From a phage, in the NCBI GenBank assembly GCA_012441205.1, contig GCA_012441205.1_4705.1: 64,000 nucleotides of DNA. One strand, given 5' to 3'. Under the pieces are notes generated by a model. That model searched no databases. It saw nothing but the letters and a program-made list of their open reading frames with translations, and had not been told where the DNA came from. The position numbers were made by a program, and so were the translations under genes. Positions within the stretch are counted from its first letter, which is position 1, and every line of letters starts with the position of its first letter. Shown in pieces: positions 1 through 64,000 of the stretch.

Positions 1-231
1 AATCCAAAAACGATTTCAACTGTTCACGGAGTAAGTATACCTCGCTATAATCGCTTCTTGCCGCGGCATACGTGTTTATGGTATCGGTAACCATTCTCCG
101 TGTACGAGGATCGCGTCGTTTCCTCAGATGCAAACAACGGTCTCGAAGGTAATGGCCGATAAGATGGGCAAATCGAAGTCCGTATCCGCTCAGCCTCATG
201 CCGTGCGAGAAGACGTCGATACGAGCTAACT

Positions 232-2238
232 TCATAACGTGATTACATCCTCCGGTTTAGGTTCTTTACGCGGTAAAAGCATGTAGTCGATCGGATGATC
301 TGGCTTCATGGTTGGGATATAACTGTTCGGGTTTTGGAACGCATCCAGTTGCTCTTGGTGAGCGAACTTCATACTCAAGGAGCGCATGTTCATGTTCTTC
401 TTGAAGGTACTGAAGTATCGTGTTGTTCCCTGTTTCGGCATGCGATAATCTTTCGTGTGTGGCGAACGAATCATGCTGGCGTAGAGAATAACATCGAGAT
501 GCGAAAGGTTCATTCGCAGACGCTGGGCACACAGACGATGCCAATAATACAGCACGTTTGCAACTTCTTCCGGCGTTGCTTCGTCTTCCGAAAGGAATCC
601 GGCACTGAAAGAACCTTTCCCGAATTTGAACTCACGTTCGATTTCTTTTGCGTATTCCATCATGTTTTTGTGGATTAACGGCATCTGGAATAACGTACGT
701 GAATTGTCCCAATGTTTCAAGTCGAAAATCACAATCCCGTCAGACGTCACTTCCCAGCTATGGCGTTTTAGATAACGGATAAACGCTTTACTCGGTACAA
801 CAGGACGACCGCAGAAATCGAAATTGACTTTGAGCTTACGATAGCTTTCATCTTTCCTGTCGTAAATCTCCATATCGCAAAGCGTCATGTTAAACAAACG
901 TTGCGGTATCAGCGAACTAATTTCTTCCGCTTCGGCTACGTCGTACAACATGTTCGCAAGACCTAACTTCATCTTAATCAGCACGTGTTTACCTTTCAGC
1001 TCACGTGCGAGTTTGATGTCGTTCATGTTCTGGCTGTAGCGAAGGATATGTTGATATTCCGGTGGGATTGGTGCTGTGGATACCGTTGACGAACCATCGT
1101 GGTGTTTGGTAGAAAGAATGTTCTGCGTTACCTGTTGCGAACAGGTACGCGCTGCGCCATCGCCGACATTATCGGTTAGTGCGAAGTTATGACTTAATTC
1201 ACCGTAACACGTTGTACATACCCCAGCAGGATCGGGATGATGGCAATAGTTAACGGAGCGCATGCGTACCGTCGTACCAATCAATTCTTTCATGTGTGGT
1301 TGTATCGCTACCAACGAACCGTCATCACGAATAATGAATCGACCATGGAAGCCACGCAGGTCGGTCTCATCACGGATTGGCATCGGGATGGTCTCTTTAC
1401 TACCACAATCACCAGGATGAAGTCGTTGTACAACCGCTGTCGCTATCTGAAGTTCACGACCGAAATATTCAGACTTTTTAATCTGCTCTTTGTTGAACAG
1501 CAACGATTTCGCCGCAGAACGACTTTCTTTCAAGCTGTCGGGAAGAGAGATCAAACCAGCTGCGTACGACCGCATTACTGGATCACGGAATATCTCGGAG
1601 TTAATATCAGTCAAGAATCCACGCATCCCAATACACTGTAGCACCTGCCCAATCGAAACGTGTTCGGTTCTTACCGCACGTGCAATAGGGTTTGCATGTA
1701 ACGTTTTATCGGTGCTCAGTACCTTGGTCAGTTTCTTGTATGCGCTTTCGATACCTTCACGGGTGGGTTCCGCTTCGGCGATGATTTTCTTAACTTCGGG
1801 GTGTACAGTAATCTGATAAAAATCATCCGCGCAAATCGTTGTTACGTATTCCTCCAACGCATACGTAAAGAAGTTATACACATTGTTAAACATATCGAAC
1901 AATGCTTTCCAGAGAACCTCACGATTCTCTTGTGGGTAAGCATACATGCATTGACGATACGCGGCGCTTTGCAACGCAACCGATGAACCCGCTGTGAACT
2001 TGCGTTTATCAACCAGGTTCTCTTTTGTCAGTGGTGTCTCAGGATACATGCGATGCACAGACCAGTGCATGTAACTAAAGAAAATGCGTCGCGCACGTAA
2101 TTCATGAACGCCATCGTCCATCTCGATATATACGCGGTCATTAGGCTGTGCCCACTCGAATACCTCATCAACCGGCCAGTGCATAAGCTCGCGTGCCCTC
2201 ACACGACGTTTCGTGGTGGTCGTCTGTGTTGTAGTCAT
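232..2238 (-). CDS. RNA polymerase beta-prime C-terminal-like subunit (split RNAP)
   Basis: 668 aa; ...AGVCTTCYGELSH...GAARTCSQQVTQNILSTKHHDGSS matches the bacterial beta-prime segment CAHCYGRDL...[27 protein letters not shown] RBS upstream. Confidence 0.7.
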   Translation of the reverse strand: MTTTQTTTTKRRVRARELMHWPVDEVFEWAQPNDRVYIEMDDGVHELRARRIFFSYMHWSVHRMYPETPLTKENLVDKRKFTAGSSVALQSAAYRQCMYAYPQENREVLWKALFDMFNNVYNFFTYALEEYVTTICADDFYQITVHPEVKKIIAEAEPTREGIESAYKKLTKVLSTDKTLHANPIARAVRTEHVSIGQVLQCIGMRGFLTDINSEIFRDPVMRSYAAGLISLPDSLKESRSAAKSLLFNKEQIKKSEYFGRELQIATAVVQRLHPGDCGSKETIPMPIRDETDLRGFHGRFIIRDDGSLVAIQPHMKELIGTTVRMRSVNYCHHPDPAGVCTTCYGELSHNFALTDNVGDGAARTCSQQVTQNILSTKHHDGSSTVSTAPIPPEYQHILRYSQNMNDIKLARELKGKHVLIKMKLGLANMLYDVAEAEEISSLIPQRLFNMTLCDMEIYDRKDESYRKLKVNFDFCGRPVVPSKAFIRYLKRHSWEVTSDGIVIFDLKHWDNSRTLFQMPLIHKNMMEYAKEIEREFKFGKGSFSAGFLSEDEATPEEVANVLYYWHRLCAQRLRMNLSHLDVILYASMIRSPHTKDYRMPKQGTTRYFSTFKKNMNMRSLSMKFAHQEQLDAFQNPNSYIPTMKPDHPIDYMLLPRKEPKPEDVITL

Positions 2239-2383
2239 TATTGCTTTCCGATTTAAATGGTTTTATCATACGGTTTACCAAATCCGTTGGACTTTACTAT
2301 CGTTGTGATAGCATCGGGAATCCCTTCCCTTAGGTTATGTAGGTGTTAATATATCTCCACTGCTGACCTTTATGTCGGCAGCA

Positions 2384-2869
2384 TTATCCAGCTTTCTGTT
2401 GTAAAGCGTATGGATCCATAGCGTCAGACATATCCGCAAAAACGGTGAGAATAAACCCCTTTATCTGTCTCACCTCGGTTACACGAAGCCCTTTATCATT
2501 ACGATATACGTTTTCTTCACCGACCAACTTCGGCCTGATAGCATAAACCCCATCAACAAACGGGAATGTCGGATACGGATAAATACCGATACGAATGATG
2601 TTTGGGTGATCGCCTAGAAGGTCACGTCCAAACTTATCGACTCGACCATAAATCGTTCCATCCACACCTTCCACTTCAATGAGATCATTTCGAATATCCT
2701 GAAATAGCTGCTCTAACGTGTCGGCGGGATACGCGTATGCGACGCCTAACGCTGGATCCTCAATGGTTTTGACACTGAATCCGTTAAGCCAAACAATCCG
2801 TTCGTCCGCCCATGTTTCTTCATATACCGTTAATCCATCGCCGTATATGTTGGCGTGTGCTATCTCCAT
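2384..2869 (-). CDS. hypothetical protein
   Basis: 161-aa ORF, GAGGAAA RBS upstream of ATG. Confidence 0.5.
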   Translation of the reverse strand: MEIAHANIYGDGLTVYEETWADERIVWLNGFSVKTIEDPALGVAYAYPADTLEQLFQDIRNDLIEVEGVDGTIYGRVDKFGRDLLGDHPNIIRIGIYPYPTFPFVDGVYAIRPKLVGEENVYRNDKGLRVTEVRQIKGFILTVFADMSDAMDPYALQQKAG

Positions 2870-2983
2870 AATCTCATTTCCTCTTATACGTTAGGATAGA
2901 TGACATGTTGGATATACGTTGCCTTTGCATATATTGCTTTATTTCCGTCAGAAATAACGGAAAATAAAAACAACGACATAGTT

Positions 2984-3013
2984 CCCTCCCACCTCCACAT
3001 GGGAGAGGGAGGG
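2984..3013 (-). terminator. hairpin CCCTCCC/GGGAGGG followed by U-run on minus strand
   Basis: 7-bp GC stem, T-rich tract downstream in transcript sense. Confidence 0.5.
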
Positions 3014-3026
3014 CTATTCGTGTTTA

Positions 3027-3389
3027 TTACTCTATGCTGTCTTCTTCAACACAATCCTCTTCGGAACCGTCGAACGTTTTCTGCACTGCGGTGGTATCCC
3101 AGTTGGCAGCGTAATCAGCCATCGCTTCGCGCAGTGCTTCTTCACCAGCATCACCAGCCAGGTCAAGCACAACCAACCCTTGCGCGACGTTTTGAGCGAC
3201 AGTATCAATAACGGTCGCATCTTCTTCAAAACTACGTACCGGTTCAATGGTGCCTACATCAACAGCATAGTTCGTGGTCGCTGTAAGCACGGCGACTTGT
3301 AGCGCGTCGCTATCTTCATCATGCAATGCTGCTTCAATACCGATTGGACGGGCCAGTTCTTGCAGTGTTAATTTGCGAATTAAGTTCAT
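3027..3389 (-). CDS. hypothetical acidic protein
   Basis: 120-aa ORF, GAGGAAA RBS, followed by hairpin and T-run. Confidence 0.5.
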   Translation of the reverse strand: MNLIRKLTLQELARPIGIEAALHDEDSDALQVAVLTATTNYAVDVGTIEPVRSFEEDATVIDTVAQNVAQGLVVLDLAGDAGEEALREAMADYAANWDTTAVQKTFDGSEEDCVEEDSIE

Positions 3390-3411
3390 TATGTTTTTCC
3401 TCAGGTGAATG

Positions 3412-3762
3412 TTAGCAATCGTTTAAAACTTTTTCGATACGATGGTTGACGAGTTCATTGAACGACTCTTCAACTTGTTCGATAATTTCATCAACGTCGA
3501 TATCTAATTGTTGGGGTTGGATAACATGCTCTTTCATGGTTTCTAGCCAGTATTCGGCTTTAACCATAACGTTAGCTACTTGTTCGACCTGGCTGCGTAT
3601 GTCGACGATCTGGCAGTCAGGATTTTTAATATCGATGATGTGCCCGTGCTGATTGATAAAGCCTAGCTTATTCGACGCCTTTACCGCATCGCGGGCAAGT
3701 TCTTGCAAGATTAAATTATTAACGTAGTTCACTGCTACGGAACGATTTTCGTTATCACTCAT
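3412..3762 (-). CDS. hypothetical protein
   Basis: start moved to internal ATG (MSDNEN...) preceded by AAGAGGA; the longer ORF N-terminus overlaps the upstream hairpin. Confidence 0.45.
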   Translation of the reverse strand: MSDNENRSVAVNYVNNLILQELARDAVKASNKLGFINQHGHIIDIKNPDCQIVDIRSQVEQVANVMVKAEYWLETMKEHVIQPQQLDIDVDEIIEQVEESFNELVNHRIEKVLNDC

Positions 3763-3840
3763 ACCAGGGATCCTCTTTAAGTCATCACATTCTAGTGTTA
3801 AGCAGTTAAAATAAACCGTCCCTTTAATCAGCATAAACAT

Positions 3841-3869
3841 CCTCCTCCCACCACAGGGGCAGGAGGAGG
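3841..3869 (-). terminator. hairpin CCTCCTCC/GGAGGAGG
   Basis: 8-bp stem immediately after gene stop. Confidence 0.45.
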
Positions 3870-3880
3870 CGTAATATGCA

Positions 3881-4291
3881 TCAGAAAGGAGGGCGATCTT
3901 TAAATTCTAGCAACGTGTCTTCGAAGCAAGCGATAAGTTCAGACTGCAATTCGGTACGGCCTTGTTCACCGAAGAGTTCCAGCAACATTAACCCCCGAGC
4001 GGTCTTCGTAGCAACCTCTTCGCAGATGCGGAGATCGCGAACTTCATCATCGCCGACATCTTTACGTAACTGCGCTGCAATGGGCTTAAGATTACCGTTT
4101 TCATCGTGTTCGTCACGAAATGCATCATAAGCCGCATCGATGTTCGCGATCCGTGTCAACCCTTCAGAATCCCGCCAGTCTCGATATAATCCAAGCAGAC
4201 GGTTATGATTCTTCGTTTTGACGTTCGGTGCTGGAAGGTTGCGCAACAGATGTGGTGTAATCATTGCTATCACGCTATCCGAATGATCCAT
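3881..4291 (-). CDS. hypothetical protein
   Basis: 136-aa ORF followed by CCTCCTCC/GGAGGAGG hairpin. Confidence 0.5.
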   Translation of the reverse strand: MDHSDSVIAMITPHLLRNLPAPNVKTKNHNRLLGLYRDWRDSEGLTRIANIDAAYDAFRDEHDENGNLKPIAAQLRKDVGDDEVRDLRICEEVATKTARGLMLLELFGEQGRTELQSELIACFEDTLLEFKDRPPF

Positions 4292-4302
4292 CGTATACCT
4301 CG

Positions 4303-6471
4303 TTAGCTTTCGCAGTCATCTGCGTCGATGATTTGTCCGCCAGCAACGTTCAGTTGATGATACAGAATCCTCAACGCACGGTTGCCGCCAATGGGATACT
4401 TCTCGAAGTTGGTCGCAATAGGAATCGCTGACGGTTTATCGGTCGCATAGATGCTTTCAGTGATGCTATCCACCTGTTTTGGATTGTTCGCATAATCCAT
4501 AAAGACGCTAGCAAACCATCCGCCAGCAAAGGCGGTAACTTCGCGATGTTCAGATTCACCGCAGTAACGAGTTGGTTGCTCTTTACCAGGAGAACTGTAT
4601 TTATCGCTATTACTGAGTTTCGACGGTAATCCATGCGCTTGCAGTTTAGGGATGCCCACCGCTGACCAGTCGTTCGCCGTCTTCTCCAACATCATGATGT
4701 ACGTGTCACCGATCGCAATATCGTTCTTGGTTGTCCGCCATTGCCCAGAACGTCCACGATACCGTACAGGACCTTTCTTCAACGGGAACTCACGAATCAG
4801 ATTCTCCATACGTTCTGAACCTGCTGCGATACTGTCCGTCGGGATATAAACTTCCGTACCGTGGCGCTGTACGTACCGTAAATGATCCCATTTATCCTCA
4901 TCCGTGATACAGTATTTTTCAACAACCTGTTCCACGAACTCAGGACTGACGATATAGTAGTAGCGCATCAGTGTGTTCCAAGCGGTCTCCAGATCGCCTG
5001 CATCCATCACCGGTTTCAGTTCACGCATGATCTGATCACCAACACCGTTGATGTATGGCGCATTAACACGACTTAAACTCATCCTTTTGATTACCGTGCT
5101 ATCGTCGAACATAAAGTCCGCAACGTTACCCCATTGGTCAACCGGCATTTCATCGTCTTCCATGATGTCGGTTACGACGAATTTATCACCCGCCATACCG
5201 GTGAATTTAAACCCGATACCCGGAACAACATCGTACGTGTATGTGATGGTCACACGCCAATCATCGAGATTCTCTTTACGGTAATCGCGGGTCGGTAACA
5301 CATGACGTAGCTGTCCGTTAGGATTGCGGATATCAATACCGTGTTCAGCATCAGCCAGGTTCAACCACCACATCACCGTTTGATGATGACGTATCGGCGT
5401 ACCAACGCGTTCACGTTCGTACTTACGAACAGCATCCTGAATTCGGGTGTAAAGCAAACCAATCGCGTTCTCGTATTTCAGGAATTGACGATACGGAGGA
5501 CGCATCTTCTCTTCCATCATAATCGCACGCTCGCGGGCTTGACGTCCAGAACGACGATGTCGGTCGCTGACAACATCGATATCCGTTACACGCGCATTCG
5601 GTTCCGCGTAAGTGAGATCATCGTAAACATAATCCACACGCTGAAGGTTACACGTCATCATGTCAACAACGCTGAGGATAGGATCGATTTCGCGCGTTGC
5701 TGCAAGTAACCCATCCTTACGAATACGCTCACCGTTCTCGGGTATTGCTTGATATACCTCATCATCACCGTAGAGATTGATTGGGTATCGTGATTTACCT
5801 GATGTGATCGTTCGCTTCTCAATGCCGGTACTGGTGAAATGCTTCAATACACCACGACGGGCAACACCACCATCCTCGATACACTGATAGAAGCTACCGA
5901 AACACACTTTGCAATCGCGACCGTAACCCCACTCGCGCGTTTCTTGATTGATCGCTGGGCTTTCCATCAAACGAGAATACCGCGGTACGATCTGGCCTCG
6001 ACGAAGGGAATGGAACAAGTTGGTTGGTCGAAAACGGAAACCATACTGCTGATGCATGATGTGATGCTCAGGCACTTCAAGCAAGCGTAGCTCGTGACGG
6101 TTACCATCCTCTTGGTTTTCATACAGCACGTAATGCATCGTGTTTGTTTTGATGCTGTTTGCTGTATGTCCTGGTTGAAACCGCGGAATGATATCTATGA
6201 TGCGAGATTCAACTGGAAACTCTACTGACCAAGTGTTCTGTCCGTACTGGTATTCAATCCCCGTCGTTAGTCGGGACGGTTTCGCATCTTTGATAACCAA
6301 CGCTTGGCTAAGATGTCCACCAAACATCGCAGCGCGCTGTGCTGAGTTATAATGCAGTAGCCCGTTAAGTCCAGTCCCTACGCCAGTATACTCCTGTTTA
6401 ATGGGAATGATTTTACCTTCAGCGATTGCCTGCTTCACAGATTCATAAAGAGGTTTTTCTTTATAATGCAT
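4303..6471 (-). CDS. RNA polymerase beta C-terminal-like subunit (split RNAP)
   Basis: AQRAAMFGGHLSQALVIKDAKPSRLTTGIE matches beta ANRALMGANMQRQAVP...KPLVGTGME; GMAGDKFVVTD...EDDEMPVD matches the GDKMAGRHGNKG...EDMPY region; C-terminal RYCGESEHREVTAFAGGW matches RFGEMEVWALEAYGAAY; start set at MHYKEKPL with AGGAAG RBS. Confidence 0.7.
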   Translation of the reverse strand: MHYKEKPLYESVKQAIAEGKIIPIKQEYTGVGTGLNGLLHYNSAQRAAMFGGHLSQALVIKDAKPSRLTTGIEYQYGQNTWSVEFPVESRIIDIIPRFQPGHTANSIKTNTMHYVLYENQEDGNRHELRLLEVPEHHIMHQQYGFRFRPTNLFHSLRRGQIVPRYSRLMESPAINQETREWGYGRDCKVCFGSFYQCIEDGGVARRGVLKHFTSTGIEKRTITSGKSRYPINLYGDDEVYQAIPENGERIRKDGLLAATREIDPILSVVDMMTCNLQRVDYVYDDLTYAEPNARVTDIDVVSDRHRRSGRQARERAIMMEEKMRPPYRQFLKYENAIGLLYTRIQDAVRKYERERVGTPIRHHQTVMWWLNLADAEHGIDIRNPNGQLRHVLPTRDYRKENLDDWRVTITYTYDVVPGIGFKFTGMAGDKFVVTDIMEDDEMPVDQWGNVADFMFDDSTVIKRMSLSRVNAPYINGVGDQIMRELKPVMDAGDLETAWNTLMRYYYIVSPEFVEQVVEKYCITDEDKWDHLRYVQRHGTEVYIPTDSIAAGSERMENLIREFPLKKGPVRYRGRSGQWRTTKNDIAIGDTYIMMLEKTANDWSAVGIPKLQAHGLPSKLSNSDKYSSPGKEQPTRYCGESEHREVTAFAGGWFASVFMDYANNPKQVDSITESIYATDKPSAIPIATNFEKYPIGGNRALRILYHQLNVAGGQIIDADDCES

Positions 6472-6502
6472 AGGACTTCCTATTATCGAATTGAGGTACG
6501 TC

Positions 6503-6856
6503 ATGTCTAACACGCCCCTGAACGACTTTCTTAAGACAAACCCCGATGACCTCATCCACGATCTTGATTTCAGGAACGTTGTTGAGATGCATCTGGAATA
6601 TTTCAAAAATGCCGGACTGGTCTCTACGATAGACATACCACCCGAACGCGCCTACGAATTCGATGGTAACTTTTATGGATTGTGTCGTGTTCTGCTCGGT
6701 GAGGGCAGTGAACCAATGCACTGGATAACCATGAGACTCAATGGTTATCGCGACCCTACGGAATACACCGCCGATGTTCTAACCATGAAGATTGTCGATA
6801 CAAGCGCAATCAACACATTAAAACAGCAGTATCGCACAATCCACTACAGCGCTTAA
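6503..6856 (+). CDS. hypothetical protein
   Basis: plus-strand ORF, ATG 7 nt after GAGG; divergent from the beta-C-like gene. Confidence 0.45.
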   Translation: MSNTPLNDFLKTNPDDLIHDLDFRNVVEMHLEYFKNAGLVSTIDIPPERAYEFDGNFYGLCRVLLGEGSEPMHWITMRLNGYRDPTEYTADVLTMKIVDTSAINTLKQQYRTIHYSA

Positions 6857-6861
6857 GATAA

Positions 6862-6890
6862 CCCTCCCACAGCGTAAAGCGTAGGGAGGG
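6862..6890. terminator. hairpin between convergent genes (CCCTCCC/GGGAGGG)
   Basis: 7-bp stem between plus-gene stop 6856 and minus-gene stop 6922. Confidence 0.45.
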
Positions 6891-6921
6891 CATTTATGCC
6901 GTCGTTCGATGACTTAATACA

Positions 6922-8202
6922 TCAGAAACGATTTACAGTACGTCCTGTCCACGCGCTCAGGATGTTGTTACGTTCCATCTCAGCACGACGACGTAAACCG
7001 TTTGGCGACTGCGGTGCTTGCGGCATCCCCCATCCAGCCGGTTGCATACCCATGCCCGGCCAAGCAGCGTTATTGAACATCGTACCGTTACGTTCCGCAA
7101 CACGGTTCATCAGCGCATCAAACGTGCTATTACCTGCCGGTTGGTTACCGCCGCTTTCCCACTGATTAGGTTGGACAGGTGCGGTTTTACCTAACAGGTT
7201 ATCGATCACACTGCCTGTTGAAGCAGGACGCGGTTGCATACCTTCATGTGCAGCTGCTGATGGATTTGGCTTAACCGTCGGCTGCGGACGACTGTTCAGC
7301 GTTACACCCATGTTGTATTTCGCTGGCGGAATCTGACCACGATGTTGATTGATCGGTTCAAAATCCTCAACCCAGGTAACATCACAGTAGCCGTTCTCTT
7401 TACCGTCGTACTTATCACCAAACAGTTTGATGAGATTGTTCAGCGGTTCCATCAGCTTAGCGAAGCTGTGGATAAGACAATCGAAATACGGAGCATGAGG
7501 ATCGCTTGACCCAGCGTTGTACGTTTCACTTACCTCACCCGCGTGTGGGATAACGTACTCAACCAGGTTTCTCAGCATGTTAAGATCTTTCTTGGAAATC
7601 TCAACACCACACCAGTACGTTTTCTTATCTTTCGTGCTGATATGTTCTTCTTCCATGAACGGGAAAGTAACGACCGCAACACGGGTCATCTTCTTACCCA
7701 TGTAGGTTGCACCAGTACGACGAAGATAAATTTTGGACAGTGTATACGGCGTATCACGTTTCAGCCAAACGGTGACCAGTTTACCCAGGGTCGTTAATGT
7801 TTTATCGCTGGCGTCCGCAAGGATGTTGAAGAACTCTTTTTGCTTCGGTCCGAAACGTTTTGCTTCTTTAGGATTGATTGCGGTTTCAACCATCCAAATC
7901 AGCATGGAGCATAGCGTGGCGTTAAAACGAACAACCATCGCACGACGCAGGAACTGAAGTACTTCCGATTCGCCGTTCATCACGTCTTCACTTAGCGGAT
8001 GGAACAGCACACGTTCAGCCAGCTGATTTCCGGTACGAACTTCAGAAACCGGCATCAGCAACGGCATGCTTTCCACGGTAGCGGCAACTGCAACAACTTT
8101 ACCATCCCCATCCGTAAAACGATATTCTAATTCGTGGGCGTCATTCTCAAAATAGTTAACGCTCTGTAGTGCTTTGCGATAAGCTTCGATAAGCTTCGAC
8201 AT
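6922..8202 (-). CDS. hypothetical protein with Pro/Gly/Gln-rich C-terminal low-complexity region
   Basis: 426-aa ORF. Confidence 0.5.
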   Translation of the reverse strand: MSKLIEAYRKALQSVNYFENDAHELEYRFTDGDGKVVAVAATVESMPLLMPVSEVRTGNQLAERVLFHPLSEDVMNGESEVLQFLRRAMVVRFNATLCSMLIWMVETAINPKEAKRFGPKQKEFFNILADASDKTLTTLGKLVTVWLKRDTPYTLSKIYLRRTGATYMGKKMTRVAVVTFPFMEEEHISTKDKKTYWCGVEISKKDLNMLRNLVEYVIPHAGEVSETYNAGSSDPHAPYFDCLIHSFAKLMEPLNNLIKLFGDKYDGKENGYCDVTWVEDFEPINQHRGQIPPAKYNMGVTLNSRPQPTVKPNPSAAAHEGMQPRPASTGSVIDNLLGKTAPVQPNQWESGGNQPAGNSTFDALMNRVAERNGTMFNNAAWPGMGMQPAGWGMPQAPQSPNGLRRRAEMERNNILSAWTGRTVNRF

Positions 8203-8229
8203 ATTGTATTTCCTTTTCTTTACGTCAAC

Positions 8230-8251
8230 GGTCCCCCTACAACAGGGGACC
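8230..8251 (-). terminator. hairpin GGTCCCC/GGGGACC
   Basis: 7-bp stem in intergenic gap. Confidence 0.4.
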
Positions 8252-8257
8252 TATGGA

Positions 8258-9844
8258 TTAGAAGTTGCCTTTGGTAGTTACCGCATCCACCAGGTTAAAC
8301 AAATCAACACTCAGCTTGTAAACCTCCTGCTGGCTACGGTTGAGCAGCGGGCTGTATGCAGATGGGTTGATGTTCGGCATGGTGTACGGAATCGGTGCGG
8401 AGCCGTCAACGCTGATCTTGAACTGGCTGTCCAGGAACAGGTTAATCGCGCCGCTCACCATAACCGCATTCGGGTTGTTACCCAACATGGAGGGTAGGAT
8501 ATTGGTAATCATGTCAGAACGCATTTGTTCAGCAGCACGGTTACAATCGTATCCTTTAATGAACGGTACAGCGTCGGTAACCGCAACCGCCCACTGACCT
8601 GGCATGATACCGAGTTCTGGGTGACCATGGTTGTCAGCAATGAAACGGAACGACTCCAACATGCGATACGTCATCGCAGCAGGCATCATTGCAGCAAGCG
8701 ATGAGCAATACAGCGTTGGATAATCGATCACGTCCCAGCTCTGGCTGTCGGTAGGCATCCAACCAAACTCGGTGGTTGCTGATGTACCACGACGAGCTTC
8801 CACATACGGGAATAACGTTAAGACGTCACGGATATGTTCACCGAACATCCGTTTCATGTCAGCCCAACTCAGGCTACCGCTGAAAGCGAATCCTTCATCA
8901 CGCATAATCGCACCGAATACCGGATGCGCAACCAGAGGTTCTTCACGAACAGCTTGAGCGGCTTCCACGTAAATATCCTCGTTCTCTGCGCTACCTGGAT
9001 GAGACCCGCTTTCGTACGTCTGACGAATAGCTCCAACATTATCGAAGGCTTTTCTCAGATAGATGGTTGGGATGTTCGTATCAGCACTAGCTGGTTTGAT
9101 TTTCTCTGTTGCGAAACACATAGCTGCTTCCACACCACGGAAAACCGGTTCCGGTTGCGGTGGATAGGATGTACGATGAACCACATCAGCGTAGGCTGGA
9201 TCGAACTGCTGCATCACGTTCTGCATGGCTGGGTCCATGAACTGGTTATCAAAACCACCATTACCTACCCAACGTGCTGTTGATGCATAGGTCAGCGTAT
9301 CCTGAACACGAGTACTGAACTGAACATCACGATTAACAGGGTCGTATGCGCCGGTCAACAGGTTCGTTGCGTCCATCGGGGTTGCACGAACGATTTGCTT
9401 ACCGAACATATCCGTCGTGGTTGTTTCGGTTACCTGGATTACGTTCGTGAAGAAGAACACCAGTTCGTTCGGCAGATCGATAGCACGCGTTGTAAACGCA
9501 TCGAGACTTACAGAATGGTCGGTGTATCCAGAAATGTAATGGACGCGCTTGGTTCCTGGTGCAAGGGCCAAGGATTCTTCTACAGCCATCATGAAATGGA
9601 AACGGCGTGTGCCCCAACCATTCGCAATCTCCGAAACCCCCTCAGGTTCTGCAGACTGCTGCAACAACCCGGTTGCAAGCTTATTGATTGCTGATGGTGT
9701 TGTTGCCGTACCGAACCGCGTCGTGTTAATAAAGTCTTCGATGCTACGCATGCTATCTGCGTGGAATCGTAGCGGACGACGCTGTACGTTGTTGTACGGT
9801 GCGGTTTCAACCATCAGGATTTCACGAACATTCATCGGGATCAT
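8258..9844 (-). CDS. hypothetical protein
   Basis: 528-aa ORF; its start abuts the stop of the upstream gene. Confidence 0.5.
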   Translation of the reverse strand: MIPMNVREILMVETAPYNNVQRRPLRFHADSMRSIEDFINTTRFGTATTPSAINKLATGLLQQSAEPEGVSEIANGWGTRRFHFMMAVEESLALAPGTKRVHYISGYTDHSVSLDAFTTRAIDLPNELVFFFTNVIQVTETTTTDMFGKQIVRATPMDATNLLTGAYDPVNRDVQFSTRVQDTLTYASTARWVGNGGFDNQFMDPAMQNVMQQFDPAYADVVHRTSYPPQPEPVFRGVEAAMCFATEKIKPASADTNIPTIYLRKAFDNVGAIRQTYESGSHPGSAENEDIYVEAAQAVREEPLVAHPVFGAIMRDEGFAFSGSLSWADMKRMFGEHIRDVLTLFPYVEARRGTSATTEFGWMPTDSQSWDVIDYPTLYCSSLAAMMPAAMTYRMLESFRFIADNHGHPELGIMPGQWAVAVTDAVPFIKGYDCNRAAEQMRSDMITNILPSMLGNNPNAVMVSGAINLFLDSQFKISVDGSAPIPYTMPNINPSAYSPLLNRSQQEVYKLSVDLFNLVDAVTTKGNF

Positions 9845-9845
9845 T

Positions 9846-11432
9846 TTATTTTTTTCCTCTTAAATTTACTACGTGTTCATTTAATCGAACAACTAATTGC
9901 ACAAGCTGCTGACGGATATCTGCTGGACAAAGCATCAATCCTTTACGGTCAGCTGGGACTTTCTCAAGGATTTCCGGGCCTGCTGCTGAAACATCCCAAT
10001 CCCATTCACAAAACGCATCGGCCACCATGTTAATACCGACAACCGGTAAAGTTGTACGTTCATCTTCATACATGGCGTGTGGATACAATTTATTGACAGT
10101 AATGATCTCCTGTGGTTTTAATTGGTGGATAATCTGATAAACATCGTCGCGTTTAACCTGGATACCTACGGTAAGCGCTGCCAGTTGAGGAAAACCCCAA
10201 TGGTCTAACAAGCACGCTGCGATGGCTAACGCTTTTGCCTGATGCACGGCTTCAATCGGTGCCAGACTTCTCGCCGGAAGATGGCTATCAAGCAACCATT
10301 GTGCCAGTGCTCGGCATCCGCGGTTGATTGGTTTTAACTCAACGGTGTCATCGTGTTTAGCGTACGTGTATCCATCGTAACGTTTTGCGATACGCGCATA
10401 CATGTCTTCAACTTTACCGTAAGGTGCCGTTTCGTCGACGTCGTGCAACACACGTTCCATCTGGGTAAGATAGGCGATGTCAAGAATGAGTACACGCGGT
10501 GAACGTTTATCTTTCACCATCAACGCATCGATCACGCCTTGACTGTCTTCATCTTGCGCGTTCCCTCGTGGGGTTTTCTCACGAATCGGTCCACTGAAAC
10601 GTCGTTCCGTACAAAGGTTATTCACATAGCTAAAGATTAACGTTACCAGATGCGTACAACTCACTAACACCCCATCTTTAACGACAGGCTGTACGGCTTG
10701 GTCCAAGTCGCGTACGGCGAGACGGCGGACGATGGCTTGTGAACGCAACCAGCCAGGCACTTTCTCCGTCGACATGTAATCCACGGTCATCGACAGCGTG
10801 ATCTTTTTATCACCCGTTTGTGCGCGGATATAGTCTTCCAGTCGGTCGTAAGCGGCGATATCGTGAATGCGTGTTTTATACATCAACGACATAGCCACTT
10901 CTTCTTTACGAACCGTTCCGTACGTTTTCCCTGCGTCAATCAGAAACTCTGCCCAAATCGGCACCATCAGACGGACGTAGATCGCTAACGCCGTTAACTC
11001 AACGTAATCATTTCGTAAATAGGTTTTCTCAGGAATATCATCCTCACCTAATGTTGTTTTCATGTCCGGCGGTAATTTTACCCAACCTGGGGTATTACAC
11101 AACGCCAGAATCTCTTCGTACACAACCGGTTTGTAAATTTCACCAACAGCGCGACTCAACTCCTCCATTTGTTGTTGTGGAGCAATGTAGTTATCCATCG
11201 CTTCACGTGCTTTAACGAACCCTTCGAAGATGTCGTCAATTCGACGTGGGTTCTTTTGTTCTATCCAGGCGAGATACTTGTTAATCTCCCGCATCTGATT
11301 GCTAGCCATATCCCCATCAATCTTGATGTAACCCTGGCCTGAAAATTCCACAGTACGTCCATCACGGTGTTTGATGAGATAGTGATCCAGCTTTTCTTTT
11401 CCTTGCGTCGTAATGACGGGCACTATGTGCAT
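9846..11432 (-). CDS. hypothetical protein (downstream of a TATATTACC promoter-like element)
   Basis: start moved to ATG at 11432 (MHIVPV...) preceded by AAGAGG; the annotated N-terminal extension runs into the structured intergenic region. Confidence 0.5.
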   Translation of the reverse strand: MHIVPVITTQGKEKLDHYLIKHRDGRTVEFSGQGYIKIDGDMASNQMREINKYLAWIEQKNPRRIDDIFEGFVKAREAMDNYIAPQQQMEELSRAVGEIYKPVVYEEILALCNTPGWVKLPPDMKTTLGEDDIPEKTYLRNDYVELTALAIYVRLMVPIWAEFLIDAGKTYGTVRKEEVAMSLMYKTRIHDIAAYDRLEDYIRAQTGDKKITLSMTVDYMSTEKVPGWLRSQAIVRRLAVRDLDQAVQPVVKDGVLVSCTHLVTLIFSYVNNLCTERRFSGPIREKTPRGNAQDEDSQGVIDALMVKDKRSPRVLILDIAYLTQMERVLHDVDETAPYGKVEDMYARIAKRYDGYTYAKHDDTVELKPINRGCRALAQWLLDSHLPARSLAPIEAVHQAKALAIAACLLDHWGFPQLAALTVGIQVKRDDVYQIIHQLKPQEIITVNKLYPHAMYEDERTTLPVVGINMVADAFCEWDWDVSAAGPEILEKVPADRKGLMLCPADIRQQLVQLVVRLNEHVVNLRGKK

Positions 11433-11489
11433 AACAACCTCTTTTCGCGGTTCCCTGTTAAAACGTCTTCTGTGACGTCTACCACAAAG

Positions 11490-11520
11490 GTAATATAAGC
11501 GTGAATAATTTTGGATTCCG
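11490..11520 (-). promoter_or_regulatory. candidate early promoter (minus-strand TATATTACC with A/T-rich upstream)
   Basis: plus-strand ggtaatata at 11489-11497, shared context with three other copies; about 55 nt upstream of the gene start at 11432. Confidence 0.45.
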
Positions 11521-11618
11521 GCTGAGTTATCGCTCAGCATGCAAGGCATCCCGCCGAAGCGAGACACCTTGCACTAACGGAAAATATTCGCGTTACCTTC
11601 TGAATCGAAGACTCAGAA
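11518..11618 (-). terminator. cluster of three stem-loops downstream of the SSB-like gene
   Basis: inverted repeats gctgag/ctcagc, gcaagg/ccttgc, ttctga/tcagaa. Confidence 0.35.
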
Positions 11619-11636
11619 TGCGATGCTAAAGCATGA

Positions 11637-12428
11637 TTAGAACGCTAAGCCATCAAAGGCTACGGACGGATCATCGTCGTCATTTGCGCTTGGCGCATCC
11701 CAACGGGTATCAGGGGCCGCTGAAGCCGAACTTGATGCGTTAGAGTTACCGTTGTACTGGCCGTTACCAGCATTACGGTTACCGCCGCCGTTGTTATTGT
11801 TACGGTTATAGCTATTGTTGCCACCATTACTTACGCTACGGCTTTCACCGTCGAAATTGGTTGCGAGGATGCTCGGCAACACTGCGCGATGAATACGTAC
11901 AAATTCCAACGCACAAAGCGGAGAAACAACCCCGATCTGTAAAGGTTGCCCAGACTCATCAACCAGAGCGTGGAAACGCGGTGGCTTGAATACGAATTGG
12001 ATGTTCGGTTTTTGGTACGCGGTTACAGCGATATATACCGAACCATCATCGTTCTTACCAACCCATGTTGTACTTTCGGTAATCTGTTTCTTCTTACCTG
12101 GATTATTGCGATCGTCGATAACCTTTTCGTTCTTCATCGCAAAACGTTGGCCTGGCTTACCCTTAGCAACCTGCTCGAGGATCGCAAGCAGGTTATAGAA
12201 CGCGTATGAACTCATGCGTGCCCAAATGCTTTCGGCGCGACCCTGCTGGTCTTTACGACCTGTATAAACCGTGATGCGCGGTTGATTCTTAGCAACGCTA
12301 ATTTTCAATGAGGGGATTGAATTACCGCCCTCAACCTTTTCGTCCGCCCACAGTTTCCAGTTGTTGTCGTCATACGCTGTAGGAATAATGTTTCCTTGTG
12401 GTTTACTGCCCGAATTCCAATTGCTCAT
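11637..12428 (-). CDS. hypothetical protein with SSB-like architecture (Gly/Asn-rich linker, acidic C-terminal tip DDDDPSVAFDGLAF)
   Basis: 263-aa ORF; architecture only, no motif proof. Confidence 0.3.
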   Translation of the reverse strand: MSNWNSGSKPQGNIIPTAYDDNNWKLWADEKVEGGNSIPSLKISVAKNQPRITVYTGRKDQQGRAESIWARMSSYAFYNLLAILEQVAKGKPGQRFAMKNEKVIDDRNNPGKKKQITESTTWVGKNDDGSVYIAVTAYQKPNIQFVFKPPRFHALVDESGQPLQIGVVSPLCALEFVRIHRAVLPSILATNFDGESRSVSNGGNNSYNRNNNNGGGNRNAGNGQYNGNSNASSSASAAPDTRWDAPSANDDDDPSVAFDGLAF

Positions 12429-12501
12429 TTTCAGCCTCGTTACGTAGTGTGAATCAATTTCTGGTTCAGATGATAGTCAATATTAGTTAAAAATTACAGC
12501 C

Positions 12502-13299
12502 TCAGCGGAACATGTCCAACAGAAAACGTTTTGCGAAGGGGTCACGTAACTGGTTGACACCAAAGCGTGTACGGTCTTCCGTTGTTAATGGATTCCACTG
12601 ACTCTGTTTCGCAAGATCTAACAGCATCCTTTTTATTTTCACCGGCCCGCTATTGAACTGTACGGCTTGGTCACCGAACGTTCCCAATGTCATCTTTGTA
12701 AATGGAAGGTTCGCAACCTCTGGACGATCCCCACCAGTAAGTTTGGTCGACCACTGATGTTTTCGTTTCAAGGTTCCGGTATGGCTTTCTACCAAAATAA
12801 GTTCACCAAAACCGGTTCTTGCCAACAAGTCAGAAACATAGTGCGTGGTGATATACGATGTCTTGGTTATCGTGGGTAATTTACAATCCATCGATTCGAT
12901 ATTAGGGAGTCGATCTACAGACGCCATCAACCCACGATAAAGTGTAGCGAGTCCTTTTTGTTTTTCGGTGTGTGGCTCCTTATGTATAGCGTGCGGATAA
13001 ACACGCTTTATTGACGCATAGGTTGGCGCATATATCCGCAAACGAATATGGGGAATGAGTTCATTCACCAACTGCCTTAGCTGCAGTAACTCGTTTTGAA
13101 AATCCCCTGTTATCATCGATAACGGTAATTTATGTTGTTCAACGTCTTCAAAGCTTTCAACGAAATTGCGTGCTAAAGTACGCAGGTTGAACAACCAATC
13201 CATCGGTGTTTCTGGCTGTTGCTGTACTGCTGATAGTGTTGCTGACGTCCCTACCGATAAAGGATAATCACCTAACGTGCGGGCGTACATATTGCTCAT
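12502..13299 (-). CDS. hypothetical protein
   Basis: start set at MSNMYA with AAGGAG RBS 9 nt upstream. Confidence 0.45.
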   Translation of the reverse strand: MSNMYARTLGDYPLSVGTSATLSAVQQQPETPMDWLFNLRTLARNFVESFEDVEQHKLPLSMITGDFQNELLQLRQLVNELIPHIRLRIYAPTYASIKRVYPHAIHKEPHTEKQKGLATLYRGLMASVDRLPNIESMDCKLPTITKTSYITTHYVSDLLARTGFGELILVESHTGTLKRKHQWSTKLTGGDRPEVANLPFTKMTLGTFGDQAVQFNSGPVKIKRMLLDLAKQSQWNPLTTEDRTRFGVNQLRDPFAKRFLLDMFR

Positions 13300-13318
13300 A
13301 CCCCACAACTCCTTCTTA

Positions 13319-14461
13319 TCATGGCAACGTATCAAGCCAAGCAGAAACCTTTAAGGCATCAACGTTCGGGTATTTATTACGAATGCGTTCGACCAACAAA
13401 CGCTTAACGTTGTCCTTTGTCAAGTCTCCACCTTTCTCGATAACGTTATTGACAAAACTGTTCTTTAATAGCGACTGGTTGTTCTTGGCGTCCGTTTTAA
13501 TTGACCAAACGAAGCCTGGATACAAAGAAGGGATAGAACGAAACGTTTTCGCCGCATCGTCTTCCTTATCGCAGCGTATTCGGATATGATCACCCTTCTT
13601 CAATGGAGCCAATTCCCGTTCCAACACACGGACAATTTCATCTCCAACAAGACCATGCAGTTTTATCGTCTTGTAGACATCTGCTTTCTTGTTTTCAACA
13701 AATTCCCACTGGTCGTTAAACGTTTCCGTTAACATATAACGGAGATACCCTTTTGGACCTTCTTCACCGTGCGCCAAGCGACCGAACGAACCGCCAACCA
13801 TGATACGTCCTTTCTGGGATTGTAAGTGAATATGTCCGCTCACGATCCATCCCTGGGTCTTCTCCACCATTGCGTTATACGCATCGCTGCTATGAACACA
13901 TGTCGCTTTTAACGCTTCTGGTGGAAGCTGATATTCAAACGCACCGTGCATCAGAATGAAGTCCGGCGATCCCTTCTCATCAATAAGTCGGTTCACGGCT
14001 GACAACGTCACATCCGGGTCGTGGCTGTAGTTATCTGGAAGATAAAGTACTTTTAAACCAAAGTCTTCATCAACCATGCAGAGGTCATCGTAATAACGAA
14101 CTTTCGCTCCTATCTCCATGACCTCGTTCTGTTCAACGAACCACTGACTTTGCTTCTGGTCGTGTAAGTTGGTACCCTCAAGAAAGATCAACGTAATATC
14201 GTGTTTTCTTGCATACCGTAACAACCAGGTACCCCAGGCACGAACAGCAACCACGTCACTCGTCACAAACGTCGTGATACGATCGAAGACATCACCACTG
14301 AACGTAATCACATCAAGCAGCGCAGGATCTTCTTTTGTAATGTAATAACGCAGCTGGCTAATCAGGTTTACTGTCGGTGTTTGACGATGGATAAAGTGAA
14401 TATCCGACAAGTTGATTCCACGTAATACCCCAGGCGTTTTATTTCGACTGAAGTCTCGCAT
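13319..14461 (-). CDS. calcineurin-like metallophosphoesterase, SbcD/Mre11-type nuclease
   Basis: ordered motifs LSDIH, FSGDVFD, GTNLHD, LMHGA, GHIH. Confidence 0.7.
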   Translation of the reverse strand: MRDFSRNKTPGVLRGINLSDIHFIHRQTPTVNLISQLRYYITKEDPALLDVITFSGDVFDRITTFVTSDVVAVRAWGTWLLRYARKHDITLIFLEGTNLHDQKQSQWFVEQNEVMEIGAKVRYYDDLCMVDEDFGLKVLYLPDNYSHDPDVTLSAVNRLIDEKGSPDFILMHGAFEYQLPPEALKATCVHSSDAYNAMVEKTQGWIVSGHIHLQSQKGRIMVGGSFGRLAHGEEGPKGYLRYMLTETFNDQWEFVENKKADVYKTIKLHGLVGDEIVRVLERELAPLKKGDHIRIRCDKEDDAAKTFRSIPSLYPGFVWSIKTDAKNNQSLLKNSFVNNVIEKGGDLTKDNVKRLLVERIRNKYPNVDALKVSAWLDTLP

Positions 14462-15243
14462 CAGAATTCCTCTAAGTTGCTGCTGCTAATAGTCCCCGTC
14501 GTAGACGGCATGTTTCTACTACCCACCGACGCAGTTGTTGAAGAGGTTCTGGCTAGATTCAATCCGTTTAATAACCCACACTCTTTTACCGTACGACGTG
14601 AACCATCACGAACGTCATAAAGAGGTACGTTATAATGGTCAAAAATCCGAAGCCATTGCACGTAATCAGCAACAACATGGTCTTTGCTTTCATTCGGGGC
14701 AAAGCGATCAAGCTGATGGTCGACGTAAGCTTTAGCGCTTTCAGGATTGAAGTTATACTGTCGACGTGCTTTGTCCACCATCGCGAGGAAACATGTATTG
14801 GGGTCACGATTGATGTATGAACGCGTCCGGATAAAGATAGCCGGTACCGTAAACAGAACCTTGTTGTTATTCCCATCAGCAACGATGTTAACCGCACGAT
14901 GCGGTTGGCCTGCTATCTTACACCAATCGTGAACAATGGTGCTATTACTCAGCATCTCCGCGTATTCAGGATCCTGGGAAAACATTCCTGCGAACGGATA
15001 CAAGAAATGTTTAACGAACAGCGATTCAGGCAGGATGTTGGGACGCGTCATCTCCTGTAAACCTTTTCGTAGAAGCTCGCTATTGTCTACCAGCTCCTGC
15101 CACATGTCCGGTCGTGTTTTCGGGATGGACGGATCCTGAGCGCGGCGAATGCGCTCTTCCTCATTTACAACCACTACCCCAGCCGGATACCCCAATAAAT
15201 CCGTTCCTTCGCTAACGTTGCTGTTAGTTTGGCGCGCCTTCAT
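14461..15243 (-). CDS. hypothetical protein
   Basis: 260-aa ORF, stop/start overlap with neighbour. Confidence 0.5.
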   Translation of the reverse strand: MKARQTNSNVSEGTDLLGYPAGVVVVNEEERIRRAQDPSIPKTRPDMWQELVDNSELLRKGLQEMTRPNILPESLFVKHFLYPFAGMFSQDPEYAEMLSNSTIVHDWCKIAGQPHRAVNIVADGNNNKVLFTVPAIFIRTRSYINRDPNTCFLAMVDKARRQYNFNPESAKAYVDHQLDRFAPNESKDHVVADYVQWLRIFDHYNVPLYDVRDGSRRTVKECGLLNGLNLARTSSTTASVGSRNMPSTTGTISSSNLEEF

Positions 15244-15631
15244 TTACTTCCTCCTGCCACTTGATAAAATTACCACGCTCGGATCGCAGAACACCACCCA
15301 GATCGTACGATATACCTTTCTCTGTGACAATCCCCCCAATCTGGAGATCAACACGTTCCGTCGTCGGATCGATATACTTGACACGGACTTTCAATTCCAC
15401 GCGATCGTAATAACGCATTAAATAATCATACAACATCCGGTACGTCGCATCTTCCAATTTGGGTGCGCTATACTGCGACGTTGCAATGAGGTACGGTAGT
15501 GAAACGATGGAACCTTGATAGCAATACGACTGGGAATAATTCGATATTGCGAAATTGGTCATTAACCCATCCAGCTTTTTACCCGACGCGGTTAAAAAGC
15601 TCGACAGTCCCGGTAACGGATTCGATGCCAT
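15224..15631 (-). CDS. hypothetical protein
   Basis: 135-aa ORF. Confidence 0.45.
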   Translation of the reverse strand: MASNPLPGLSSFLTASGKKLDGLMTNFAISNYSQSYCYQGSIVSLPYLIATSQYSAPKLEDATYRMLYDYLMRYYDRVELKVRVKYIDPTTERVDLQIGGIVTEKGISYDLGGVLRSERGNFIKWQEEVNEGAPN

Positions 15632-15644
15632 GAGGAACTCCTCT

Positions 15645-16094
15645 TTAAGCGTAATTCATTCCAACCAATCTATCGTAGTTAGGCATATGCCCTAACTCCA
15701 GTTCGACGGGCATGGATACATTGGTGCGTGGTGCGTAAAATGTTCGCGTATGCATATCGATATACCCACAGTCCAAATAAACAATATCGGACAACTCCGC
15801 TGGATGTTTAGGTGCGGGAATCTTTAAGCGATTGTAACACTCAAGCTGCCACCAGGCATGAAAAAAGTTATTGTAAGCGTACGATTTACTGTTAGCAACT
15901 TTAAGTCCGTAGATCACCCATAACGCCGCCATGAAGTTGGTCGCGTTAATTCGCATCGGTTGTTCATTATTGAGCATGTACGTGTAGGTAAACAACGGTG
16001 TGTTACCATCACCGAAACGTCCGACCAAGGTATTGTTTGTGCGTTCGACCTCAAAGGAAAAATGCTGGCTGCTATTGCCATCAAAATGGATCAT
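15645..16094 (-). CDS. hypothetical protein
   Basis: start moved to MIHFDG preceded by GAGGAG; the longer ORF overlaps a hairpin. Confidence 0.4.
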   Translation of the reverse strand: MIHFDGNSSQHFSFEVERTNNTLVGRFGDGNTPLFTYTYMLNNEQPMRINATNFMAALWVIYGLKVANSKSYAYNNFFHAWWQLECYNRLKIPAPKHPAELSDIVYLDCGYIDMHTRTFYAPRTNVSMPVELELGHMPNYDRLVGMNYA

Positions 16095-16213
16095 TCCGTT
16101 CTCCTCAAGCTTTTTCATTTCATAGAGTGGTGGAAATTCGTAGAAAGTTACAAAAATAAAAAAGAATGGGCAGCCCCTCCCCACCCGAAGGTAGGGAGAG
16201 ACCGCAAATATAC

Positions 16214-16678
16214 TTAAACCAAAGCTGCGATAACGTCGTTAACATTACGGCCTCGCAACTCTGCCGCTAAACGAATAACTTCATCCAGGGAACGGTTTGT
16301 ACGAATCTTGGCCACTTTCCAATTTTCAGGATACTGTTCGAAGTTAAGCAACCAAGTCATTACCTTTGCTTGTTCCATACCGTTGAGTTTGATTGTCGTG
16401 CGCGGATTGGCTTTGAACCACTTCTTGCTCAGCTGCGCCATACGGCGAACAGGGTAAGCGTAAGCGCGAGTCCAGTCTTTGGACAGATTGTCGAGTAATT
16501 CACAGTAGCTGTTGTCGTAGTCTTTGTTGATACGACGTAATAACCAGTTGGCGGTCATCTGATAAAGTTTATCATCTTCACGTAACCGCATACCCGCTAC
16601 TGCTAAATAAATGATAAGACCTGCGCCCAGGATGAGAGACAGGATAAACAGAATTTGGGTTTCTTGTGCTAAAGTCAT
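16214..16678 (-). CDS. hypothetical membrane protein (N-terminal hydrophobic helix)
   Basis: 154 aa, ILFILSLILGAGLIIYLAVAG segment; downstream of a TATATTAC element. Confidence 0.5.
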   Translation of the reverse strand: MTLAQETQILFILSLILGAGLIIYLAVAGMRLREDDKLYQMTANWLLRRINKDYDNSYCELLDNLSKDWTRAYAYPVRRMAQLSKKWFKANPRTTIKLNGMEQAKVMTWLLNFEQYPENWKVAKIRTNRSLDEVIRLAAELRGRNVNDVIAALV

Positions 16679-16771
16679 TTTACTATCCTCGGATTTCGTT
16701 AGGATTTAATTTCCAATATAAGGGCAATGTGATATGCCTTATACAGTCGATTGATGTTGTACATCACTTAA

Positions 16772-16800
16772 GTAATATAGCCGTGAAAAATGTTGGATTA
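16772..16800 (-). promoter_or_regulatory. candidate early promoter (TATATTAC element)
   Basis: plus-strand aagtaatatagccgtgaaaaatgttgg; about 95 nt upstream of the membrane-protein gene. Confidence 0.4.
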
Positions 16801-17595
16801 ACGTGTTCTCCTATCACGATGCGTATACGACTGAAGACCGATGTCCATATGCGGTAACGTCAGCGTCTGCCAGATCTGTCGTGCGTAGCGATCGAGCGTA
16901 TGATCGTCAGTAACACAATCGACGGGTTCGATGAGGTGGGTCGTATACTGGCTTTTCTCAGAGAAAGGTTCGATGTTAGCTGTATCGCCTAATCCGCTTT
17001 TCACGGTGAAGACAAGACGTGTGACGATCATCGCCTTATGCTGCTGTTCATTATAACGAAGGCTGCGGTATACGGCATAGCTTCCTCCTTTTAAGCTTCG
17101 GGTATAACGAAGGTCGGAGGTCGTCTCGGAAATCTGATACAGCATCCAGTCCAACGTATCACGCCAGTACGCATCATCCACATCAGGAACTGTAATACCA
17201 TACCGCGTAGGTAGCAGTTCTAAAAGCAATTTATAAAGTCCGCGACGCAGACCATGCTCTTCTGTTTCCGATAAACCGTTTCCAACGTAACGTGAAATAC
17301 GTGTACGTAAATACGTACGGATGAACATATTCGCCATCAGTGTTTTCACTCTGCTACTGGTATCCTCAAAGCGATCAACGCTGAAACTCGTTTCAATCAG
17401 CCGTCCATTAAAATACAATGCGGCAACATACATCGCGTTATTGCTATCACGTTCAATGTTTAAACGACCGCAGATATTAGCCGCGTCGTTCATGGTAAAT
17501 TCTAATTTATCGTGTTCGATACGATAGATAATATCCTCTTGGGTTGCCAGGCTCGCAATGCGACGGTAGCCCGGAGAAGTACGTTTTACACTCAT
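16798..17595 (-). CDS. hypothetical protein
   Basis: start set at MSVKRT with GAGGA RBS; the first ATG of the longer ORF sits directly after the terminator hairpin. Confidence 0.45.
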   Translation of the reverse strand: MSVKRTSPGYRRIASLATQEDIIYRIEHDKLEFTMNDAANICGRLNIERDSNNAMYVAALYFNGRLIETSFSVDRFEDTSSRVKTLMANMFIRTYLRTRISRYVGNGLSETEEHGLRRGLYKLLLELLPTRYGITVPDVDDAYWRDTLDWMLYQISETTSDLRYTRSLKGGSYAVYRSLRYNEQQHKAMIVTRLVFTVKSGLGDTANIEPFSEKSQYTTHLIEPVDCVTDDHTLDRYARQIWQTLTLPHMDIGLQSYTHRDRRTR

Positions 17596-17634
17596 GATTG
17601 TCCTCGTTTTCAATTTTAAGATTGCATGCGGCAT

Positions 17635-17659
17635 AAACCCTCCCCGCCTTATGCGGGGA
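17635..17659 (-). terminator. hairpin CCCTCCCCG/CGGGGAGGG
   Basis: 9-bp stem followed by UUUAUG. Confidence 0.5.
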
Positions 17660-17677
17660 GGGCAGCCATTAAATGGA

Positions 17678-18316
17678 TTAACCTAATTTACCACCGGCGA
17701 TATTGGTGAAATCTTCGCCATCAGGAACTTGCAGTAGGATACGTGCCATGTCCCAGTTGGTTAATGTAATTGCTTTATCATCGATACTCAGTTCTGGTAG
17801 GTCGAGTTCATGATCATCAAACTCGTAGGAAATACTCCACGTTTCATCTGTTTTAGGATCGGTTATCAACACACCGTCTGTTACACGCATGTAGTCCGGG
17901 TGCAGTTCATTACTGAACGTGCCGAACGGATCGGTGTAACATTCAGCATACCCCTCGATCTGCTGACGCTGTGCCTTCGTACGTAATTCAGGGCACGCCA
18001 TGATCAGTTGTCGAGATATGCCGTTTGCAGCTCGGAAATCCTCCACGGTGTTACATGGCATAACCACATCGTCATGGAAGATGTTCTCCGATTGTCTCAG
18101 CAAAGTCTTACGGAGTTCAGCATAGTTTATCTGATTGAATGCGTCGAACGTTGCTAACGATTCAGCGTAAAAATGCTTTACGTGTTCGCTTGCGCCGCCG
18201 AGGCTATTCATCAGCTTGTGGCCGTACTCCATAAAGCTTTTATCGAGACCGGAGGACATTTCTCCGAACCTCAGTGCACGATAACTGTCTCGTCCACCTG
18301 TAAATATTTGCGCCAT
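17678..18316 (-). CDS. hypothetical protein
   Basis: 212-aa ORF. Confidence 0.5.
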   Translation of the reverse strand: MAQIFTGGRDSYRALRFGEMSSGLDKSFMEYGHKLMNSLGGASEHVKHFYAESLATFDAFNQINYAELRKTLLRQSENIFHDDVVMPCNTVEDFRAANGISRQLIMACPELRTKAQRQQIEGYAECYTDPFGTFSNELHPDYMRVTDGVLITDPKTDETWSISYEFDDHELDLPELSIDDKAITLTNWDMARILLQVPDGEDFTNIAGGKLG

Positions 18317-18331
18317 TACAGGCGTCCTCCT

Positions 18332-18556
18332 TTAGCAATGGTTGTTAGTTGCTTCTATTTCGTCAAGATAAGGTTCTACGTCATCGCCCTCCACGAATTC
18401 GTTGAACCAACAGTCAATAGTGGAAATAACCGGTGACTGGTGTTCACATTTCTTAGATACCTTAAAAGGTACGTTATTATCCATCATACCGAGTTCGGGT
18501 CGAAAACGCCCGAAATGTTTCGCAGTCCAAATGTCTGGGACGATATGGTTGTTCAT
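18332..18556 (-). CDS. beta-prime N-like subunit, exon 3 (MNNHIVP...)
   Basis: MNNHIVP...GMMDNNVP...SPVISTID aligns with beta-prime QMAVHVP...LMMSTNNI...PIIVPSQD directly after DFDGD; in frame with the micro-exon. Confidence 0.55.
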   Translation of the reverse strand: MNNHIVPDIWTAKHFGRFRPELGMMDNNVPFKVSKKCEHQSPVISTIDCWFNEFVEGDDVEPYLDEIEATNNHC

Positions 18557-18916
18557 CAATATCTTCAATACGAATCGCTACTTCGTATCCGCAGCATTAC
18601 CTGCAGCTCCTGGTGTTACCAGGATGTTGAGAGTATATCATGTCCATATTCCAAATGGAACGTAGGACTTCCGCGCTGGATCTCGCTTGAGACCACTTAC
18701 TCGTTGAACGTTCTCCTAAAAGGAGCTTCGCTGCTGATTGGACATTGTTACGTACGGTAGGCGTCCCACTAAAGGGATTTTCATTGAAGCCGCGTACATC
18801 CGTTACCTTGTTTCTACCTTATCGGTTCCTCTTACGAGGCGTAACGGCTTTAGCCTATTCCAGCAATTCACGGAATGCATATTCTCCTTTTCAGGAGATA
18901 AGGCCATGGCTCTGGC
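18557..18916 (-). mobile_element. group I self-splicing intron 2 (ORF-less, about 360 nt; 5' boundary approximate)
   Basis: diverged tandem copy of intron 1 with the same P/Q/R/S order; P7 pairs compensate (GAGUA/UACUC versus GAUCA/UGAUC); 3' end GAAGATATTG| before ATGAAC. Confidence 0.6.
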
Positions 18917-18931
18917 ATCACCGTCAAAGTC
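18917..18931 (-). CDS. beta-prime N-like subunit, 15-nt micro-exon GACTTTGACGGTGAT (DFDGD)
   Basis: joins in frame to exon 1 to rebuild NADFDGD; the 5' splice site of the following intron is not resolved, so the exon could be a few codons longer. Confidence 0.55.
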
Positions 18932-19281
18932 CACGTATCTTCAGTATGAATCGCTACTTCATACCCGCAGCATTACCTGCAGCTCCTGGTGTTACCAGGA
19001 CGGAGAGATCATCTCATCACCCACGAAGGGTGTTCCGCGCTACCCTCAGCGAATTCGAGGGACATGATCGTTGAACCTTCCACCGATGATCGATGGCTAG
19101 GCTGCTGATTGGACATTGTGCGTTGGGGTGGCATCCTGGTTCAGGACTGTCATTGAAGCCTCCCAACATCCACTCACTTATTTCCGCCTCATCGGCTCCC
19201 ACAAGGGCAGAGTGGCTTTAGCCCGTCTCAGCAATTCACGGAATTCAAGCTCTTCCTTTCGGAAGGCAGGGCCTCATTTGA
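18932..19281 (-). mobile_element. group I self-splicing intron 1 (ORF-less, 350 nt)
   Basis: exon ends GCU| with a possible U.G pair in P1 (GCUUC/GAGGC); P-like GAATTGCTG, Q-like AATCAGCAGC, R-like GTTCAACGATCA, S-like GATGATCTC; 3' end GAAGATACGTG| before GAC. Confidence 0.7.
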
Positions 19282-20532
19282 AGCGTTGTATCCCTTAAGG
19301 ATCATCACGCTTAACCCGATGGTGTTATCCTGCGGATCGCGTTTAACCTTGGTGATTTCAAGACATTGGTTACTGCTTCGGTCAAGTGATGGGTTTCGAA
19401 CAAAGCCACACACAATCCCATCGAACGGTGTATCAGCAATAAGCTCATCGTGCAGCTCGCTCATCATTGGATGATAATTACGGACATGTTCCGCAACGAA
19501 CGCACGTGCTGCTCTTGGCGAATAACCACGATGGAATAACTTGGATTGGATATGTTCTTTATTGGTTAAAGTAAATGGTGCGTATGGGAAATGCAGATGA
19601 TAATAACGATGGTTTGCTGTTATCGAACTGATTACGGTACGCGTGGTGAATGGATGTAATGTACCTAATATGTTTTTACGTGTGATACCTTTCTTCTTAC
19701 CAATGAACTCATCGAAAATTGCTGCGTGGTATTGCAGTAGCTTCAATTGTACTTTCGCCATCCAGTTTTCTTTCTTTCTGGCGCTCAAAGGTGTTGTTGG
19801 GTGATAGATACTATTCAACGTACCGATAGCATCGATCGCACCTTCCATTTTGCTATCTGCATAACGACCGGTTGGCGTATTCTCGATAACGAACATCATG
19901 GCCGCAGGAAAGCTGATATACTGACTGAAGAACTTATCACGATGGATACGGATGAATTCTCGTAGCGTGTCAACTTTCTCCGTGTTCTTCGGTCCACGTA
20001 ACGTAGGTCCTTTATACAAGATCTCCATGATGCGATCGAAGTTCTGTATAAAGCTATTTACGCCACGTCGTATCCCGAATACATCGAATTGCTGCTCCAG
20101 ATAGTTCTTGAGTTCGATGGGTCGTTTTACATTTGGACGGTAACTGGCATCAATGAGCCACGTCATCGTTTCAAAGCTTTTGATATTCAACTCGCTTGCC
20201 AGCACGAGATGGACCAACGGGTTAATGAACGCATCAATTCCTTCAGGAACACGCGCCCAAACCGTCGAACGAATCTCTTGTTCTGCTGGATAGGTTACAA
20301 CCGTTTTACAGTTCGGACACACCGTACCGAGCAGCTCACCACGATTGTAGAAACCACAACCACATTGTGGTGTGATATCCAACGTATCGCTGGAGTAAAC
20401 ACGGGTGATAAAACTGTTTAATTTCTTCTTCTCTTCGACGACTTTTGTATCGTAATCATTCAACAAAATCGGCGTGAAAGGAAGTTCTGCGAGCTGTCTA
20501 TCGAAACTCACGATATCGAGCATGATGGCCAT
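19282..20532 (-). CDS. RNA polymerase beta-prime N-terminal-like subunit, exon 1 (ends ...KGYNA)
   Basis: zinc-finger CGCGFYNRGELLGTVCPNCKTVV matches beta-prime [41 protein letters not shown] matches NLLGKRVDYSGRSVI; the ORF runs to GYNA and then reads through into intron sequence. Confidence 0.75.
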
Positions 20533-20564
20533 GGGGTATCTCCTACAAATGAAAAAGAACGTTA

Positions 20565-20588
20565 GGACGTATAAGGGAGGGAGGTTGC
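20565..20588 (-). terminator. hairpin GGGAGGGAGG/CCTCCCTCCC after the chimallin-like gene
   Basis: 10-bp stem, 4-nt loop, then T-run in transcript sense. Confidence 0.55.
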
Positions 20589-20624
20589 CCTCCCTCCCGT
20601 CAGATTACATCGAACGTTCTTCCA

Positions 20625-22520
20625 TTAGAACAGGTTGAATGCCCCACCCATGTTGTTAACGCCAACATTCGGACGATCGCTACGTGCGTAGATGTTACCG
20701 GAGATGTTACCCAGACCACGAGCACGTGCTGCCATGTTACCACGAACAGCGGTACCTGCCAGATGCTGGATGTTCTCAGGACGGATGGTGAAGCCAGCAT
20801 CAGCAGCGGCCTCGATCAGCGCCTGCAGTGCTAACGGATCGAAGTCGTAACGCATTGCCCAGCCGGTTTGTTCCCAGCTACCAGACAGAACACGATCAAT
20901 GATTTCGTGACGAGCGACAACACGCTGAGACATCGTCATATCGGTACGGTCGAAGCTGTCTTCCCAAGCTTCTACGGTATCCGGGTTAGTGATGTTCATC
21001 ATGTACAGATCGTCCATATCACGAATATCGTGACGGTGACCATCCTGGTGGTTATAATGACCCAGCGGGATACGGTTACCGGTAGCGTAGACCAGTGGTG
21101 CGCCGTACTGATATTTCTTGCTGAAGCAACCCAGGGTAGTATCATCGAAGGCACGGAAGAGTGCTTTGTAACCTTCGGAGATTTCCCGGACTTCACCTTC
21201 AACTTTGCCCGTATAGATCTTCTCAGCCGCCGGGATCATACGCAGCAGCCAGCTGTATTCGCCTTCTTCCGGTACGTCGATAGAAATCAGCAGAGACGGA
21301 TACAGTACCTGTTGCAGGAACTTGTAAATCTGCTCGTTGGTTTGAGTAGACAGATCCAGCGGTGCGGTAACTTCCGGATCCAGTACCATCGCCAGAGCAC
21401 CCGGGTTATGCGGACCAATACCACGAGCAGCGTTGCTGATTAAAGACTGTGCCCACGCCATACCGCTGTTCAGCGTAGCGATGGTGCCAATCAGACCCAA
21501 CACGAAAGTGTTCGGCGTGAACGCATCCAGCTCCAGCGGGTAAGCGCTGGTCATCACGTAACGCGGTTGGTATTGTACAGTCGGCGGTACCGGATAACCG
21601 TTAACCAGAACAGGGCCTTGGTTGAAGGTCGGGTTCTGCGGGCTGTAGGTCAGGTCAATGTAACCGGTGGTTGCGACCAGACGCTGCTGACTATCGTAAT
21701 CGCTCATCGCTTGACGGATGCGGTTAGAGATAGTTACAGTGATGTCAGAACGCACAGGGTTACCAACAATATCGCTGTCCTGCATACCGCTGGTGTTGTA
21801 CTGAACGCTGCTGATTGGCTGATCGCTTGCCATCATGCCCAGGTTGAACTGCGGCAGACCCAGTTTATCGCCGAGACGGATTTCGATCGCGGTTTGGATT
21901 GCGTTATCTGCAGCAGACAGCAGGGTGGTTGCCAGATGCGCAGATTCAGCGGTGATTTCATTGGTCACCACAGCCAGACCAGCGATACGAGCAGTACCAT
22001 TAGACTTACCACCGATAGCTGCATACATTGCCGCCATGACTTCGTTGATGAACGTACCGTTCAGGTTATCAACCCAGGTACGCGGCACCAGAATGTTACC
22101 ATGCGGGCCTTGTTCTTCACGACGCGGCAGCGGAGCCAAACCGGCAACCAGTGGAAGCACATAACCGAAGAAGTGGTTATGGTCACCAACTTTTGCACCG
22201 CTCATAACAACCAGGGTCGGATACGGTACACTGTATTGGTTAGGATCGACGGTCACCATGATGAAGTCGTCTTTGAATCCTTTATCTTCCAGTTCTTTTT
22301 CCATCAGACGACGGAGATTCAGTACCTGCTCGGAGCCAGTATTACGGCTAATACGACGGCTCAGTGTACGGTTGATCGTACGCATCGTATGAGTTACTTT
22401 AGGCTGGCCAGCAAAATCTGCAGCGGTTTCCAGCGCCTCATCAGCACGTTGTGCGGTGCGGGTTTCAGCTGCACGAATTTCTACATTATCGTTACCGTTA
22501 TTACGTACGTCTAAGCCCAT
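20625..22520 (-). CDS. abundant early protein, candidate nuclear-shell (chimallin-like) protein
   Basis: 631 aa with flexible N/C tails, strong AAGAGGAA RBS, TATATTACC element about 75 nt upstream, lies directly upstream of the beta-prime-N gene; identity not verified. Confidence 0.35.
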   Translation of the reverse strand: MGLDVRNNGNDNVEIRAAETRTAQRADEALETAADFAGQPKVTHTMRTINRTLSRRISRNTGSEQVLNLRRLMEKELEDKGFKDDFIMVTVDPNQYSVPYPTLVVMSGAKVGDHNHFFGYVLPLVAGLAPLPRREEQGPHGNILVPRTWVDNLNGTFINEVMAAMYAAIGGKSNGTARIAGLAVVTNEITAESAHLATTLLSAADNAIQTAIEIRLGDKLGLPQFNLGMMASDQPISSVQYNTSGMQDSDIVGNPVRSDITVTISNRIRQAMSDYDSQQRLVATTGYIDLTYSPQNPTFNQGPVLVNGYPVPPTVQYQPRYVMTSAYPLELDAFTPNTFVLGLIGTIATLNSGMAWAQSLISNAARGIGPHNPGALAMVLDPEVTAPLDLSTQTNEQIYKFLQQVLYPSLLISIDVPEEGEYSWLLRMIPAAEKIYTGKVEGEVREISEGYKALFRAFDDTTLGCFSKKYQYGAPLVYATGNRIPLGHYNHQDGHRHDIRDMDDLYMMNITNPDTVEAWEDSFDRTDMTMSQRVVARHEIIDRVLSGSWEQTGWAMRYDFDPLALQALIEAAADAGFTIRPENIQHLAGTAVRGNMAARARGLGNISGNIYARSDRPNVGVNNMGGAFNLF

Positions 22521-22592
22521 TTGGGATTCCTCTTTTCTTAAACTTTATTAAATGACGTCATTGAATCAGCTTCTACTCGCTCATTCACCTAG

Positions 22593-22625
22593 GTAATATA
22601 ACCCTGAAATTTTTTTCAATATTGG
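22593..22625 (-). promoter_or_regulatory. candidate early promoter (TATATTACC element) for the chimallin-like gene
   Basis: plus-strand taggtaatataaccctgaaatttttttcaatatt; about 75 nt upstream of the ATG at 22520. Confidence 0.45.
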
Positions 22626-22747
22626 TGTAACCACATTGAACGATATAAACCCCTAGGCGAACGCTGCCGAGAAGCAACATTCTTTCTACATATAATCAGG
22701 ATATGTCTGTAAACTTTTACTTCTCTTATTGAGAGTAATGTCATATC

Positions 22748-22759
22748 CGTTTACCATCT
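22748..22759 (+). promoter_or_regulatory. conserved 12-mer CGTTTACCATCT in 5' leader
   Basis: identical 12-mer 15-16 nt upstream of two unrelated plus-strand genes. Confidence 0.35.
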
Positions 22760-22774
22760 TCTTACGGAGTTCGT

Positions 22775-23869
22775 ATGTTTCGTGTTTTAAATAACCTCCC
22801 GCGAACATCATCGGGTGTGCAACCCGTCCCTCAGAAAGACTATCTAATACGCGAAGTTCAAAGAAACCTACAGACAATCCAGAACCACTATCAAGGTTTT
22901 ACCTTCGCGGTTCAGAGCGATCACATCCTTGCGTTGCTGCTCGCACAGCTCCCTATGAGATACGACATCTCAGTACAAACTTACTACGACATGATTCTCG
23001 ATCTTACTCCAGAATTGGGTAATCGTGTTAAGTTGACAACATCAAGATACGCGGGTAAGTTATTCGACGGTGCTTTCTATCCGGGATTGCACGAAGCTAT
23101 TATCGCAACCGGTGAAAGTCGTCTTATTTCACGTGACGTTCTTGACAACTGGCGTAATTGGTCACCGGTTAGAATCGTGACGCACCCATACTCAAATCTT
23201 CGTTACATTCCTCTTCACCGAAAGCCGGTTGAAGAAGGACGAGGTTTTGCGGTCATTATGGTTGATGTACCTTTATTAGCGCTACAGTATCGAATGTGGT
23301 CTTTGGTCATGGGTCATAACGTCGACGGCAAATGGGTGGTTAAAGAACCGGTTACAAGCTTCCTTGCGAGTTTTCCGTTGGTTAACGCATTATACTCACA
23401 CAACGATGTTGTTATACGCAATCGTTGTTTGTGGGTATCTCCGGCTAAGAATCCACTCAAATCACCAATTTACGTTAACGACCTTGATAACGTATTCAGT
23501 CAAGTCGTTCTGTCCGTACAGCATCATTTATTACGAAGAAGACGAAGCTACACCGACATGCTTAAACAGATACCGAGTTTATACGGGGATCAGTACCAAG
23601 CAACCCGAATGGGTTACACCGTCGATCTTCGGCAAACGCGATGGGCAAGGGATCTGGGTTGTCTGTCATTATGGCAACAACTCGTCACGTTGCAAAACGT
23701 ATCTGAAAGCGTCGGGTTCAGCAGTCAAATCGATAATGACCTGTACCGTGCTGCCGACCGGAGTCTAAAAGAAGGTAACTGGGAGTCCTCTCCGTTACCT
23801 GGCGATTTAAGACGTGAAGTTATCGCACAGGTTGCCGACCTCTTAAAAATTCTTCCCGCTGGTGCATAA
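22775..23869 (+). CDS. hypothetical protein
   Basis: 364-aa plus-strand ORF, ACGGAG RBS, conserved 12-mer in leader. Confidence 0.5.
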   Translation: MFRVLNNLPRTSSGVQPVPQKDYLIREVQRNLQTIQNHYQGFTFAVQSDHILALLLAQLPMRYDISVQTYYDMILDLTPELGNRVKLTTSRYAGKLFDGAFYPGLHEAIIATGESRLISRDVLDNWRNWSPVRIVTHPYSNLRYIPLHRKPVEEGRGFAVIMVDVPLLALQYRMWSLVMGHNVDGKWVVKEPVTSFLASFPLVNALYSHNDVVIRNRCLWVSPAKNPLKSPIYVNDLDNVFSQVVLSVQHHLLRRRRSYTDMLKQIPSLYGDQYQATRMGYTVDLRQTRWARDLGCLSLWQQLVTLQNVSESVGFSSQIDNDLYRAADRSLKEGNWESSPLPGDLRREVIAQVADLLKILPAGA

Positions 23870-23897
23870 TAACCTCCCTCCTCCCTTGCATCCTCCC

Positions 23898-23929
23898 AAC
23901 CCGTAAGGGAAGGGAGGATGGGGTGGTGG
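23898..23929. terminator. hairpin between convergent genes
   Basis: 9-bp stem catcctccc/gggaggatg. Confidence 0.45.
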
Positions 23930-23935
23930 GTTATG

Positions 23936-26089
23936 TTACTCTGCGGTTTCTTGCTTCGGTAAATAACTTGCTGCGATGTCTTGGGCTAACAATGTATTGT
24001 TTTTATTCGAGATGAAAATACCATAACTTTCCATTAACGCGTAATACGAACGCACGAGCGTAGAGATCAATCGACGAATATCCATACCTTGAATAAAGAT
24101 ATCAGGAAGCCCGGAGGCTTCGATCACCGGTAATGGTATCGTTAAGTTGCTTATCGTTTTCTTATCGTTACGTACAATCCAATCACGGAAACGTTGTTGT
24201 AACCCTTTATCCTCCCAGGAATCAATCCAATCGTTAAGAAGCGTTTTGTTCTTCGTCGCCAACGGCACACGAACCCCAACATAGGGTGGTTCCTGGCAAT
24301 GGCCGTACGATTGAGCAAACACCTCTTCCCACATATCGTAAGACTGTTTCGTTACTGCAACATGCGGTTTCACTTTAACACGTGTTAAGAAATCAGGATC
24401 ACCACGTTTCATGGACTCAACGATTTCGTTTTCTAACGAGATAATATCGTCAAGAACCAATCGAATGCTGATCTTCTCGTTACGTAACAGCTTATCCATG
24501 ATACCACACATCATGCGTTCAACACGTTTGACGATCATTTTTGGTGCTGACGCATCGCGCATAACCGGACCTTTCAATTCCAGCTTCGGTGGATTGATGG
24601 GAACCCCTTCACGCATGGTCATGTATCCGTAATAGTTTTTACCCATCGAGGTTAACGACAGAATCAAGAACATATATTCGTTCTTCATTTCCATTACGTA
24701 CATATGCTCTTTCGCTACACCGATATTACCAGAACACATCGCCATCAGATGAACCGTAATCTGCGTAACCAGATAGATAAGCGTATTTGCTAAGCGCGTC
24801 GAAATTGGATTGATCTCCATATTTCCAAATCGCCACTGAACCCACTCCTGGCAGGTAAACACCGTCGAGTCGGTATCAGACAACACACCCACTTCACGGA
24901 TTGCTGACGGAAAAGCATAAACACCGGCCGGTTGGTTCTCGGTACGCCATAACGCCTTAATTAAATCAGCGTAGCTTTGGATGCGTTGCAACATTAATTT
25001 TGTCGTTGCTGCAGTAAGACGATAACCAAGTTCATTTCCTTTTTCCAGAGCTACGTAAATCGCTTCCCCGTTCAAGAACTCCGTGCATTGTGCCGTAATC
25101 CAAGCGACCGTGTTGTTATCCATGGAAGCAATAATGGCTTTAGCCTCTTCCATCGTTTCAACAGGTTCGGATGCCAGCTCGCATAACGAATCAAGAAAAT
25201 CTCGAACAAATTCAGGATTAAGCTCACGTAACGAGTACAGGTTATTGCTATACATGTAGCAGGCGCGTTCCAGTGGGGTTAAACCGGTAATTAACTCCCG
25301 GATAGTCAGTTCTTTCTCTGGGTCGAAAGTATACCGATGCAAGCATTTCGATACGTTAGCCCAAACCTCTTCCGGCGTAGGGTAATGTAGTTTGTATTTT
25401 ACCATTACCTGTTCAATGGCTTTACGATCGCTGTTGCGGACAATACTCACGATGTTTTCAATTGCGATATCACAATCGTAATAATGGAAATTGCCCGCAA
25501 GGAAGCGTTCGTTGTTCGCATTGGCTGAACCTGAAGCACAGCGACACGTTGTCGTTAAACTTGGATGCGCAATTGGATTATAAAAAGGGTTAAACTTGGA
25601 CGCCTGGGTTCCTGACAAACTGTTGTTATCTAACTTGGTGTTGGTTTGTCGTTTATCGTGTAACTCAGCTTCATCTTTACGTCCGTGTGCTTGCGCTATC
25701 GACATTTGTTTCTTTTGTTTCTTACGCAACTTACCGTTTTCAACCGCAAAGTCGCTTAGCACACTGGAACGTGTTTCACGTGGATAACAGTTAGCCCACA
25801 CCGGCGTGATAATTAAATTATTTTCTTTAATATCATTGAAGTATTGGCTGAACATGATGACTTCTTTTTCTCGATTTCCTTCGGTGCGCTGTGTTAATAC
25901 AAGGCAGTCGGGATCAACCATCCCGTATTTTCCACCAGGACGAACCGTATCAAGGACAAACTGCAACGCTTCCTGCTGTGATATCCCACGCATGCGCATT
26001 AAGAACAGGGTATAATCCTGTACCGCTTCTTTGGTCATATCCAACGTACGGCCATATCCGTTTTCATCGTAAAAGAACGGATTTTCCAT
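23936..26089 (-). CDS. large hypothetical protein with polymerase palm-like motifs (SDTDS then KNYYGY)
   Basis: 717 aa; DTDS and a K-x-Y motif about 80 aa later resemble family-B DNA polymerase motif C and KxY; motif A not clearly found. Confidence 0.3.
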   Translation of the reverse strand: MENPFFYDENGYGRTLDMTKEAVQDYTLFLMRMRGISQQEALQFVLDTVRPGGKYGMVDPDCLVLTQRTEGNREKEVIMFSQYFNDIKENNLIITPVWANCYPRETRSSVLSDFAVENGKLRKKQKKQMSIAQAHGRKDEAELHDKRQTNTKLDNNSLSGTQASKFNPFYNPIAHPSLTTTCRCASGSANANNERFLAGNFHYYDCDIAIENIVSIVRNSDRKAIEQVMVKYKLHYPTPEEVWANVSKCLHRYTFDPEKELTIRELITGLTPLERACYMYSNNLYSLRELNPEFVRDFLDSLCELASEPVETMEEAKAIIASMDNNTVAWITAQCTEFLNGEAIYVALEKGNELGYRLTAATTKLMLQRIQSYADLIKALWRTENQPAGVYAFPSAIREVGVLSDTDSTVFTCQEWVQWRFGNMEINPISTRLANTLIYLVTQITVHLMAMCSGNIGVAKEHMYVMEMKNEYMFLILSLTSMGKNYYGYMTMREGVPINPPKLELKGPVMRDASAPKMIVKRVERMMCGIMDKLLRNEKISIRLVLDDIISLENEIVESMKRGDPDFLTRVKVKPHVAVTKQSYDMWEEVFAQSYGHCQEPPYVGVRVPLATKNKTLLNDWIDSWEDKGLQQRFRDWIVRNDKKTISNLTIPLPVIEASGLPDIFIQGMDIRRLISTLVRSYYALMESYGIFISNKNNTLLAQDIAASYLPKQETAE

Positions 26090-26164
26090 AAATCCTCCAA
26101 AAGTTATTTAGTCTGTCTACATCATCTCGTATATCTGTTAAAAAAGAAGGACGGCATAAAAAAG

Positions 26165-26192
26165 AACCGATCCAGCCGAAGCCAGATCGGTT
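26165..26192 (-). terminator. hairpin aaccgatc/gatcggtt followed by U-run
   Basis: 8-bp stem, TTCTTTTTTAT downstream in minus sense. Confidence 0.45.
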
Positions 26193-26388
26193 AAAAAGGA
26201 TAATAACTGACAGAAAGATATCGATGATGTTCGTGAAACAAGATCTTCTCTCGTGTACAATGATGCTAGATCAGAGGGAGGTTGTAACACGAGAGGTGGT
26301 CCGCCAAAGAAGGAATAAAAAACACGAACCTATCTTATTTCACTGATGGCACTAACCACTCAAAATATATAGTACCGTATGTAAAAGT

Positions 26389-26802
26389 TTACTGATTAAT
26401 CAAGTCGTTAGCAACAATCTTGGTGTAACCCGCCTGATTAAGAATTTGATTAATTTTCGTCACGTCGGTCGCATCCTCAATAACGATGCTGGGTTTATAG
26501 ATCAGCGTCTTGGTAACGACGATTGTACTCTCCTTAATCCAAGGAATCCCTAGAATCACATACTCACCATCGGCTGTAATGACCTCGACGTAATTGTATT
26601 TCGTCGGATCGTTCGGTACACTAGACGGGAGCCGGGAATAAATCTGTTGGTGAATGGCGTCTACATCACGACCGTTACGTACAGCTGTGCGATAATTGTA
26701 CACAGCGCTAATTTCTACTCCGTTGAAGTTAACCCCAAGTTCTGGGGCGTACACATCAAAACTCACAACAGAGCCAATCTTTTCTAAATCAGAAGCTGGC
26801 AT
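26389..26802 (-). CDS. hypothetical protein
   Basis: 137-aa ORF. Confidence 0.45.
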   Translation of the reverse strand: MPASDLEKIGSVVSFDVYAPELGVNFNGVEISAVYNYRTAVRNGRDVDAIHQQIYSRLPSSVPNDPTKYNYVEVITADGEYVILGIPWIKESTIVVTKTLIYKPSIVIEDATDVTKINQILNQAGYTKIVANDLINQ

Positions 26803-27334
26803 AATAGCATCCTTTATTTAAAATGTATTCATATCCGAAAGTCGTCGCTGACCAGACCCGGATAGATGATAGTGTTCCGCCACGATAAAACGTTTTTGTG
26901 AATTCCATATCCTGGACAACACGATAATAAACACGTCCGATAATACGCACGATAAGGTTTCGTGATAACGATCTCTCCTCGCAGTATTCATCGATAAAGT
27001 CATCGTCGATATCCGATAAGACAACATCCGCAATTTCTTGCAGTAGATTCCTCATCAGCATCTGCCTTCCTTCGGTACCCCACCCAGACAAACAGTAATC
27101 GTCTTCTGCCTGACTATAGATGTCGTTAACCGCCTGTTCGAGCAGTTGCTCAAGATAGTAGTCATCGCGTTTTATAACGTGGCGACGGCGCTCAGTGGCG
27201 TATTTTTCCATCCTGTGTTTCTCTTGTTCGGCGTATGTATTAACGACGCCACAGTCTTTTCTGGATCGTCCCACAATGCGCGACGAAAACTGGATACTAC
27301 CATAACGGTAGGATAGATTTGTACAACCTCCCAT
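26789..27334 (-). CDS. hypothetical protein (start uncertain; overlaps next ORF in another frame)
   Basis: 181-aa ORF overlapping 27172..27660. Confidence 0.3.
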   Translation of the reverse strand: MGGCTNLSYRYGSIQFSSRIVGRSRKDCGVVNTYAEQEKHRMEKYATERRRHVIKRDDYYLEQLLEQAVNDIYSQAEDDYCLSGWGTEGRQMLMRNLLQEIADVVLSDIDDDFIDEYCEERSLSRNLIVRIIGRVYYRVVQDMEFTKTFYRGGTLSSIRVWSATTFGYEYILNKGCYYASF

Positions 27335-27660
27335 CCGTAACGATGTGCGTTAGTCGTACGTCCGACATTGAACAGACATAACTGATTTAAGAAACAGAGC
27401 TGCATCTTCGTAAACAACACCATATCTTCACGTTTAACGTATCCGAGGATATATGCATTCTCGAACGCCTCGCGTGACAAGACGGGACGATTAAGATACC
27501 GTAACGCTAATACCAACAACGTTGTTATGCGCAACGGATCTTCTGGGTCATTCATGGTGCTCAGCTCTGCTTGTAACCAGTCAGGGATAGTAACCGTCAG
27601 ACGATAGGTATCTGTTCCACGATCAACCACATTCAATGTTGAAAAAGGCAACATATCCAT
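27172..27660 (-). CDS. hypothetical protein
   Basis: 162-aa ORF. Confidence 0.4.
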   Translation of the reverse strand: MDMLPFSTLNVVDRGTDTYRLTVTIPDWLQAELSTMNDPEDPLRITTLLVLALRYLNRPVLSREAFENAYILGYVKREDMVLFTKMQLCFLNQLCLFNVGRTTNAHRYGWEVVQIYPTVMVVSSFRRALWDDPEKTVASLIHTPNKRNTGWKNTPLSAVATL

Positions 27661-28117
27661 GAATTCCTTCTAGCTCGAGGTTGTTCTCGCCGGTCTTCGG
27701 TAATAACCCACTGGCCGTTAACATCTGTGTCATCGAGTAGTCAAAGCACGGGAATATCAGGTTAACGGTTTCCTGGATCGCGTCAACATAACTATAAATG
27801 GCTTCATAATACTCACCGTCATGATCTACGCTAACCAGTTCCTGACACAGTTCTTCGCTTATCATTTCATATACCGGCGGATACCACGATTGAAATGGTC
27901 GCTGCATACGTAACGACCAATACTCGTACGTCGTATACTGAAGCACGTCGTAAGCCGATACGTTAATGCGGTCGAAGAAAGCATACTTGTCCATATGCTG
28001 ATACAACATCGCCAGCACGGTTTCCAAGCACACCGATATCCGCACGCCGTCATCTTTCCCGTTAAGAAAATTAGGTTTCTGCCGATAACGCACAAATGCC
28101 GACGGCTTTGATTGCAT
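27623..28117 (-). CDS. hypothetical protein
   Basis: start set at MQSKPS where ATG overlaps the upstream stop (TAATG). Confidence 0.4.
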   Translation of the reverse strand: MQSKPSAFVRYRQKPNFLNGKDDGVRISVCLETVLAMLYQHMDKYAFFDRINVSAYDVLQYTTYEYWSLRMQRPFQSWYPPVYEMISEELCQELVSVDHDGEYYEAIYSYVDAIQETVNLIFPCFDYSMTQMLTASGLLPKTGENNLELEGIHGYVAFFNIECG

Positions 28118-28800
28118 TATTCCACCACCAACCATAACGTCATACTCGTATCTAACGTAAAATTGAAATGCCACCAATCTTCTACACGTGGAATCCACGT
28201 ACGAAGGATTTGGTTAACTTCGCTTCGCATCACCGATAAACGACAACGAAAATCGAACTTCTCATCATGACCGTAGTCTTCATGCATGAAAACTTCATCC
28301 AAAACGAACTCAAGTTGCATGTCGACATCACGACCAGAGATATTCCGTTTGTACAGATACAGTTCAATCGTGTCGTAAAGCAACGTATGAATATCATAAT
28401 TTCCGTTCGGTGAGAAATAAGGTAATCGCTCATCGAGCATCGAAAACAGATATTCACTGTAGTTTAATAACGGGATGATGTACCGACGTCCGGTCTGTGG
28501 TGCGCGAATATGTATCGAAACCTGACTTGGACGCGGAATAGCCGACGGCTTAGAATCGTCTCTCTGAAATTGCTCTAAAGATCGCAACAAAGGTGGCCGC
28601 ATTGTAACTCTCCAACGCCCAATTGTAAGGCCCTTCCAACATGTGTTCCCATACGTGAATAAACTCGCTACCGAAGACAGGCTCCAGCGCCATGGTGAGA
28701 TTCGTAAGTTCTGACGCGGCCGCATGGTAAGCATCAACATGTCTTTCCATTGACGGATCGTCTTCATTGAAAATACGTTCTGTGTCGCCAGCCCGCTCAA
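28117..28800 (-). CDS. hypothetical protein (N-terminal extent uncertain)
   Basis: 227-aa ORF; N-terminal part overlaps 28550..29179 in another frame. Confidence 0.35.
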   Translation of the reverse strand: MSGLATQNVFSMKTIRQWKDMLMLTMRPRQNLRISPWRWSLSSVASLFTYGNTCWKGLTIGRWRVTMRPPLLRSLEQFQRDDSKPSAIPRPSQVSIHIRAPQTGRRYIIPLLNYSEYLFSMLDERLPYFSPNGNYDIHTLLYDTIELYLYKRNISGRDVDMQLEFVLDEVFMHEDYGHDEKFDFRCRLSVMRSEVNQILRTWIPRVEDWWHFNFTLDTSMTLWLVVE

Positions 28801-29179
28801 TAAGTTCGGTAATGAGATCTGTCCATGTCTCGTGACACGTCATCATTTCCTGTTCTCGACTTAGTATGCCGATGTCTGCGTGGACGCTGGACTCGAACCG
28901 GTCTAAAAGGACCCGAAGAACGTGCACCTTGTCGATGTATTTCACCGTTATCCAAGAAAGCGGTTGCCACCGACTCAGCATCCATCCGGTACTCGGGAAC
29001 CCCAAACTCATATAGTACGGGTTGCACCGGACCGAAGACGGAGCGACGTTGTTTAAATCGTTCCTTAAGGGCAAGGCCTTGTTTAATATAAACGGGTTCA
29101 TTGGCGAGTTGTTCCGCTTTTCGTTTTGCGTGAGCCAATCGAAGTTCTTCCAATTGCCCAAGCCATTCAAATTGTTCAT
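28550..29179 (-). CDS. hypothetical protein (frame conflict with neighbours)
   Basis: 209-aa ORF with protein-like C-terminal half. Confidence 0.3.
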   Translation of the reverse strand: MNNLNGLGNWKNFDWLTQNEKRNNSPMNPFILNKALPLRNDLNNVAPSSVRCNPYYMSLGFPSTGWMLSRWQPLSWITVKYIDKVHVLRVLLDRFESSVHADIGILSREQEMMTCHETWTDLITELIERAGDTERIFNEDDPSMERHVDAYHAAASELTNLTMALEPVFGSEFIHVWEHMLEGPYNWALESYNAATFVAIFRAISERRF

Positions 29180-29774
29180 CTGTTAGCTCCTGGGGACGTT
29201 CAACAATCGCGCCAGACGGGCAGATATTGATCGTAATGTTAATTGACGGCATCGCCATCACTCGAGGATTACTATTACGTACGCGGACAACGTGTTCGGT
29301 TGCTGATTTACGATCGACGCAATACTCTGTTTCTTGGAACTCAAATGCTTTTAACGGTGTTGGTTTTGTTTGACGTTTAGGAACGCGGCCAAGATCGACA
29401 ATATAGGCATAATCGCACACACGTTCTATTCCGTAAATACGGTTATCCGACCAGTTCTTACCAAACAGCTTATTGTGGTGATAAGACAGATATTCGGTTA
29501 CCATACCCTGGACAACATCGAAGTCTTCTCGAAATTCAGGTTGGTACCAAATCGGACCGAGAATATCTGCGAACGATTCATGACGATATCGAGGATCATG
29601 TCGAGTCCAGGTCATTCTCTGATTAAGATCGAAATCCACCAACAACTCGGTTAATTGCAATTTTTCCTTCGGAGAAAGCTGGCGTTGATGATGCAAACTC
29701 AGGCAATCGATAAGCGGTAATGAAACCCACGATGCTAATGTGTACAAATCGATCCTGGCTAATCTCTTGGTCAT
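28797..29774 (-). CDS. hypothetical protein (3' end uncertain)
   Basis: 325-aa ORF; Arg-rich tail looks non-coding. Confidence 0.4.
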   Translation of the reverse strand: MTKRLARIDLYTLASWVSLPLIDCLSLHHQRQLSPKEKLQLTELLVDFDLNQRMTWTRHDPRYRHESFADILGPIWYQPEFREDFDVVQGMVTEYLSYHHNKLFGKNWSDNRIYGIERVCDYAYIVDLGRVPKRQTKPTPLKAFEFQETEYCVDRKSATEHVVRVRNSNPRVMAMPSINITINICPSGAIVERPQELTDEQFEWLGQLEELRLAHAKRKAEQLANEPVYIKQGLALKERFKQRRSVFGPVQPVLYEFGVPEYRMDAESVATAFLDNGEIHRQGARSSGPFRPVRVQRPRRHRHTKSRTGNDDVSRDMDRSHYRTY

Positions 29775-29865
29775 ACTCTTTTCCTAAGTCCCCATTGTTT
29801 ATACACACGATATCTGGGAATAGTTAAAATATACGGCGTAAAACGAAGCAGGAGAGTTTCTGACG

Positions 29866-30186
29866 TCATTTTCTCCCTCTTCGAATACCACCGATACCTC
29901 TTTCGTCTAAGACGTCCCAGGCACGCTTTATTTCATCCTCTGTTGCTCTGGTATCTGGAGGGACAACCATAACACAGTCGTGGAATGGCCAATGTGTAGG
30001 TCTGGGGTTAGCGAACAAATCATCCCATTCAAATGTCCATTCTTTCTTTGAGCGGTTGTAGTAGAACGTAAGATACGTATTGGTGTATGCTAGATAACCG
30101 TGCATAACCTCAATATTCTTACGATCCAGCCGTTCCTGATTCCAATCGTTAAACCGCTTTCTTATTTTCTCCCACCATTTTCCCAT
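29866..30186 (-). CDS. hypothetical protein
   Basis: 106-aa ORF, AGGAGAAAGC RBS, follows a UUCG-loop terminator. Confidence 0.5.
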   Translation of the reverse strand: MGKWWEKIRKRFNDWNQERLDRKNIEVMHGYLAYTNTYLTFYYNRSKKEWTFEWDDLFANPRPTHWPFHDCVMVVPPDTRATEDEIKRAWDVLDERGIGGIRRGRK

Positions 30187-30209
30187 GCTTTCTCCTACAC
30201 GGCATAAAA

Positions 30210-30229
30210 GCCTGCCCCGAAGGACAGGC
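30210..30229 (-). terminator. hairpin with UUCG tetraloop followed by UUUUAU
   Basis: 8-bp stem GCCTGTCC/GGGCAGGC in transcript sense. Confidence 0.5.
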
Positions 30230-30239
30230 TCGATAGAAC

Positions 30240-30440
30240 TTAACGACCATCCAATTTCAATGAAGGATGGTTGACGATATGTGCGTGTTTTGCTGGGTCA
30301 TATAGCTGATATGGAAAATAGCCATGCCATTGACGGCCTTGGCATTTCGTACACAGGAACTGACCAACACCTTGTCGATTCTCGTAAGCGAGTTCGGTAC
30401 TATCAACATGACCGCAACGTTCGCAGATAAACAGCGACAT
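30240..30440 (-). CDS. small zinc-ribbon protein
   Basis: 66 aa with CxxC...CxxC (CERCGH...CTKCQG). Confidence 0.5.
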   Translation of the reverse strand: MSLFICERCGHVDSTELAYENRQGVGQFLCTKCQGRQWHGYFPYQLYDPAKHAHIVNHPSLKLDGR

Positions 30441-30477
30441 AGCGCATCCCCATTCACTTGAACCTTTTGGTTCGGCA

Positions 30478-31458
30478 TTAGAAAAGCAAGAAACCGCTAT
30501 TCTTCGCTTCCGCTACAGTTTCGTCACCAACTTTCGGCGCTTGTTGACGTGCGTTACGATGTTCGATGTAACGTTTCGCTTCGTCCGCGATCTGTTTGAT
30601 AATACCCCCTAAACGATCGGTACTTAAAACAAACGACGTCGCTTCACGAATTGGGCTGCTTTCAGGCACAAAACCATCGCAGCTGTAAATAGCGCTAACG
30701 CCCATGACTTTTGTCGCGTCTTTCGGATAAAGCGTACAGAAAGCAATCGGGCTATCGTTCTCTTTCGTCCAATCGTATCCCATGAACGTATTCAGTTCGG
30801 TGATCGTTGGTTCCAAACCGGTAACACGTGGATGGTTTAAGAAGTTTTCCAGGTCGGCGCTGTCAAGACGACGGTTCTCGCCAGAAAACAGAACACAAAG
30901 CTGGCTAATAACAACCTGCACGTCCAGGTTGACATCCTGCTCCGATTTCCCATTTTCGCCATTCATGTGATAGCTAACAATCACTGGACGTTTCAACCCT
31001 TCTGCAGCCGCCATCAGTCCTTTGAAGGTGCGATCGGCGTTGATCGTTTGACGCTCGTCATCGAACGAGGCAACGATGCAACACACCACACGTTCACCAC
31101 GTTCCAGCAGGTTAGCAACCAACGCAGGACCTGCAACAGAACCTGAACCACCGCTCAGACTAAAGACCACGATATTAAATTTACCTGGCGTATGCTTATT
31201 CAGAATACCCGGGATTTGTGAACAGATCAGTTCAGCGTTCTCATCACGCTTCTTACCAGAACCGTCTAACTCACGACCGGCTACATCTTTAAAGATGTAA
31301 ATATGATCGTCACCCAGTGTGCTATCGCGTAGGTTAGCGCGGCTGGTATCGACATACGTCATGCTGTGTAATCCTTTCGCGACTTCGCCTTCAAATGCTG
31401 AGCCGATTTCGCCACCACAACCACCGACAGCCCAAATATGTACTTGGTTCTCTTGCAT
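30478..31458 (-). CDS. phuZ: tubulin/FtsZ-like GTPase, PhuZ-like
   Basis: N-terminal IWAVGGCGGEIG (T1 loop-like) and FSLSGGSGSVAG (tubulin signature GGGTGSG-like); 326 aa. Confidence 0.65.
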   Translation of the reverse strand: MQENQVHIWAVGGCGGEIGSAFEGEVAKGLHSMTYVDTSRANLRDSTLGDDHIYIFKDVAGRELDGSGKKRDENAELICSQIPGILNKHTPGKFNIVVFSLSGGSGSVAGPALVANLLERGERVVCCIVASFDDERQTINADRTFKGLMAAAEGLKRPVIVSYHMNGENGKSEQDVNLDVQVVISQLCVLFSGENRRLDSADLENFLNHPRVTGLEPTITELNTFMGYDWTKENDSPIAFCTLYPKDATKVMGVSAIYSCDGFVPESSPIREATSFVLSTDRLGGIIKQIADEAKRYIEHRNARQQAPKVGDETVAEAKNSGFLLF

Positions 31459-31522
31459 GTGAACTCCTAACTTAATATGTATTTAACGTACAATGAATCT
31501 TTCTTTGCTAAAGGGGTGACCC

Positions 31523-32365
31523 ATGGGTGCTATTGACTACAGTGTAGATCGTATCTGTCGTACAATACCGGCAGATATCCTACAGTATTGCTATATCGAT
31601 CGTTACGACTGGCGTAATCGCTATCCTCGTTCCGTAGAAGACATCATTACCGATTGGGTAATCCGTAAACGGGTTATCGGCGACATCGATATCTACGGGG
31701 GACTACAAACCGTTATTCCCCTTGATGATGCAGGTGTCACAATCGAAGAAGTCACCATTAACTGTTATGTTTTCCACATTCCGTTGGAAGCCACACAGGG
31801 ACGTTATATCACGTCCGCATTATCCATTATTTCAGGGAGCGTGAACAACTACGGAATAAACTATAACGGGCAATGGGGCGCTTTCAACCAAACCCAATTT
31901 CAACGTCAGCTTTGTGGGTGGAACCCCGCAAGCAACACGTTACAGCAAGGGATGAACGCGTTCGGTCCCATGAACGTTCTTAGTACAGCCAACGTTGATA
32001 TCATCGCCCCTAACACCATCATGGTGAACAACGTCACGCCTGTACAATTTCCCCTGAGCCTACGCTGTTTCCTTGCCCACGATCCGGAACTTACCAACCT
32101 CAGCATGGAGGTTTGGAACGACTTCTACAAACTCTGTTTATACGCCACGCAAAGTGACATCTACAACAGAACCGTTATCCGTCTCGATAGAGGTGTTACA
32201 GCACAAGGACAAGAAGTCGGTGCATTCAAGGAATACATCGATCGCTTTGCTGATGCTGAAAACACATATCAGGAATTCCTGAACGAAACGTGGGCTGGCG
32301 TTGCTGCCTGGAACGATCCACAAACTAAACGTCGCGCCATTCGACTACAAACCGGTTACTTCTGA
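31523..32365 (+). CDS. hypothetical protein
   Basis: 280-aa plus-strand ORF, AAAGGGGTG RBS. Confidence 0.5.
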   Translation: MGAIDYSVDRICRTIPADILQYCYIDRYDWRNRYPRSVEDIITDWVIRKRVIGDIDIYGGLQTVIPLDDAGVTIEEVTINCYVFHIPLEATQGRYITSALSIISGSVNNYGINYNGQWGAFNQTQFQRQLCGWNPASNTLQQGMNAFGPMNVLSTANVDIIAPNTIMVNNVTPVQFPLSLRCFLAHDPELTNLSMEVWNDFYKLCLYATQSDIYNRTVIRLDRGVTAQGQEVGAFKEYIDRFADAENTYQEFLNETWAGVAAWNDPQTKRRAIRLQTGYF

Positions 32366-32892
32366 TTAACGACAGCTTCCTCCCTCGGTGTTTTCGAGGG
32401 AGGTATTTGCCGTTTAAACACTTTCAGCACGTTCGCAAATTCAGCGGCAATAATACAGGCCGAGGTTGATAGCTTATTACTGAAAATGAGATCGTCCGGT
32501 AAACAATCGAACTGAATACCGTATTGCGTCTTTGTCTCATCAACGATCAATGACGGTGTCGATCTTGTCTTCGCGATGTCGGTGATATACAAACGTAGAA
32601 ATAATTCACCGTCTTCGCTATCCATAAAACGATAGGCGTTACCAGAAAACGCAACACATGGCGTAACGATAAATTGAACACGATCGTCGGTCGGATGGAT
32701 ATTTAACCAACGTTCGATATCATTACTACTCACATTTCGCATATTTACTACGGTAAAAGCAAATAGCGTATCGTGATGTTTGGAATAATGCAGCACGTAC
32801 GCCGCACCTTTCTTTCTGTGAATCCCTTCAATGTATTCTATTGTCGTATAGCCGGATTTATATAGCTTTACTTGCGGTTTATCACTCATCAT
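32356..32892 (-). CDS. hypothetical protein
   Basis: start set at ATGATG overlapping the upstream stop (ATGA), GGAAGGG RBS. Confidence 0.45.
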   Translation of the reverse strand: MMSDKPQVKLYKSGYTTIEYIEGIHRKKGAAYVLHYSKHHDTLFAFTVVNMRNVSSNDIERWLNIHPTDDRVQFIVTPCVAFSGNAYRFMDSEDGELFLRLYITDIAKTRSTPSLIVDETKTQYGIQFDCLPDDLIFSNKLSTSACIIAAEFANVLKVFKRQIPPSKTPREEAVVNQK

Positions 32893-33188
32893 AACAACCC
32901 TTCCCGTTTCATCGCAGCACGCATACTTGCGTAAAGCGCATTCTTCATCGCACCTGGACGCAACGGATAACAAATCTCATATCGACGTCCTTGTTTTACA
33001 GCAATTTTCCTTCCATTCAGAAACAACGTGCCATTATCCAGCAACAACTCACCTTGTAGTACCATGAGTCCTGCTTTAACATGACGTCCTTCTTCTTTCG
33101 TTAAGACCTTATAGCCGTGTTTATCCAATAACCACAATTCGTAGATACCATGCGCAGCCTTCGGCATTACTTTCTTCTTCGTCGTCAT
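32889..33188 (-). CDS. hypothetical protein
   Basis: 99-aa basic ORF. Confidence 0.45.
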   Translation of the reverse strand: MTTKKKVMPKAAHGIYELWLLDKHGYKVLTKEEGRHVKAGLMVLQGELLLDNGTLFLNGRKIAVKQGRRYEICYPLRPGAMKNALYASMRAAMKREGLL

Positions 33189-33200
33189 GGAAGATCCTCC

Positions 33201-33575
33201 TTAAACTCCTTGTCGGATCATCACCAACCGGAGCATGTTGTATTCCAATGTAGCGCTTTCTAATTCGAATTCATATCGATACCAGAAATTCGGCTCTAAT
33301 TGACCTACAACACATTTACGAACATCTGTCTGCACCTTCCTCGACAACACCTGTAACAGTTGTGTTATCTCCGGCTTGAAGTAATGCGCCAAACCTAACT
33401 GATCAGAATAAAACAGGCCACAATCAAAGATGGCCTGTAAAATAACATATTCAACCATCAGGTGACGCGCATCGGGGTCAGGGAATGGCGAACGTAAAGC
33501 GAGATCTAACACATCGACGATTGGGCCGACATAAATGGCGGCACGGTACTCACGAATAACACTGATGTTATCCAT
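33201..33575 (-). CDS. hypothetical protein
   Basis: 124-aa ORF. Confidence 0.45.
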   Translation of the reverse strand: MDNISVIREYRAAIYVGPIVDVLDLALRSPFPDPDARHLMVEYVILQAIFDCGLFYSDQLGLAHYFKPEITQLLQVLSRKVQTDVRKCVVGQLEPNFWYRYEFELESATLEYNMLRLVMIRQGV

Positions 33576-33588
33576 GATAACCTATTCG

Positions 33589-34413
33589 TTAACTATCGCT
33601 TTCTGACGTATCGACGTAGTTGAAAATACGATCCCGTAAACACTCGTAACGAGGCAACGCGCTAAGAATGATCATCTTCAACTGCATCGCGATCGATACA
33701 CGTTCTTCATTCGATGCATCGTCTCCCCATTTACCCGGCTTAACCTGAATGGGTTCGTGCGGATCCTGCGGGAATATAAAACTTAACAACAGATAATCTG
33801 TGCGGAACTCCCACACTTCTCGACCGTCGTTATCGGTTTCCTTACGCAACGTGAAGAGTTGACGTTCGGTGGTTGGATCCAACATCAGCGGTCGGCCACG
33901 AACAATCTCCAGTTTACGTGGGCTGACGAACGTCGTACGTTCAGGAAGGTATTTTTCAACATCATCCGTATCCAACAAGAACAAAATGATGTCGTCGAAA
34001 TACTTCGGTGCGTACGTGTGTATCGGTTCACCGTCGCTATACGAAGAGATCTCTTGAAGTATTGGTGTCTTACACGAAAAGTTCTGGCATGAGCCGCGGG
34101 TGATCGGTAAGGTGGTCCATTGATGTTCTGTAGACAATTCAACAGGCACTAACGGATAGTCATCAATGAAAACCACACACGTTGTACTAATGGGTATTCT
34201 TCCATCATTACCGGGTTCAAAAACCAAACGTATCTTACCGGTAATCAACGCCATCTCATCTGGCATTAAATGGCTTGCTGAACGGGCAAGTCTGAAACCG
34301 CTCGCCTGTTTATAAGGTTCGGGTTTATAGCCACGGACAATAAGAGACACATCCGCAAGTTCAACGCTCACGAATGCATCTTTGATGTCTTCATTGTTCG
34401 TCGTTAACGTCAT
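33589..34413 (-). CDS. hypothetical protein
   Basis: 274-aa ORF. Confidence 0.5.
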   Translation of the reverse strand: MTLTTNNEDIKDAFVSVELADVSLIVRGYKPEPYKQASGFRLARSASHLMPDEMALITGKIRLVFEPGNDGRIPISTTCVVFIDDYPLVPVELSTEHQWTTLPITRGSCQNFSCKTPILQEISSYSDGEPIHTYAPKYFDDIILFLLDTDDVEKYLPERTTFVSPRKLEIVRGRPLMLDPTTERQLFTLRKETDNDGREVWEFRTDYLLLSFIFPQDPHEPIQVKPGKWGDDASNEERVSIAMQLKMIILSALPRYECLRDRIFNYVDTSESDS

Positions 34414-35428
34414 TGTTCATTTTCTCCATTGCAACGAATCGTTCAAGCTCGCGTAATAAACGCTCTTTTAACGCAGGATCAACTTCCGGAGCATGTTTAT
34501 CACGATACCACTCTGTCCCGTTGTATTGCAGGCTAACATGCCATGTTCCTAACGGGCTTTCCTCTGCAGCGGCGATGAAATTCTTAACGCCGGTTTTGGT
34601 AGGATACTCCATGATAGGAATAGCCTGCTTCAGATCCATTACGGTAAGATCCTGGAAGTTATAATCCAGGAGCGTTAATGCACGTTTGTCGCGTAACAGT
34701 AACCCGCAATCCAAGATAGTGAAATCGATACCCCAAAATTGTAGCTTACCGCCCGTACTGATAGGAATATGACCGCGATAAACCGCGAGATAAATCTCAC
34801 CTTTATCGGTTTCTTTATTGTATCCTGCGATGAATGCTGCGGTAATTAACGGCTGATCGCCTTTCGCAAAGAAAACAGGATGCGTACGATAAAGCCAATC
34901 ATTACGGATTAAATCGGATACCTGACCTAAACGTGCCGTGGGCACCATTGTCGATCCTAAGTCACTATTACTAACTTCGAATTGGTAATATTCAAACAGA
35001 ACACCGTCGACTTCTTCTTTAGCGTATGGTTCACGATCCGGATTAGCGAGTATATAACGCAACTTATTATCGATTTCGGCTACGCGTTCCTCATGGGTAT
35101 CCATAAGGCTAGTGACGACGAAAGCAGCCAGATTACGTACGCTAAGGAACACGTCGTCTTTCTCCTGGTCGCTTAGTCCTTCTTCATCTGCTAGCGTTGT
35201 CCAATGCAGTGGTCCCTCCACCATTTTCAACCATTTGTCTTCACGCTCTGGGTAAACAAAGGGCTTGTGTACAGGAACGCTGGTATGCTGCACACGCAAT
35301 AGTAACGAACAAGGGGATTGCATTATCGACTCCCATGGCACTATACCACTCGTGACAGCGATGACGTGACGATTAAGAACAAGAGAAGCTGAATAAGTAA
35401 TGTTATCTAATCCTGGTAATTGATCCAT
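34391..35428 (-). CDS. hypothetical protein
   Basis: 345-aa ORF, first gene after the AT-rich intergenic region. Confidence 0.5.
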   Translation of the reverse strand: MDQLPGLDNITYSASLVLNRHVIAVTSGIVPWESIMQSPCSLLLRVQHTSVPVHKPFVYPEREDKWLKMVEGPLHWTTLADEEGLSDQEKDDVFLSVRNLAAFVVTSLMDTHEERVAEIDNKLRYILANPDREPYAKEEVDGVLFEYYQFEVSNSDLGSTMVPTARLGQVSDLIRNDWLYRTHPVFFAKGDQPLITAAFIAGYNKETDKGEIYLAVYRGHIPISTGGKLQFWGIDFTILDCGLLLRDKRALTLLDYNFQDLTVMDLKQAIPIMEYPTKTGVKNFIAAAEESPLGTWHVSLQYNGTEWYRDKHAPEVDPALKERLLRELERFVAMEKMNNDVNDEQ

Positions 35429-35683
35429 GATAGAAATCCTTAGTATGTTTGATATGTTGTTTAATTAACATATTAAGTTTAAAAGAGGTTATGTTTTACG
35501 TATTGTTAATAACGTATTCTTATCTCTATTAAGTTATGTTCTATCTAAAGATAGTAAACAGATATAATGCTCCCCACCTCCCCATTCTCCCAAGTAATAC
35601 TGGCCTACCGGCCCTCTCCTTTTTAAGGGAGAGAGTAAGCATTCAGTATTGCTCAAATGAATAAGCAAAACAGTATAAACTTA

Positions 35684-35707
35684 CCGTCTCGAGTTATCTC
35701 GAGACGG
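35684..35707 (-). terminator. hairpin CCGTCTCGAG/CTCGAGACGG
   Basis: 10-bp perfect stem followed by a U-rich tract. Confidence 0.5.
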
Positions 35708-35736
35708 CGTAGTAGTATCTGTTTATCTCTTTTATG

Positions 35737-36090
35737 CTAACAGCCTATTTCTGCATGAACCTTTAACGATTCGAATACATCTTGCTTCTTTATCATCGTC
35801 TTGTATAAACGTGATTGAGCAATGATCTTTATCCATTGTTGTGGATCGCGTAAATTCACATTTTCAAAACGGGGTGGGGTATTATCTCCGTCGAGTCGGA
35901 TATACCCTAAGAGCAATCCTTCATGGTCTCCTCGACGGATTTCGATATGCGGTTTGAGGAAGACATGATTGTCTGGTGGATACCAGCTTACGGTGTAGTA
36001 ATGGTTTCCTGAAACAACGAATTCGTGAACGGCTTTTGTCTCATCGTCAATGACCGCATTTACGCTGGGAATCATTAATTTTTGAAGCAT
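35737..36090 (-). CDS. hypothetical protein
   Basis: 117-aa ORF followed by a 10-bp-stem terminator. Confidence 0.45.
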   Translation of the reverse strand: MLQKLMIPSVNAVIDDETKAVHEFVVSGNHYYTVSWYPPDNHVFLKPHIEIRRGDHEGLLLGYIRLDGDNTPPRFENVNLRDPQQWIKIIAQSRLYKTMIKKQDVFESLKVHAEIGC

Positions 36091-36674
36091 GGGACATAAA
36101 CCTCCATCAACATCGCATAAAGCGCACCAAGCCCATGCAGGACTTGGTTAGGTGCAAAGGTCGGAGTGTAGCATACTTGTTCGGTTGGTGCTTGTTGACG
36201 TAAGTCTAACGGATCTCCGTTGATAAGCATCTGCAGGAGATCAGCATCATCTTGCAATGTGTCTTCATCGATATACGCATCAACACAAAGCAGTCGGTGT
36301 AACTGTTCTGGTTTAATTGAAATACCTACAACCATGCAGTTGTTGTAGGTGGCGTTGTCCAGAAAGAAGTGAATGACGCCCGCTTGAGGATCGCCACCGT
36401 AGTGGAGCCAACGCGTAAAACCAGCCGACATCATCCATAGCGGGTTGTGTTGTAACGCACTGACGACGCGGGTCTCGAAATCCAAACCAAACTTCTGGAA
36501 GATTGCGCCCATCTGGAAACGATCTTCATCGAGACGGTAACGGAATATACAGGCATCCGATCCCGTTGAGTTATCATACACCGAAAGATACCCACGATGG
36601 ATTTCCACGGTAACATTGTTGTCGTCAAGCGTGGCGCTCGCAACGCCGTTAGAAAAGGTTGGAACAAAGCTCAT
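36075..36674 (-). CDS. hypothetical protein
   Basis: 199-aa ORF, overlapping starts/stops with neighbours. Confidence 0.5.
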   Translation of the reverse strand: MSFVPTFSNGVASATLDDNNVTVEIHRGYLSVYDNSTGSDACIFRYRLDEDRFQMGAIFQKFGLDFETRVVSALQHNPLWMMSAGFTRWLHYGGDPQAGVIHFFLDNATYNNCMVVGISIKPEQLHRLLCVDAYIDEDTLQDDADLLQMLINGDPLDLRQQAPTEQVCYTPTFAPNQVLHGLGALYAMLMEVYVPCFKN

Positions 36675-37222
36675 CTTGTAATCCTTAATTTACCTGAATG
36701 AATTATCGTTGATGGGTCCACGACGCGACCGTATTTCGCGTTACGTAATACACGATGCCCAAAGAAGTCAGCGGTTTCCAAAACAACCGTGTAACAACCC
36801 AGCTGATGTTGATGTCCCCAAAACCGTTCAATGGGAATCCAGCAGGGCGACATGCCTTTGTGTCGCCAATCCGTAACACAGCCGAATTCAGCAAACTGTT
36901 CAGTAAACCACTCGTCAATGTCGGTATCCGTAAAGAGAAACACGTGGTTTTTAACCAGATAAGCGAACCCAGGATAAAAAAGCTGAGGGTCATCTGGGTC
37001 ACGGAGATAAACACGAAGTTTGTCTAGCGTACCCTCGACAACGATTGTATCGGGTAATCCTGGCGGCGTGAACCGAAGTTGGAAGTTATCCTCGTTTGCC
37101 GAGGCGTTAACCAAATACCCCAGTTGAAGGGGTCGATGCAATTCGAAAAGGTTAAACGTTAATGCATATTCGATATACTCTAATCCTATATTCATGTCTG
37201 ACCTATGTGGTATGGACGGCAT
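36671..37222 (-). CDS. hypothetical protein
   Basis: 183-aa ORF. Confidence 0.5.
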   Translation of the reverse strand: MPSIPHRSDMNIGLEYIEYALTFNLFELHRPLQLGYLVNASANEDNFQLRFTPPGLPDTIVVEGTLDKLRVYLRDPDDPQLFYPGFAYLVKNHVFLFTDTDIDEWFTEQFAEFGCVTDWRHKGMSPCWIPIERFWGHQHQLGCYTVVLETADFFGHRVLRNAKYGRVVDPSTIIHSGKLRITR

Positions 37223-37307
37223 TGCATTGCCTTCCGCGAGTGTAATCAGGAAGGTAATGTAGGTTTATTTTAATCTCCATTTCGCGATGATATGACAGTC
37301 TTTATTA

Positions 37308-37319
37308 CGTTTACCATCT
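37308..37319 (+). promoter_or_regulatory. conserved 12-mer CGTTTACCATCT in 5' leader
   Basis: second copy, same spacing to ATG. Confidence 0.35.
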
Positions 37320-37333
37320 GAGGGAGCATGCTC

Positions 37334-38572
37334 ATGTCTTCTATTTTACAGGTGTTTAATGCGCATGCGGAAGGCATTGACATCGACGAGTATTTTGTTA
37401 ATCAGGTTATCCGTTACGCGACACGCTTCCGTACGCAAGACCAAGAACACATGCGTTTTTTCGGTGGGGTTCTGTTAGGTGTACAGAAAATCCGATTCAC
37501 AACAAGACATAACGATACATGGTTTTCCGACGTCTTGATGATGGATGAAGAAAGCTTACGGCGCGATTTGAGTAAACTACCCTTCTACAATACGCAGACC
37601 AACCGTGTTGCCTCAAACGCCTTTAACCTAAGTTGCTGTTGGTTGCTTTATGCGATCTTCCACAGCAAACAAATCAAAAAAGAAAAGGTTCGTGAAGCCG
37701 GGATGCTTGCAGCAATGCAAGTCCTCCATTATAAATTCATTTGCGGTCTGGTAGCACGACGTTATCCTTATAACGCCGATCCGGCTATCGCCATTAAGGC
37801 GTACGATGAGTTAACCCTCAAATCAGGCATCAAGCGCATGAATAGCTGGAATGAGTACATCGACGAACGCTGTAACGCCATCATTGCGCGCAATAGCACG
37901 CATTTCAGTCGCTGGTCAACCCTGGAACCAGATAGTGTCGCCGAACGTTTTGTGCGTGATGTGAATACCGGAATCCGTAAGGTTATCAACCGTATCACCG
38001 ATACGTACTATGCGATGTATGAAGAGGGTAAGAAGATAGGCACGTCCTCTCAAACTGTAGAATTAGACGACGGCCTCGCTGTTCGCGATATCAAACGCAA
38101 CGAAACCACTTATCGTCAATATCTGTTCGAAATCGCTTATGACCGAACAAGTTTCGTTAAACGTGAACTCATGGTCGTCATCCTCGACGTGCATCATACT
38201 ACCAATCTTTTATCCCTTGAGCGAGCGTTAAGCTATATCAGCGCTAACGTAGAACGACCGACAAGAGACGGAAAACAGGTCTCTCAGATGTTGCGGCTTG
38301 TAATGGAGCATGCTATCGAGTATATCATCTTGAATAAGGTCGATATGCGCGATCTTACGTTCTTATTCTACATGCGTAACGTGTACACGTCCAACCGTAC
38401 CAGCAACCCGAAACTGTTAGAACTGCGTAAACTTGGCTCTGAAGTCATTAAGAAAGCAACCAACGCGAGAAACGACGCTGAAGCTGCAGCGACACGTACC
38501 GGTGTCTTTCTGTATATCCTGCTTCGTGTGTTTAGCCGTAACTATTACGTTCGACGTGCGATGTCACGTTAA
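37334..38572 (+). CDS. hypothetical protein
   Basis: plus-strand ORF; ATG at 37334 is 7 nt after GAGGGAGC; conserved 12-mer in leader. Confidence 0.5.
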   Translation: MSSILQVFNAHAEGIDIDEYFVNQVIRYATRFRTQDQEHMRFFGGVLLGVQKIRFTTRHNDTWFSDVLMMDEESLRRDLSKLPFYNTQTNRVASNAFNLSCCWLLYAIFHSKQIKKEKVREAGMLAAMQVLHYKFICGLVARRYPYNADPAIAIKAYDELTLKSGIKRMNSWNEYIDERCNAIIARNSTHFSRWSTLEPDSVAERFVRDVNTGIRKVINRITDTYYAMYEEGKKIGTSSQTVELDDGLAVRDIKRNETTYRQYLFEIAYDRTSFVKRELMVVILDVHHTTNLLSLERALSYISANVERPTRDGKQVSQMLRLVMEHAIEYIILNKVDMRDLTFLFYMRNVYTSNRTSNPKLLELRKLGSEVIKKATNARNDAEAAATRTGVFLYILLRVFSRNYYVRRAMSR

Positions 38573-38720
38573 CAATGTAACGGTAAAACTTTACTGACGT
38601 TGGTTATTATTTGAAGCATAGGGCTTCACCCAGGAGTACCATCCCTTTAAGTCGTTTGTCCTCTCCTGGTTAACTGTCGTTCTCTCACAGTGCTCGACAG
38701 ACCAAAAATGCTCAGGCCTC

Positions 38721-38757
38721 ATAGCCTCCTCTGGGAATGGAACCCAGAGGAGGACTA
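38721..38757. terminator. hairpin between convergent genes (cctcctctggg/cccagaggagg)
   Basis: 11-bp stem. Confidence 0.45.
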
Positions 38758-38765
38758 TGTTTGCC

Positions 38766-39074
38766 TTAAAATTCAACGCGACCTTTTGTCGTAAACAATA
38801 CACCTCTTTGCCAACAGAAAAGATCCTCCGATTGAGCGCAAACACGAATACCCGCATCGAATAGATGTTTTGTTCTAGCGCTTAAACAATCAGGATCTTC
38901 TACATACAACAGAAGACGTTGGCATTTATTTTGAATGCGTTCGACAAGGATGTTCTTATCGCTTAAAATAAAATGCGCGTTATCTGTTAAGTTATCGTCG
39001 GTTTCCAGCTGCTTGACAAGTTTGATTAAAATACGTAATTGCTCAAGTGTGTCATGATCAAGTGAATCACCCAT
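38766..39074 (-). CDS. hypothetical protein
   Basis: start set at MGDSLD with GAGG RBS. Confidence 0.4.
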   Translation of the reverse strand: MGDSLDHDTLEQLRILIKLVKQLETDDNLTDNAHFILSDKNILVERIQNKCQRLLLYVEDPDCLSARTKHLFDAGIRVCAQSEDLFCWQRGVLFTTKGRVEF

Positions 39075-39159
39075 GGCGTACCTCAACGTTATACGTCGTT
39101 TGTATTATAATACGCTATCGTCTCCCCGCCAGTATTAACGGGGAGTCTGCAGACTACTC

Positions 39160-41391
39160 TTAGAAAAAACCGCCCGGGCGGTATTGGCCCATCGTCATCC
39201 ACGCATTACGAGAAATATTCCGTTCATTCGAAGAGCGGCTTATTTGACGATAAGTATTCGCTCGTTCCTCCCTTGCTTTCGTGATCATCGCATCAATAGA
39301 AACAGCCGCTGAATCCTCCCCACGTATTTTTCCTTTATACGTAAGAAGCTCTGCCTCCAATCGATCCAAGATAAGGCCGTTGGTTTCGGTCTTAAGCAAC
39401 TCATAGATTTCAGCAACGCGTTGACGTAGCTTCGCCTGCTGTTGGTTAAGATACGCTTCATACGGATCGATTTCACCCGTTACAGATGCTGGTAAACGAC
39501 TCATGACTTTAAGTGGATCGATACCGTAATGGATCTGTTTCTTAGCACGCTTGATGAACCACATCGCTAACATCCATGCGAACGTCATGTCATCGTGCAT
39601 TCCATCCTGGTGATCGACACGCCCATCTTTGATAACCAATCCGAGGATCTCGGAACACAGCATCTTGTCACGTAACTGCCCGCGGGTTTCTACAATACCT
39701 TCCATCAAGATGTCGGAATACAACTCCATACGTTTGCGCGCATCCGTTGTGAAGCCTAAATGCCGTTTACGTTGAGCATACCAACTTTCATCACGCATGC
39801 TCAATGGTAATTTCAGGTCTTCGAACATCGCTGGATTATCAGCATGCCTGTCTACAATCGTGTTGTATACGCGTTTGAACACGTCGATGCCCGCTTGCCG
39901 CAAGAACTCTTCAATTGCGTCTAACAGCATGATTGCACTGCTTTTACGTTCAGGAATCAACGTAACGTTCTTAAAACGCATCATGAAGTTGGCCATCCAA
40001 CGAGCAAAAGAAAGCAGACTCAGTTTATTAAAACGTCCTGTCGCAACAACTTCTGCTGTTTCTACATCCACCATCACCAAACCGATAGCGTCACGACCTA
40101 TTGCATCGCTGGTGTCTAAACCAGCAACCACCTTATTGTTCTGCATGTATGTCTCGATTTTACCTCGAGGTATATACCAGTTAATGCAGTAGCCTTCAGG
40201 TGAGATCTCGATATGGTCGATTTCACGTTGTCCCGCCATGATCATCTCAACCATCTCAGCGGTTAACGGGCTTTCTGCTGAACCGTTGGTCCAGATGTTC
40301 ATGTAGTCGCGGTCTTTCTGAAGTTTATCACCTTCCGTTTCGTTCATGGTTTTTGCTAACCATTCATCACTGAAGCCCAGCTGAGCGTGGTTCCATTGTG
40401 CCCCGATCCTGACGGTTGCTTTGCTGAGCTCGCACGGCACGTTGTTCAATACCGTCTGATGCAGATGCTTTTCATTACGGCAGTCAAAGAAACTTTCAGA
40501 GAACGGCGCTGAACGCATGAAAACTTCATAAGCCCATTTGCCTTCGCGTTTATCCAATTCACCTGCTGTTGTCGTATAGATGATACTCGTCAGGTCGCCG
40601 TTGCTTAATGCTTCATCGCGTGCCGCACCCATCGCACCGATACCAGCAGGAACAATGATTTCGATGTATTTCGTAAACGCGGTTTCGTCGCTATGGAATA
40701 GCGGGGTTGTTAGACCACGGCCGATGTTTGTTGCTTGTTTCTTATCCGAACGTGGAATCTTTACCGATAACTTGTTCTTGAAACGTGTGTAGGTTACGTT
40801 CTCTTTGTTCGATGAATCACGGCTATCCAGCGTCCAGAGATACGCAGGCAGCAGATCACGTATACTACGCACATCTTCTACTGTTTTCGTACGGGCATCA
40901 CCGTCTTTTGTTAACTGAATAACCTCGGTGTTTCGACTACGAACATAGGTTAGATAGCAGAACAATCCTAACATGGTCATGGATTTACCCGTCTGACGTA
41001 TCTGTATCTGATACCAGTTCGTTCGGGTAAATATTCCCCAGAGCATCGGAATGTTACCGCGGTTAGCACGGAATGAAATTTTGTTATCACCCGCTTTAGC
41101 CGGAACACGCATCACTTCACGGAAGAAGTACCATGGATTAAGATAGCATTCCGCACTGATCATCTGAATCTGTTCTGACGTCAAATTCGGTGCATGAGGA
41201 TCAACACCAATCAATCTTGGGTTTAATAACGCCATGAAAAACGCAGAGTTTCGGACACCGAATTCACGACGATACAAGATCGCTAAATCACGCCAACTTG
41301 TGTTTGTTGTTTCCCAGTGTGGAACAGCCTGAGGAAAATAATCCCAATCTTCCTCAAACAGGATGATTTTCTTCGGATCGACAATCGACAT
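39160..41391 (-). CDS. terminase large subunit (ATPase plus nuclease)
   Basis: 743 aa; Walker A-like IRQTGKSM near the N-terminus and a C-terminal acidic nuclease-like HQDGMHDDMTFAWMLAMW; GGAGGA RBS. Confidence 0.55.
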   Translation of the reverse strand: MSIVDPKKIILFEEDWDYFPQAVPHWETTNTSWRDLAILYRREFGVRNSAFFMALLNPRLIGVDPHAPNLTSEQIQMISAECYLNPWYFFREVMRVPAKAGDNKISFRANRGNIPMLWGIFTRTNWYQIQIRQTGKSMTMLGLFCYLTYVRSRNTEVIQLTKDGDARTKTVEDVRSIRDLLPAYLWTLDSRDSSNKENVTYTRFKNKLSVKIPRSDKKQATNIGRGLTTPLFHSDETAFTKYIEIIVPAGIGAMGAARDEALSNGDLTSIIYTTTAGELDKREGKWAYEVFMRSAPFSESFFDCRNEKHLHQTVLNNVPCELSKATVRIGAQWNHAQLGFSDEWLAKTMNETEGDKLQKDRDYMNIWTNGSAESPLTAEMVEMIMAGQREIDHIEISPEGYCINWYIPRGKIETYMQNNKVVAGLDTSDAIGRDAIGLVMVDVETAEVVATGRFNKLSLLSFARWMANFMMRFKNVTLIPERKSSAIMLLDAIEEFLRQAGIDVFKRVYNTIVDRHADNPAMFEDLKLPLSMRDESWYAQRKRHLGFTTDARKRMELYSDILMEGIVETRGQLRDKMLCSEILGLVIKDGRVDHQDGMHDDMTFAWMLAMWFIKRAKKQIHYGIDPLKVMSRLPASVTGEIDPYEAYLNQQQAKLRQRVAEIYELLKTETNGLILDRLEAELLTYKGKIRGEDSAAVSIDAMITKAREERANTYRQISRSSNERNISRNAWMTMGQYRPGGFF

Positions 41392-41399
41392 ATAAACTC

Positions 41400-41426
41400 C
41401 TCCGATGGAGGGTGCCGAGCACCCTC
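41400..41426 (-). terminator. hairpin immediately upstream of the terminase RBS
   Basis: 12-bp stem gatggagggtgc/gcaccctccatc, then GGAGGA and ATG. Confidence 0.45.
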
Positions 41427-41441
41427 CATCGTTGTATTACC

Positions 41442-43181
41442 TTATGCGACTTTACTAATAACGACTGCTGTGATACCGAGATGTAGGTCGACGCCATTCT
41501 GTACTTTAATCCAGCGGATATACAGGTTAGCGTTATCCTGTCCCGTACCACCTGGGACGTTATTGTTCCTATTCCATTGCGAGATTTCGAAACGTTTCTG
41601 CACGTTAGGACCAACCATGATTTCAAAGTGGGTCGGTTCTGGTGCTTTCGATTCCGTTTTCTCAAGATAGAGCGGATGTGTCGCGTAGTAAAGTTGGTTC
41701 AACCATTCACCCAGATCTGAGTGTTTGTTCGTCAAGTCAACATACGCGTTACCAGCAACATCGTAAGTAAACAACGCTTTCGTGTTACGACCGTACACAT
41801 CCGTTGTCGTCGGCGTTGTTTGCGAGCTGAACGTTACTGTCCAGTAATCACCGGATGTTGCCGAACCTGCTTGCAATAGCGTCATTCGAATAGTCTGCGT
41901 ATGACGTACGCGTTTGTAAACGGTAGGATCGACTTCATCTAACCAGATGTTGTACGCAAATTCCTGAGGTTGTCCGTATTTCTTCGGATTAAACTCAGGG
42001 CTGTTCAGCGCCAATTGTACTTTATCGGTTACGTTGTAGTAACGTTCACGGTCGACGTTGTACAACCAGAACACCAGCTCGTATCCCACAGCATCAGATA
42101 CCCATTGCGGATAGCAGAACAGTTTAACACTGTAAGCCCCTTTCGCTTCTTTAGAAACGACGGTATAAGGCACACTGATGTGTTTCACCGCTCCTGGTAA
42201 CGCGTAGGATGTGTCCTCATCGTCGTCCAGGTAGTAGTGTAACGCCAGCGGATGTTTGCTGTTGATGACCTGGGACGTGAAGACGTTAAGGCCGTCCAAC
42301 ACAACCTTGTTACCAGTAACCGGCCAATGTTTAATGGAACCATCACTGTAAGTGACTTCAGCCTGAAGGTCGACGGAATCCAGGTTGACGTTGATCGGTA
42401 ACTCAAGCAGTTTGGTATCGCTGCTGCTCAGCCACGTTGATTTCAGTCGTACCCCGTCTTCCAGAATATATTTAATACCCTGGTCTGGGGTGCGTACATA
42501 GTCAGTGATACGAACGATCATGCGTTTCATGGATAGCGGCTGCGGACCGTCACCATAACCTACTACCATCACCTGCTCAAAATCTTCGACAGGCTTAATG
42601 CAGTAACCTTCACGAGGTGCCCAGATAGCTTTATTCGTTCCGTCTTTGTAAGCGATAAGCTGACACGGAATGAAATCGCTGATCTTATTCCCGCTGTTGT
42701 CATACATCGCACTGATGATTTCGCCTTTGGCGCTGATATCAGAACCGCGGAACACTGCGATACGTCGAATATCCGAGCCATGCAGATGGAAACGACGATC
42801 GATGTTCATTGTAGCAGGGATCGTGTTCGTATTAATCAATACACGCCATGTATCGTACGACCACGTCGGGTCAATACCTTCAAAGGTTGTCGTCCCATCG
42901 CCCTGACCATCGAACGGAGCAGACAGCTGACCGATAAGTTTAAGGGTACTTAGTTTTGTGCGATCGTCTACGGCGATAACACGGTACACCGCATTCGTAT
43001 CCCAGTCTTCAACTTTATCGTCCACGTTGGGGACGTAAAGTTTCCAGTCTTCTTCAACGCCATTATAGATCTCTTTATACGCATAGGTGGTATAGCGTCT
43101 GTCGAGATCCTGAATAGCGAGTTTATCCGGATGCTGTTGTGCATAAAGCACCGGATTGGTAATCTCTCTTCCCATTATCAC
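41442..43181 (-). CDS. hypothetical protein, possibly virion-associated
   Basis: 579-aa ORF upstream of the terminase gene. Confidence 0.45.
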   Translation of the reverse strand: MIMGREITNPVLYAQQHPDKLAIQDLDRRYTTYAYKEIYNGVEEDWKLYVPNVDDKVEDWDTNAVYRVIAVDDRTKLSTLKLIGQLSAPFDGQGDGTTTFEGIDPTWSYDTWRVLINTNTIPATMNIDRRFHLHGSDIRRIAVFRGSDISAKGEIISAMYDNSGNKISDFIPCQLIAYKDGTNKAIWAPREGYCIKPVEDFEQVMVVGYGDGPQPLSMKRMIVRITDYVRTPDQGIKYILEDGVRLKSTWLSSSDTKLLELPINVNLDSVDLQAEVTYSDGSIKHWPVTGNKVVLDGLNVFTSQVINSKHPLALHYYLDDDEDTSYALPGAVKHISVPYTVVSKEAKGAYSVKLFCYPQWVSDAVGYELVFWLYNVDRERYYNVTDKVQLALNSPEFNPKKYGQPQEFAYNIWLDEVDPTVYKRVRHTQTIRMTLLQAGSATSGDYWTVTFSSQTTPTTTDVYGRNTKALFTYDVAGNAYVDLTNKHSDLGEWLNQLYYATHPLYLEKTESKAPEPTHFEIMVGPNVQKRFEISQWNRNNNVPGGTGQDNANLYIRWIKVQNGVDLHLGITAVVISKVA

Positions 43182-45772
43182 TCACCTTTGATTGTGTAAA
43201 ACTTCGTGAAGTCCACGCGATCTTTCAAGAACTCACGACTGACGCGTTCTAAGAACCGCAGTTGTTTAACCGTAACTTCAAGCGGCGTCCAACTGTCGTG
43301 TGGATGAATAGAGACCATCCGCCAATCGTAATTACGTAACGCAGGATCGTAGTCATAGAACCATTTATACGGCTCCATGAAATCCATCAGTTTAACGTCC
43401 TGCATATCAGGATCGGGATCGATAACACCATTGATAAGATCGTACGTTACCGCCATCAACGTTGGGCTGATAAGCTGGTATTTGTTTTCAATCGTTACCG
43501 GCGTATCGTACTTCACACGAGGGAAATACAAGGACATATAGTCTTCAACGCGTTTATCGGTTTCAAGACTTTTGTCGCGTAGATAATACGTGTCTGTGTT
43601 CACGAGACCACGGATAGGGGCAATAACATGGTAAATCGCATAAGGCACCCCATCGTTGACTTTGATGTCGGCAGGGTATTGCGTGTCCTCTGCGGTAACC
43701 ACTTCGCTACGATCGTAAATACGTCCACCAACCACAATACGAACAACATGGTCGTCACGAACATTAAACACGTCGTCGTAAGAAAGCTGATTATGCATCG
43801 TCCAACCGGTATCGTAAACGGTTTCACCGGTTAAGTCCGTACGTGGAAAACCAGTACATCTCACGGTAACCGTGTGCGTGTTCCCTTCACTGAAATACCG
43901 TTTCGCGTTGATCATGATCGTTGGCCATTTTACGATATAATCGATATCGCGTACCAAGCTGTAGCTTTTGGTTGCTCGCTCGTCACCTAACCATACTTCG
44001 ATTTGACCAGGTTCGAAAGGCAGCGGATATTCAACATCAATACCCGTCGTAACATCCAACCATACGGTGTGGTTACGATGTTGTATTGTGGTCTTATACG
44101 CTAAGAAGTAGGTGTCGAACAATACTAAACCGGTTTGCTTTCTTCCATCCAACGACCATTTTATTACCCCGTTCTCTTCCGTTACCACAGAAGCATCGTC
44201 GGTAACATCCTTCCATGTGTTCGCGACAGGTTGTCCGTTACGAAGATTTACGCTATAACAGCGGTAACTCGCCCATTCACGGATTGGGACGTCGGCAACA
44301 CCCATCACGTAATCAAGCGTTCTCCCACCAACACCCGATCGACCCTCAACATAGGACGTGGTTTCATATTGCGGATAAAAATGTCGGCCTGCCGGATGTT
44401 GCGTGATACCCAATAATAGACCGTCACTGTCGTACTCAAAGAACGTCGCATTTGCACGTAAACCCCATGGTACTTCAGCGGTAGGGGTACCCATATCGTC
44501 AGTAACGCGTTGTGGACTATCTGCAACCAGTTTTGCCATCGCGTTATACCCGTAAGCGGAGGTCACCATGTCGATCGTGATATTGCTTTCCTTATTACGC
44601 ATGATGCGTGTATAATCACTGGCTTCAAGCGTGCGTGCAAAGAACTCGGGTATATTAGCGTTCTGTTCTAACATCGCACCGACGATGACGTCGTCTGGAA
44701 GTTTATACAGTTCGTGGATGCGGTTATGTTCGAAGGTTAACTGCGTTTTCAAACCGCTATCACGGACAACCACTTCCAGGGTTAAATCACGAAGCGATTC
44801 TGCTCCATCAACCCGTTCAACGAAGTAGCTGACATAATCAACAGGAATCCCGTAATCACGATGCGTGAGCATGCGGATACTATTTTCCTGGTTGGTATGG
44901 TAATAACGTCCTTTTCCGTTAGGCCCTTTCACGTAGATATCAACGTCATCACGATACCGGATTTTAGTATCCGCTTCATCTTTCGGCGGATGAATAAGAT
45001 ACTTCACTTTTTTGTCCAGATCGCCGTTGTACGTTTTAAGATCTTCTACACGGAAGCTGTACCGATGAACAACGGTACCGTCATAGACGACCTGAATGCT
45101 ATCACCGATCTTAAAACTTGTCGGCGGAATGTCTTCAACCGCTTCACCATTGATACTGCAGTGCGTCCAGCCGATACCGGTTTCCTGAATCTTTTTACGC
45201 CAGGCGTATAGCTGACGCTGCCACTGTAGAACCTGTGTCGAGCTGGTTACAATCCCCCCAAGGACATGCACTTCACGCCCCGTCGGTTTCGTGTATGACG
45301 GATAGCCTTCTGCGAAGTCGGCGTTGAGATAGGTGCGCCAGTAATAATCACCAACGCCAAGGTCAGCGATATTCGGTTGGTCGAGCACACAGACCAGCAT
45401 CGTTTCGTTTTCCAGATTACCCGTCCACGTTAATGTCAACGGGAATTCTTTACCGTCCTCGGTATAGATATTGTAATACGATCCCTTCACCTCACAGAAC
45501 TTGCTGAGTTCTCGCCACCACAACCGACCCGCCCCGACATTAAAATCCTCCCCCATATGTCGTCCAATAACAAACACATGGAACGTATTGGTATCATCAG
45601 GAAGATTGAATGTACGATGCCAAGCCGTAAAGTTTTTTACTGCGCCGGTCTTTCCGGTAATACGACGCATCTTGATACGATGCTGGTTGTCCATTAATGG
45701 ACGGCAGTTCACATTCAGCGCAGCATGATTTATCAAGTATTGCGCTGTAGGATTAGAAGCGTTCAACACCAC
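43178..45772 (-). CDS. large hypothetical protein, possibly structural
   Basis: 864-aa ORF, ATGA overlap with downstream gene. Confidence 0.45.
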   Translation of the reverse strand: MVLNASNPTAQYLINHAALNVNCRPLMDNQHRIKMRRITGKTGAVKNFTAWHRTFNLPDDTNTFHVFVIGRHMGEDFNVGAGRLWWRELSKFCEVKGSYYNIYTEDGKEFPLTLTWTGNLENETMLVCVLDQPNIADLGVGDYYWRTYLNADFAEGYPSYTKPTGREVHVLGGIVTSSTQVLQWQRQLYAWRKKIQETGIGWTHCSINGEAVEDIPPTSFKIGDSIQVVYDGTVVHRYSFRVEDLKTYNGDLDKKVKYLIHPPKDEADTKIRYRDDVDIYVKGPNGKGRYYHTNQENSIRMLTHRDYGIPVDYVSYFVERVDGAESLRDLTLEVVVRDSGLKTQLTFEHNRIHELYKLPDDVIVGAMLEQNANIPEFFARTLEASDYTRIMRNKESNITIDMVTSAYGYNAMAKLVADSPQRVTDDMGTPTAEVPWGLRANATFFEYDSDGLLLGITQHPAGRHFYPQYETTSYVEGRSGVGGRTLDYVMGVADVPIREWASYRCYSVNLRNGQPVANTWKDVTDDASVVTEENGVIKWSLDGRKQTGLVLFDTYFLAYKTTIQHRNHTVWLDVTTGIDVEYPLPFEPGQIEVWLGDERATKSYSLVRDIDYIVKWPTIMINAKRYFSEGNTHTVTVRCTGFPRTDLTGETVYDTGWTMHNQLSYDDVFNVRDDHVVRIVVGGRIYDRSEVVTAEDTQYPADIKVNDGVPYAIYHVIAPIRGLVNTDTYYLRDKSLETDKRVEDYMSLYFPRVKYDTPVTIENKYQLISPTLMAVTYDLINGVIDPDPDMQDVKLMDFMEPYKWFYDYDPALRNYDWRMVSIHPHDSWTPLEVTVKQLRFLERVSREFLKDRVDFTKFYTIKGE

Positions 45773-46700
45773 GGCATGCCTCCAGGAGGTATTTCATGTT
45801 GGCTTGGAAATCATTGACGTCACGCGCCATACGACGCTGATCCGCCATGAGACGAGCCAACACGGTATCACGGTAACCACGATCGTGGTCAGCAGCAGAG
45901 CATAAAAGAATAAATGTTGGTGGATGCTCTAAAGCAATCCCAGCAACTTCTTTACTATAACCCCCAACCCAGCTGTAAGCGGTGATTTCAAACAACAACG
46001 CTTGGGTTAACGTGTTCAAACGGGGACTAATATTACTTTCTTTTAATGCTGTTACGAAAGCTGCCATGTTAGGGATATAACCCAGGTTTTCGGTTACGAT
46101 ACCGATGCTCGCAAAATCGTAACGAAGCGTTGTCTGGATGGTGCGCACCATAGTTAGTCTTTCATTATTTGTAAGGCTATCTTTAAACAGGCAAAGATAA
46201 TACCATGCTGTTATGATGGCAACATCACGACGTTGTTGAAGGTCCAGCCCTAAACGTTGTGTGATTTGTCCGCTAATCCAATCACAAAAGACACGCATCG
46301 GGATAGGGCCAAGACGTTCAAAAGGACGTGTGCCCAAGGATTCCCATCCTACCTGAAGATACGCACGTGATTGAAGAAAGTTATATTCACGTTCGTTAAC
46401 AACGGTAGTACGCGATCCTGGGCGTGAAGTATCTGTTGGGGTGCGCGCGTAAGCGCGTTGGTCGATAACAACGCGCTGTCCGTCCATCACTGTTTTAATG
46501 ACCAACGGATGACCAAAAGAAGGGATATCGTCCAACGTATTTTTGTTGCCGATGACTTCGAGAACGGGAGTGTTTACGCCACTTTCTTCACCGGGTGCAC
46601 TTAACAATCCGCCGACGTAAGCAACTTCGATAGCGGTTCGGATACGGTCAATGCCTTTTAGTTTTGTTCCAACAGTTGTGTCGTAAGGAGAGATGAACAT
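45753..46700 (-). CDS. hypothetical protein
   Basis: 315-aa ORF divergent from the sheath gene. Confidence 0.5.
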   Translation of the reverse strand: MFISPYDTTVGTKLKGIDRIRTAIEVAYVGGLLSAPGEESGVNTPVLEVIGNKNTLDDIPSFGHPLVIKTVMDGQRVVIDQRAYARTPTDTSRPGSRTTVVNEREYNFLQSRAYLQVGWESLGTRPFERLGPIPMRVFCDWISGQITQRLGLDLQQRRDVAIITAWYYLCLFKDSLTNNERLTMVRTIQTTLRYDFASIGIVTENLGYIPNMAAFVTALKESNISPRLNTLTQALLFEITAYSWVGGYSKEVAGIALEHPPTFILLCSAADHDRGYRDTVLARLMADQRRMARDVNDFQANMKYLLEACRGVERF

Positions 46701-46843
46701 ATGTAATTCCTTTATTACGGCATATAAGAAAACGGGTTAAGCACACAGATTTACGCATAATTGTAATATTTTACGTTATGCCTATGACATTGTGTCACGT
46801 GTGCAATTATGTCATACAATTTCCTTAAATTAAGGAGAGTTCC

Positions 46844-48916
46844 ATGAGGCTTAAGAATAGCACGCCTCGCGCGATTTTTACGGGCTTTAAAGAGGGTCTT
46901 ACCACGGATCCGGTTACAGCCCCAGAGATCACGCCCATTCACCTCCCGTATGTTTTCATTCAGGGTGGTCGTGGTAAAGAGGACACCTTGCTGTTAACAG
47001 GGGACGCCCTGTCTACAGTCTACGGTGAAGATATGCTGAACTACCGCAGTAAGTACGCTTCTCCAGCAACACTGATTGCTCGCCAGGCGGCTTCTACAGG
47101 TAGCGCGATCTTCACAAAACGTTTGGTTGCGCCGGATGCAACGGCAGCACGCATCCGTATCGGTGTTGAAGTGGTCGCCGATAAACTGGTCGTTTACCAG
47201 CGTAACGCTGACGGGTCCTTTATGAAGGACACCGACGGCAACAAAATCCCTGACGGCGATAAAACCGTTGACGGGGTGAAAATGCGTTGGATTGTTAACC
47301 ACGACAAAGATGCCGTAGCGCCTAACGCCTTCGGTAAAGATGAAGTGGTTATCGGACAAATGACCGCAGCTGATGGTACCCAGAGCAACTACTATCCTAT
47401 TCTGGATGGAATGGTGAGCTGGCGTGGTGCTGAAGGGGACAACATCGGCTTACGTCTGGAAGCACCGACCGCGCTGAGCAGCAACCCTACCCGTACCGAT
47501 ATCATCGAACGTATCGGTGCTTTCCTGTACCGCATTCAGTTCGTGGAACGTAAGTCTTCACGAACTGCGCCGACGGTCATTCGTACGATCAGCGGTATGG
47601 AACAAGAAACCTTCGCGTTGCAGGAAGGTGTTATCCAGCCTGATGACGAAACCGATCTGTCCTTCGGTAAAGTGGTCGTTGATGCCTACGAGTATAATGA
47701 AACGGGTAACACCCCGATCTTTGCTCCGATGGATCAGATGCATCTTTATCAGAAGAACATCGATGAAGTCGTCAAGAAGCTGTACGAATCTGAAAGCAAA
47801 GTTAACAAAGATCTGTTAACCGACGTTGAATTCGTCGAAGGTCAGATGAACATCTTCACCGGTGTCGATTACAACGGCATCCCGTATCAAACCATCGAAG
47901 TTCTCGATGCGGATCAGGGCGGCGTCATCTTTGATGGTACCAGCACCTTCTACGCAATTGATGGTAGCGACGGTGACGTCGACTGGGATACCTTCGACGC
48001 GTTAGCGAAACAGCAGTTCGAATCGTTCGGCAGAATGGGCGAAGATCTGGAAGACATGGCTTTCTATCCGTTCTCCATCGTGTATGATATTGGTTACAAA
48101 GTCGACACGAAGAAAGCGATGGCAAACGTCTTGTCTCTGCGTCCGGATGTCATGATCATTGCGTCAACCCATACCTGGAAGGGTGTGGAACTGAATGTCG
48201 ATGAAGAAAGCTCCATGGGCGCGATGCTGCGTAACTACTATCGTCTGCATCCAGAAAGCGTGCTTTACAATACCCCAGCTTGCCGTGCTGCGGTATTCAT
48301 GCAATACGGTGAAAGCATCGAAGCGCCAAGCCTGGGTAAAGTTCCGTTGACGCTGGAAGTTGCTAATAAACTTGCAACTTACATGGGTGCTTCGGATGGT
48401 GTTATCCGCGGTACCCGCATCGATAACAACCCTGGTAACGTTGTCACAACGATGCGTAAAATCAACAAGACGTATCGTAACGCAACGGTCCGCGATCGTG
48501 ATTGGGAAAACGGCTTGAACTATGTTCAGACCTACAACCGTAATTCCAACTTCTTCCCGGCTTGGGGCACGATCTACAATAACGACCGTTCGGTATGGCG
48601 TTCGTTGATCAACGTGATCATCGGTTGCGATCTGACTCGCGTGTGCTATCGTCTCTGGGCAGAAACCACCGGTACTACAGGAATGGATGAAACCCTGTTC
48701 CTGAAACTGATGGGCGAACGCTTCCTGGAATACACCACGGGCCGTTACAACGACCATGTGACTGTTAAGGGACGTTTCTACCTGGATAAAGAAGACGGTT
48801 ACAACGGCTTCAGCTATCACGGCGATATCAGCCTGATCGGCGATCCAGGCATGACCGTGGGTACGTTTACCATCACCGGGCTGCGTCGTAACACCGAAGC
48901 AGCAGAAGCGGCGTAA
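46844..48916 (+). CDS. tail sheath protein (phiKZ-like, about 690 aa)
   Basis: size, high-expression codon style, strong AAGGAGAG RBS, followed by tube-sized gene; assignment by size and context rather than motif. Confidence 0.55.
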   Translation: MRLKNSTPRAIFTGFKEGLTTDPVTAPEITPIHLPYVFIQGGRGKEDTLLLTGDALSTVYGEDMLNYRSKYASPATLIARQAASTGSAIFTKRLVAPDATAARIRIGVEVVADKLVVYQRNADGSFMKDTDGNKIPDGDKTVDGVKMRWIVNHDKDAVAPNAFGKDEVVIGQMTAADGTQSNYYPILDGMVSWRGAEGDNIGLRLEAPTALSSNPTRTDIIERIGAFLYRIQFVERKSSRTAPTVIRTISGMEQETFALQEGVIQPDDETDLSFGKVVVDAYEYNETGNTPIFAPMDQMHLYQKNIDEVVKKLYESESKVNKDLLTDVEFVEGQMNIFTGVDYNGIPYQTIEVLDADQGGVIFDGTSTFYAIDGSDGDVDWDTFDALAKQQFESFGRMGEDLEDMAFYPFSIVYDIGYKVDTKKAMANVLSLRPDVMIIASTHTWKGVELNVDEESSMGAMLRNYYRLHPESVLYNTPACRAAVFMQYGESIEAPSLGKVPLTLEVANKLATYMGASDGVIRGTRIDNNPGNVVTTMRKINKTYRNATVRDRDWENGLNYVQTYNRNSNFFPAWGTIYNNDRSVWRSLINVIIGCDLTRVCYRLWAETTGTTGMDETLFLKLMGERFLEYTTGRYNDHVTVKGRFYLDKEDGYNGFSYHGDISLIGDPGMTVGTFTITGLRRNTEAAEAA

Positions 48917-48931
48917 TGAGAGGAGTCCATA

Positions 48932-49822
48932 ATGCGTCCTGATAATACCCTACTCGGTGAACAGGGTGTTGGTGCTCTTAGCAACGCGGCTATGGTCGAT
49001 ATTCGTGCAGGTGCCCAAAACGGGTACATCAGCAATATCGGTACGTACGTTGCTAACGCCAACTACATTCCGAACCAAATGTTCTGTCTCCTGCTGGAGG
49101 CACCACGTGGTTTCAACTATCTACCTAACCCGGATGTACAGATTGGTTATCTGAAGGCGTTGGTAGAAGAAGTTGCGCATTCGATTACCGGTCTGCAACG
49201 CGGATTGGAAGTTGAATTCGTTAGCGTCCCGGTTTCTGGTTCCGGTGAAATCCAGGAAGAAGTCTCTGACGTTAAACGTCCTCGCTCTAACCCGACTTTC
49301 GGGATCTATGAGAAAGAAGGTCGTTCCGTTAGTTACTTCCTGGAACAATGGATCACGTATCTGTTGATGGATCCGGATGCCAAATACCCGATGTTGTCGT
49401 CTATCGTATCCACTGGTGGTCCAACCGACCTGCTGGCGGATTATCGTAGCGCAACAATGCTGTTCGTTGAGCCAGACCGCCAACACAAAAAAGTGGTTAA
49501 CGCCTGGCTGTGCACGAACATGATGCCTCACGGTACCGGTGACTGGACATCACGTCGTAACAAGAACGATGCGCCAAACGTGGTAGAATTGAGCATTCAG
49601 TTCACAGCGTTAACACAGACCAACTACGGCGTGCGTGCTTTTGCACAACGTCTGCTGGATAAGATGAACCTGCTCAAAGTGAACCCGGATTTCCGTCCGG
49701 CTTATCTGAGCGACATCGATCCGGCTGTGGCAGCGCAGAAGGTTGGCTACACCTTCGACTTTGATAACAACGATACCTTTGAGGTACCGAATACTTATCA
49801 AAACGTAACACCTCGCGTGTAA
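48932..49822 (+). CDS. tail tube protein
   Basis: 296-aa ORF immediately after the sheath gene, GAGAGGAG RBS, strong terminator after it. Confidence 0.5.
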   Translation: MRPDNTLLGEQGVGALSNAAMVDIRAGAQNGYISNIGTYVANANYIPNQMFCLLLEAPRGFNYLPNPDVQIGYLKALVEEVAHSITGLQRGLEVEFVSVPVSGSGEIQEEVSDVKRPRSNPTFGIYEKEGRSVSYFLEQWITYLLMDPDAKYPMLSSIVSTGGPTDLLADYRSATMLFVEPDRQHKKVVNAWLCTNMMPHGTGDWTSRRNKNDAPNVVELSIQFTALTQTNYGVRAFAQRLLDKMNLLKVNPDFRPAYLSDIDPAVAAQKVGYTFDFDNNDTFEVPNTYQNVTPRV

Positions 49823-49847
49823 CGTAAAAAAAAAGCATATTAACCTC

Positions 49848-49884
49848 CCTTCCTTCCCCGGCCTTGACGGCTAGGGAAGGAAGG
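49848..49884. terminator. bidirectional terminator after the tube gene
   Basis: 11-bp stem ccttccttccc/gggaaggaagg flanked by an A-run on one side and a T-rich tract on the other. Confidence 0.55.
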
Positions 49885-49896
49885 TTTATGGTTTAT

Positions 49897-50436
49897 TTAC
49901 TGTTTGTTCGTGGCTTCACGAATGAAAATGACATCAGGATATTCTTGAGATTCAATGAATTCAGGATTACGATAACGACGAATATGACGCATCGTTGTAC
50001 AAGCAAGTTTGTAAAGATGTTCCTCCTCACGTTGTGTTAATAACATCAGTTGCGCGTCTGGAATCACGAATGGGAGTCTTTCATTCACGTATTCCCGAAG
50101 GTCATCGAGATCATCGTGATGAATGCCCTCTGAGAGCTTATATAACGCTTCCAGCAATTCTAATCCACCGAACTGGTAACTTCCTATTGTCGTCTTAAAC
50201 AATGCGCCAGAACGCGTGGTGGATGCTCTATCGGCGACATCGTATTGTTCTAACATATATCCGTAGACCATGCTACGTCGATCCAGTGTATCCGTAACGA
50301 GATTACGCCACCGTTCCAGTCTTTCGAGCGCTTTGTCGATAGAGTAAACGATCATGCCATGTTCATCCAACTCTTCCGCAATACCCAATAGTTCATTGTT
50401 GTTAGGTTTTGCTGCACCGATAAGAAAAACACTCAT
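49897..50436 (-). CDS. hypothetical protein
   Basis: 179-aa ORF. Confidence 0.5.
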   Translation of the reverse strand: MSVFLIGAAKPNNNELLGIAEELDEHGMIVYSIDKALERLERWRNLVTDTLDRRSMVYGYMLEQYDVADRASTTRSGALFKTTIGSYQFGGLELLEALYKLSEGIHHDDLDDLREYVNERLPFVIPDAQLMLLTQREEEHLYKLACTTMRHIRRYRNPEFIESQEYPDVIFIREATNKQ

Positions 50437-50897
50437 TACTCAAACTCCTTATTCCAAAACTCGATTAATGAATCGAGCTGTTCCTTACTGGTTATCTCAC
50501 CTCCCCTAACAAAATGAAATCGTTCTTGAATGGCGATCTTTTCAAGGATATCGGTAAGCAAATGACGGTGACAGAAATTTCCTGCAGGACAATAACACCC
50601 TAACACCACAACCGGATGGGAGAATAAAGCCAACCATTCCGGTGTATGATCAACAAAGCTTTTGCGCATAAGCGCGTAGTAGCCTATGGTATATTCATCC
50701 TCGGTTAACGTTTTTGATTTGATTCCTGTAACAAGTTCCCATGAAGGTGCGAAGAGTGGGTTACCTGTTTTCACCGTCGTGTCCAGTAGAAACGCTCGTG
50801 TGTCTGAAAGCCAACGATATTTGGCTAATTGAAGGGTGTATAAAAACACAGCGCTAACCCCAAAGGATAAAAAATAAAACCTTGACATAACCACCAC
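50436..50897 (-). CDS. hypothetical protein with CYCPAGNFCHRH motif (DUF488-like)
   Basis: 153-aa ORF; motif resemblance only. Confidence 0.4.
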   Translation of the reverse strand: MVVMSRFYFLSFGVSAVFLYTLQLAKYRWLSDTRAFLLDTTVKTGNPLFAPSWELVTGIKSKTLTEDEYTIGYYALMRKSFVDHTPEWLALFSHPVVVLGCYCPAGNFCHRHLLTDILEKIAIQERFHFVRGGEITSKEQLDSLIEFWNKEFE

Positions 50898-50953
50898 CGC
50901 AACCCCATACAGGGCTACGGTGGGGTCATACAGAGAGACGTGTTAAGTTACAA

Positions 50954-51433
50954 TCAGTCTTTCAGCAGCTCAGCTGCATACGCACTGATGTTGTCGCGAA
51001 TATGCTTAACCTGAGTTGTTGGGAAAGATTTCTTATACGCGGTGGTCAGGCGTCCGTAAACCTGTTTCTTCTCGTTAGAGCCGAAACCAACTTCAGCGCT
51101 ACGTTGAACCGTTGCGGACACAACGTCTTTGCCCAGCGGCAGGGTTACAGAAACAACGTCAACCTGCTTGTTATCCGCCATGAACTGCGCGCCAACGCGA
51201 CCTACCGCCAGACCATGAGCCAGACCGATATCGGTGGTCAGTTTCTGTGCTTTTTCCAGGATTTCTTTTTCTTCCGGCGTTACCAGAGTACCCAGGAAAT
51301 CACTGCCTAACTTCTGGCTACCAGATTCGTCCAGTTTAATACCAGCGGCGATTTTATCAGAAAGAGCCTGAACTTCCGGACGTACGTTAGAAGTGGTTTC
51401 AGTCGCTACGGTGGTTTCTACAGCTTCAGACAT
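50954..51433 (-). CDS. hypothetical protein downstream of a TATATTACC element
   Basis: 159-aa ORF, high-expression codon style. Confidence 0.5.
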   Translation of the reverse strand: MSEAVETTVATETTSNVRPEVQALSDKIAAGIKLDESGSQKLGSDFLGTLVTPEEKEILEKAQKLTTDIGLAHGLAVGRVGAQFMADNKQVDVVSVTLPLGKDVVSATVQRSAEVGFGSNEKKQVYGRLTTAYKKSFPTTQVKHIRDNISAYAAELLKD

Positions 51434-51556
51434 GTTAATACTCCAATTAGTTTTTTCGATCGATCAAAAGGATAAAATCAGAAGATTCTTTCTTCATAGG
51501 GAAAACACAAGTCGGTTAAGGTTTACTTCTTAAACTCCTTGCGTTCTATCAGTTAG

Positions 51557-51590
51557 GTAATATAGACCTCAACTTTTTTCCAATAATGCT
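51557..51590 (-). promoter_or_regulatory. candidate early promoter (TATATTACC element)
   Basis: plus-strand ttaggtaatatagacctcaacttttttccaataat; about 125 nt upstream of the start at 51433. Confidence 0.45.
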
Positions 51591-52369
51591 GCAACGTTCC
51601 GCGCGAAACGAATTACCTTGTAATTGCGGGTCTGTTTGATATCTTCTTCCCCATCACTGTCACCTTCAGACGGATCTTCCCACATGAAGTCTTGTTCGTC
51701 CGCTTTCTGTAAGTAGCGGTATAACTGCACCATGCTGCGTGCGGTCGGAGAGATAGCGCGAAGCTCATCCAATTCTTCATCCGTGAGCAGAACATGCGGT
51801 GAACGCAGTGGTTCCATTGTTGTATTACACAACAGACGAATCAGCAGATCGACGCACGGAATAACCGAACCTGGTGAGGCGATTTCTGGGTGTAATGTAT
51901 AACCCCAATATACGGTGTTAAAATACGTCAAAACAGCAGGTAGTGACGGATGTTCCATCGCACGGCCAATTTGCTGTCTTACGATAGATGCACGATCGTT
52001 CAATACATCGAAAGTAATCTGCTGCGGTTCCATAACCGCAAGTGAAATACCGTATGCGTCAGCCACACCCAGGATTTCATGAAGGGCCGAACGTTCTTCT
52101 TCGGTGGATATTGTCCCGATTGCCTTACGCCCTGCAAGGTCAATCAGCATCGGTGAAACAGCTTCTTTAACCGCATTAAAAGAAGCCTGGTAAGCGTGTT
52201 TGTGAATATACAGTGTCCACGCTAATGCGCGCTCAGCCGCATGAAGCAGATCGACATAAGACAGTTCTTGATGGCATGGGCCATACACACTCACAGCAAG
52301 CTTGGTGGCTTTCTCAGAGGCTTGCATAATAACATCTGGTGATTTAGGCATATCGCGTTCTTCTTGCAT
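51569..52369 (-). CDS. hypothetical protein
   Basis: 266-aa ORF. Confidence 0.5.
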   Translation of the reverse strand: MQEERDMPKSPDVIMQASEKATKLAVSVYGPCHQELSYVDLLHAAERALAWTLYIHKHAYQASFNAVKEAVSPMLIDLAGRKAIGTISTEEERSALHEILGVADAYGISLAVMEPQQITFDVLNDRASIVRQQIGRAMEHPSLPAVLTYFNTVYWGYTLHPEIASPGSVIPCVDLLIRLLCNTTMEPLRSPHVLLTDEELDELRAISPTARSMVQLYRYLQKADEQDFMWEDPSEGDSDGEEDIKQTRNYKVIRFARNVAALLEKS

Positions 52370-52471
52370 CTTTTAAATTCCTACTTAACAATAAAGTTCA
52401 TATACGGCGTATGTATCCGTAGAATAATGGGTTCTGGTAAGATCTTACATCAAAATGACGGCATAAAAAGT

Positions 52472-52499
52472 ACCTCCTTACCCACATGGGTAAGGAGGT
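52472..52499 (-). terminator. hairpin acctccttaccc/gggtaaggaggt
   Basis: 12-bp stem, 4-nt loop. Confidence 0.5.
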
Positions 52500-52651
52500 T
52501 CGTCCATCACGACGAAAGGACGTTATGTGACGCGGTGTCCATAACGGCCCTGGTAGCAGGCATCAAAGATAACAAAAAGGATGTAAGTTGAGCTAAACCA
52601 CCTAAATACGGTAACGATTACTTCCGTACACAATATAACGCAACATCTTTT

Positions 52652-53461
52652 TTACCAATGATTAAAGCTGCCCGCTTTAACGACATCACAACGTAGGTGG
52701 TTACGTAACTGATCCAGGAAGACAACCGGACTGTCGCCAGACAACATAGCCAGCGCGTGTTGGCCACCGGAACGAACAACAAGCTCATCGACCATTGGTG
52801 CTGTAATCGGGAGATCATACGCATCCATGATTGCTTTGGCTTCCTGTTCTACGTCTTTCTGGAACCCTTCCATCGTCGGAGAGTCATATTTGGTTGCAAA
52901 CTCGATCCCAGGCAAGTTAACGTAATCGTAAGTCATGACACGGGTCATAACACGACGGCGCTCACGTTGCCAGATCTGAGGATCGGTTAACGCGCGAACC
53001 GAAAAACACACGTTCACCAACGGCGTTTCAAAATCTTTACGTAATGGATCACCGTACGGCCCGCAAGGAATAACATCCCCCATCACCATCACGACAGGAC
53101 GACCACGACGATCGCGTCCCGCTTCTTCTAACCAAATCTTAGAAAAGCAATGGCTTACCTTCGTTTCTTCGATTCGTAACGCTCGCTGCAAAAAGCTGGT
53201 TGCATCCTGACCGATCTCTGGTTTAGGGTGACCGTATTCACCTTTCAACGAACGATTGCGTGCGTTTGTTTGCAGTAAGCTGTTTTCCAGAAACAGCGGT
53301 TTCGAACGCTCAAGTTCGTAATATTCTTCGGTATTGTTAAAACAGTTAAATCCGCCGATAACACAGGTGTAGGCACCGTCAGCATTAGGACGGATAATAC
53401 CTTTCTTATTCACACCAAGATAACTGGTGCAAACAAGATTACTAATTGGTGGTTGCATCAT
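52652..53461 (-). CDS. hypothetical protein
   Basis: 269-aa ORF. Confidence 0.5.
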   Translation of the reverse strand: MMQPPISNLVCTSYLGVNKKGIIRPNADGAYTCVIGGFNCFNNTEEYYELERSKPLFLENSLLQTNARNRSLKGEYGHPKPEIGQDATSFLQRALRIEETKVSHCFSKIWLEEAGRDRRGRPVVMVMGDVIPCGPYGDPLRKDFETPLVNVCFSVRALTDPQIWQRERRRVMTRVMTYDYVNLPGIEFATKYDSPTMEGFQKDVEQEAKAIMDAYDLPITAPMVDELVVRSGGQHALAMLSGDSPVVFLDQLRNHLRCDVVKAGSFNHW

Positions 53462-53539
53462 AACCCCTTTATAAGCAACTGAATGAAAAAAGCGTTACAT
53501 TCCCGCTTTTACGTCAGAAGGTGACGCGTAAGCGTTATA

Positions 53540-54271
53540 TCACCATTCATACGATCCGGCGCACTGATGCCCCAACAGTACCAACGCGTCGTCTTTGGCA
53601 GCTAGGTATTTCTCTAACGTTATCCGTGAAACAGACACATTAGAGAAATCCATCACACCTAAGCGATGATCGTAATGGTTAATTTGCATCCGGTAATAAC
53701 CTTTCTTTACCACCAGAAACTCGCCTTGACGCAACCATAGCGGAACGTTATCAACCTCCGCATGGATATAAAACACCGGACATTCTGTCGTAACGGAGTT
53801 TTCCTTCCCATCGCTATCTGTAATCTTCCCTTTGGGAACAGCCGCGATAAAACATTCTCCGATACGCTCGGTTTGATACCCGTTTGGATAGCGCGGATCG
53901 TGAAATAACCAGTGCTCATCGCTAATATCAACATCGGATAATAACGTACGATGTGGACGTAAGGCGATATCAAACGGAACACGATAAATAACGTACCCGC
54001 CTAACCAATGGGCTAAGTGACCGCCAGAAAAATACTGCTTGATTGCGGTACTGTAACCGTATATACAACCCATCAAACTGCTGGACACACAGATCCTTGG
54101 AAACGACCCGTCTTCCATACGCAAGGTACGTTGAGGGATACGTGGCATCATCGTTTTCAGTTCGGTATCGGTGCTAATATGCAATAAACCGAAAGGAAGC
54201 GTTTTGCTCGGCACCCACACACAACGTTCCATAATCGCTCTTGGGACAATAGTCTCGATAGACGATAACAT
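53540..54271 (-). CDS. hypothetical protein
   Basis: 243-aa ORF in a tightly coupled operon. Confidence 0.5.
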   Translation of the reverse strand: MLSSIETIVPRAIMERCVWVPSKTLPFGLLHISTDTELKTMMPRIPQRTLRMEDGSFPRICVSSSLMGCIYGYSTAIKQYFSGGHLAHWLGGYVIYRVPFDIALRPHRTLLSDVDISDEHWLFHDPRYPNGYQTERIGECFIAAVPKGKITDSDGKENSVTTECPVFYIHAEVDNVPLWLRQGEFLVVKKGYYRMQINHYDHRLGVMDFSNVSVSRITLEKYLAAKDDALVLLGHQCAGSYEW

Positions 54272-54272
54272 A

Positions 54273-54983
54273 TCACCCCCTCAGAATCGCTTCTGTTTCG
54301 CTGATCGTATCCGCAGGATAAACCAAACTACTATCGATTGCGTTATTCACGTAACCACCCATTAAGTTGGTGATGGTGTTTGTACCACTATCGATAATGT
54401 TTCGTAATCCGATATCGATGGCTTTTAACGTGCTGCGTTCCTCATCCGAAAGCAAACGCCATGCTCGACGACGATCGTTGGGGTCACGTGTGGTGATAGA
54501 AGCCAGAACAGAATAGATGCTGCTATCCGCATTCAGTTTAACGCCTGCCAATTTCGCTGACGTGTAGAGCAGCTGATATTTTTCTTTCTCAGTGTACCAC
54601 CATGGCACTTTACCGAGCGTATAGATCTCGTTATACATCAGCCATGGGAAAGAGTTTCGCATCACGACATCGGTTGACACCAACACCGTGTCACCGGGAA
54701 GAAACACAAACTCATAAAACGGCTGGCCATCCATGGTAATTTCACGGATGTCAGACGGGTCGATATGGAGCTGGGTCAATGCGTGGCTGACACCATACTG
54801 ACCATCGGGAAGAATAATCGGGCAGCACGCACAAACCCGGTTCTCACTCCCGATGATAGATAAACCCAATCCCTCGTAACGGACGGGTGTCAGAATCGAA
54901 CACCCGCCACGAGTAACAACAGATTTATCTTCTTGTATGTCCCAGTCCGCAAGCACCGCAGCACCGTTGCGGACAAGCGCCAT
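54273..54983 (-). CDS. hypothetical protein
   Basis: 236-aa ORF. Confidence 0.5.
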   Translation of the reverse strand: MALVRNGAAVLADWDIQEDKSVVTRGGCSILTPVRYEGLGLSIIGSENRVCACCPIILPDGQYGVSHALTQLHIDPSDIREITMDGQPFYEFVFLPGDTVLVSTDVVMRNSFPWLMYNEIYTLGKVPWWYTEKEKYQLLYTSAKLAGVKLNADSSIYSVLASITTRDPNDRRRAWRLLSDEERSTLKAIDIGLRNIIDSGTNTITNLMGGYVNNAIDSSLVYPADTISETEAILRG

Positions 54984-56507
54984 TTACACCTCGCTAATCT
55001 GGATAACGTAAAGCTGCTGGGCCACGTAATCGGTGGTCAGATGCATCGTTGCGATGGTCGCTGCTTCGAACACCGTGAGTTCAGGACGTTCACGCATAAT
55101 CAAATCGATCTCATCGATGAGACGGTTAACGCCTTGAGCGTCTTCGTGATGCATGGTTTTCACGTACAGCGTACGGAAATACTGCTGGAAGTTAGCTACG
55201 TCGGTATCGGTAAGGGTAGCAACTTCACCACGTACGATTTCCATAACCTTCTTACGGGTATCTTCATCGAGGTCCACTGTAATCAGGTCAGCAAATACGC
55301 CCTGCAATGCCAACGCGTATGCACGTAAGCGGTTTGCGGCCTGCTGACTGGCTTTCATGTTGATGTAGTTACGGTAATGCTGCATGAAGCCTGCACCGTT
55401 AGCCAACAGCTCATCTTTACTGATGAGTTCACGTTCTAACAGGACAGCTGCGGTCAGTGCTTCCGGCGAACCACCTTCTTGCAGATAACCCATGTAGACA
55501 TCTGCGTTAACGAAAATCGTCATCGTTGACGCATCTTCAGCACGTTGAATCTGAGAAGCCGACGGTGCAGAAAGAATCAGCTCACCACGCTCCATACGCA
55601 GGATACGATCACGACCGACGCGGGCCATCCCGTTGATCGCCGCAGCGCGAGCTTGTTGCATTTTAGCGCGGTAGTTTTCAAGCATCATGTCGTTGCCGTC
55701 CTGGATATCTTCCAGCAGGTTAACGGCCCACATATAGCAGAGGAATGCAGGAGTTGCCGCAGCGCGGGAACCGTGGAATGCAACGTTATCGCTATCCGGA
55801 TATGTAATCAGATAAGCGGTGTTGTTCGAAGAAGGAGCGGAACCACGGAAGAAATAGTTGTAGATGTCTTCCAGTGCCTGATCGCTCATCCCTTCCGTTG
55901 CTTGCTGTACAAAACGATCCAGGTTTTCATTACCGGTATACAGCAACGTACGCAGCTTATCACCGGTGATAAACGCAAGCTTTCCGGTTGGAGTGAAATC
56001 GTTATTAATCGAAATCAAGCCATTGAGGTCATAATCGCTAACTAAGGCCTGGTACTCTTCGGAGTTATAAAACTCAGGATAGTAACTCAGACTTACTGTC
56101 GGGATCAGTTTCGGTGCCAGGATGATCGAATCGATGCGTTTTTCCAGTTCCGGGTACAGCGCACGGCATTTCGGCAGGATGGTATTACGCGCCAACTCTT
56201 TGGCATACACCACTTTTTCCACCACGTCTTGAACTGCGGTCTGTAAAACTTCATCGTGGATATAAACCTCGCGTTCGCTGGCAGGTGCTACAACGCCATC
56301 TTCGGTTTCATCAAGTGTTTCAGCAACAACCATACGTTCAGCACTAAGCTGCACCAACGCATCCGCGTCTTCCGGCGGCTGGTTCCAGTGCATGGTTTCA
56401 CAAACCGCGGCTAACGGCGTGCCCGGAATGGCTGCGACGATTTGGTTACGTTTGATAAACCCTTCGACAATAGGCTCAACAGCATAAACGGTTTTATTGG
56501 TGATCAT
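54984..56507 (-). CDS. hypothetical protein
   Basis: 507-aa ORF. Confidence 0.5.
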   Translation of the reverse strand: MITNKTVYAVEPIVEGFIKRNQIVAAIPGTPLAAVCETMHWNQPPEDADALVQLSAERMVVAETLDETEDGVVAPASEREVYIHDEVLQTAVQDVVEKVVYAKELARNTILPKCRALYPELEKRIDSIILAPKLIPTVSLSYYPEFYNSEEYQALVSDYDLNGLISINNDFTPTGKLAFITGDKLRTLLYTGNENLDRFVQQATEGMSDQALEDIYNYFFRGSAPSSNNTAYLITYPDSDNVAFHGSRAAATPAFLCYMWAVNLLEDIQDGNDMMLENYRAKMQQARAAAINGMARVGRDRILRMERGELILSAPSASQIQRAEDASTMTIFVNADVYMGYLQEGGSPEALTAAVLLERELISKDELLANGAGFMQHYRNYINMKASQQAANRLRAYALALQGVFADLITVDLDEDTRKKVMEIVRGEVATLTDTDVANFQQYFRTLYVKTMHHEDAQGVNRLIDEIDLIMRERPELTVFEAATIATMHLTTDYVAQQLYVIQISEV

Positions 56508-56740
56508 TACTGCGCTCCCTCCAACGCATTACTACCTACGGGTTCTTTGGTTTCCAGACGGCTGTTTAAGCGCGCAGCAACCGCATCTTCCAATCCCAAC
56601 GGCATAACCTTTTTGTTCACGTCAGGATCGGCGGCATCATTACCAACGGTTTGACGTACGACCTCAGCAACCAACGTTACCGCGTTCGTCAGCGCAACAA
56701 AGCTCGCTGCCCGAGCCGTGTTAAGTTGTTCTTGGTTCAT
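56507..56740 (-). CDS. hypothetical small protein
   Basis: 77-aa ORF, first gene of the operon, downstream of a 20-bp palindrome. Confidence 0.4.
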   Translation of the reverse strand: MNQEQLNTARAASFVALTNAVTLVAEVVRQTVGNDAADPDVNKKVMPLGLEDAVAARLNSRLETKEPVGSNALEGAQ

Positions 56741-56771
56741 TCACTTTTCCTTTTAATGTCAGAGCATCGCA

Positions 56772-56791
56772 TTCTTGACGTACGTCAAGAA
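56772..56791. promoter_or_regulatory. 20-bp perfect palindrome TTCTTGACGTACGTCAAGAA
   Basis: exact inverted repeat between a terminator and the first gene of the 53.5-56.7 kb operon. Confidence 0.4.
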
Positions 56792-56815
56792 GGTACTGCG
56801 TTCAGCGAAATAAAC

Positions 56816-56841
56816 GAGCAGGGGCATGAAGCCCCCTGCTC
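56816..56841 (-). terminator. hairpin after the beta-N-like gene
   Basis: 10-bp stem gagcaggggc/gccccctgctc followed by GUUUAUUUCG. Confidence 0.5.
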
Positions 56842-59800
56842 TTATTTGGCGTCGTTAAAATAAATATCAACAGCTCGTTCCGTTGCGTAGAGGAGACCAA
56901 GATTCACAGTCCCAACCACTTCCGGTGAACCGATGATACGGTTAGCGATACTGGTGCCACTGAAGATAGCATCAAGGGTGTGCCCGTCTTCGGTTTTGTT
57001 CACACCATGACCCACGGAAGAGACAACGGATTTCGCTTGAGCTGCGAAGGTACCTTTATCGCCCATCCCCGCACCAAGGTCGTAACGCATGAAAATACGG
57101 ATTGCGATCTGGTTCTCGCCTAACGGATTACCGTCTATTCTCACGTTACTGTTATTGATACGCCCCGTAGTTGCTTCGTTGAGTTTCAGTTCCTTAACGC
57201 GTTTAGCTCGCGCTTTATCTGCATCACCGACGAGCGCCGCCATGGTTTCACTCATATCCTCAATCTGAGCGCGGTACAGCACATCGATCTGTACAACTTC
57301 ACCATGAACGTCAGCACGTGGGTTATACTGACTCATACGACGTAATGCTTCAACGGCTTCCTGACTCTCATCACTCAGATCGGTCGCAATCGGTTCTTCC
57401 AGTGTTGCAAGGATCGTTCGTGGTTCAACATGATCGCCGATTTTCACGAGACCACGAATGTTGAGATGGGCGTCAACGATGAGCGTACGGCTCTTAATCG
57501 ATGGTGTTACGAGACGATCGGCAAGATTGTCGAAGATATACGAACTGTCCTCGTGAGTCTCTGGAATATCCAGAATACCGACAAGAGACAGAACACCTGC
57601 GCGCCAAACAACCTGACCTGGGTTCCACCAATCGCGTTTAAAATAAAGACGATGGAAGACCACCACATCCTGATCCTTAACGCGATCCCCGACTTTATAA
57701 TCGGTAATGAGATCGTGAGGATAATACTTACCTGGTCCTTTCCCGATTATCGTACCGAGCTGGAAAACCTCTTCCCCTAACTCTGGATCGTCGTATTGTA
57801 TCGTCAGCGCAGTTTTGGTGACCTTCTTAACAACACCGTCACCTTGGGCGGCAGCTGCAAAGAGTTTACCAACACGATGCGCGATGACAGTCTCACCGCC
57901 GGTGCGCCACGGTTGTACATCGTAACCCTCAGCGGCAATCATGCGGTTGTGTTGGATCCCGACGAAGACCAGACGTTTTCCATCATCACGGTCTACAGCC
58001 GGAACAGCTAACGCTGACGTACTCATTACCGATGAGATGCCGTCTGTCTTTTCATCGAATGGTCGTGTTTCACCATACACCGACACGATATTAGCATTAG
58101 GTGCAAGGTAAGCAGAGATACCCACATCCCCACTATCTTTCGTACCCTCTGACACAATACCAACATCGGACTTGTCGTATTCACGATCACGTGCGCGTCG
58201 AAGCGATGTCTTTGAACGACCCCCGATACCGGTCATCGTTGCTTCTTCACCCTGCTTGATATCCAGCATCGGGTTGGTTTCATCGATCACGATGGACGCG
58301 CTGTCGTCGAGAATTTGGTTCCAGACACTTACCGGACTGATTGAGATTTTCTGGCGGTTTCCTTGACTGCTGTTCTCATTCTGACGAATAGCGCCAACCA
58401 GATCCTTATACACCAATTCAGCGAACTTATCGTACGTTTTAAAACGTTGGTAGTTCACATCGTTCGTGTTAGGTGCCCAATCATCCAGAAGCAGTTCAAC
58501 AGCACGCAGTAACAACATGGCGAAATCGGTAGGTTCTCCCATGTTCTGTAGCAACGTACGGCTTACCGGATCAACGAAAAGACGCTCCATGAGTTCAAGT
58601 TCGCGTAAATGGCGAACCTTAAGTCCGGCACCATCGACAACGTTAAAATAGATATCTCGATTGTCGAAAGCACCGCGAGCGTAACCGATGTAGTTACGGT
58701 ACTCGTTAAATCCGCCCAGCAACAACGTCGTCATGCGATCGTCTTTACTGAAGATCAAACTTTCGTCATCAAAGCTCACCGCGAATTCATCGGGTGCTAG
58801 ACCCATACGAGAACCGCGAGGTACCGTACGATAGTTCGCTTTAAGATGTTCTAATAACGGGGTAAGTCCACCCAGATAACTTAGAACAACACCAACCGGA
58901 ATACGTACACCCATGAATTCAAGATCGGCGGCTTCGATCGGCATCTTAGCCGCATTGATACCGAAGAAATCAGGGAACGTCCCTACAGGTGTTGGTGTTT
59001 GTCCTGACTGACAGATATAGAGCTGATTGCGTTTATCGATTGCTAAGAATTCACCCAGCGTGTTACGCGCAAACGTCAGGAGCCCTTCGGCTAACTGTTC
59101 GTTGAACCGATCTTCCCCGATGAACTCCGGTAGCGTTTTTATATCGAGACGTATATCCCAATCAGCAAATTGGATTTGGGTATAGTTGCGTGCAAGCACA
59201 GCGAAGTAATACGGGACTTTGACGGCCGGATCAAAGACGTTACCACGTTTTAACGTGGTTAAGGGTGAGGACTTATCGTAATACATCGCTGTAAGTTGGC
59301 GTGTTAACCAACGACCGGCGTTATTAACGACACGCTCTGAACGTTTAACAAACACCTTACCGTAGGCGGTACTCAACGCAACTTCGGATGATGATACCTT
59401 TCTAATAGGTTTATCAACACGTTGTTTACGCATCCGGTATTTGATGCCGTTAACGACATAAATGCCGTCCTTACGAACCTTCGGCAACATCACCGGGAAC
59501 GTGGTTGGGACACCGCCTACAGGGGCCAGTTTAATCGTGATGACTTGATAATCCCCCATCACGTCAACAACATCTTCAACTTTATATCCCGTGACAGGGT
59601 AACCTGCCTGTTGTACGGCAACAACAGCGGCTGCGATGTCCTTTTGCATCACGTGTTCAACGTAATGTTTATCCCACACCGCAAGCGTCGATTTACATAG
59701 GCTCTTATCGACGATAACATCCGCTTCCGGCATAACCTTTGCTGGCGCTAATTTCGCGGCTTTTGGTTTAACTTCAACATACTCAGCAAGTGTTAATCCA

Positions 59801-61188
59801 GAACCGTCGGGTGCTTCGATTTCATGGATGGCGTCAGCATTACGCATCGCTGCTTTATATTGGACGCCGCTTAACTGACCCGCATCAGCCAGATCGCTCG
59901 CGCGTACCAACACCGCATCCGATAACGACTGAATATATTCACCGTGCGTTTTTGGTAACGTTGCCGCGTCAAAGACATCAACCTTTTCTTCTTCGGTATC
60001 GTCGGTAACGACTTCGAAGAGATCGTCGGTAATGTCCTGATCTTCATCAGGTTGAAAATCCGGCTGTACTTCTACCCCGGGTACTTCACGGACATCTTCG
60101 AACGAGCGTTCTACAATGGCGTTCCACGCATCAGCGTCATCGTCTTCATCCGACCCACCAACCAACTCCGCTTCTAACTCATCGGAATCAAGAACAGTGG
60201 CCAGATCCTCACCGTTAGGAAGCACGACGTCGCGATCATCGTACTCTGCATCCGGGCTGTCCGCAAGAATATCTCGCTCTTGACGAAGAACCTGTTCCTC
60301 TTCTTGTTTCTGTTCTTCTTCATTCGCGCTCTGCGACCATAGACGTGTTACCGCCATCATCCAACGACGCTGGAAGGTTTCGAGTGTCGTTTTATCGAGT
60401 TCTTCCCCTTCCTTTACAAGCCCGGTACGCCATTCTTCCAACAGGCCGAGATTCAGCGTAAAGAAGTACACACCGTCTGTAAATACAACGTTAAGCTTAT
60501 CCAGCGTGGCTCTGTCTAACGAAGCCATTGTGCTGTTCTCACGATCGGTTCCCAACCAGCGGAAGAAGTCAAAGAACGACAGCTCCTCCGGCGTGGCGAA
60601 ATTCATGAGGTTGTTACGGGTCGGTGCCTGTTGCGTGGTACGCATCAACGAAATCTTCGGCAATGTTGACGGTATACGGAACAACAAAAAGTGTTGGCGA
60701 TCGCTTTGCTGCGCGATTTCGTTGGCTTTCGACCAAATTGTTTTACGTACGTTGAACCATTCATCATACCAACGGGTGAGCGTTGGACGATAGATGTACA
60801 TGTGGTTAAGATGTGCGTAGTTAGCAACGATCTGAGCGTTGATGTTTTTCTCCACCGTACTTAGATCGGTAACCAAACGAAAACGACGATGTGACGCACG
60901 ATAATCCAATTTCGCTCGTGGGAGCTGGAATCGCTGATCACGTCGAGGTGCACCCTGTTTGGTTGCGAGATCATCAGCAAACGAAATCCATAGTTGAGCA
61001 CTTTCTTTACTCAACATGTATTCGTTTTCTGGAGGACCTATCAATGAAGGATCCGTTGCGGTGTAATGATAGACAGCATAACGTGGCAGCTGCAATAGCT
61101 GCACTAAACGTAATCTCGGTGACAATAGCTCTTGGTATCGTCTGACGCCAAACTGTCGGTAGTAATCAAGGTATTTAAGTTTTGCCAT
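56842..61188 (-). CDS. RNA polymerase beta N-terminal-like subunit with about 500-aa acidic N-terminal extension
   Basis: [14 protein letters not shown]...AGRWL matches beta [20 protein letters not shown]...RGSWL; [32 protein letters not shown] matches [43 protein letters not shown] matches LIPFLEHDDANRAL; ends after a GDK...GHTLDAIFS segment matching GDKMAGRHGNKG...GTPVDIVLNP. Confidence 0.65.
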   Translation of the reverse strand: [1448 protein letters not shown]

Positions 61189-61191
61189 GGG

Positions 61192-61371
61192 TTAGGCTCC
61201 ACGAGGTCCCGTTAAGTTGCGTAATAGGAACGCAACCGTATCGTAACCAATATCGATGTTGAATTTATTTTTACCACTTACCCAGAAAGCTCGCTTCTTG
61301 TGCGAGTTGGTAATTTCGTCAATAGCTTCCATGGAATAAAGAACGTTAACCGAGACCGTATCACCGTCGAA
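61192..61371 (-). CDS. second beta-prime N-like subunit, exon 2 (FDGDTVSVNV...)
   Basis: in-frame continuation after the intron; FDGD-TVSVNVLYSMEA matches FDGD-QMAVHVPLTLEA; stop lies 3 nt before the beta-N-like start. Confidence 0.55.
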   Translation of the reverse strand, partial: FDGDTVSVNVLYSMEAIDEITNSHKKRAFWVSGKNKFNIDIGYDTVAFLLRNLTGPRGA

Positions 61372-63353
61372 CCTTATCTTCGCCTCAGGTCGCTACGCTG
61401 AGACCGCCTGCATGGATACGTACATCACAGGCTGCTTGCACTTTCATGCAAGAGGAGACTATATCAAACCGGCAGCACAACCTGCTACGGTAACCTACAC
61501 TTCGAAGACGCTCGTCCTCTACAGGGTGGTAAATCCCTTAGTCGTTGAACCTGCGTTGTTTCCCATTCTTGCAAACAAGAATGCCGTATTGCTACGCAAC
61601 AACCAGGCTGCTGATTGCCCATTGTTTCGCACCTTAGCACCGCTTACGCGGCTTTTCTTTCAGCCTAAGCCTCTTACGGAGTTAGTGCATCTCAACTGTT
61701 GTTTCTGCCTTTCGGCACCTCATGGGTCGTTGAGCTTTAGGGGTTCCCAGCAATTCGTAGGTTTTTCAAGCACTCCCTTTCGGGAATACCGGACTCATTA
61801 TTAGCTTATTTATTCAAGTATCTGAAATCCCACTTATCTTTACGTCGTTTATCGCACTTAATGTCAGGATGATTAACACGATGCCTAATAGTTGTTGCCG
61901 ATAGCTGGCTGAGATTCTCAGCAGATCGTGCGCCAAGAACAACGAGTTTTGTGTCGTCTGGACGCGTAACTTCTACTGCCCGATAATGCTTACGTAACAC
62001 ATCACGCCAATATTCACGACGTTCTGGTTCAGCATACTCAAGCATGTAACCGTTAACATCTACTAAACCGTAGCTTTCGTTTAATCGAGAGGTAGCGGCT
62101 GGTTTACTAATACCGATTGCTTTAGCCGCATCGACCACGGTTTTATACGGGGTCTCATTACCGTCTCTATCTACAACCACAATGAAATCTGGACGTGAAT
62201 CGAGTAGCTGCTGTCTGCGTTCGACGGCTTGTTGATGAAGCACCATGTTAACGTGTTCGAACCCGTAACCTTCTGGGCCACGCCATCCTGGATTGTTGTT
62301 CGCTCGATAAAGTATCGTCGATGATTTCACTCCAGTCTGACGCGATGCCTCGTTTGCGCTATGAACAACCGTGGTAGAGCCATCAGGATGATATATCCGT
62401 ATCTGGTTCATTATACCGGAACCAATGAAGTTACCATCGGCTGATTTAATGTCCGGCCATGGTTGCGGGTCATCTTTGAATTTAACCACCCAGCGGTTGT
62501 TAAACAGCTTAACTTTTCGAACATGTTTGCCTAATGTCGTATCCGTAACACCTGCGACCACTGACGCTTGTGTAATGCTCAGGTACTCAGTAACGGTATC
62601 GTTCCAAGTATCCCAGAGCAGAACCGGTTTATTGTCGTCACGTAAACCATGTTCGATAGCATGCAGGACATTACGACTTCTGGTTGCCCATTCCAGATTG
62701 TCAAGAGAATAGTTCCACTTATCAGCATCAAGATGATTAACGTCCATCTTATCGACATTAGCCGGATATTCCCGCCACGCCAACATCAAGCAGCGATGTA
62801 AAACCTTAGTTCTCGTTGTATCTCGACAATCGTGACGTAGACTAATGAATACGTAGTTATCCTTTTTCGGATACGATCTGCATTCCTGTCCATCCTTGCG
62901 GGAGATAACTCGCCCTTTCTCATTTATCAGATAACGAGTATGTCCAGGAATAACACGATAACCAGGGTACTTAGCGATCTCATAAGCAGGCTCGAAACGA
63001 TAGGATAAGTTATCAACATCCCAATTAGATTCGTCGCCGTCAACAAACATCGCTTTGACGTACTTCTGTGTTTCAATATCAACCAGGATGTTTTTGTGTG
63101 CGATACAAATCAATGCTGGGATATTGAATTCGCGACCAGCTAAAGTAACAGTGTCGCCGTTTCTCGGTATCGCGACGTGGGTATCACGATACCGTAAGTT
63201 TCCATAGCCGTCTATTTCAATCCAGCTCAGAAACGGAATAGATATAAATTCTTTTTCAGATACTCGCCATTTAAACATATTAACACCTATTAAATAGGAA
63301 ACATCATATTAATAGGTTTAAAAGTTAAAAATGACAGAAAATGGCTAAATTGA
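61372..63353 (-). mobile_element. group I intron 3 (about 1.98 kb) carrying an HNH endonuclease ORF
   Basis: 5' end GAU|UCAAUUUAG... with a 6-bp P1 candidate (GAUUCA/UGAGUC) that includes U.G at the splice site; core after the ORF has P GAATTGCTGGG, Q AATCAGCAGC, R GTTCAACGACTA, S GATATAGTCTCC with P7 GACUA/UAGUC; GNRA-loop P9-like hairpin; 3' end GAAGATAAGG| before TTC. Confidence 0.65.
61806..63278 (-). CDS. HNH homing endonuclease (intron-encoded)
   Basis: VNHLDADKWNYSLDNLEWATRSRNVLHA is a classic HNH motif; own AGGTG RBS; lies between the intron 5' splice site and the ribozyme core. Confidence 0.7.
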   Translation of the reverse strand: MFKWRVSEKEFISIPFLSWIEIDGYGNLRYRDTHVAIPRNGDTVTLAGREFNIPALICIAHKNILVDIETQKYVKAMFVDGDESNWDVDNLSYRFEPAYEIAKYPGYRVIPGHTRYLINEKGRVISRKDGQECRSYPKKDNYVFISLRHDCRDTTRTKVLHRCLMLAWREYPANVDKMDVNHLDADKWNYSLDNLEWATRSRNVLHAIEHGLRDDNKPVLLWDTWNDTVTEYLSITQASVVAGVTDTTLGKHVRKVKLFNNRWVVKFKDDPQPWPDIKSADGNFIGSGIMNQIRIYHPDGSTTVVHSANEASRQTGVKSSTILYRANNNPGWRGPEGYGFEHVNMVLHQQAVERRQQLLDSRPDFIVVVDRDGNETPYKTVVDAAKAIGISKPAATSRLNESYGLVDVNGYMLEYAEPERREYWRDVLRKHYRAVEVTRPDDTKLVVLGARSAENLSQLSATTIRHRVNHPDIKCDKRRKDKWDFRYLNK

Positions 63354-63983
63354 ATCACCACCAAGTCCGGCGAGGTATGGCGCAGGGACAATAGTCGTTT
63401 CTACGAACGAAGCATTAGGTAACCAGTCGGGGTATTCCCATGCGATAAATCGTTCATCCGTTATTGGTTCCCAGTTACTATCCAGTTCGGTTTTCGGTTT
63501 TGCGGCGACGGTTGTACGTGCGTAACAGGTTAACGGGATAACGGATTGCATACCTGATACCGGATAACGTGTTACCATCGCAGCCAGGTTATTCCAGTAC
63601 TTATATCCGGCAATATAGATAAGCTCGGTGTAAGTAATGGGGTGAACATCCGCGCCAGGTTTATTCAACATCTCCGGGGGTAATTCACTCATGTCACGGA
63701 ATAACCGAAACGAATCGTTGTTCACATAGACGAGGCAAAGATATCGTCCATTGACCATGATAGGCTCGTTACGCACGCCAGGATCGCTTAAGGTGTTCAG
63801 TAAACGTTCTATTCCGTCCCATGTTGTAAAGTCATCGATGGTGTCTGGATCAAGCGTGACGCGCTCACGTTCCATCGTTTCGGTATCAATAAGTTCAACT
63901 TCTGTAACATCACGGACAAATATTTCCTGCAAAATACCGGTACGTAACGCATGTTGCGTTACTGGGAGAGCGGCTTTACTCAT
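63354..63983 (-). CDS. second beta-prime N-like subunit, exon 1 (ends ...YLAGLGGD; 5' end may be incomplete)
   Basis: TRYPVSGMQSVIPL matches beta-prime RVDYSGRSVITVGP; the terminal D supplies the first Asp of DFDGD; the last two codons and stop of the raw ORF are intronic. Confidence 0.5.
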
Positions 63984-64000
63984 CTGGTATAACCCTAACT

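Follow-up and report, generated by a model that had tools for sequence, protein, structure and literature searches.

The β′-like reading frame that runs off the end of the 64,000-nt phage sequence analysed here (the window) almost certainly belongs, in a nucleus-forming, Goslar-like jumbo phage, to the gene for the β′-N subunit of the multisubunit RNA polymerase packaged in virions (vRNAP), a gene which is split by an intron, encodes a 548-aa protein after splicing and is cut by the window end. The portion in hand is the 3′ 44% of its exon 1. The frame runs on the minus strand from the window edge (position 64000) down to 63354, and this segment (63354..64000, minus strand) is assigned to exon 1 on its open translation, its identity to positions 8459-9925 of a public contig (L003, below), its match to PHROG 2986 and its placement by HMMER. 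It comprises 2 nt of codon 274 and codons 275-489, ends in ...LAGLGGD and contributes 215 complete codons ahead of the first Asp of the catalytic motif. Position 63354 is the last exon-1 base, the T (U) of the GAT Asp codon that precedes the read-through residues SI and a stop, before the intron. A preliminary description of this DNA, in which exon 1 was considered to be short and to lack the zinc-finger region carried by the other β′-N gene, is partly confirmed: it is accurate for the window itself with respect to its lower coordinate, 63354, which is the 5′ splice site, the codons preceding the catalytic Asp and the absence of a CxxC motif, but the shortness is an artefact of the window edge.

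Identity of the gene and its splice junction

No Pfam model detects the β′-N or the β subunit, and identification relied instead on PHROGs, PDB profile searches and comparison of folds. The motif ...LGGD-FDGDT (a hyphen marks the splice junction here and below) is complete only after splicing and provides the Mg-binding residues D489, D491 and D493; D489, D491, G492 and D493 are invariant in 81 homologues, and the catalytic region aligns to E. coli β′ residues 446-506. The protein ends ∼55 residues after the catalytic motif, just past the double-psi β-barrel (DPBB), an end point shared with cyanobacterial γ and plastid RpoC1. A β′ split after the DPBB domain is common to vRNAP, the non-virion enzyme (nvRNAP) and cyanobacteria, vRNAP β′ being divided into N, middle and C parts (PMC7598289). 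In tblastn searches with the full-length protein, homologues were detected in 310 phage records, 286 of them with a coverage of at least 80%; most align without interruption from query residue 1/7 to 543/544, and several end at residue 489. An AlphaFold model based on 81 homologues has a mean pLDDT of 91, and the best Foldseek match of this model in the PDB is the AR9 nvRNAP β′-N (E 3e-17), followed by bacterial β′, cyanobacterial γ and plastid RpoC1. Foldseek returned 593 PDB matches with E ≤ 0.001, of which the 50 listed all belong to RNAP largest subunits (β′, γ, RpoC1, archaeal A′).

Directly downstream of β′-N lies the 1,448-aa virion RNA polymerase β gene (56842..61188, minus strand), identified by PHROG 3148 (1389.8 bits) and conserved gene order and homologous to Goslar gp207, phiKZ gp178 and 201phi2-1 gp273/274. 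The same arrangement, with a divergent large tail-associated gene upstream and vRNAP β downstream, is conserved in Goslar, 201phi2-1, OBP and phiLC, and gene order and homology thus place the β′-N gene in the virion enzyme set. The record of 201phi2-1 gp275 notes that the protein is similar to phiKZ gp180 and was identified using mass spectrometry, the downstream β being similar to phiKZ gp178, and OBP gp277 and gp278 are annotated as virion-associated β′ and β. Both gp275 and gp277 are 35-39% identical to the present protein over the whole 548 aa, with the same length and neighbours, DFDGD at ∼residue 484 and no zinc ribbon; unlike the window, these phages have no intron at the site. The phiKZ vRNAP consists of GP178, GP149, GP180, GP80 and GP176 (PMC7618050), and five Goslar vRNAP subunits, gp78, gp196, gp205, gp207 and gp210, were detected in virions, gp205 and gp207 by mass spectrometry (LC-MS/MS for gp205; bioRxiv 10.64898/2026.04.21.720040). 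By analogy, the orthologue encoded in the window would also be packaged in the virion.

Within the catalytic motif, the gene is interrupted after the codon for the first Asp and ahead of those for FDGD (GGD-FDGD) by a 1,982-nt group I intron (61372..63353, minus strand), delimited by intron-less alleles on contigs L008-L010 and by comparison of the spliced model with its closest relative, P0005. The 5′ splice site lies directly after U63354, and the intron ends with a G at 61372, giving the borders GGTGAT-TCAATT...GATAAGG-TTCGAC. The group I catalytic core (Rfam RF00028; 61435..61821, minus strand) scores 57.8 bits against a gathering score of 50 (E 5.9e-13, full model 1-253), constitutes the only gathering-level Rfam match in the whole 64-kb window and is followed by 63 further intron nt down to the 3′ splice site. 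Upstream of the core, the intron carries a 490-aa HNH homing endonuclease ORF (61806..63278, minus strand), recognised by Pfam HNH_3 (PF13392, 35.9 bits against a cut-off of 24.8), weak NUMOD1 matches, PHROG 59 (HNH endonuclease, E 1.5e-28) and the Goslar annotation. Exon 2 (61192..61371, minus strand), supported by frame translation, PHROG 2986 and Goslar identity, consists of 59 codons and a stop (FDGDTVSVNVLYSMEAIDE...LTGPRGA) and ends 3 nt before the β gene; the 46-aa ORF within it matches PHROG 2986 positions 499-538. A candidate P1 found by eye pairs exon GGUGAU with intron GUCAUU; the MFE fold chose another pairing and was not better than shuffles (z -1.27).

Joining 63354 to 61371 yields ...LAGLGGD-FDGDTVSV... 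within a 548-aa protein, the junction region of the spliced model reading ...LAGLGGDFDGDTVSVNVLY.... Intron excision restores the frame, and the spliced ORF matches the intron-less alleles. The best HMMER match, P0005, has 548 aa with 2 residue differences from the spliced model and is encoded as one continuous gene on the natural contigs L008-L010, where the 1,448-aa β gene begins 3 nt later. Exon 2 also aligns with the intron-less 201phi2-1 gp275 and OBP gp277, which read L(T/G)(A/G)DFDGD(T/A) straight through, and phiLC exon 1 stops at the same Asp. P0005 and these homologues fix the junction at GGD-FDGD, and the exon/intron reading of the preliminary description is correct. Across the site, the intron-less alleles read GGTGGGGAC-TTTGA(C/T)GGTGAT, with TTTGAC in L008 and L010 and TTTGAT in L009, the L008 site lying in ...GGTGGGGACTTTGACGGTGAT...; the window exons read GGTGGTGAT-TTCGACGGTGAT, and the intron-plus alleles of window and Goslar share GG(T/C)GGTGAT-TTCGACGGTGAT. 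Intron-less alleles are present in close relatives, on L008-L010 and in many 548-aa cluster members on 133-247-kb contigs. Group I self-splicing would be expected to act on this locus by joining exon 1 to the 59-codon exon 2, producing the 548-aa protein; splicing in vivo, like activity of the endonuclease, is predicted here from the sequence.

Three synonymous differences distinguish the insertion site of intron-less from that of intron-plus (window, Goslar) alleles, GGG GAC-TTT becoming GGT GAT-TTC (window 63354..63359 and 61369..61371, minus strand, against 4462..4470 of L008-L010), and one of the three creates the U required before the 5′ splice site. The pattern fits either co-conversion or an occupied site that would be protected from the homing endonuclease.

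A comparable element is the mobile group I intron in the vRNAP β gene associated with ΦPA3 gp210 (Birkholz et al., bioRxiv 10.1101/2023.09.30.560319). Both introns are group I, carry an HNH homing endonuclease and lie beside conserved acidic residues of a virion RNAP gene in a nucleus-forming jumbo phage, with intron-plus and intron-minus alleles side by side among relatives. They differ in that the ΦPA3 intron resides in the β (phiKZ gp178-like) gene and the window intron in the β′-N gene, and in that nicking and a competitive effect were demonstrated by experiment for ΦPA3 gp210, while endonuclease activity is a prediction for the window intron.

The 3 kb from 61000 to 64000 is 88% identical to one phage genome only, that of Escherichia phage vB_EcoM_Goslar, whose annotation runs gp205 'RNA polymerase beta subunit' (502 aa), gp206, Intron_gpI and gp207 'RNA polymerase beta subunit' (1,448 aa). 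Locus, order, intron site and HNH ORF length are the same for gp205 (YP_009820914.1), Intron_gpI (HOV27_gs002), gp206 and gp207, gp206 being a hypothetical protein weakly similar to phiKZ ORF179 and the homologue of the window HNH ORF; the locus of β′-N exon 1, Intron_gpI, HNH ORF and β is therefore already known as annotated in Goslar. Full-length exon 1 shows 99.6% protein identity to Goslar (tblastn, query residues 1-489), and nucleotide identity is 92% for in-window exon 1 and 99.4% for exon 2; the β gene is 96.1% identical. The intron (window 61372..63353, minus strand, against L001 6648..8691) has diverged much further than the gene that hosts it. Identity is 82.7% in the HNH ORF and 87% in the intron core (49 gap positions), and the first ∼20 intron nt are unrelated, so that the read-through tail is SI and a stop in the window and QGKANKMPVFWQI and a stop in Goslar. 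An excess of synonymous change is also observed in exon 1 beside the intron (92% nucleotide, 99.6% protein identity).

Gene callers and GenBank annotate only exon-1 read-through products, of 491 aa in the window and 502 aa in Goslar, as would be expected if the intron copy were a decaying, unspliced pseudogene from which only the 491-aa product (...GGDSI and a stop) is made. We consider this very improbable. Of the three Asp that form the catalytic centre of this essential enzyme, the truncated product would retain only the first, the intron core matches the full Rfam model with a score exceeding the gathering threshold, exon 2 remains in the correct phase and 99.4% identical to Goslar, and exon 1, at 92% nucleotide (in-window) against 99.6% protein identity with Goslar, points to purifying selection. 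In addition, Goslar is viable with the same arrangement.

Exon 1 beyond the window end

The minus-strand ORF list comprises 63345..63983 (212 aa), 61806..63278 (490 aa), 61192..61332 (46 aa) and 56842..61188 (1,448 aa). The 212-aa ORF, which ends ...PAPYLAGLGGDSI and a stop, is called at this length because the ORF listing takes the first ATG after the window edge. Translation from 63998 reveals no in-frame stop between 64000 and the ATG at 63983, and no Shine-Dalgarno is seen ahead of this ATG. The five codons ahead of it, LGLYQ, are identical to the interior of Goslar gp205, which contains ...CTAVQLGLYQMSKAALPVTQ..., and the ATG at 63983 is thus an internal Met, corresponding to Met280 of the full-length protein. 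Since the frame is open to 64000, the shortness results from the window edge.

Profile placement locates the in-window fragment in the second half of a longer protein. PHROG 2986 (539 positions) matches the in-window exon-1 ORF at profile positions 282-484 (E 1.4e-58), and in nearly all of the best 150 representatives, which are ∼540-aa proteins, the HMMER alignment of the fragment covers about residues 274-489. The HMMER search was exhaustive over 1.84 billion cluster representatives and found 379 relatives, of which the best 150 were taken; it was needed because a word-indexed protein search with the in-window spliced fragment returned 4 matches only.

The continuation of exon 1 is observed on Logan contig SRR5814921_166 (L003), reached through the exact HNH protein, which overlaps the window by 12,195 nt with 0 mismatches and reaches 9,278 nt past position 64000. 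On this contig, the exon-1 ORF runs a further 820 nt (273 codons and 1 nt) beyond 64000, up to an ATG located behind a strong Shine-Dalgarno, AAAGAGGAG. The coding start, ATGGCAAAAGTT..., encodes MAKVREPF, the stretch past 64000 being L003 8459-9278 and full exon 1 L003 8459-9925, or 1,467 nt and 489 codons up to GGD. The ORF past 64000 is read from another public assembly, which matches the window without a difference throughout the overlap, and we infer that the genome of the window continues in the same manner; Goslar and a 235-member protein cluster agree with the L003 continuation. The terminal 53 nt of the window had no exact match among IMG/VR viral contigs. NCBI lists a protein identical to the 491-aa read-through product of exon 1, EFE5661923.1 ('hypothetical protein [Escherichia coli]'), encoded on a contig of 198,944 bp. 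Upstream of exon 1, the neighbouring gene is transcribed divergently and encodes a 2,252-aa tail-associated (tail fibre/lysozyme/cell-puncturing) protein. Goslar-like and phiKZ-like jumbo phages use their own polymerases, and for this reason the background-level result of scanning for sigma-70 promoters and terminators near the true start is uninformative.

The preliminary description had offered three possibilities for the missing N-terminal part, namely that it lies beyond the window edge, that it is encoded by a further separate gene or that the enzyme has a reduced β′ N-terminus. The first is upheld by the 820 nt of the same ORF past 64000, as in Goslar gp205. With respect to the last, a genuinely shortened β′-N starting from ATG 63983, with ∼210 residues before the catalytic Asp and the clamp/N-terminal part dispensed with, corresponds to the ATG-initiated 212-aa ORF listed at 63345..63983, the first start codon met after the edge, but we give it virtually no credence. 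There is neither an upstream in-frame stop nor a Shine-Dalgarno at 63983, the codons preceding 63983 are conserved Goslar gp205 coding sequence, the ORF continues for 820 nt in the identical contig, and the ∼274-residue N-terminal part is present in all near-full-length relatives. The preliminary description would have yielded to a clear promoter and ribosome-binding site at 63983 with no β′-like ORF upstream; what is observed there is an ORF that continues, with no Shine-Dalgarno.

[quoted passage not shown] All three rival readings, namely a start inside the gene at Met280, an N-terminal part in a gene of its own, and a pseudogene, were therefore rejected.

The zinc ribbon and the second β′-N gene

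The suggestion of a reduced N-terminus fails for length but holds for the zinc ribbon. The first catalytic Asp is preceded by 488 residues in vRNAP β′-N as opposed to 417 in the nvRNAP β′-N of the same phage. In E. coli β′ the catalytic Asp is D460, with 459 residues before it, consistent with the profile alignment. By comparison with both values, vRNAP β′-N is not reduced in length. A longer insert upstream of the active site has been described for vRNAP (PMC7824862), and this insert accounts for much of what the window shows of exon 1.

The zinc-ribbon feature of the β′ N-terminal half was not found in the vRNAP β′-N of the window, the full 548-aa protein containing four isolated Cys (67, 270, 362 and 432) and no CxxC. 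Among 130 near-full-length representatives, none has a CxxC in the first 150 aa, a lone CAC being present in one, and the number of Cys in this region is none in 94, one in 33 and two in 3. Aligned with plastid β′ (8qma_T), family profile positions 22-53 (...GLFSteiFGrv) correspond to chain residues 33-64 and positions 54-80 (GSeeRderfsyidlktkilhP...) to residues 96-122, the latter stretch being weak alone (-2.2 bits). Plastid β′ residues 65-95 are consequently without counterpart between the adjacent profile positions 53 and 54, a ∼31-residue deletion between the conserved 'IFG' and 'R..(F/M)(S/G)YI.L..P' motifs, and this gap is at the position of the zinc ribbon in β′. The alignments indicate that the zinc ribbon is cleanly absent across the vRNAP β′-N family.

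Absence of the ribbon is not new, as the comparative literature already assigns it to the non-virion enzyme only: phiKZ gp55 binds Zn2+ through four Cys, and AR9 nvRNAP lacks the zinc-binding domain (PMC7618050). AR9 nvRNAP β′-N (PDB 7S00/7S01 chain d), the best sequence and fold match among solved structures, resembles the vRNAP subunit in having no N-terminal zinc-binding domain and aligns to the family profile without a ribbon gap. It differs in belonging to the non-virion enzyme of a Bacillus phage, in its 426 aa and ∼15% identity and in being without the long insert upstream of the active site.

The contrast drawn in the preliminary description with a second, zinc-ribbon-bearing β′-N gene proved to be correct. 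The nvRNAP β′-N exons, defined by alignment to phiKZ gp55, lie at 19282..20532, 18917..18931 and 18332..18556 (minus strand), the first matching phiKZ gp55 (7ogp_A, E 1.4e-60) with the four Cys of CxC...CxxC aligned. phiKZ gp55 (PDB 7OGP chain A) and its window homologue represent a paralogous β′-N half which also ends after the DPBB; they keep the four-Cys ribbon (CxC...CxxC) and have 417 residues before the catalytic Asp, compared with 488 in vRNAP β′-N.

Like vRNAP β′-N, the nvRNAP β′-N of the window has one or more group I introns at the catalytic motif. A 15-nt micro-exon, GACTTTGACGGTGAT, coding for exactly DFDGD lies between what appear to be two tandem ORF-less group I introns, 19281..18932 (350 nt) and 18916..18557 (360 nt). 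The two introns are 70.5% identical, and the Rfam score of each, ∼30 bits (E about 2e-5), falls short of the gathering score. Splicing would give a 496-aa product whose alignment to phiKZ gp55 spans both junctions, the second 3′ splice site being uncertain by one residue. The corresponding Goslar locus (L007, NC_048170 166390-171478, 1840..3633) is ∼1.1 kb longer than window 18557..19281. There, the first intron scores 46.9 bits in Rfam, lies behind ...NADF instead of ahead of DFDGD, and carries the HNH endonuclease gp186; a micro-exon of ∼9-10 nt (DGD) and a second intron follow, the base before the second intron apparently being C, not U. Thus, close relatives differ in both intron insertion site and endonuclease gene presence. 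A 631-aa ORF (20625..22520, minus strand) directly upstream of nvRNAP β′-N occupies the position of Goslar gp246, annotated as nuclear shell protein (chimallin).

Possible recurrent intron sites and the annotated gene product

Gene calls ending at or just after the first catalytic Asp are found for 13 of the best 150 vRNAP β′-N cluster representatives (P0024, P0036, P0046, P0049, P0055, P0067, P0068, P0096, P0106, P0117, P0118, P0126 and P0132), and four of the same 150 end just after DxDGD (P0040, P0079, P0109 and P0128). Among phage records, the tblastn alignments stop at query residue 489 in the phiKZ-like phages phiLC, phi9_PA9 and Koomba boorn-mokiny kep-wari Wadjak 1 and in other jumbo phages such as Xanthomonas phage LucasX, and at residue 491 in Vibrio phage vB_pir03. 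The end points of the cluster representatives suggest repeated intron insertion, among metagenomic jumbo phages, at two neighbouring positions of the motif.

Goslar-like genomes, among them the one that encodes EFE5661923.1, also occur as 130-247-kb contigs in many public E. coli and Salmonella isolate assemblies, where the protein is labelled as a bacterial 'hypothetical protein'. Gene calls among the 235 members of the P0005/P0155 cluster are 491, 502, 510, 520, 534 and 548 aa long, a spread which probably reflects different intron variants together with intron-less alleles.

These observations are useful for annotation. All that public records list for this gene are truncated read-through products of exon 1 (491 or 502 aa, 'hypothetical protein'), and the correct product is the 548-aa spliced protein with the full catalytic triad. 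In the genome the gene is whole, and absence of the zinc ribbon characterises the vRNAP family in its entirety. More speculatively, and with rather more doubt than conviction on our part, ribbon loss in the vRNAPs of all phiKZ-like phages, whose paralogous non-virion enzyme retains the ribbon, may be functionally meaningful, and several distinct group I introns may repeatedly have used the DFDGD codons of the two β′-N genes as a landing site. The significance of ribbon loss is already implied in the comparative literature, and the intron landing site is an extension of known homing biology. If true, ribbon loss could give a different RNA-exit/upstream-fork architecture suited to factor-independent early transcription in the injection vesicle.
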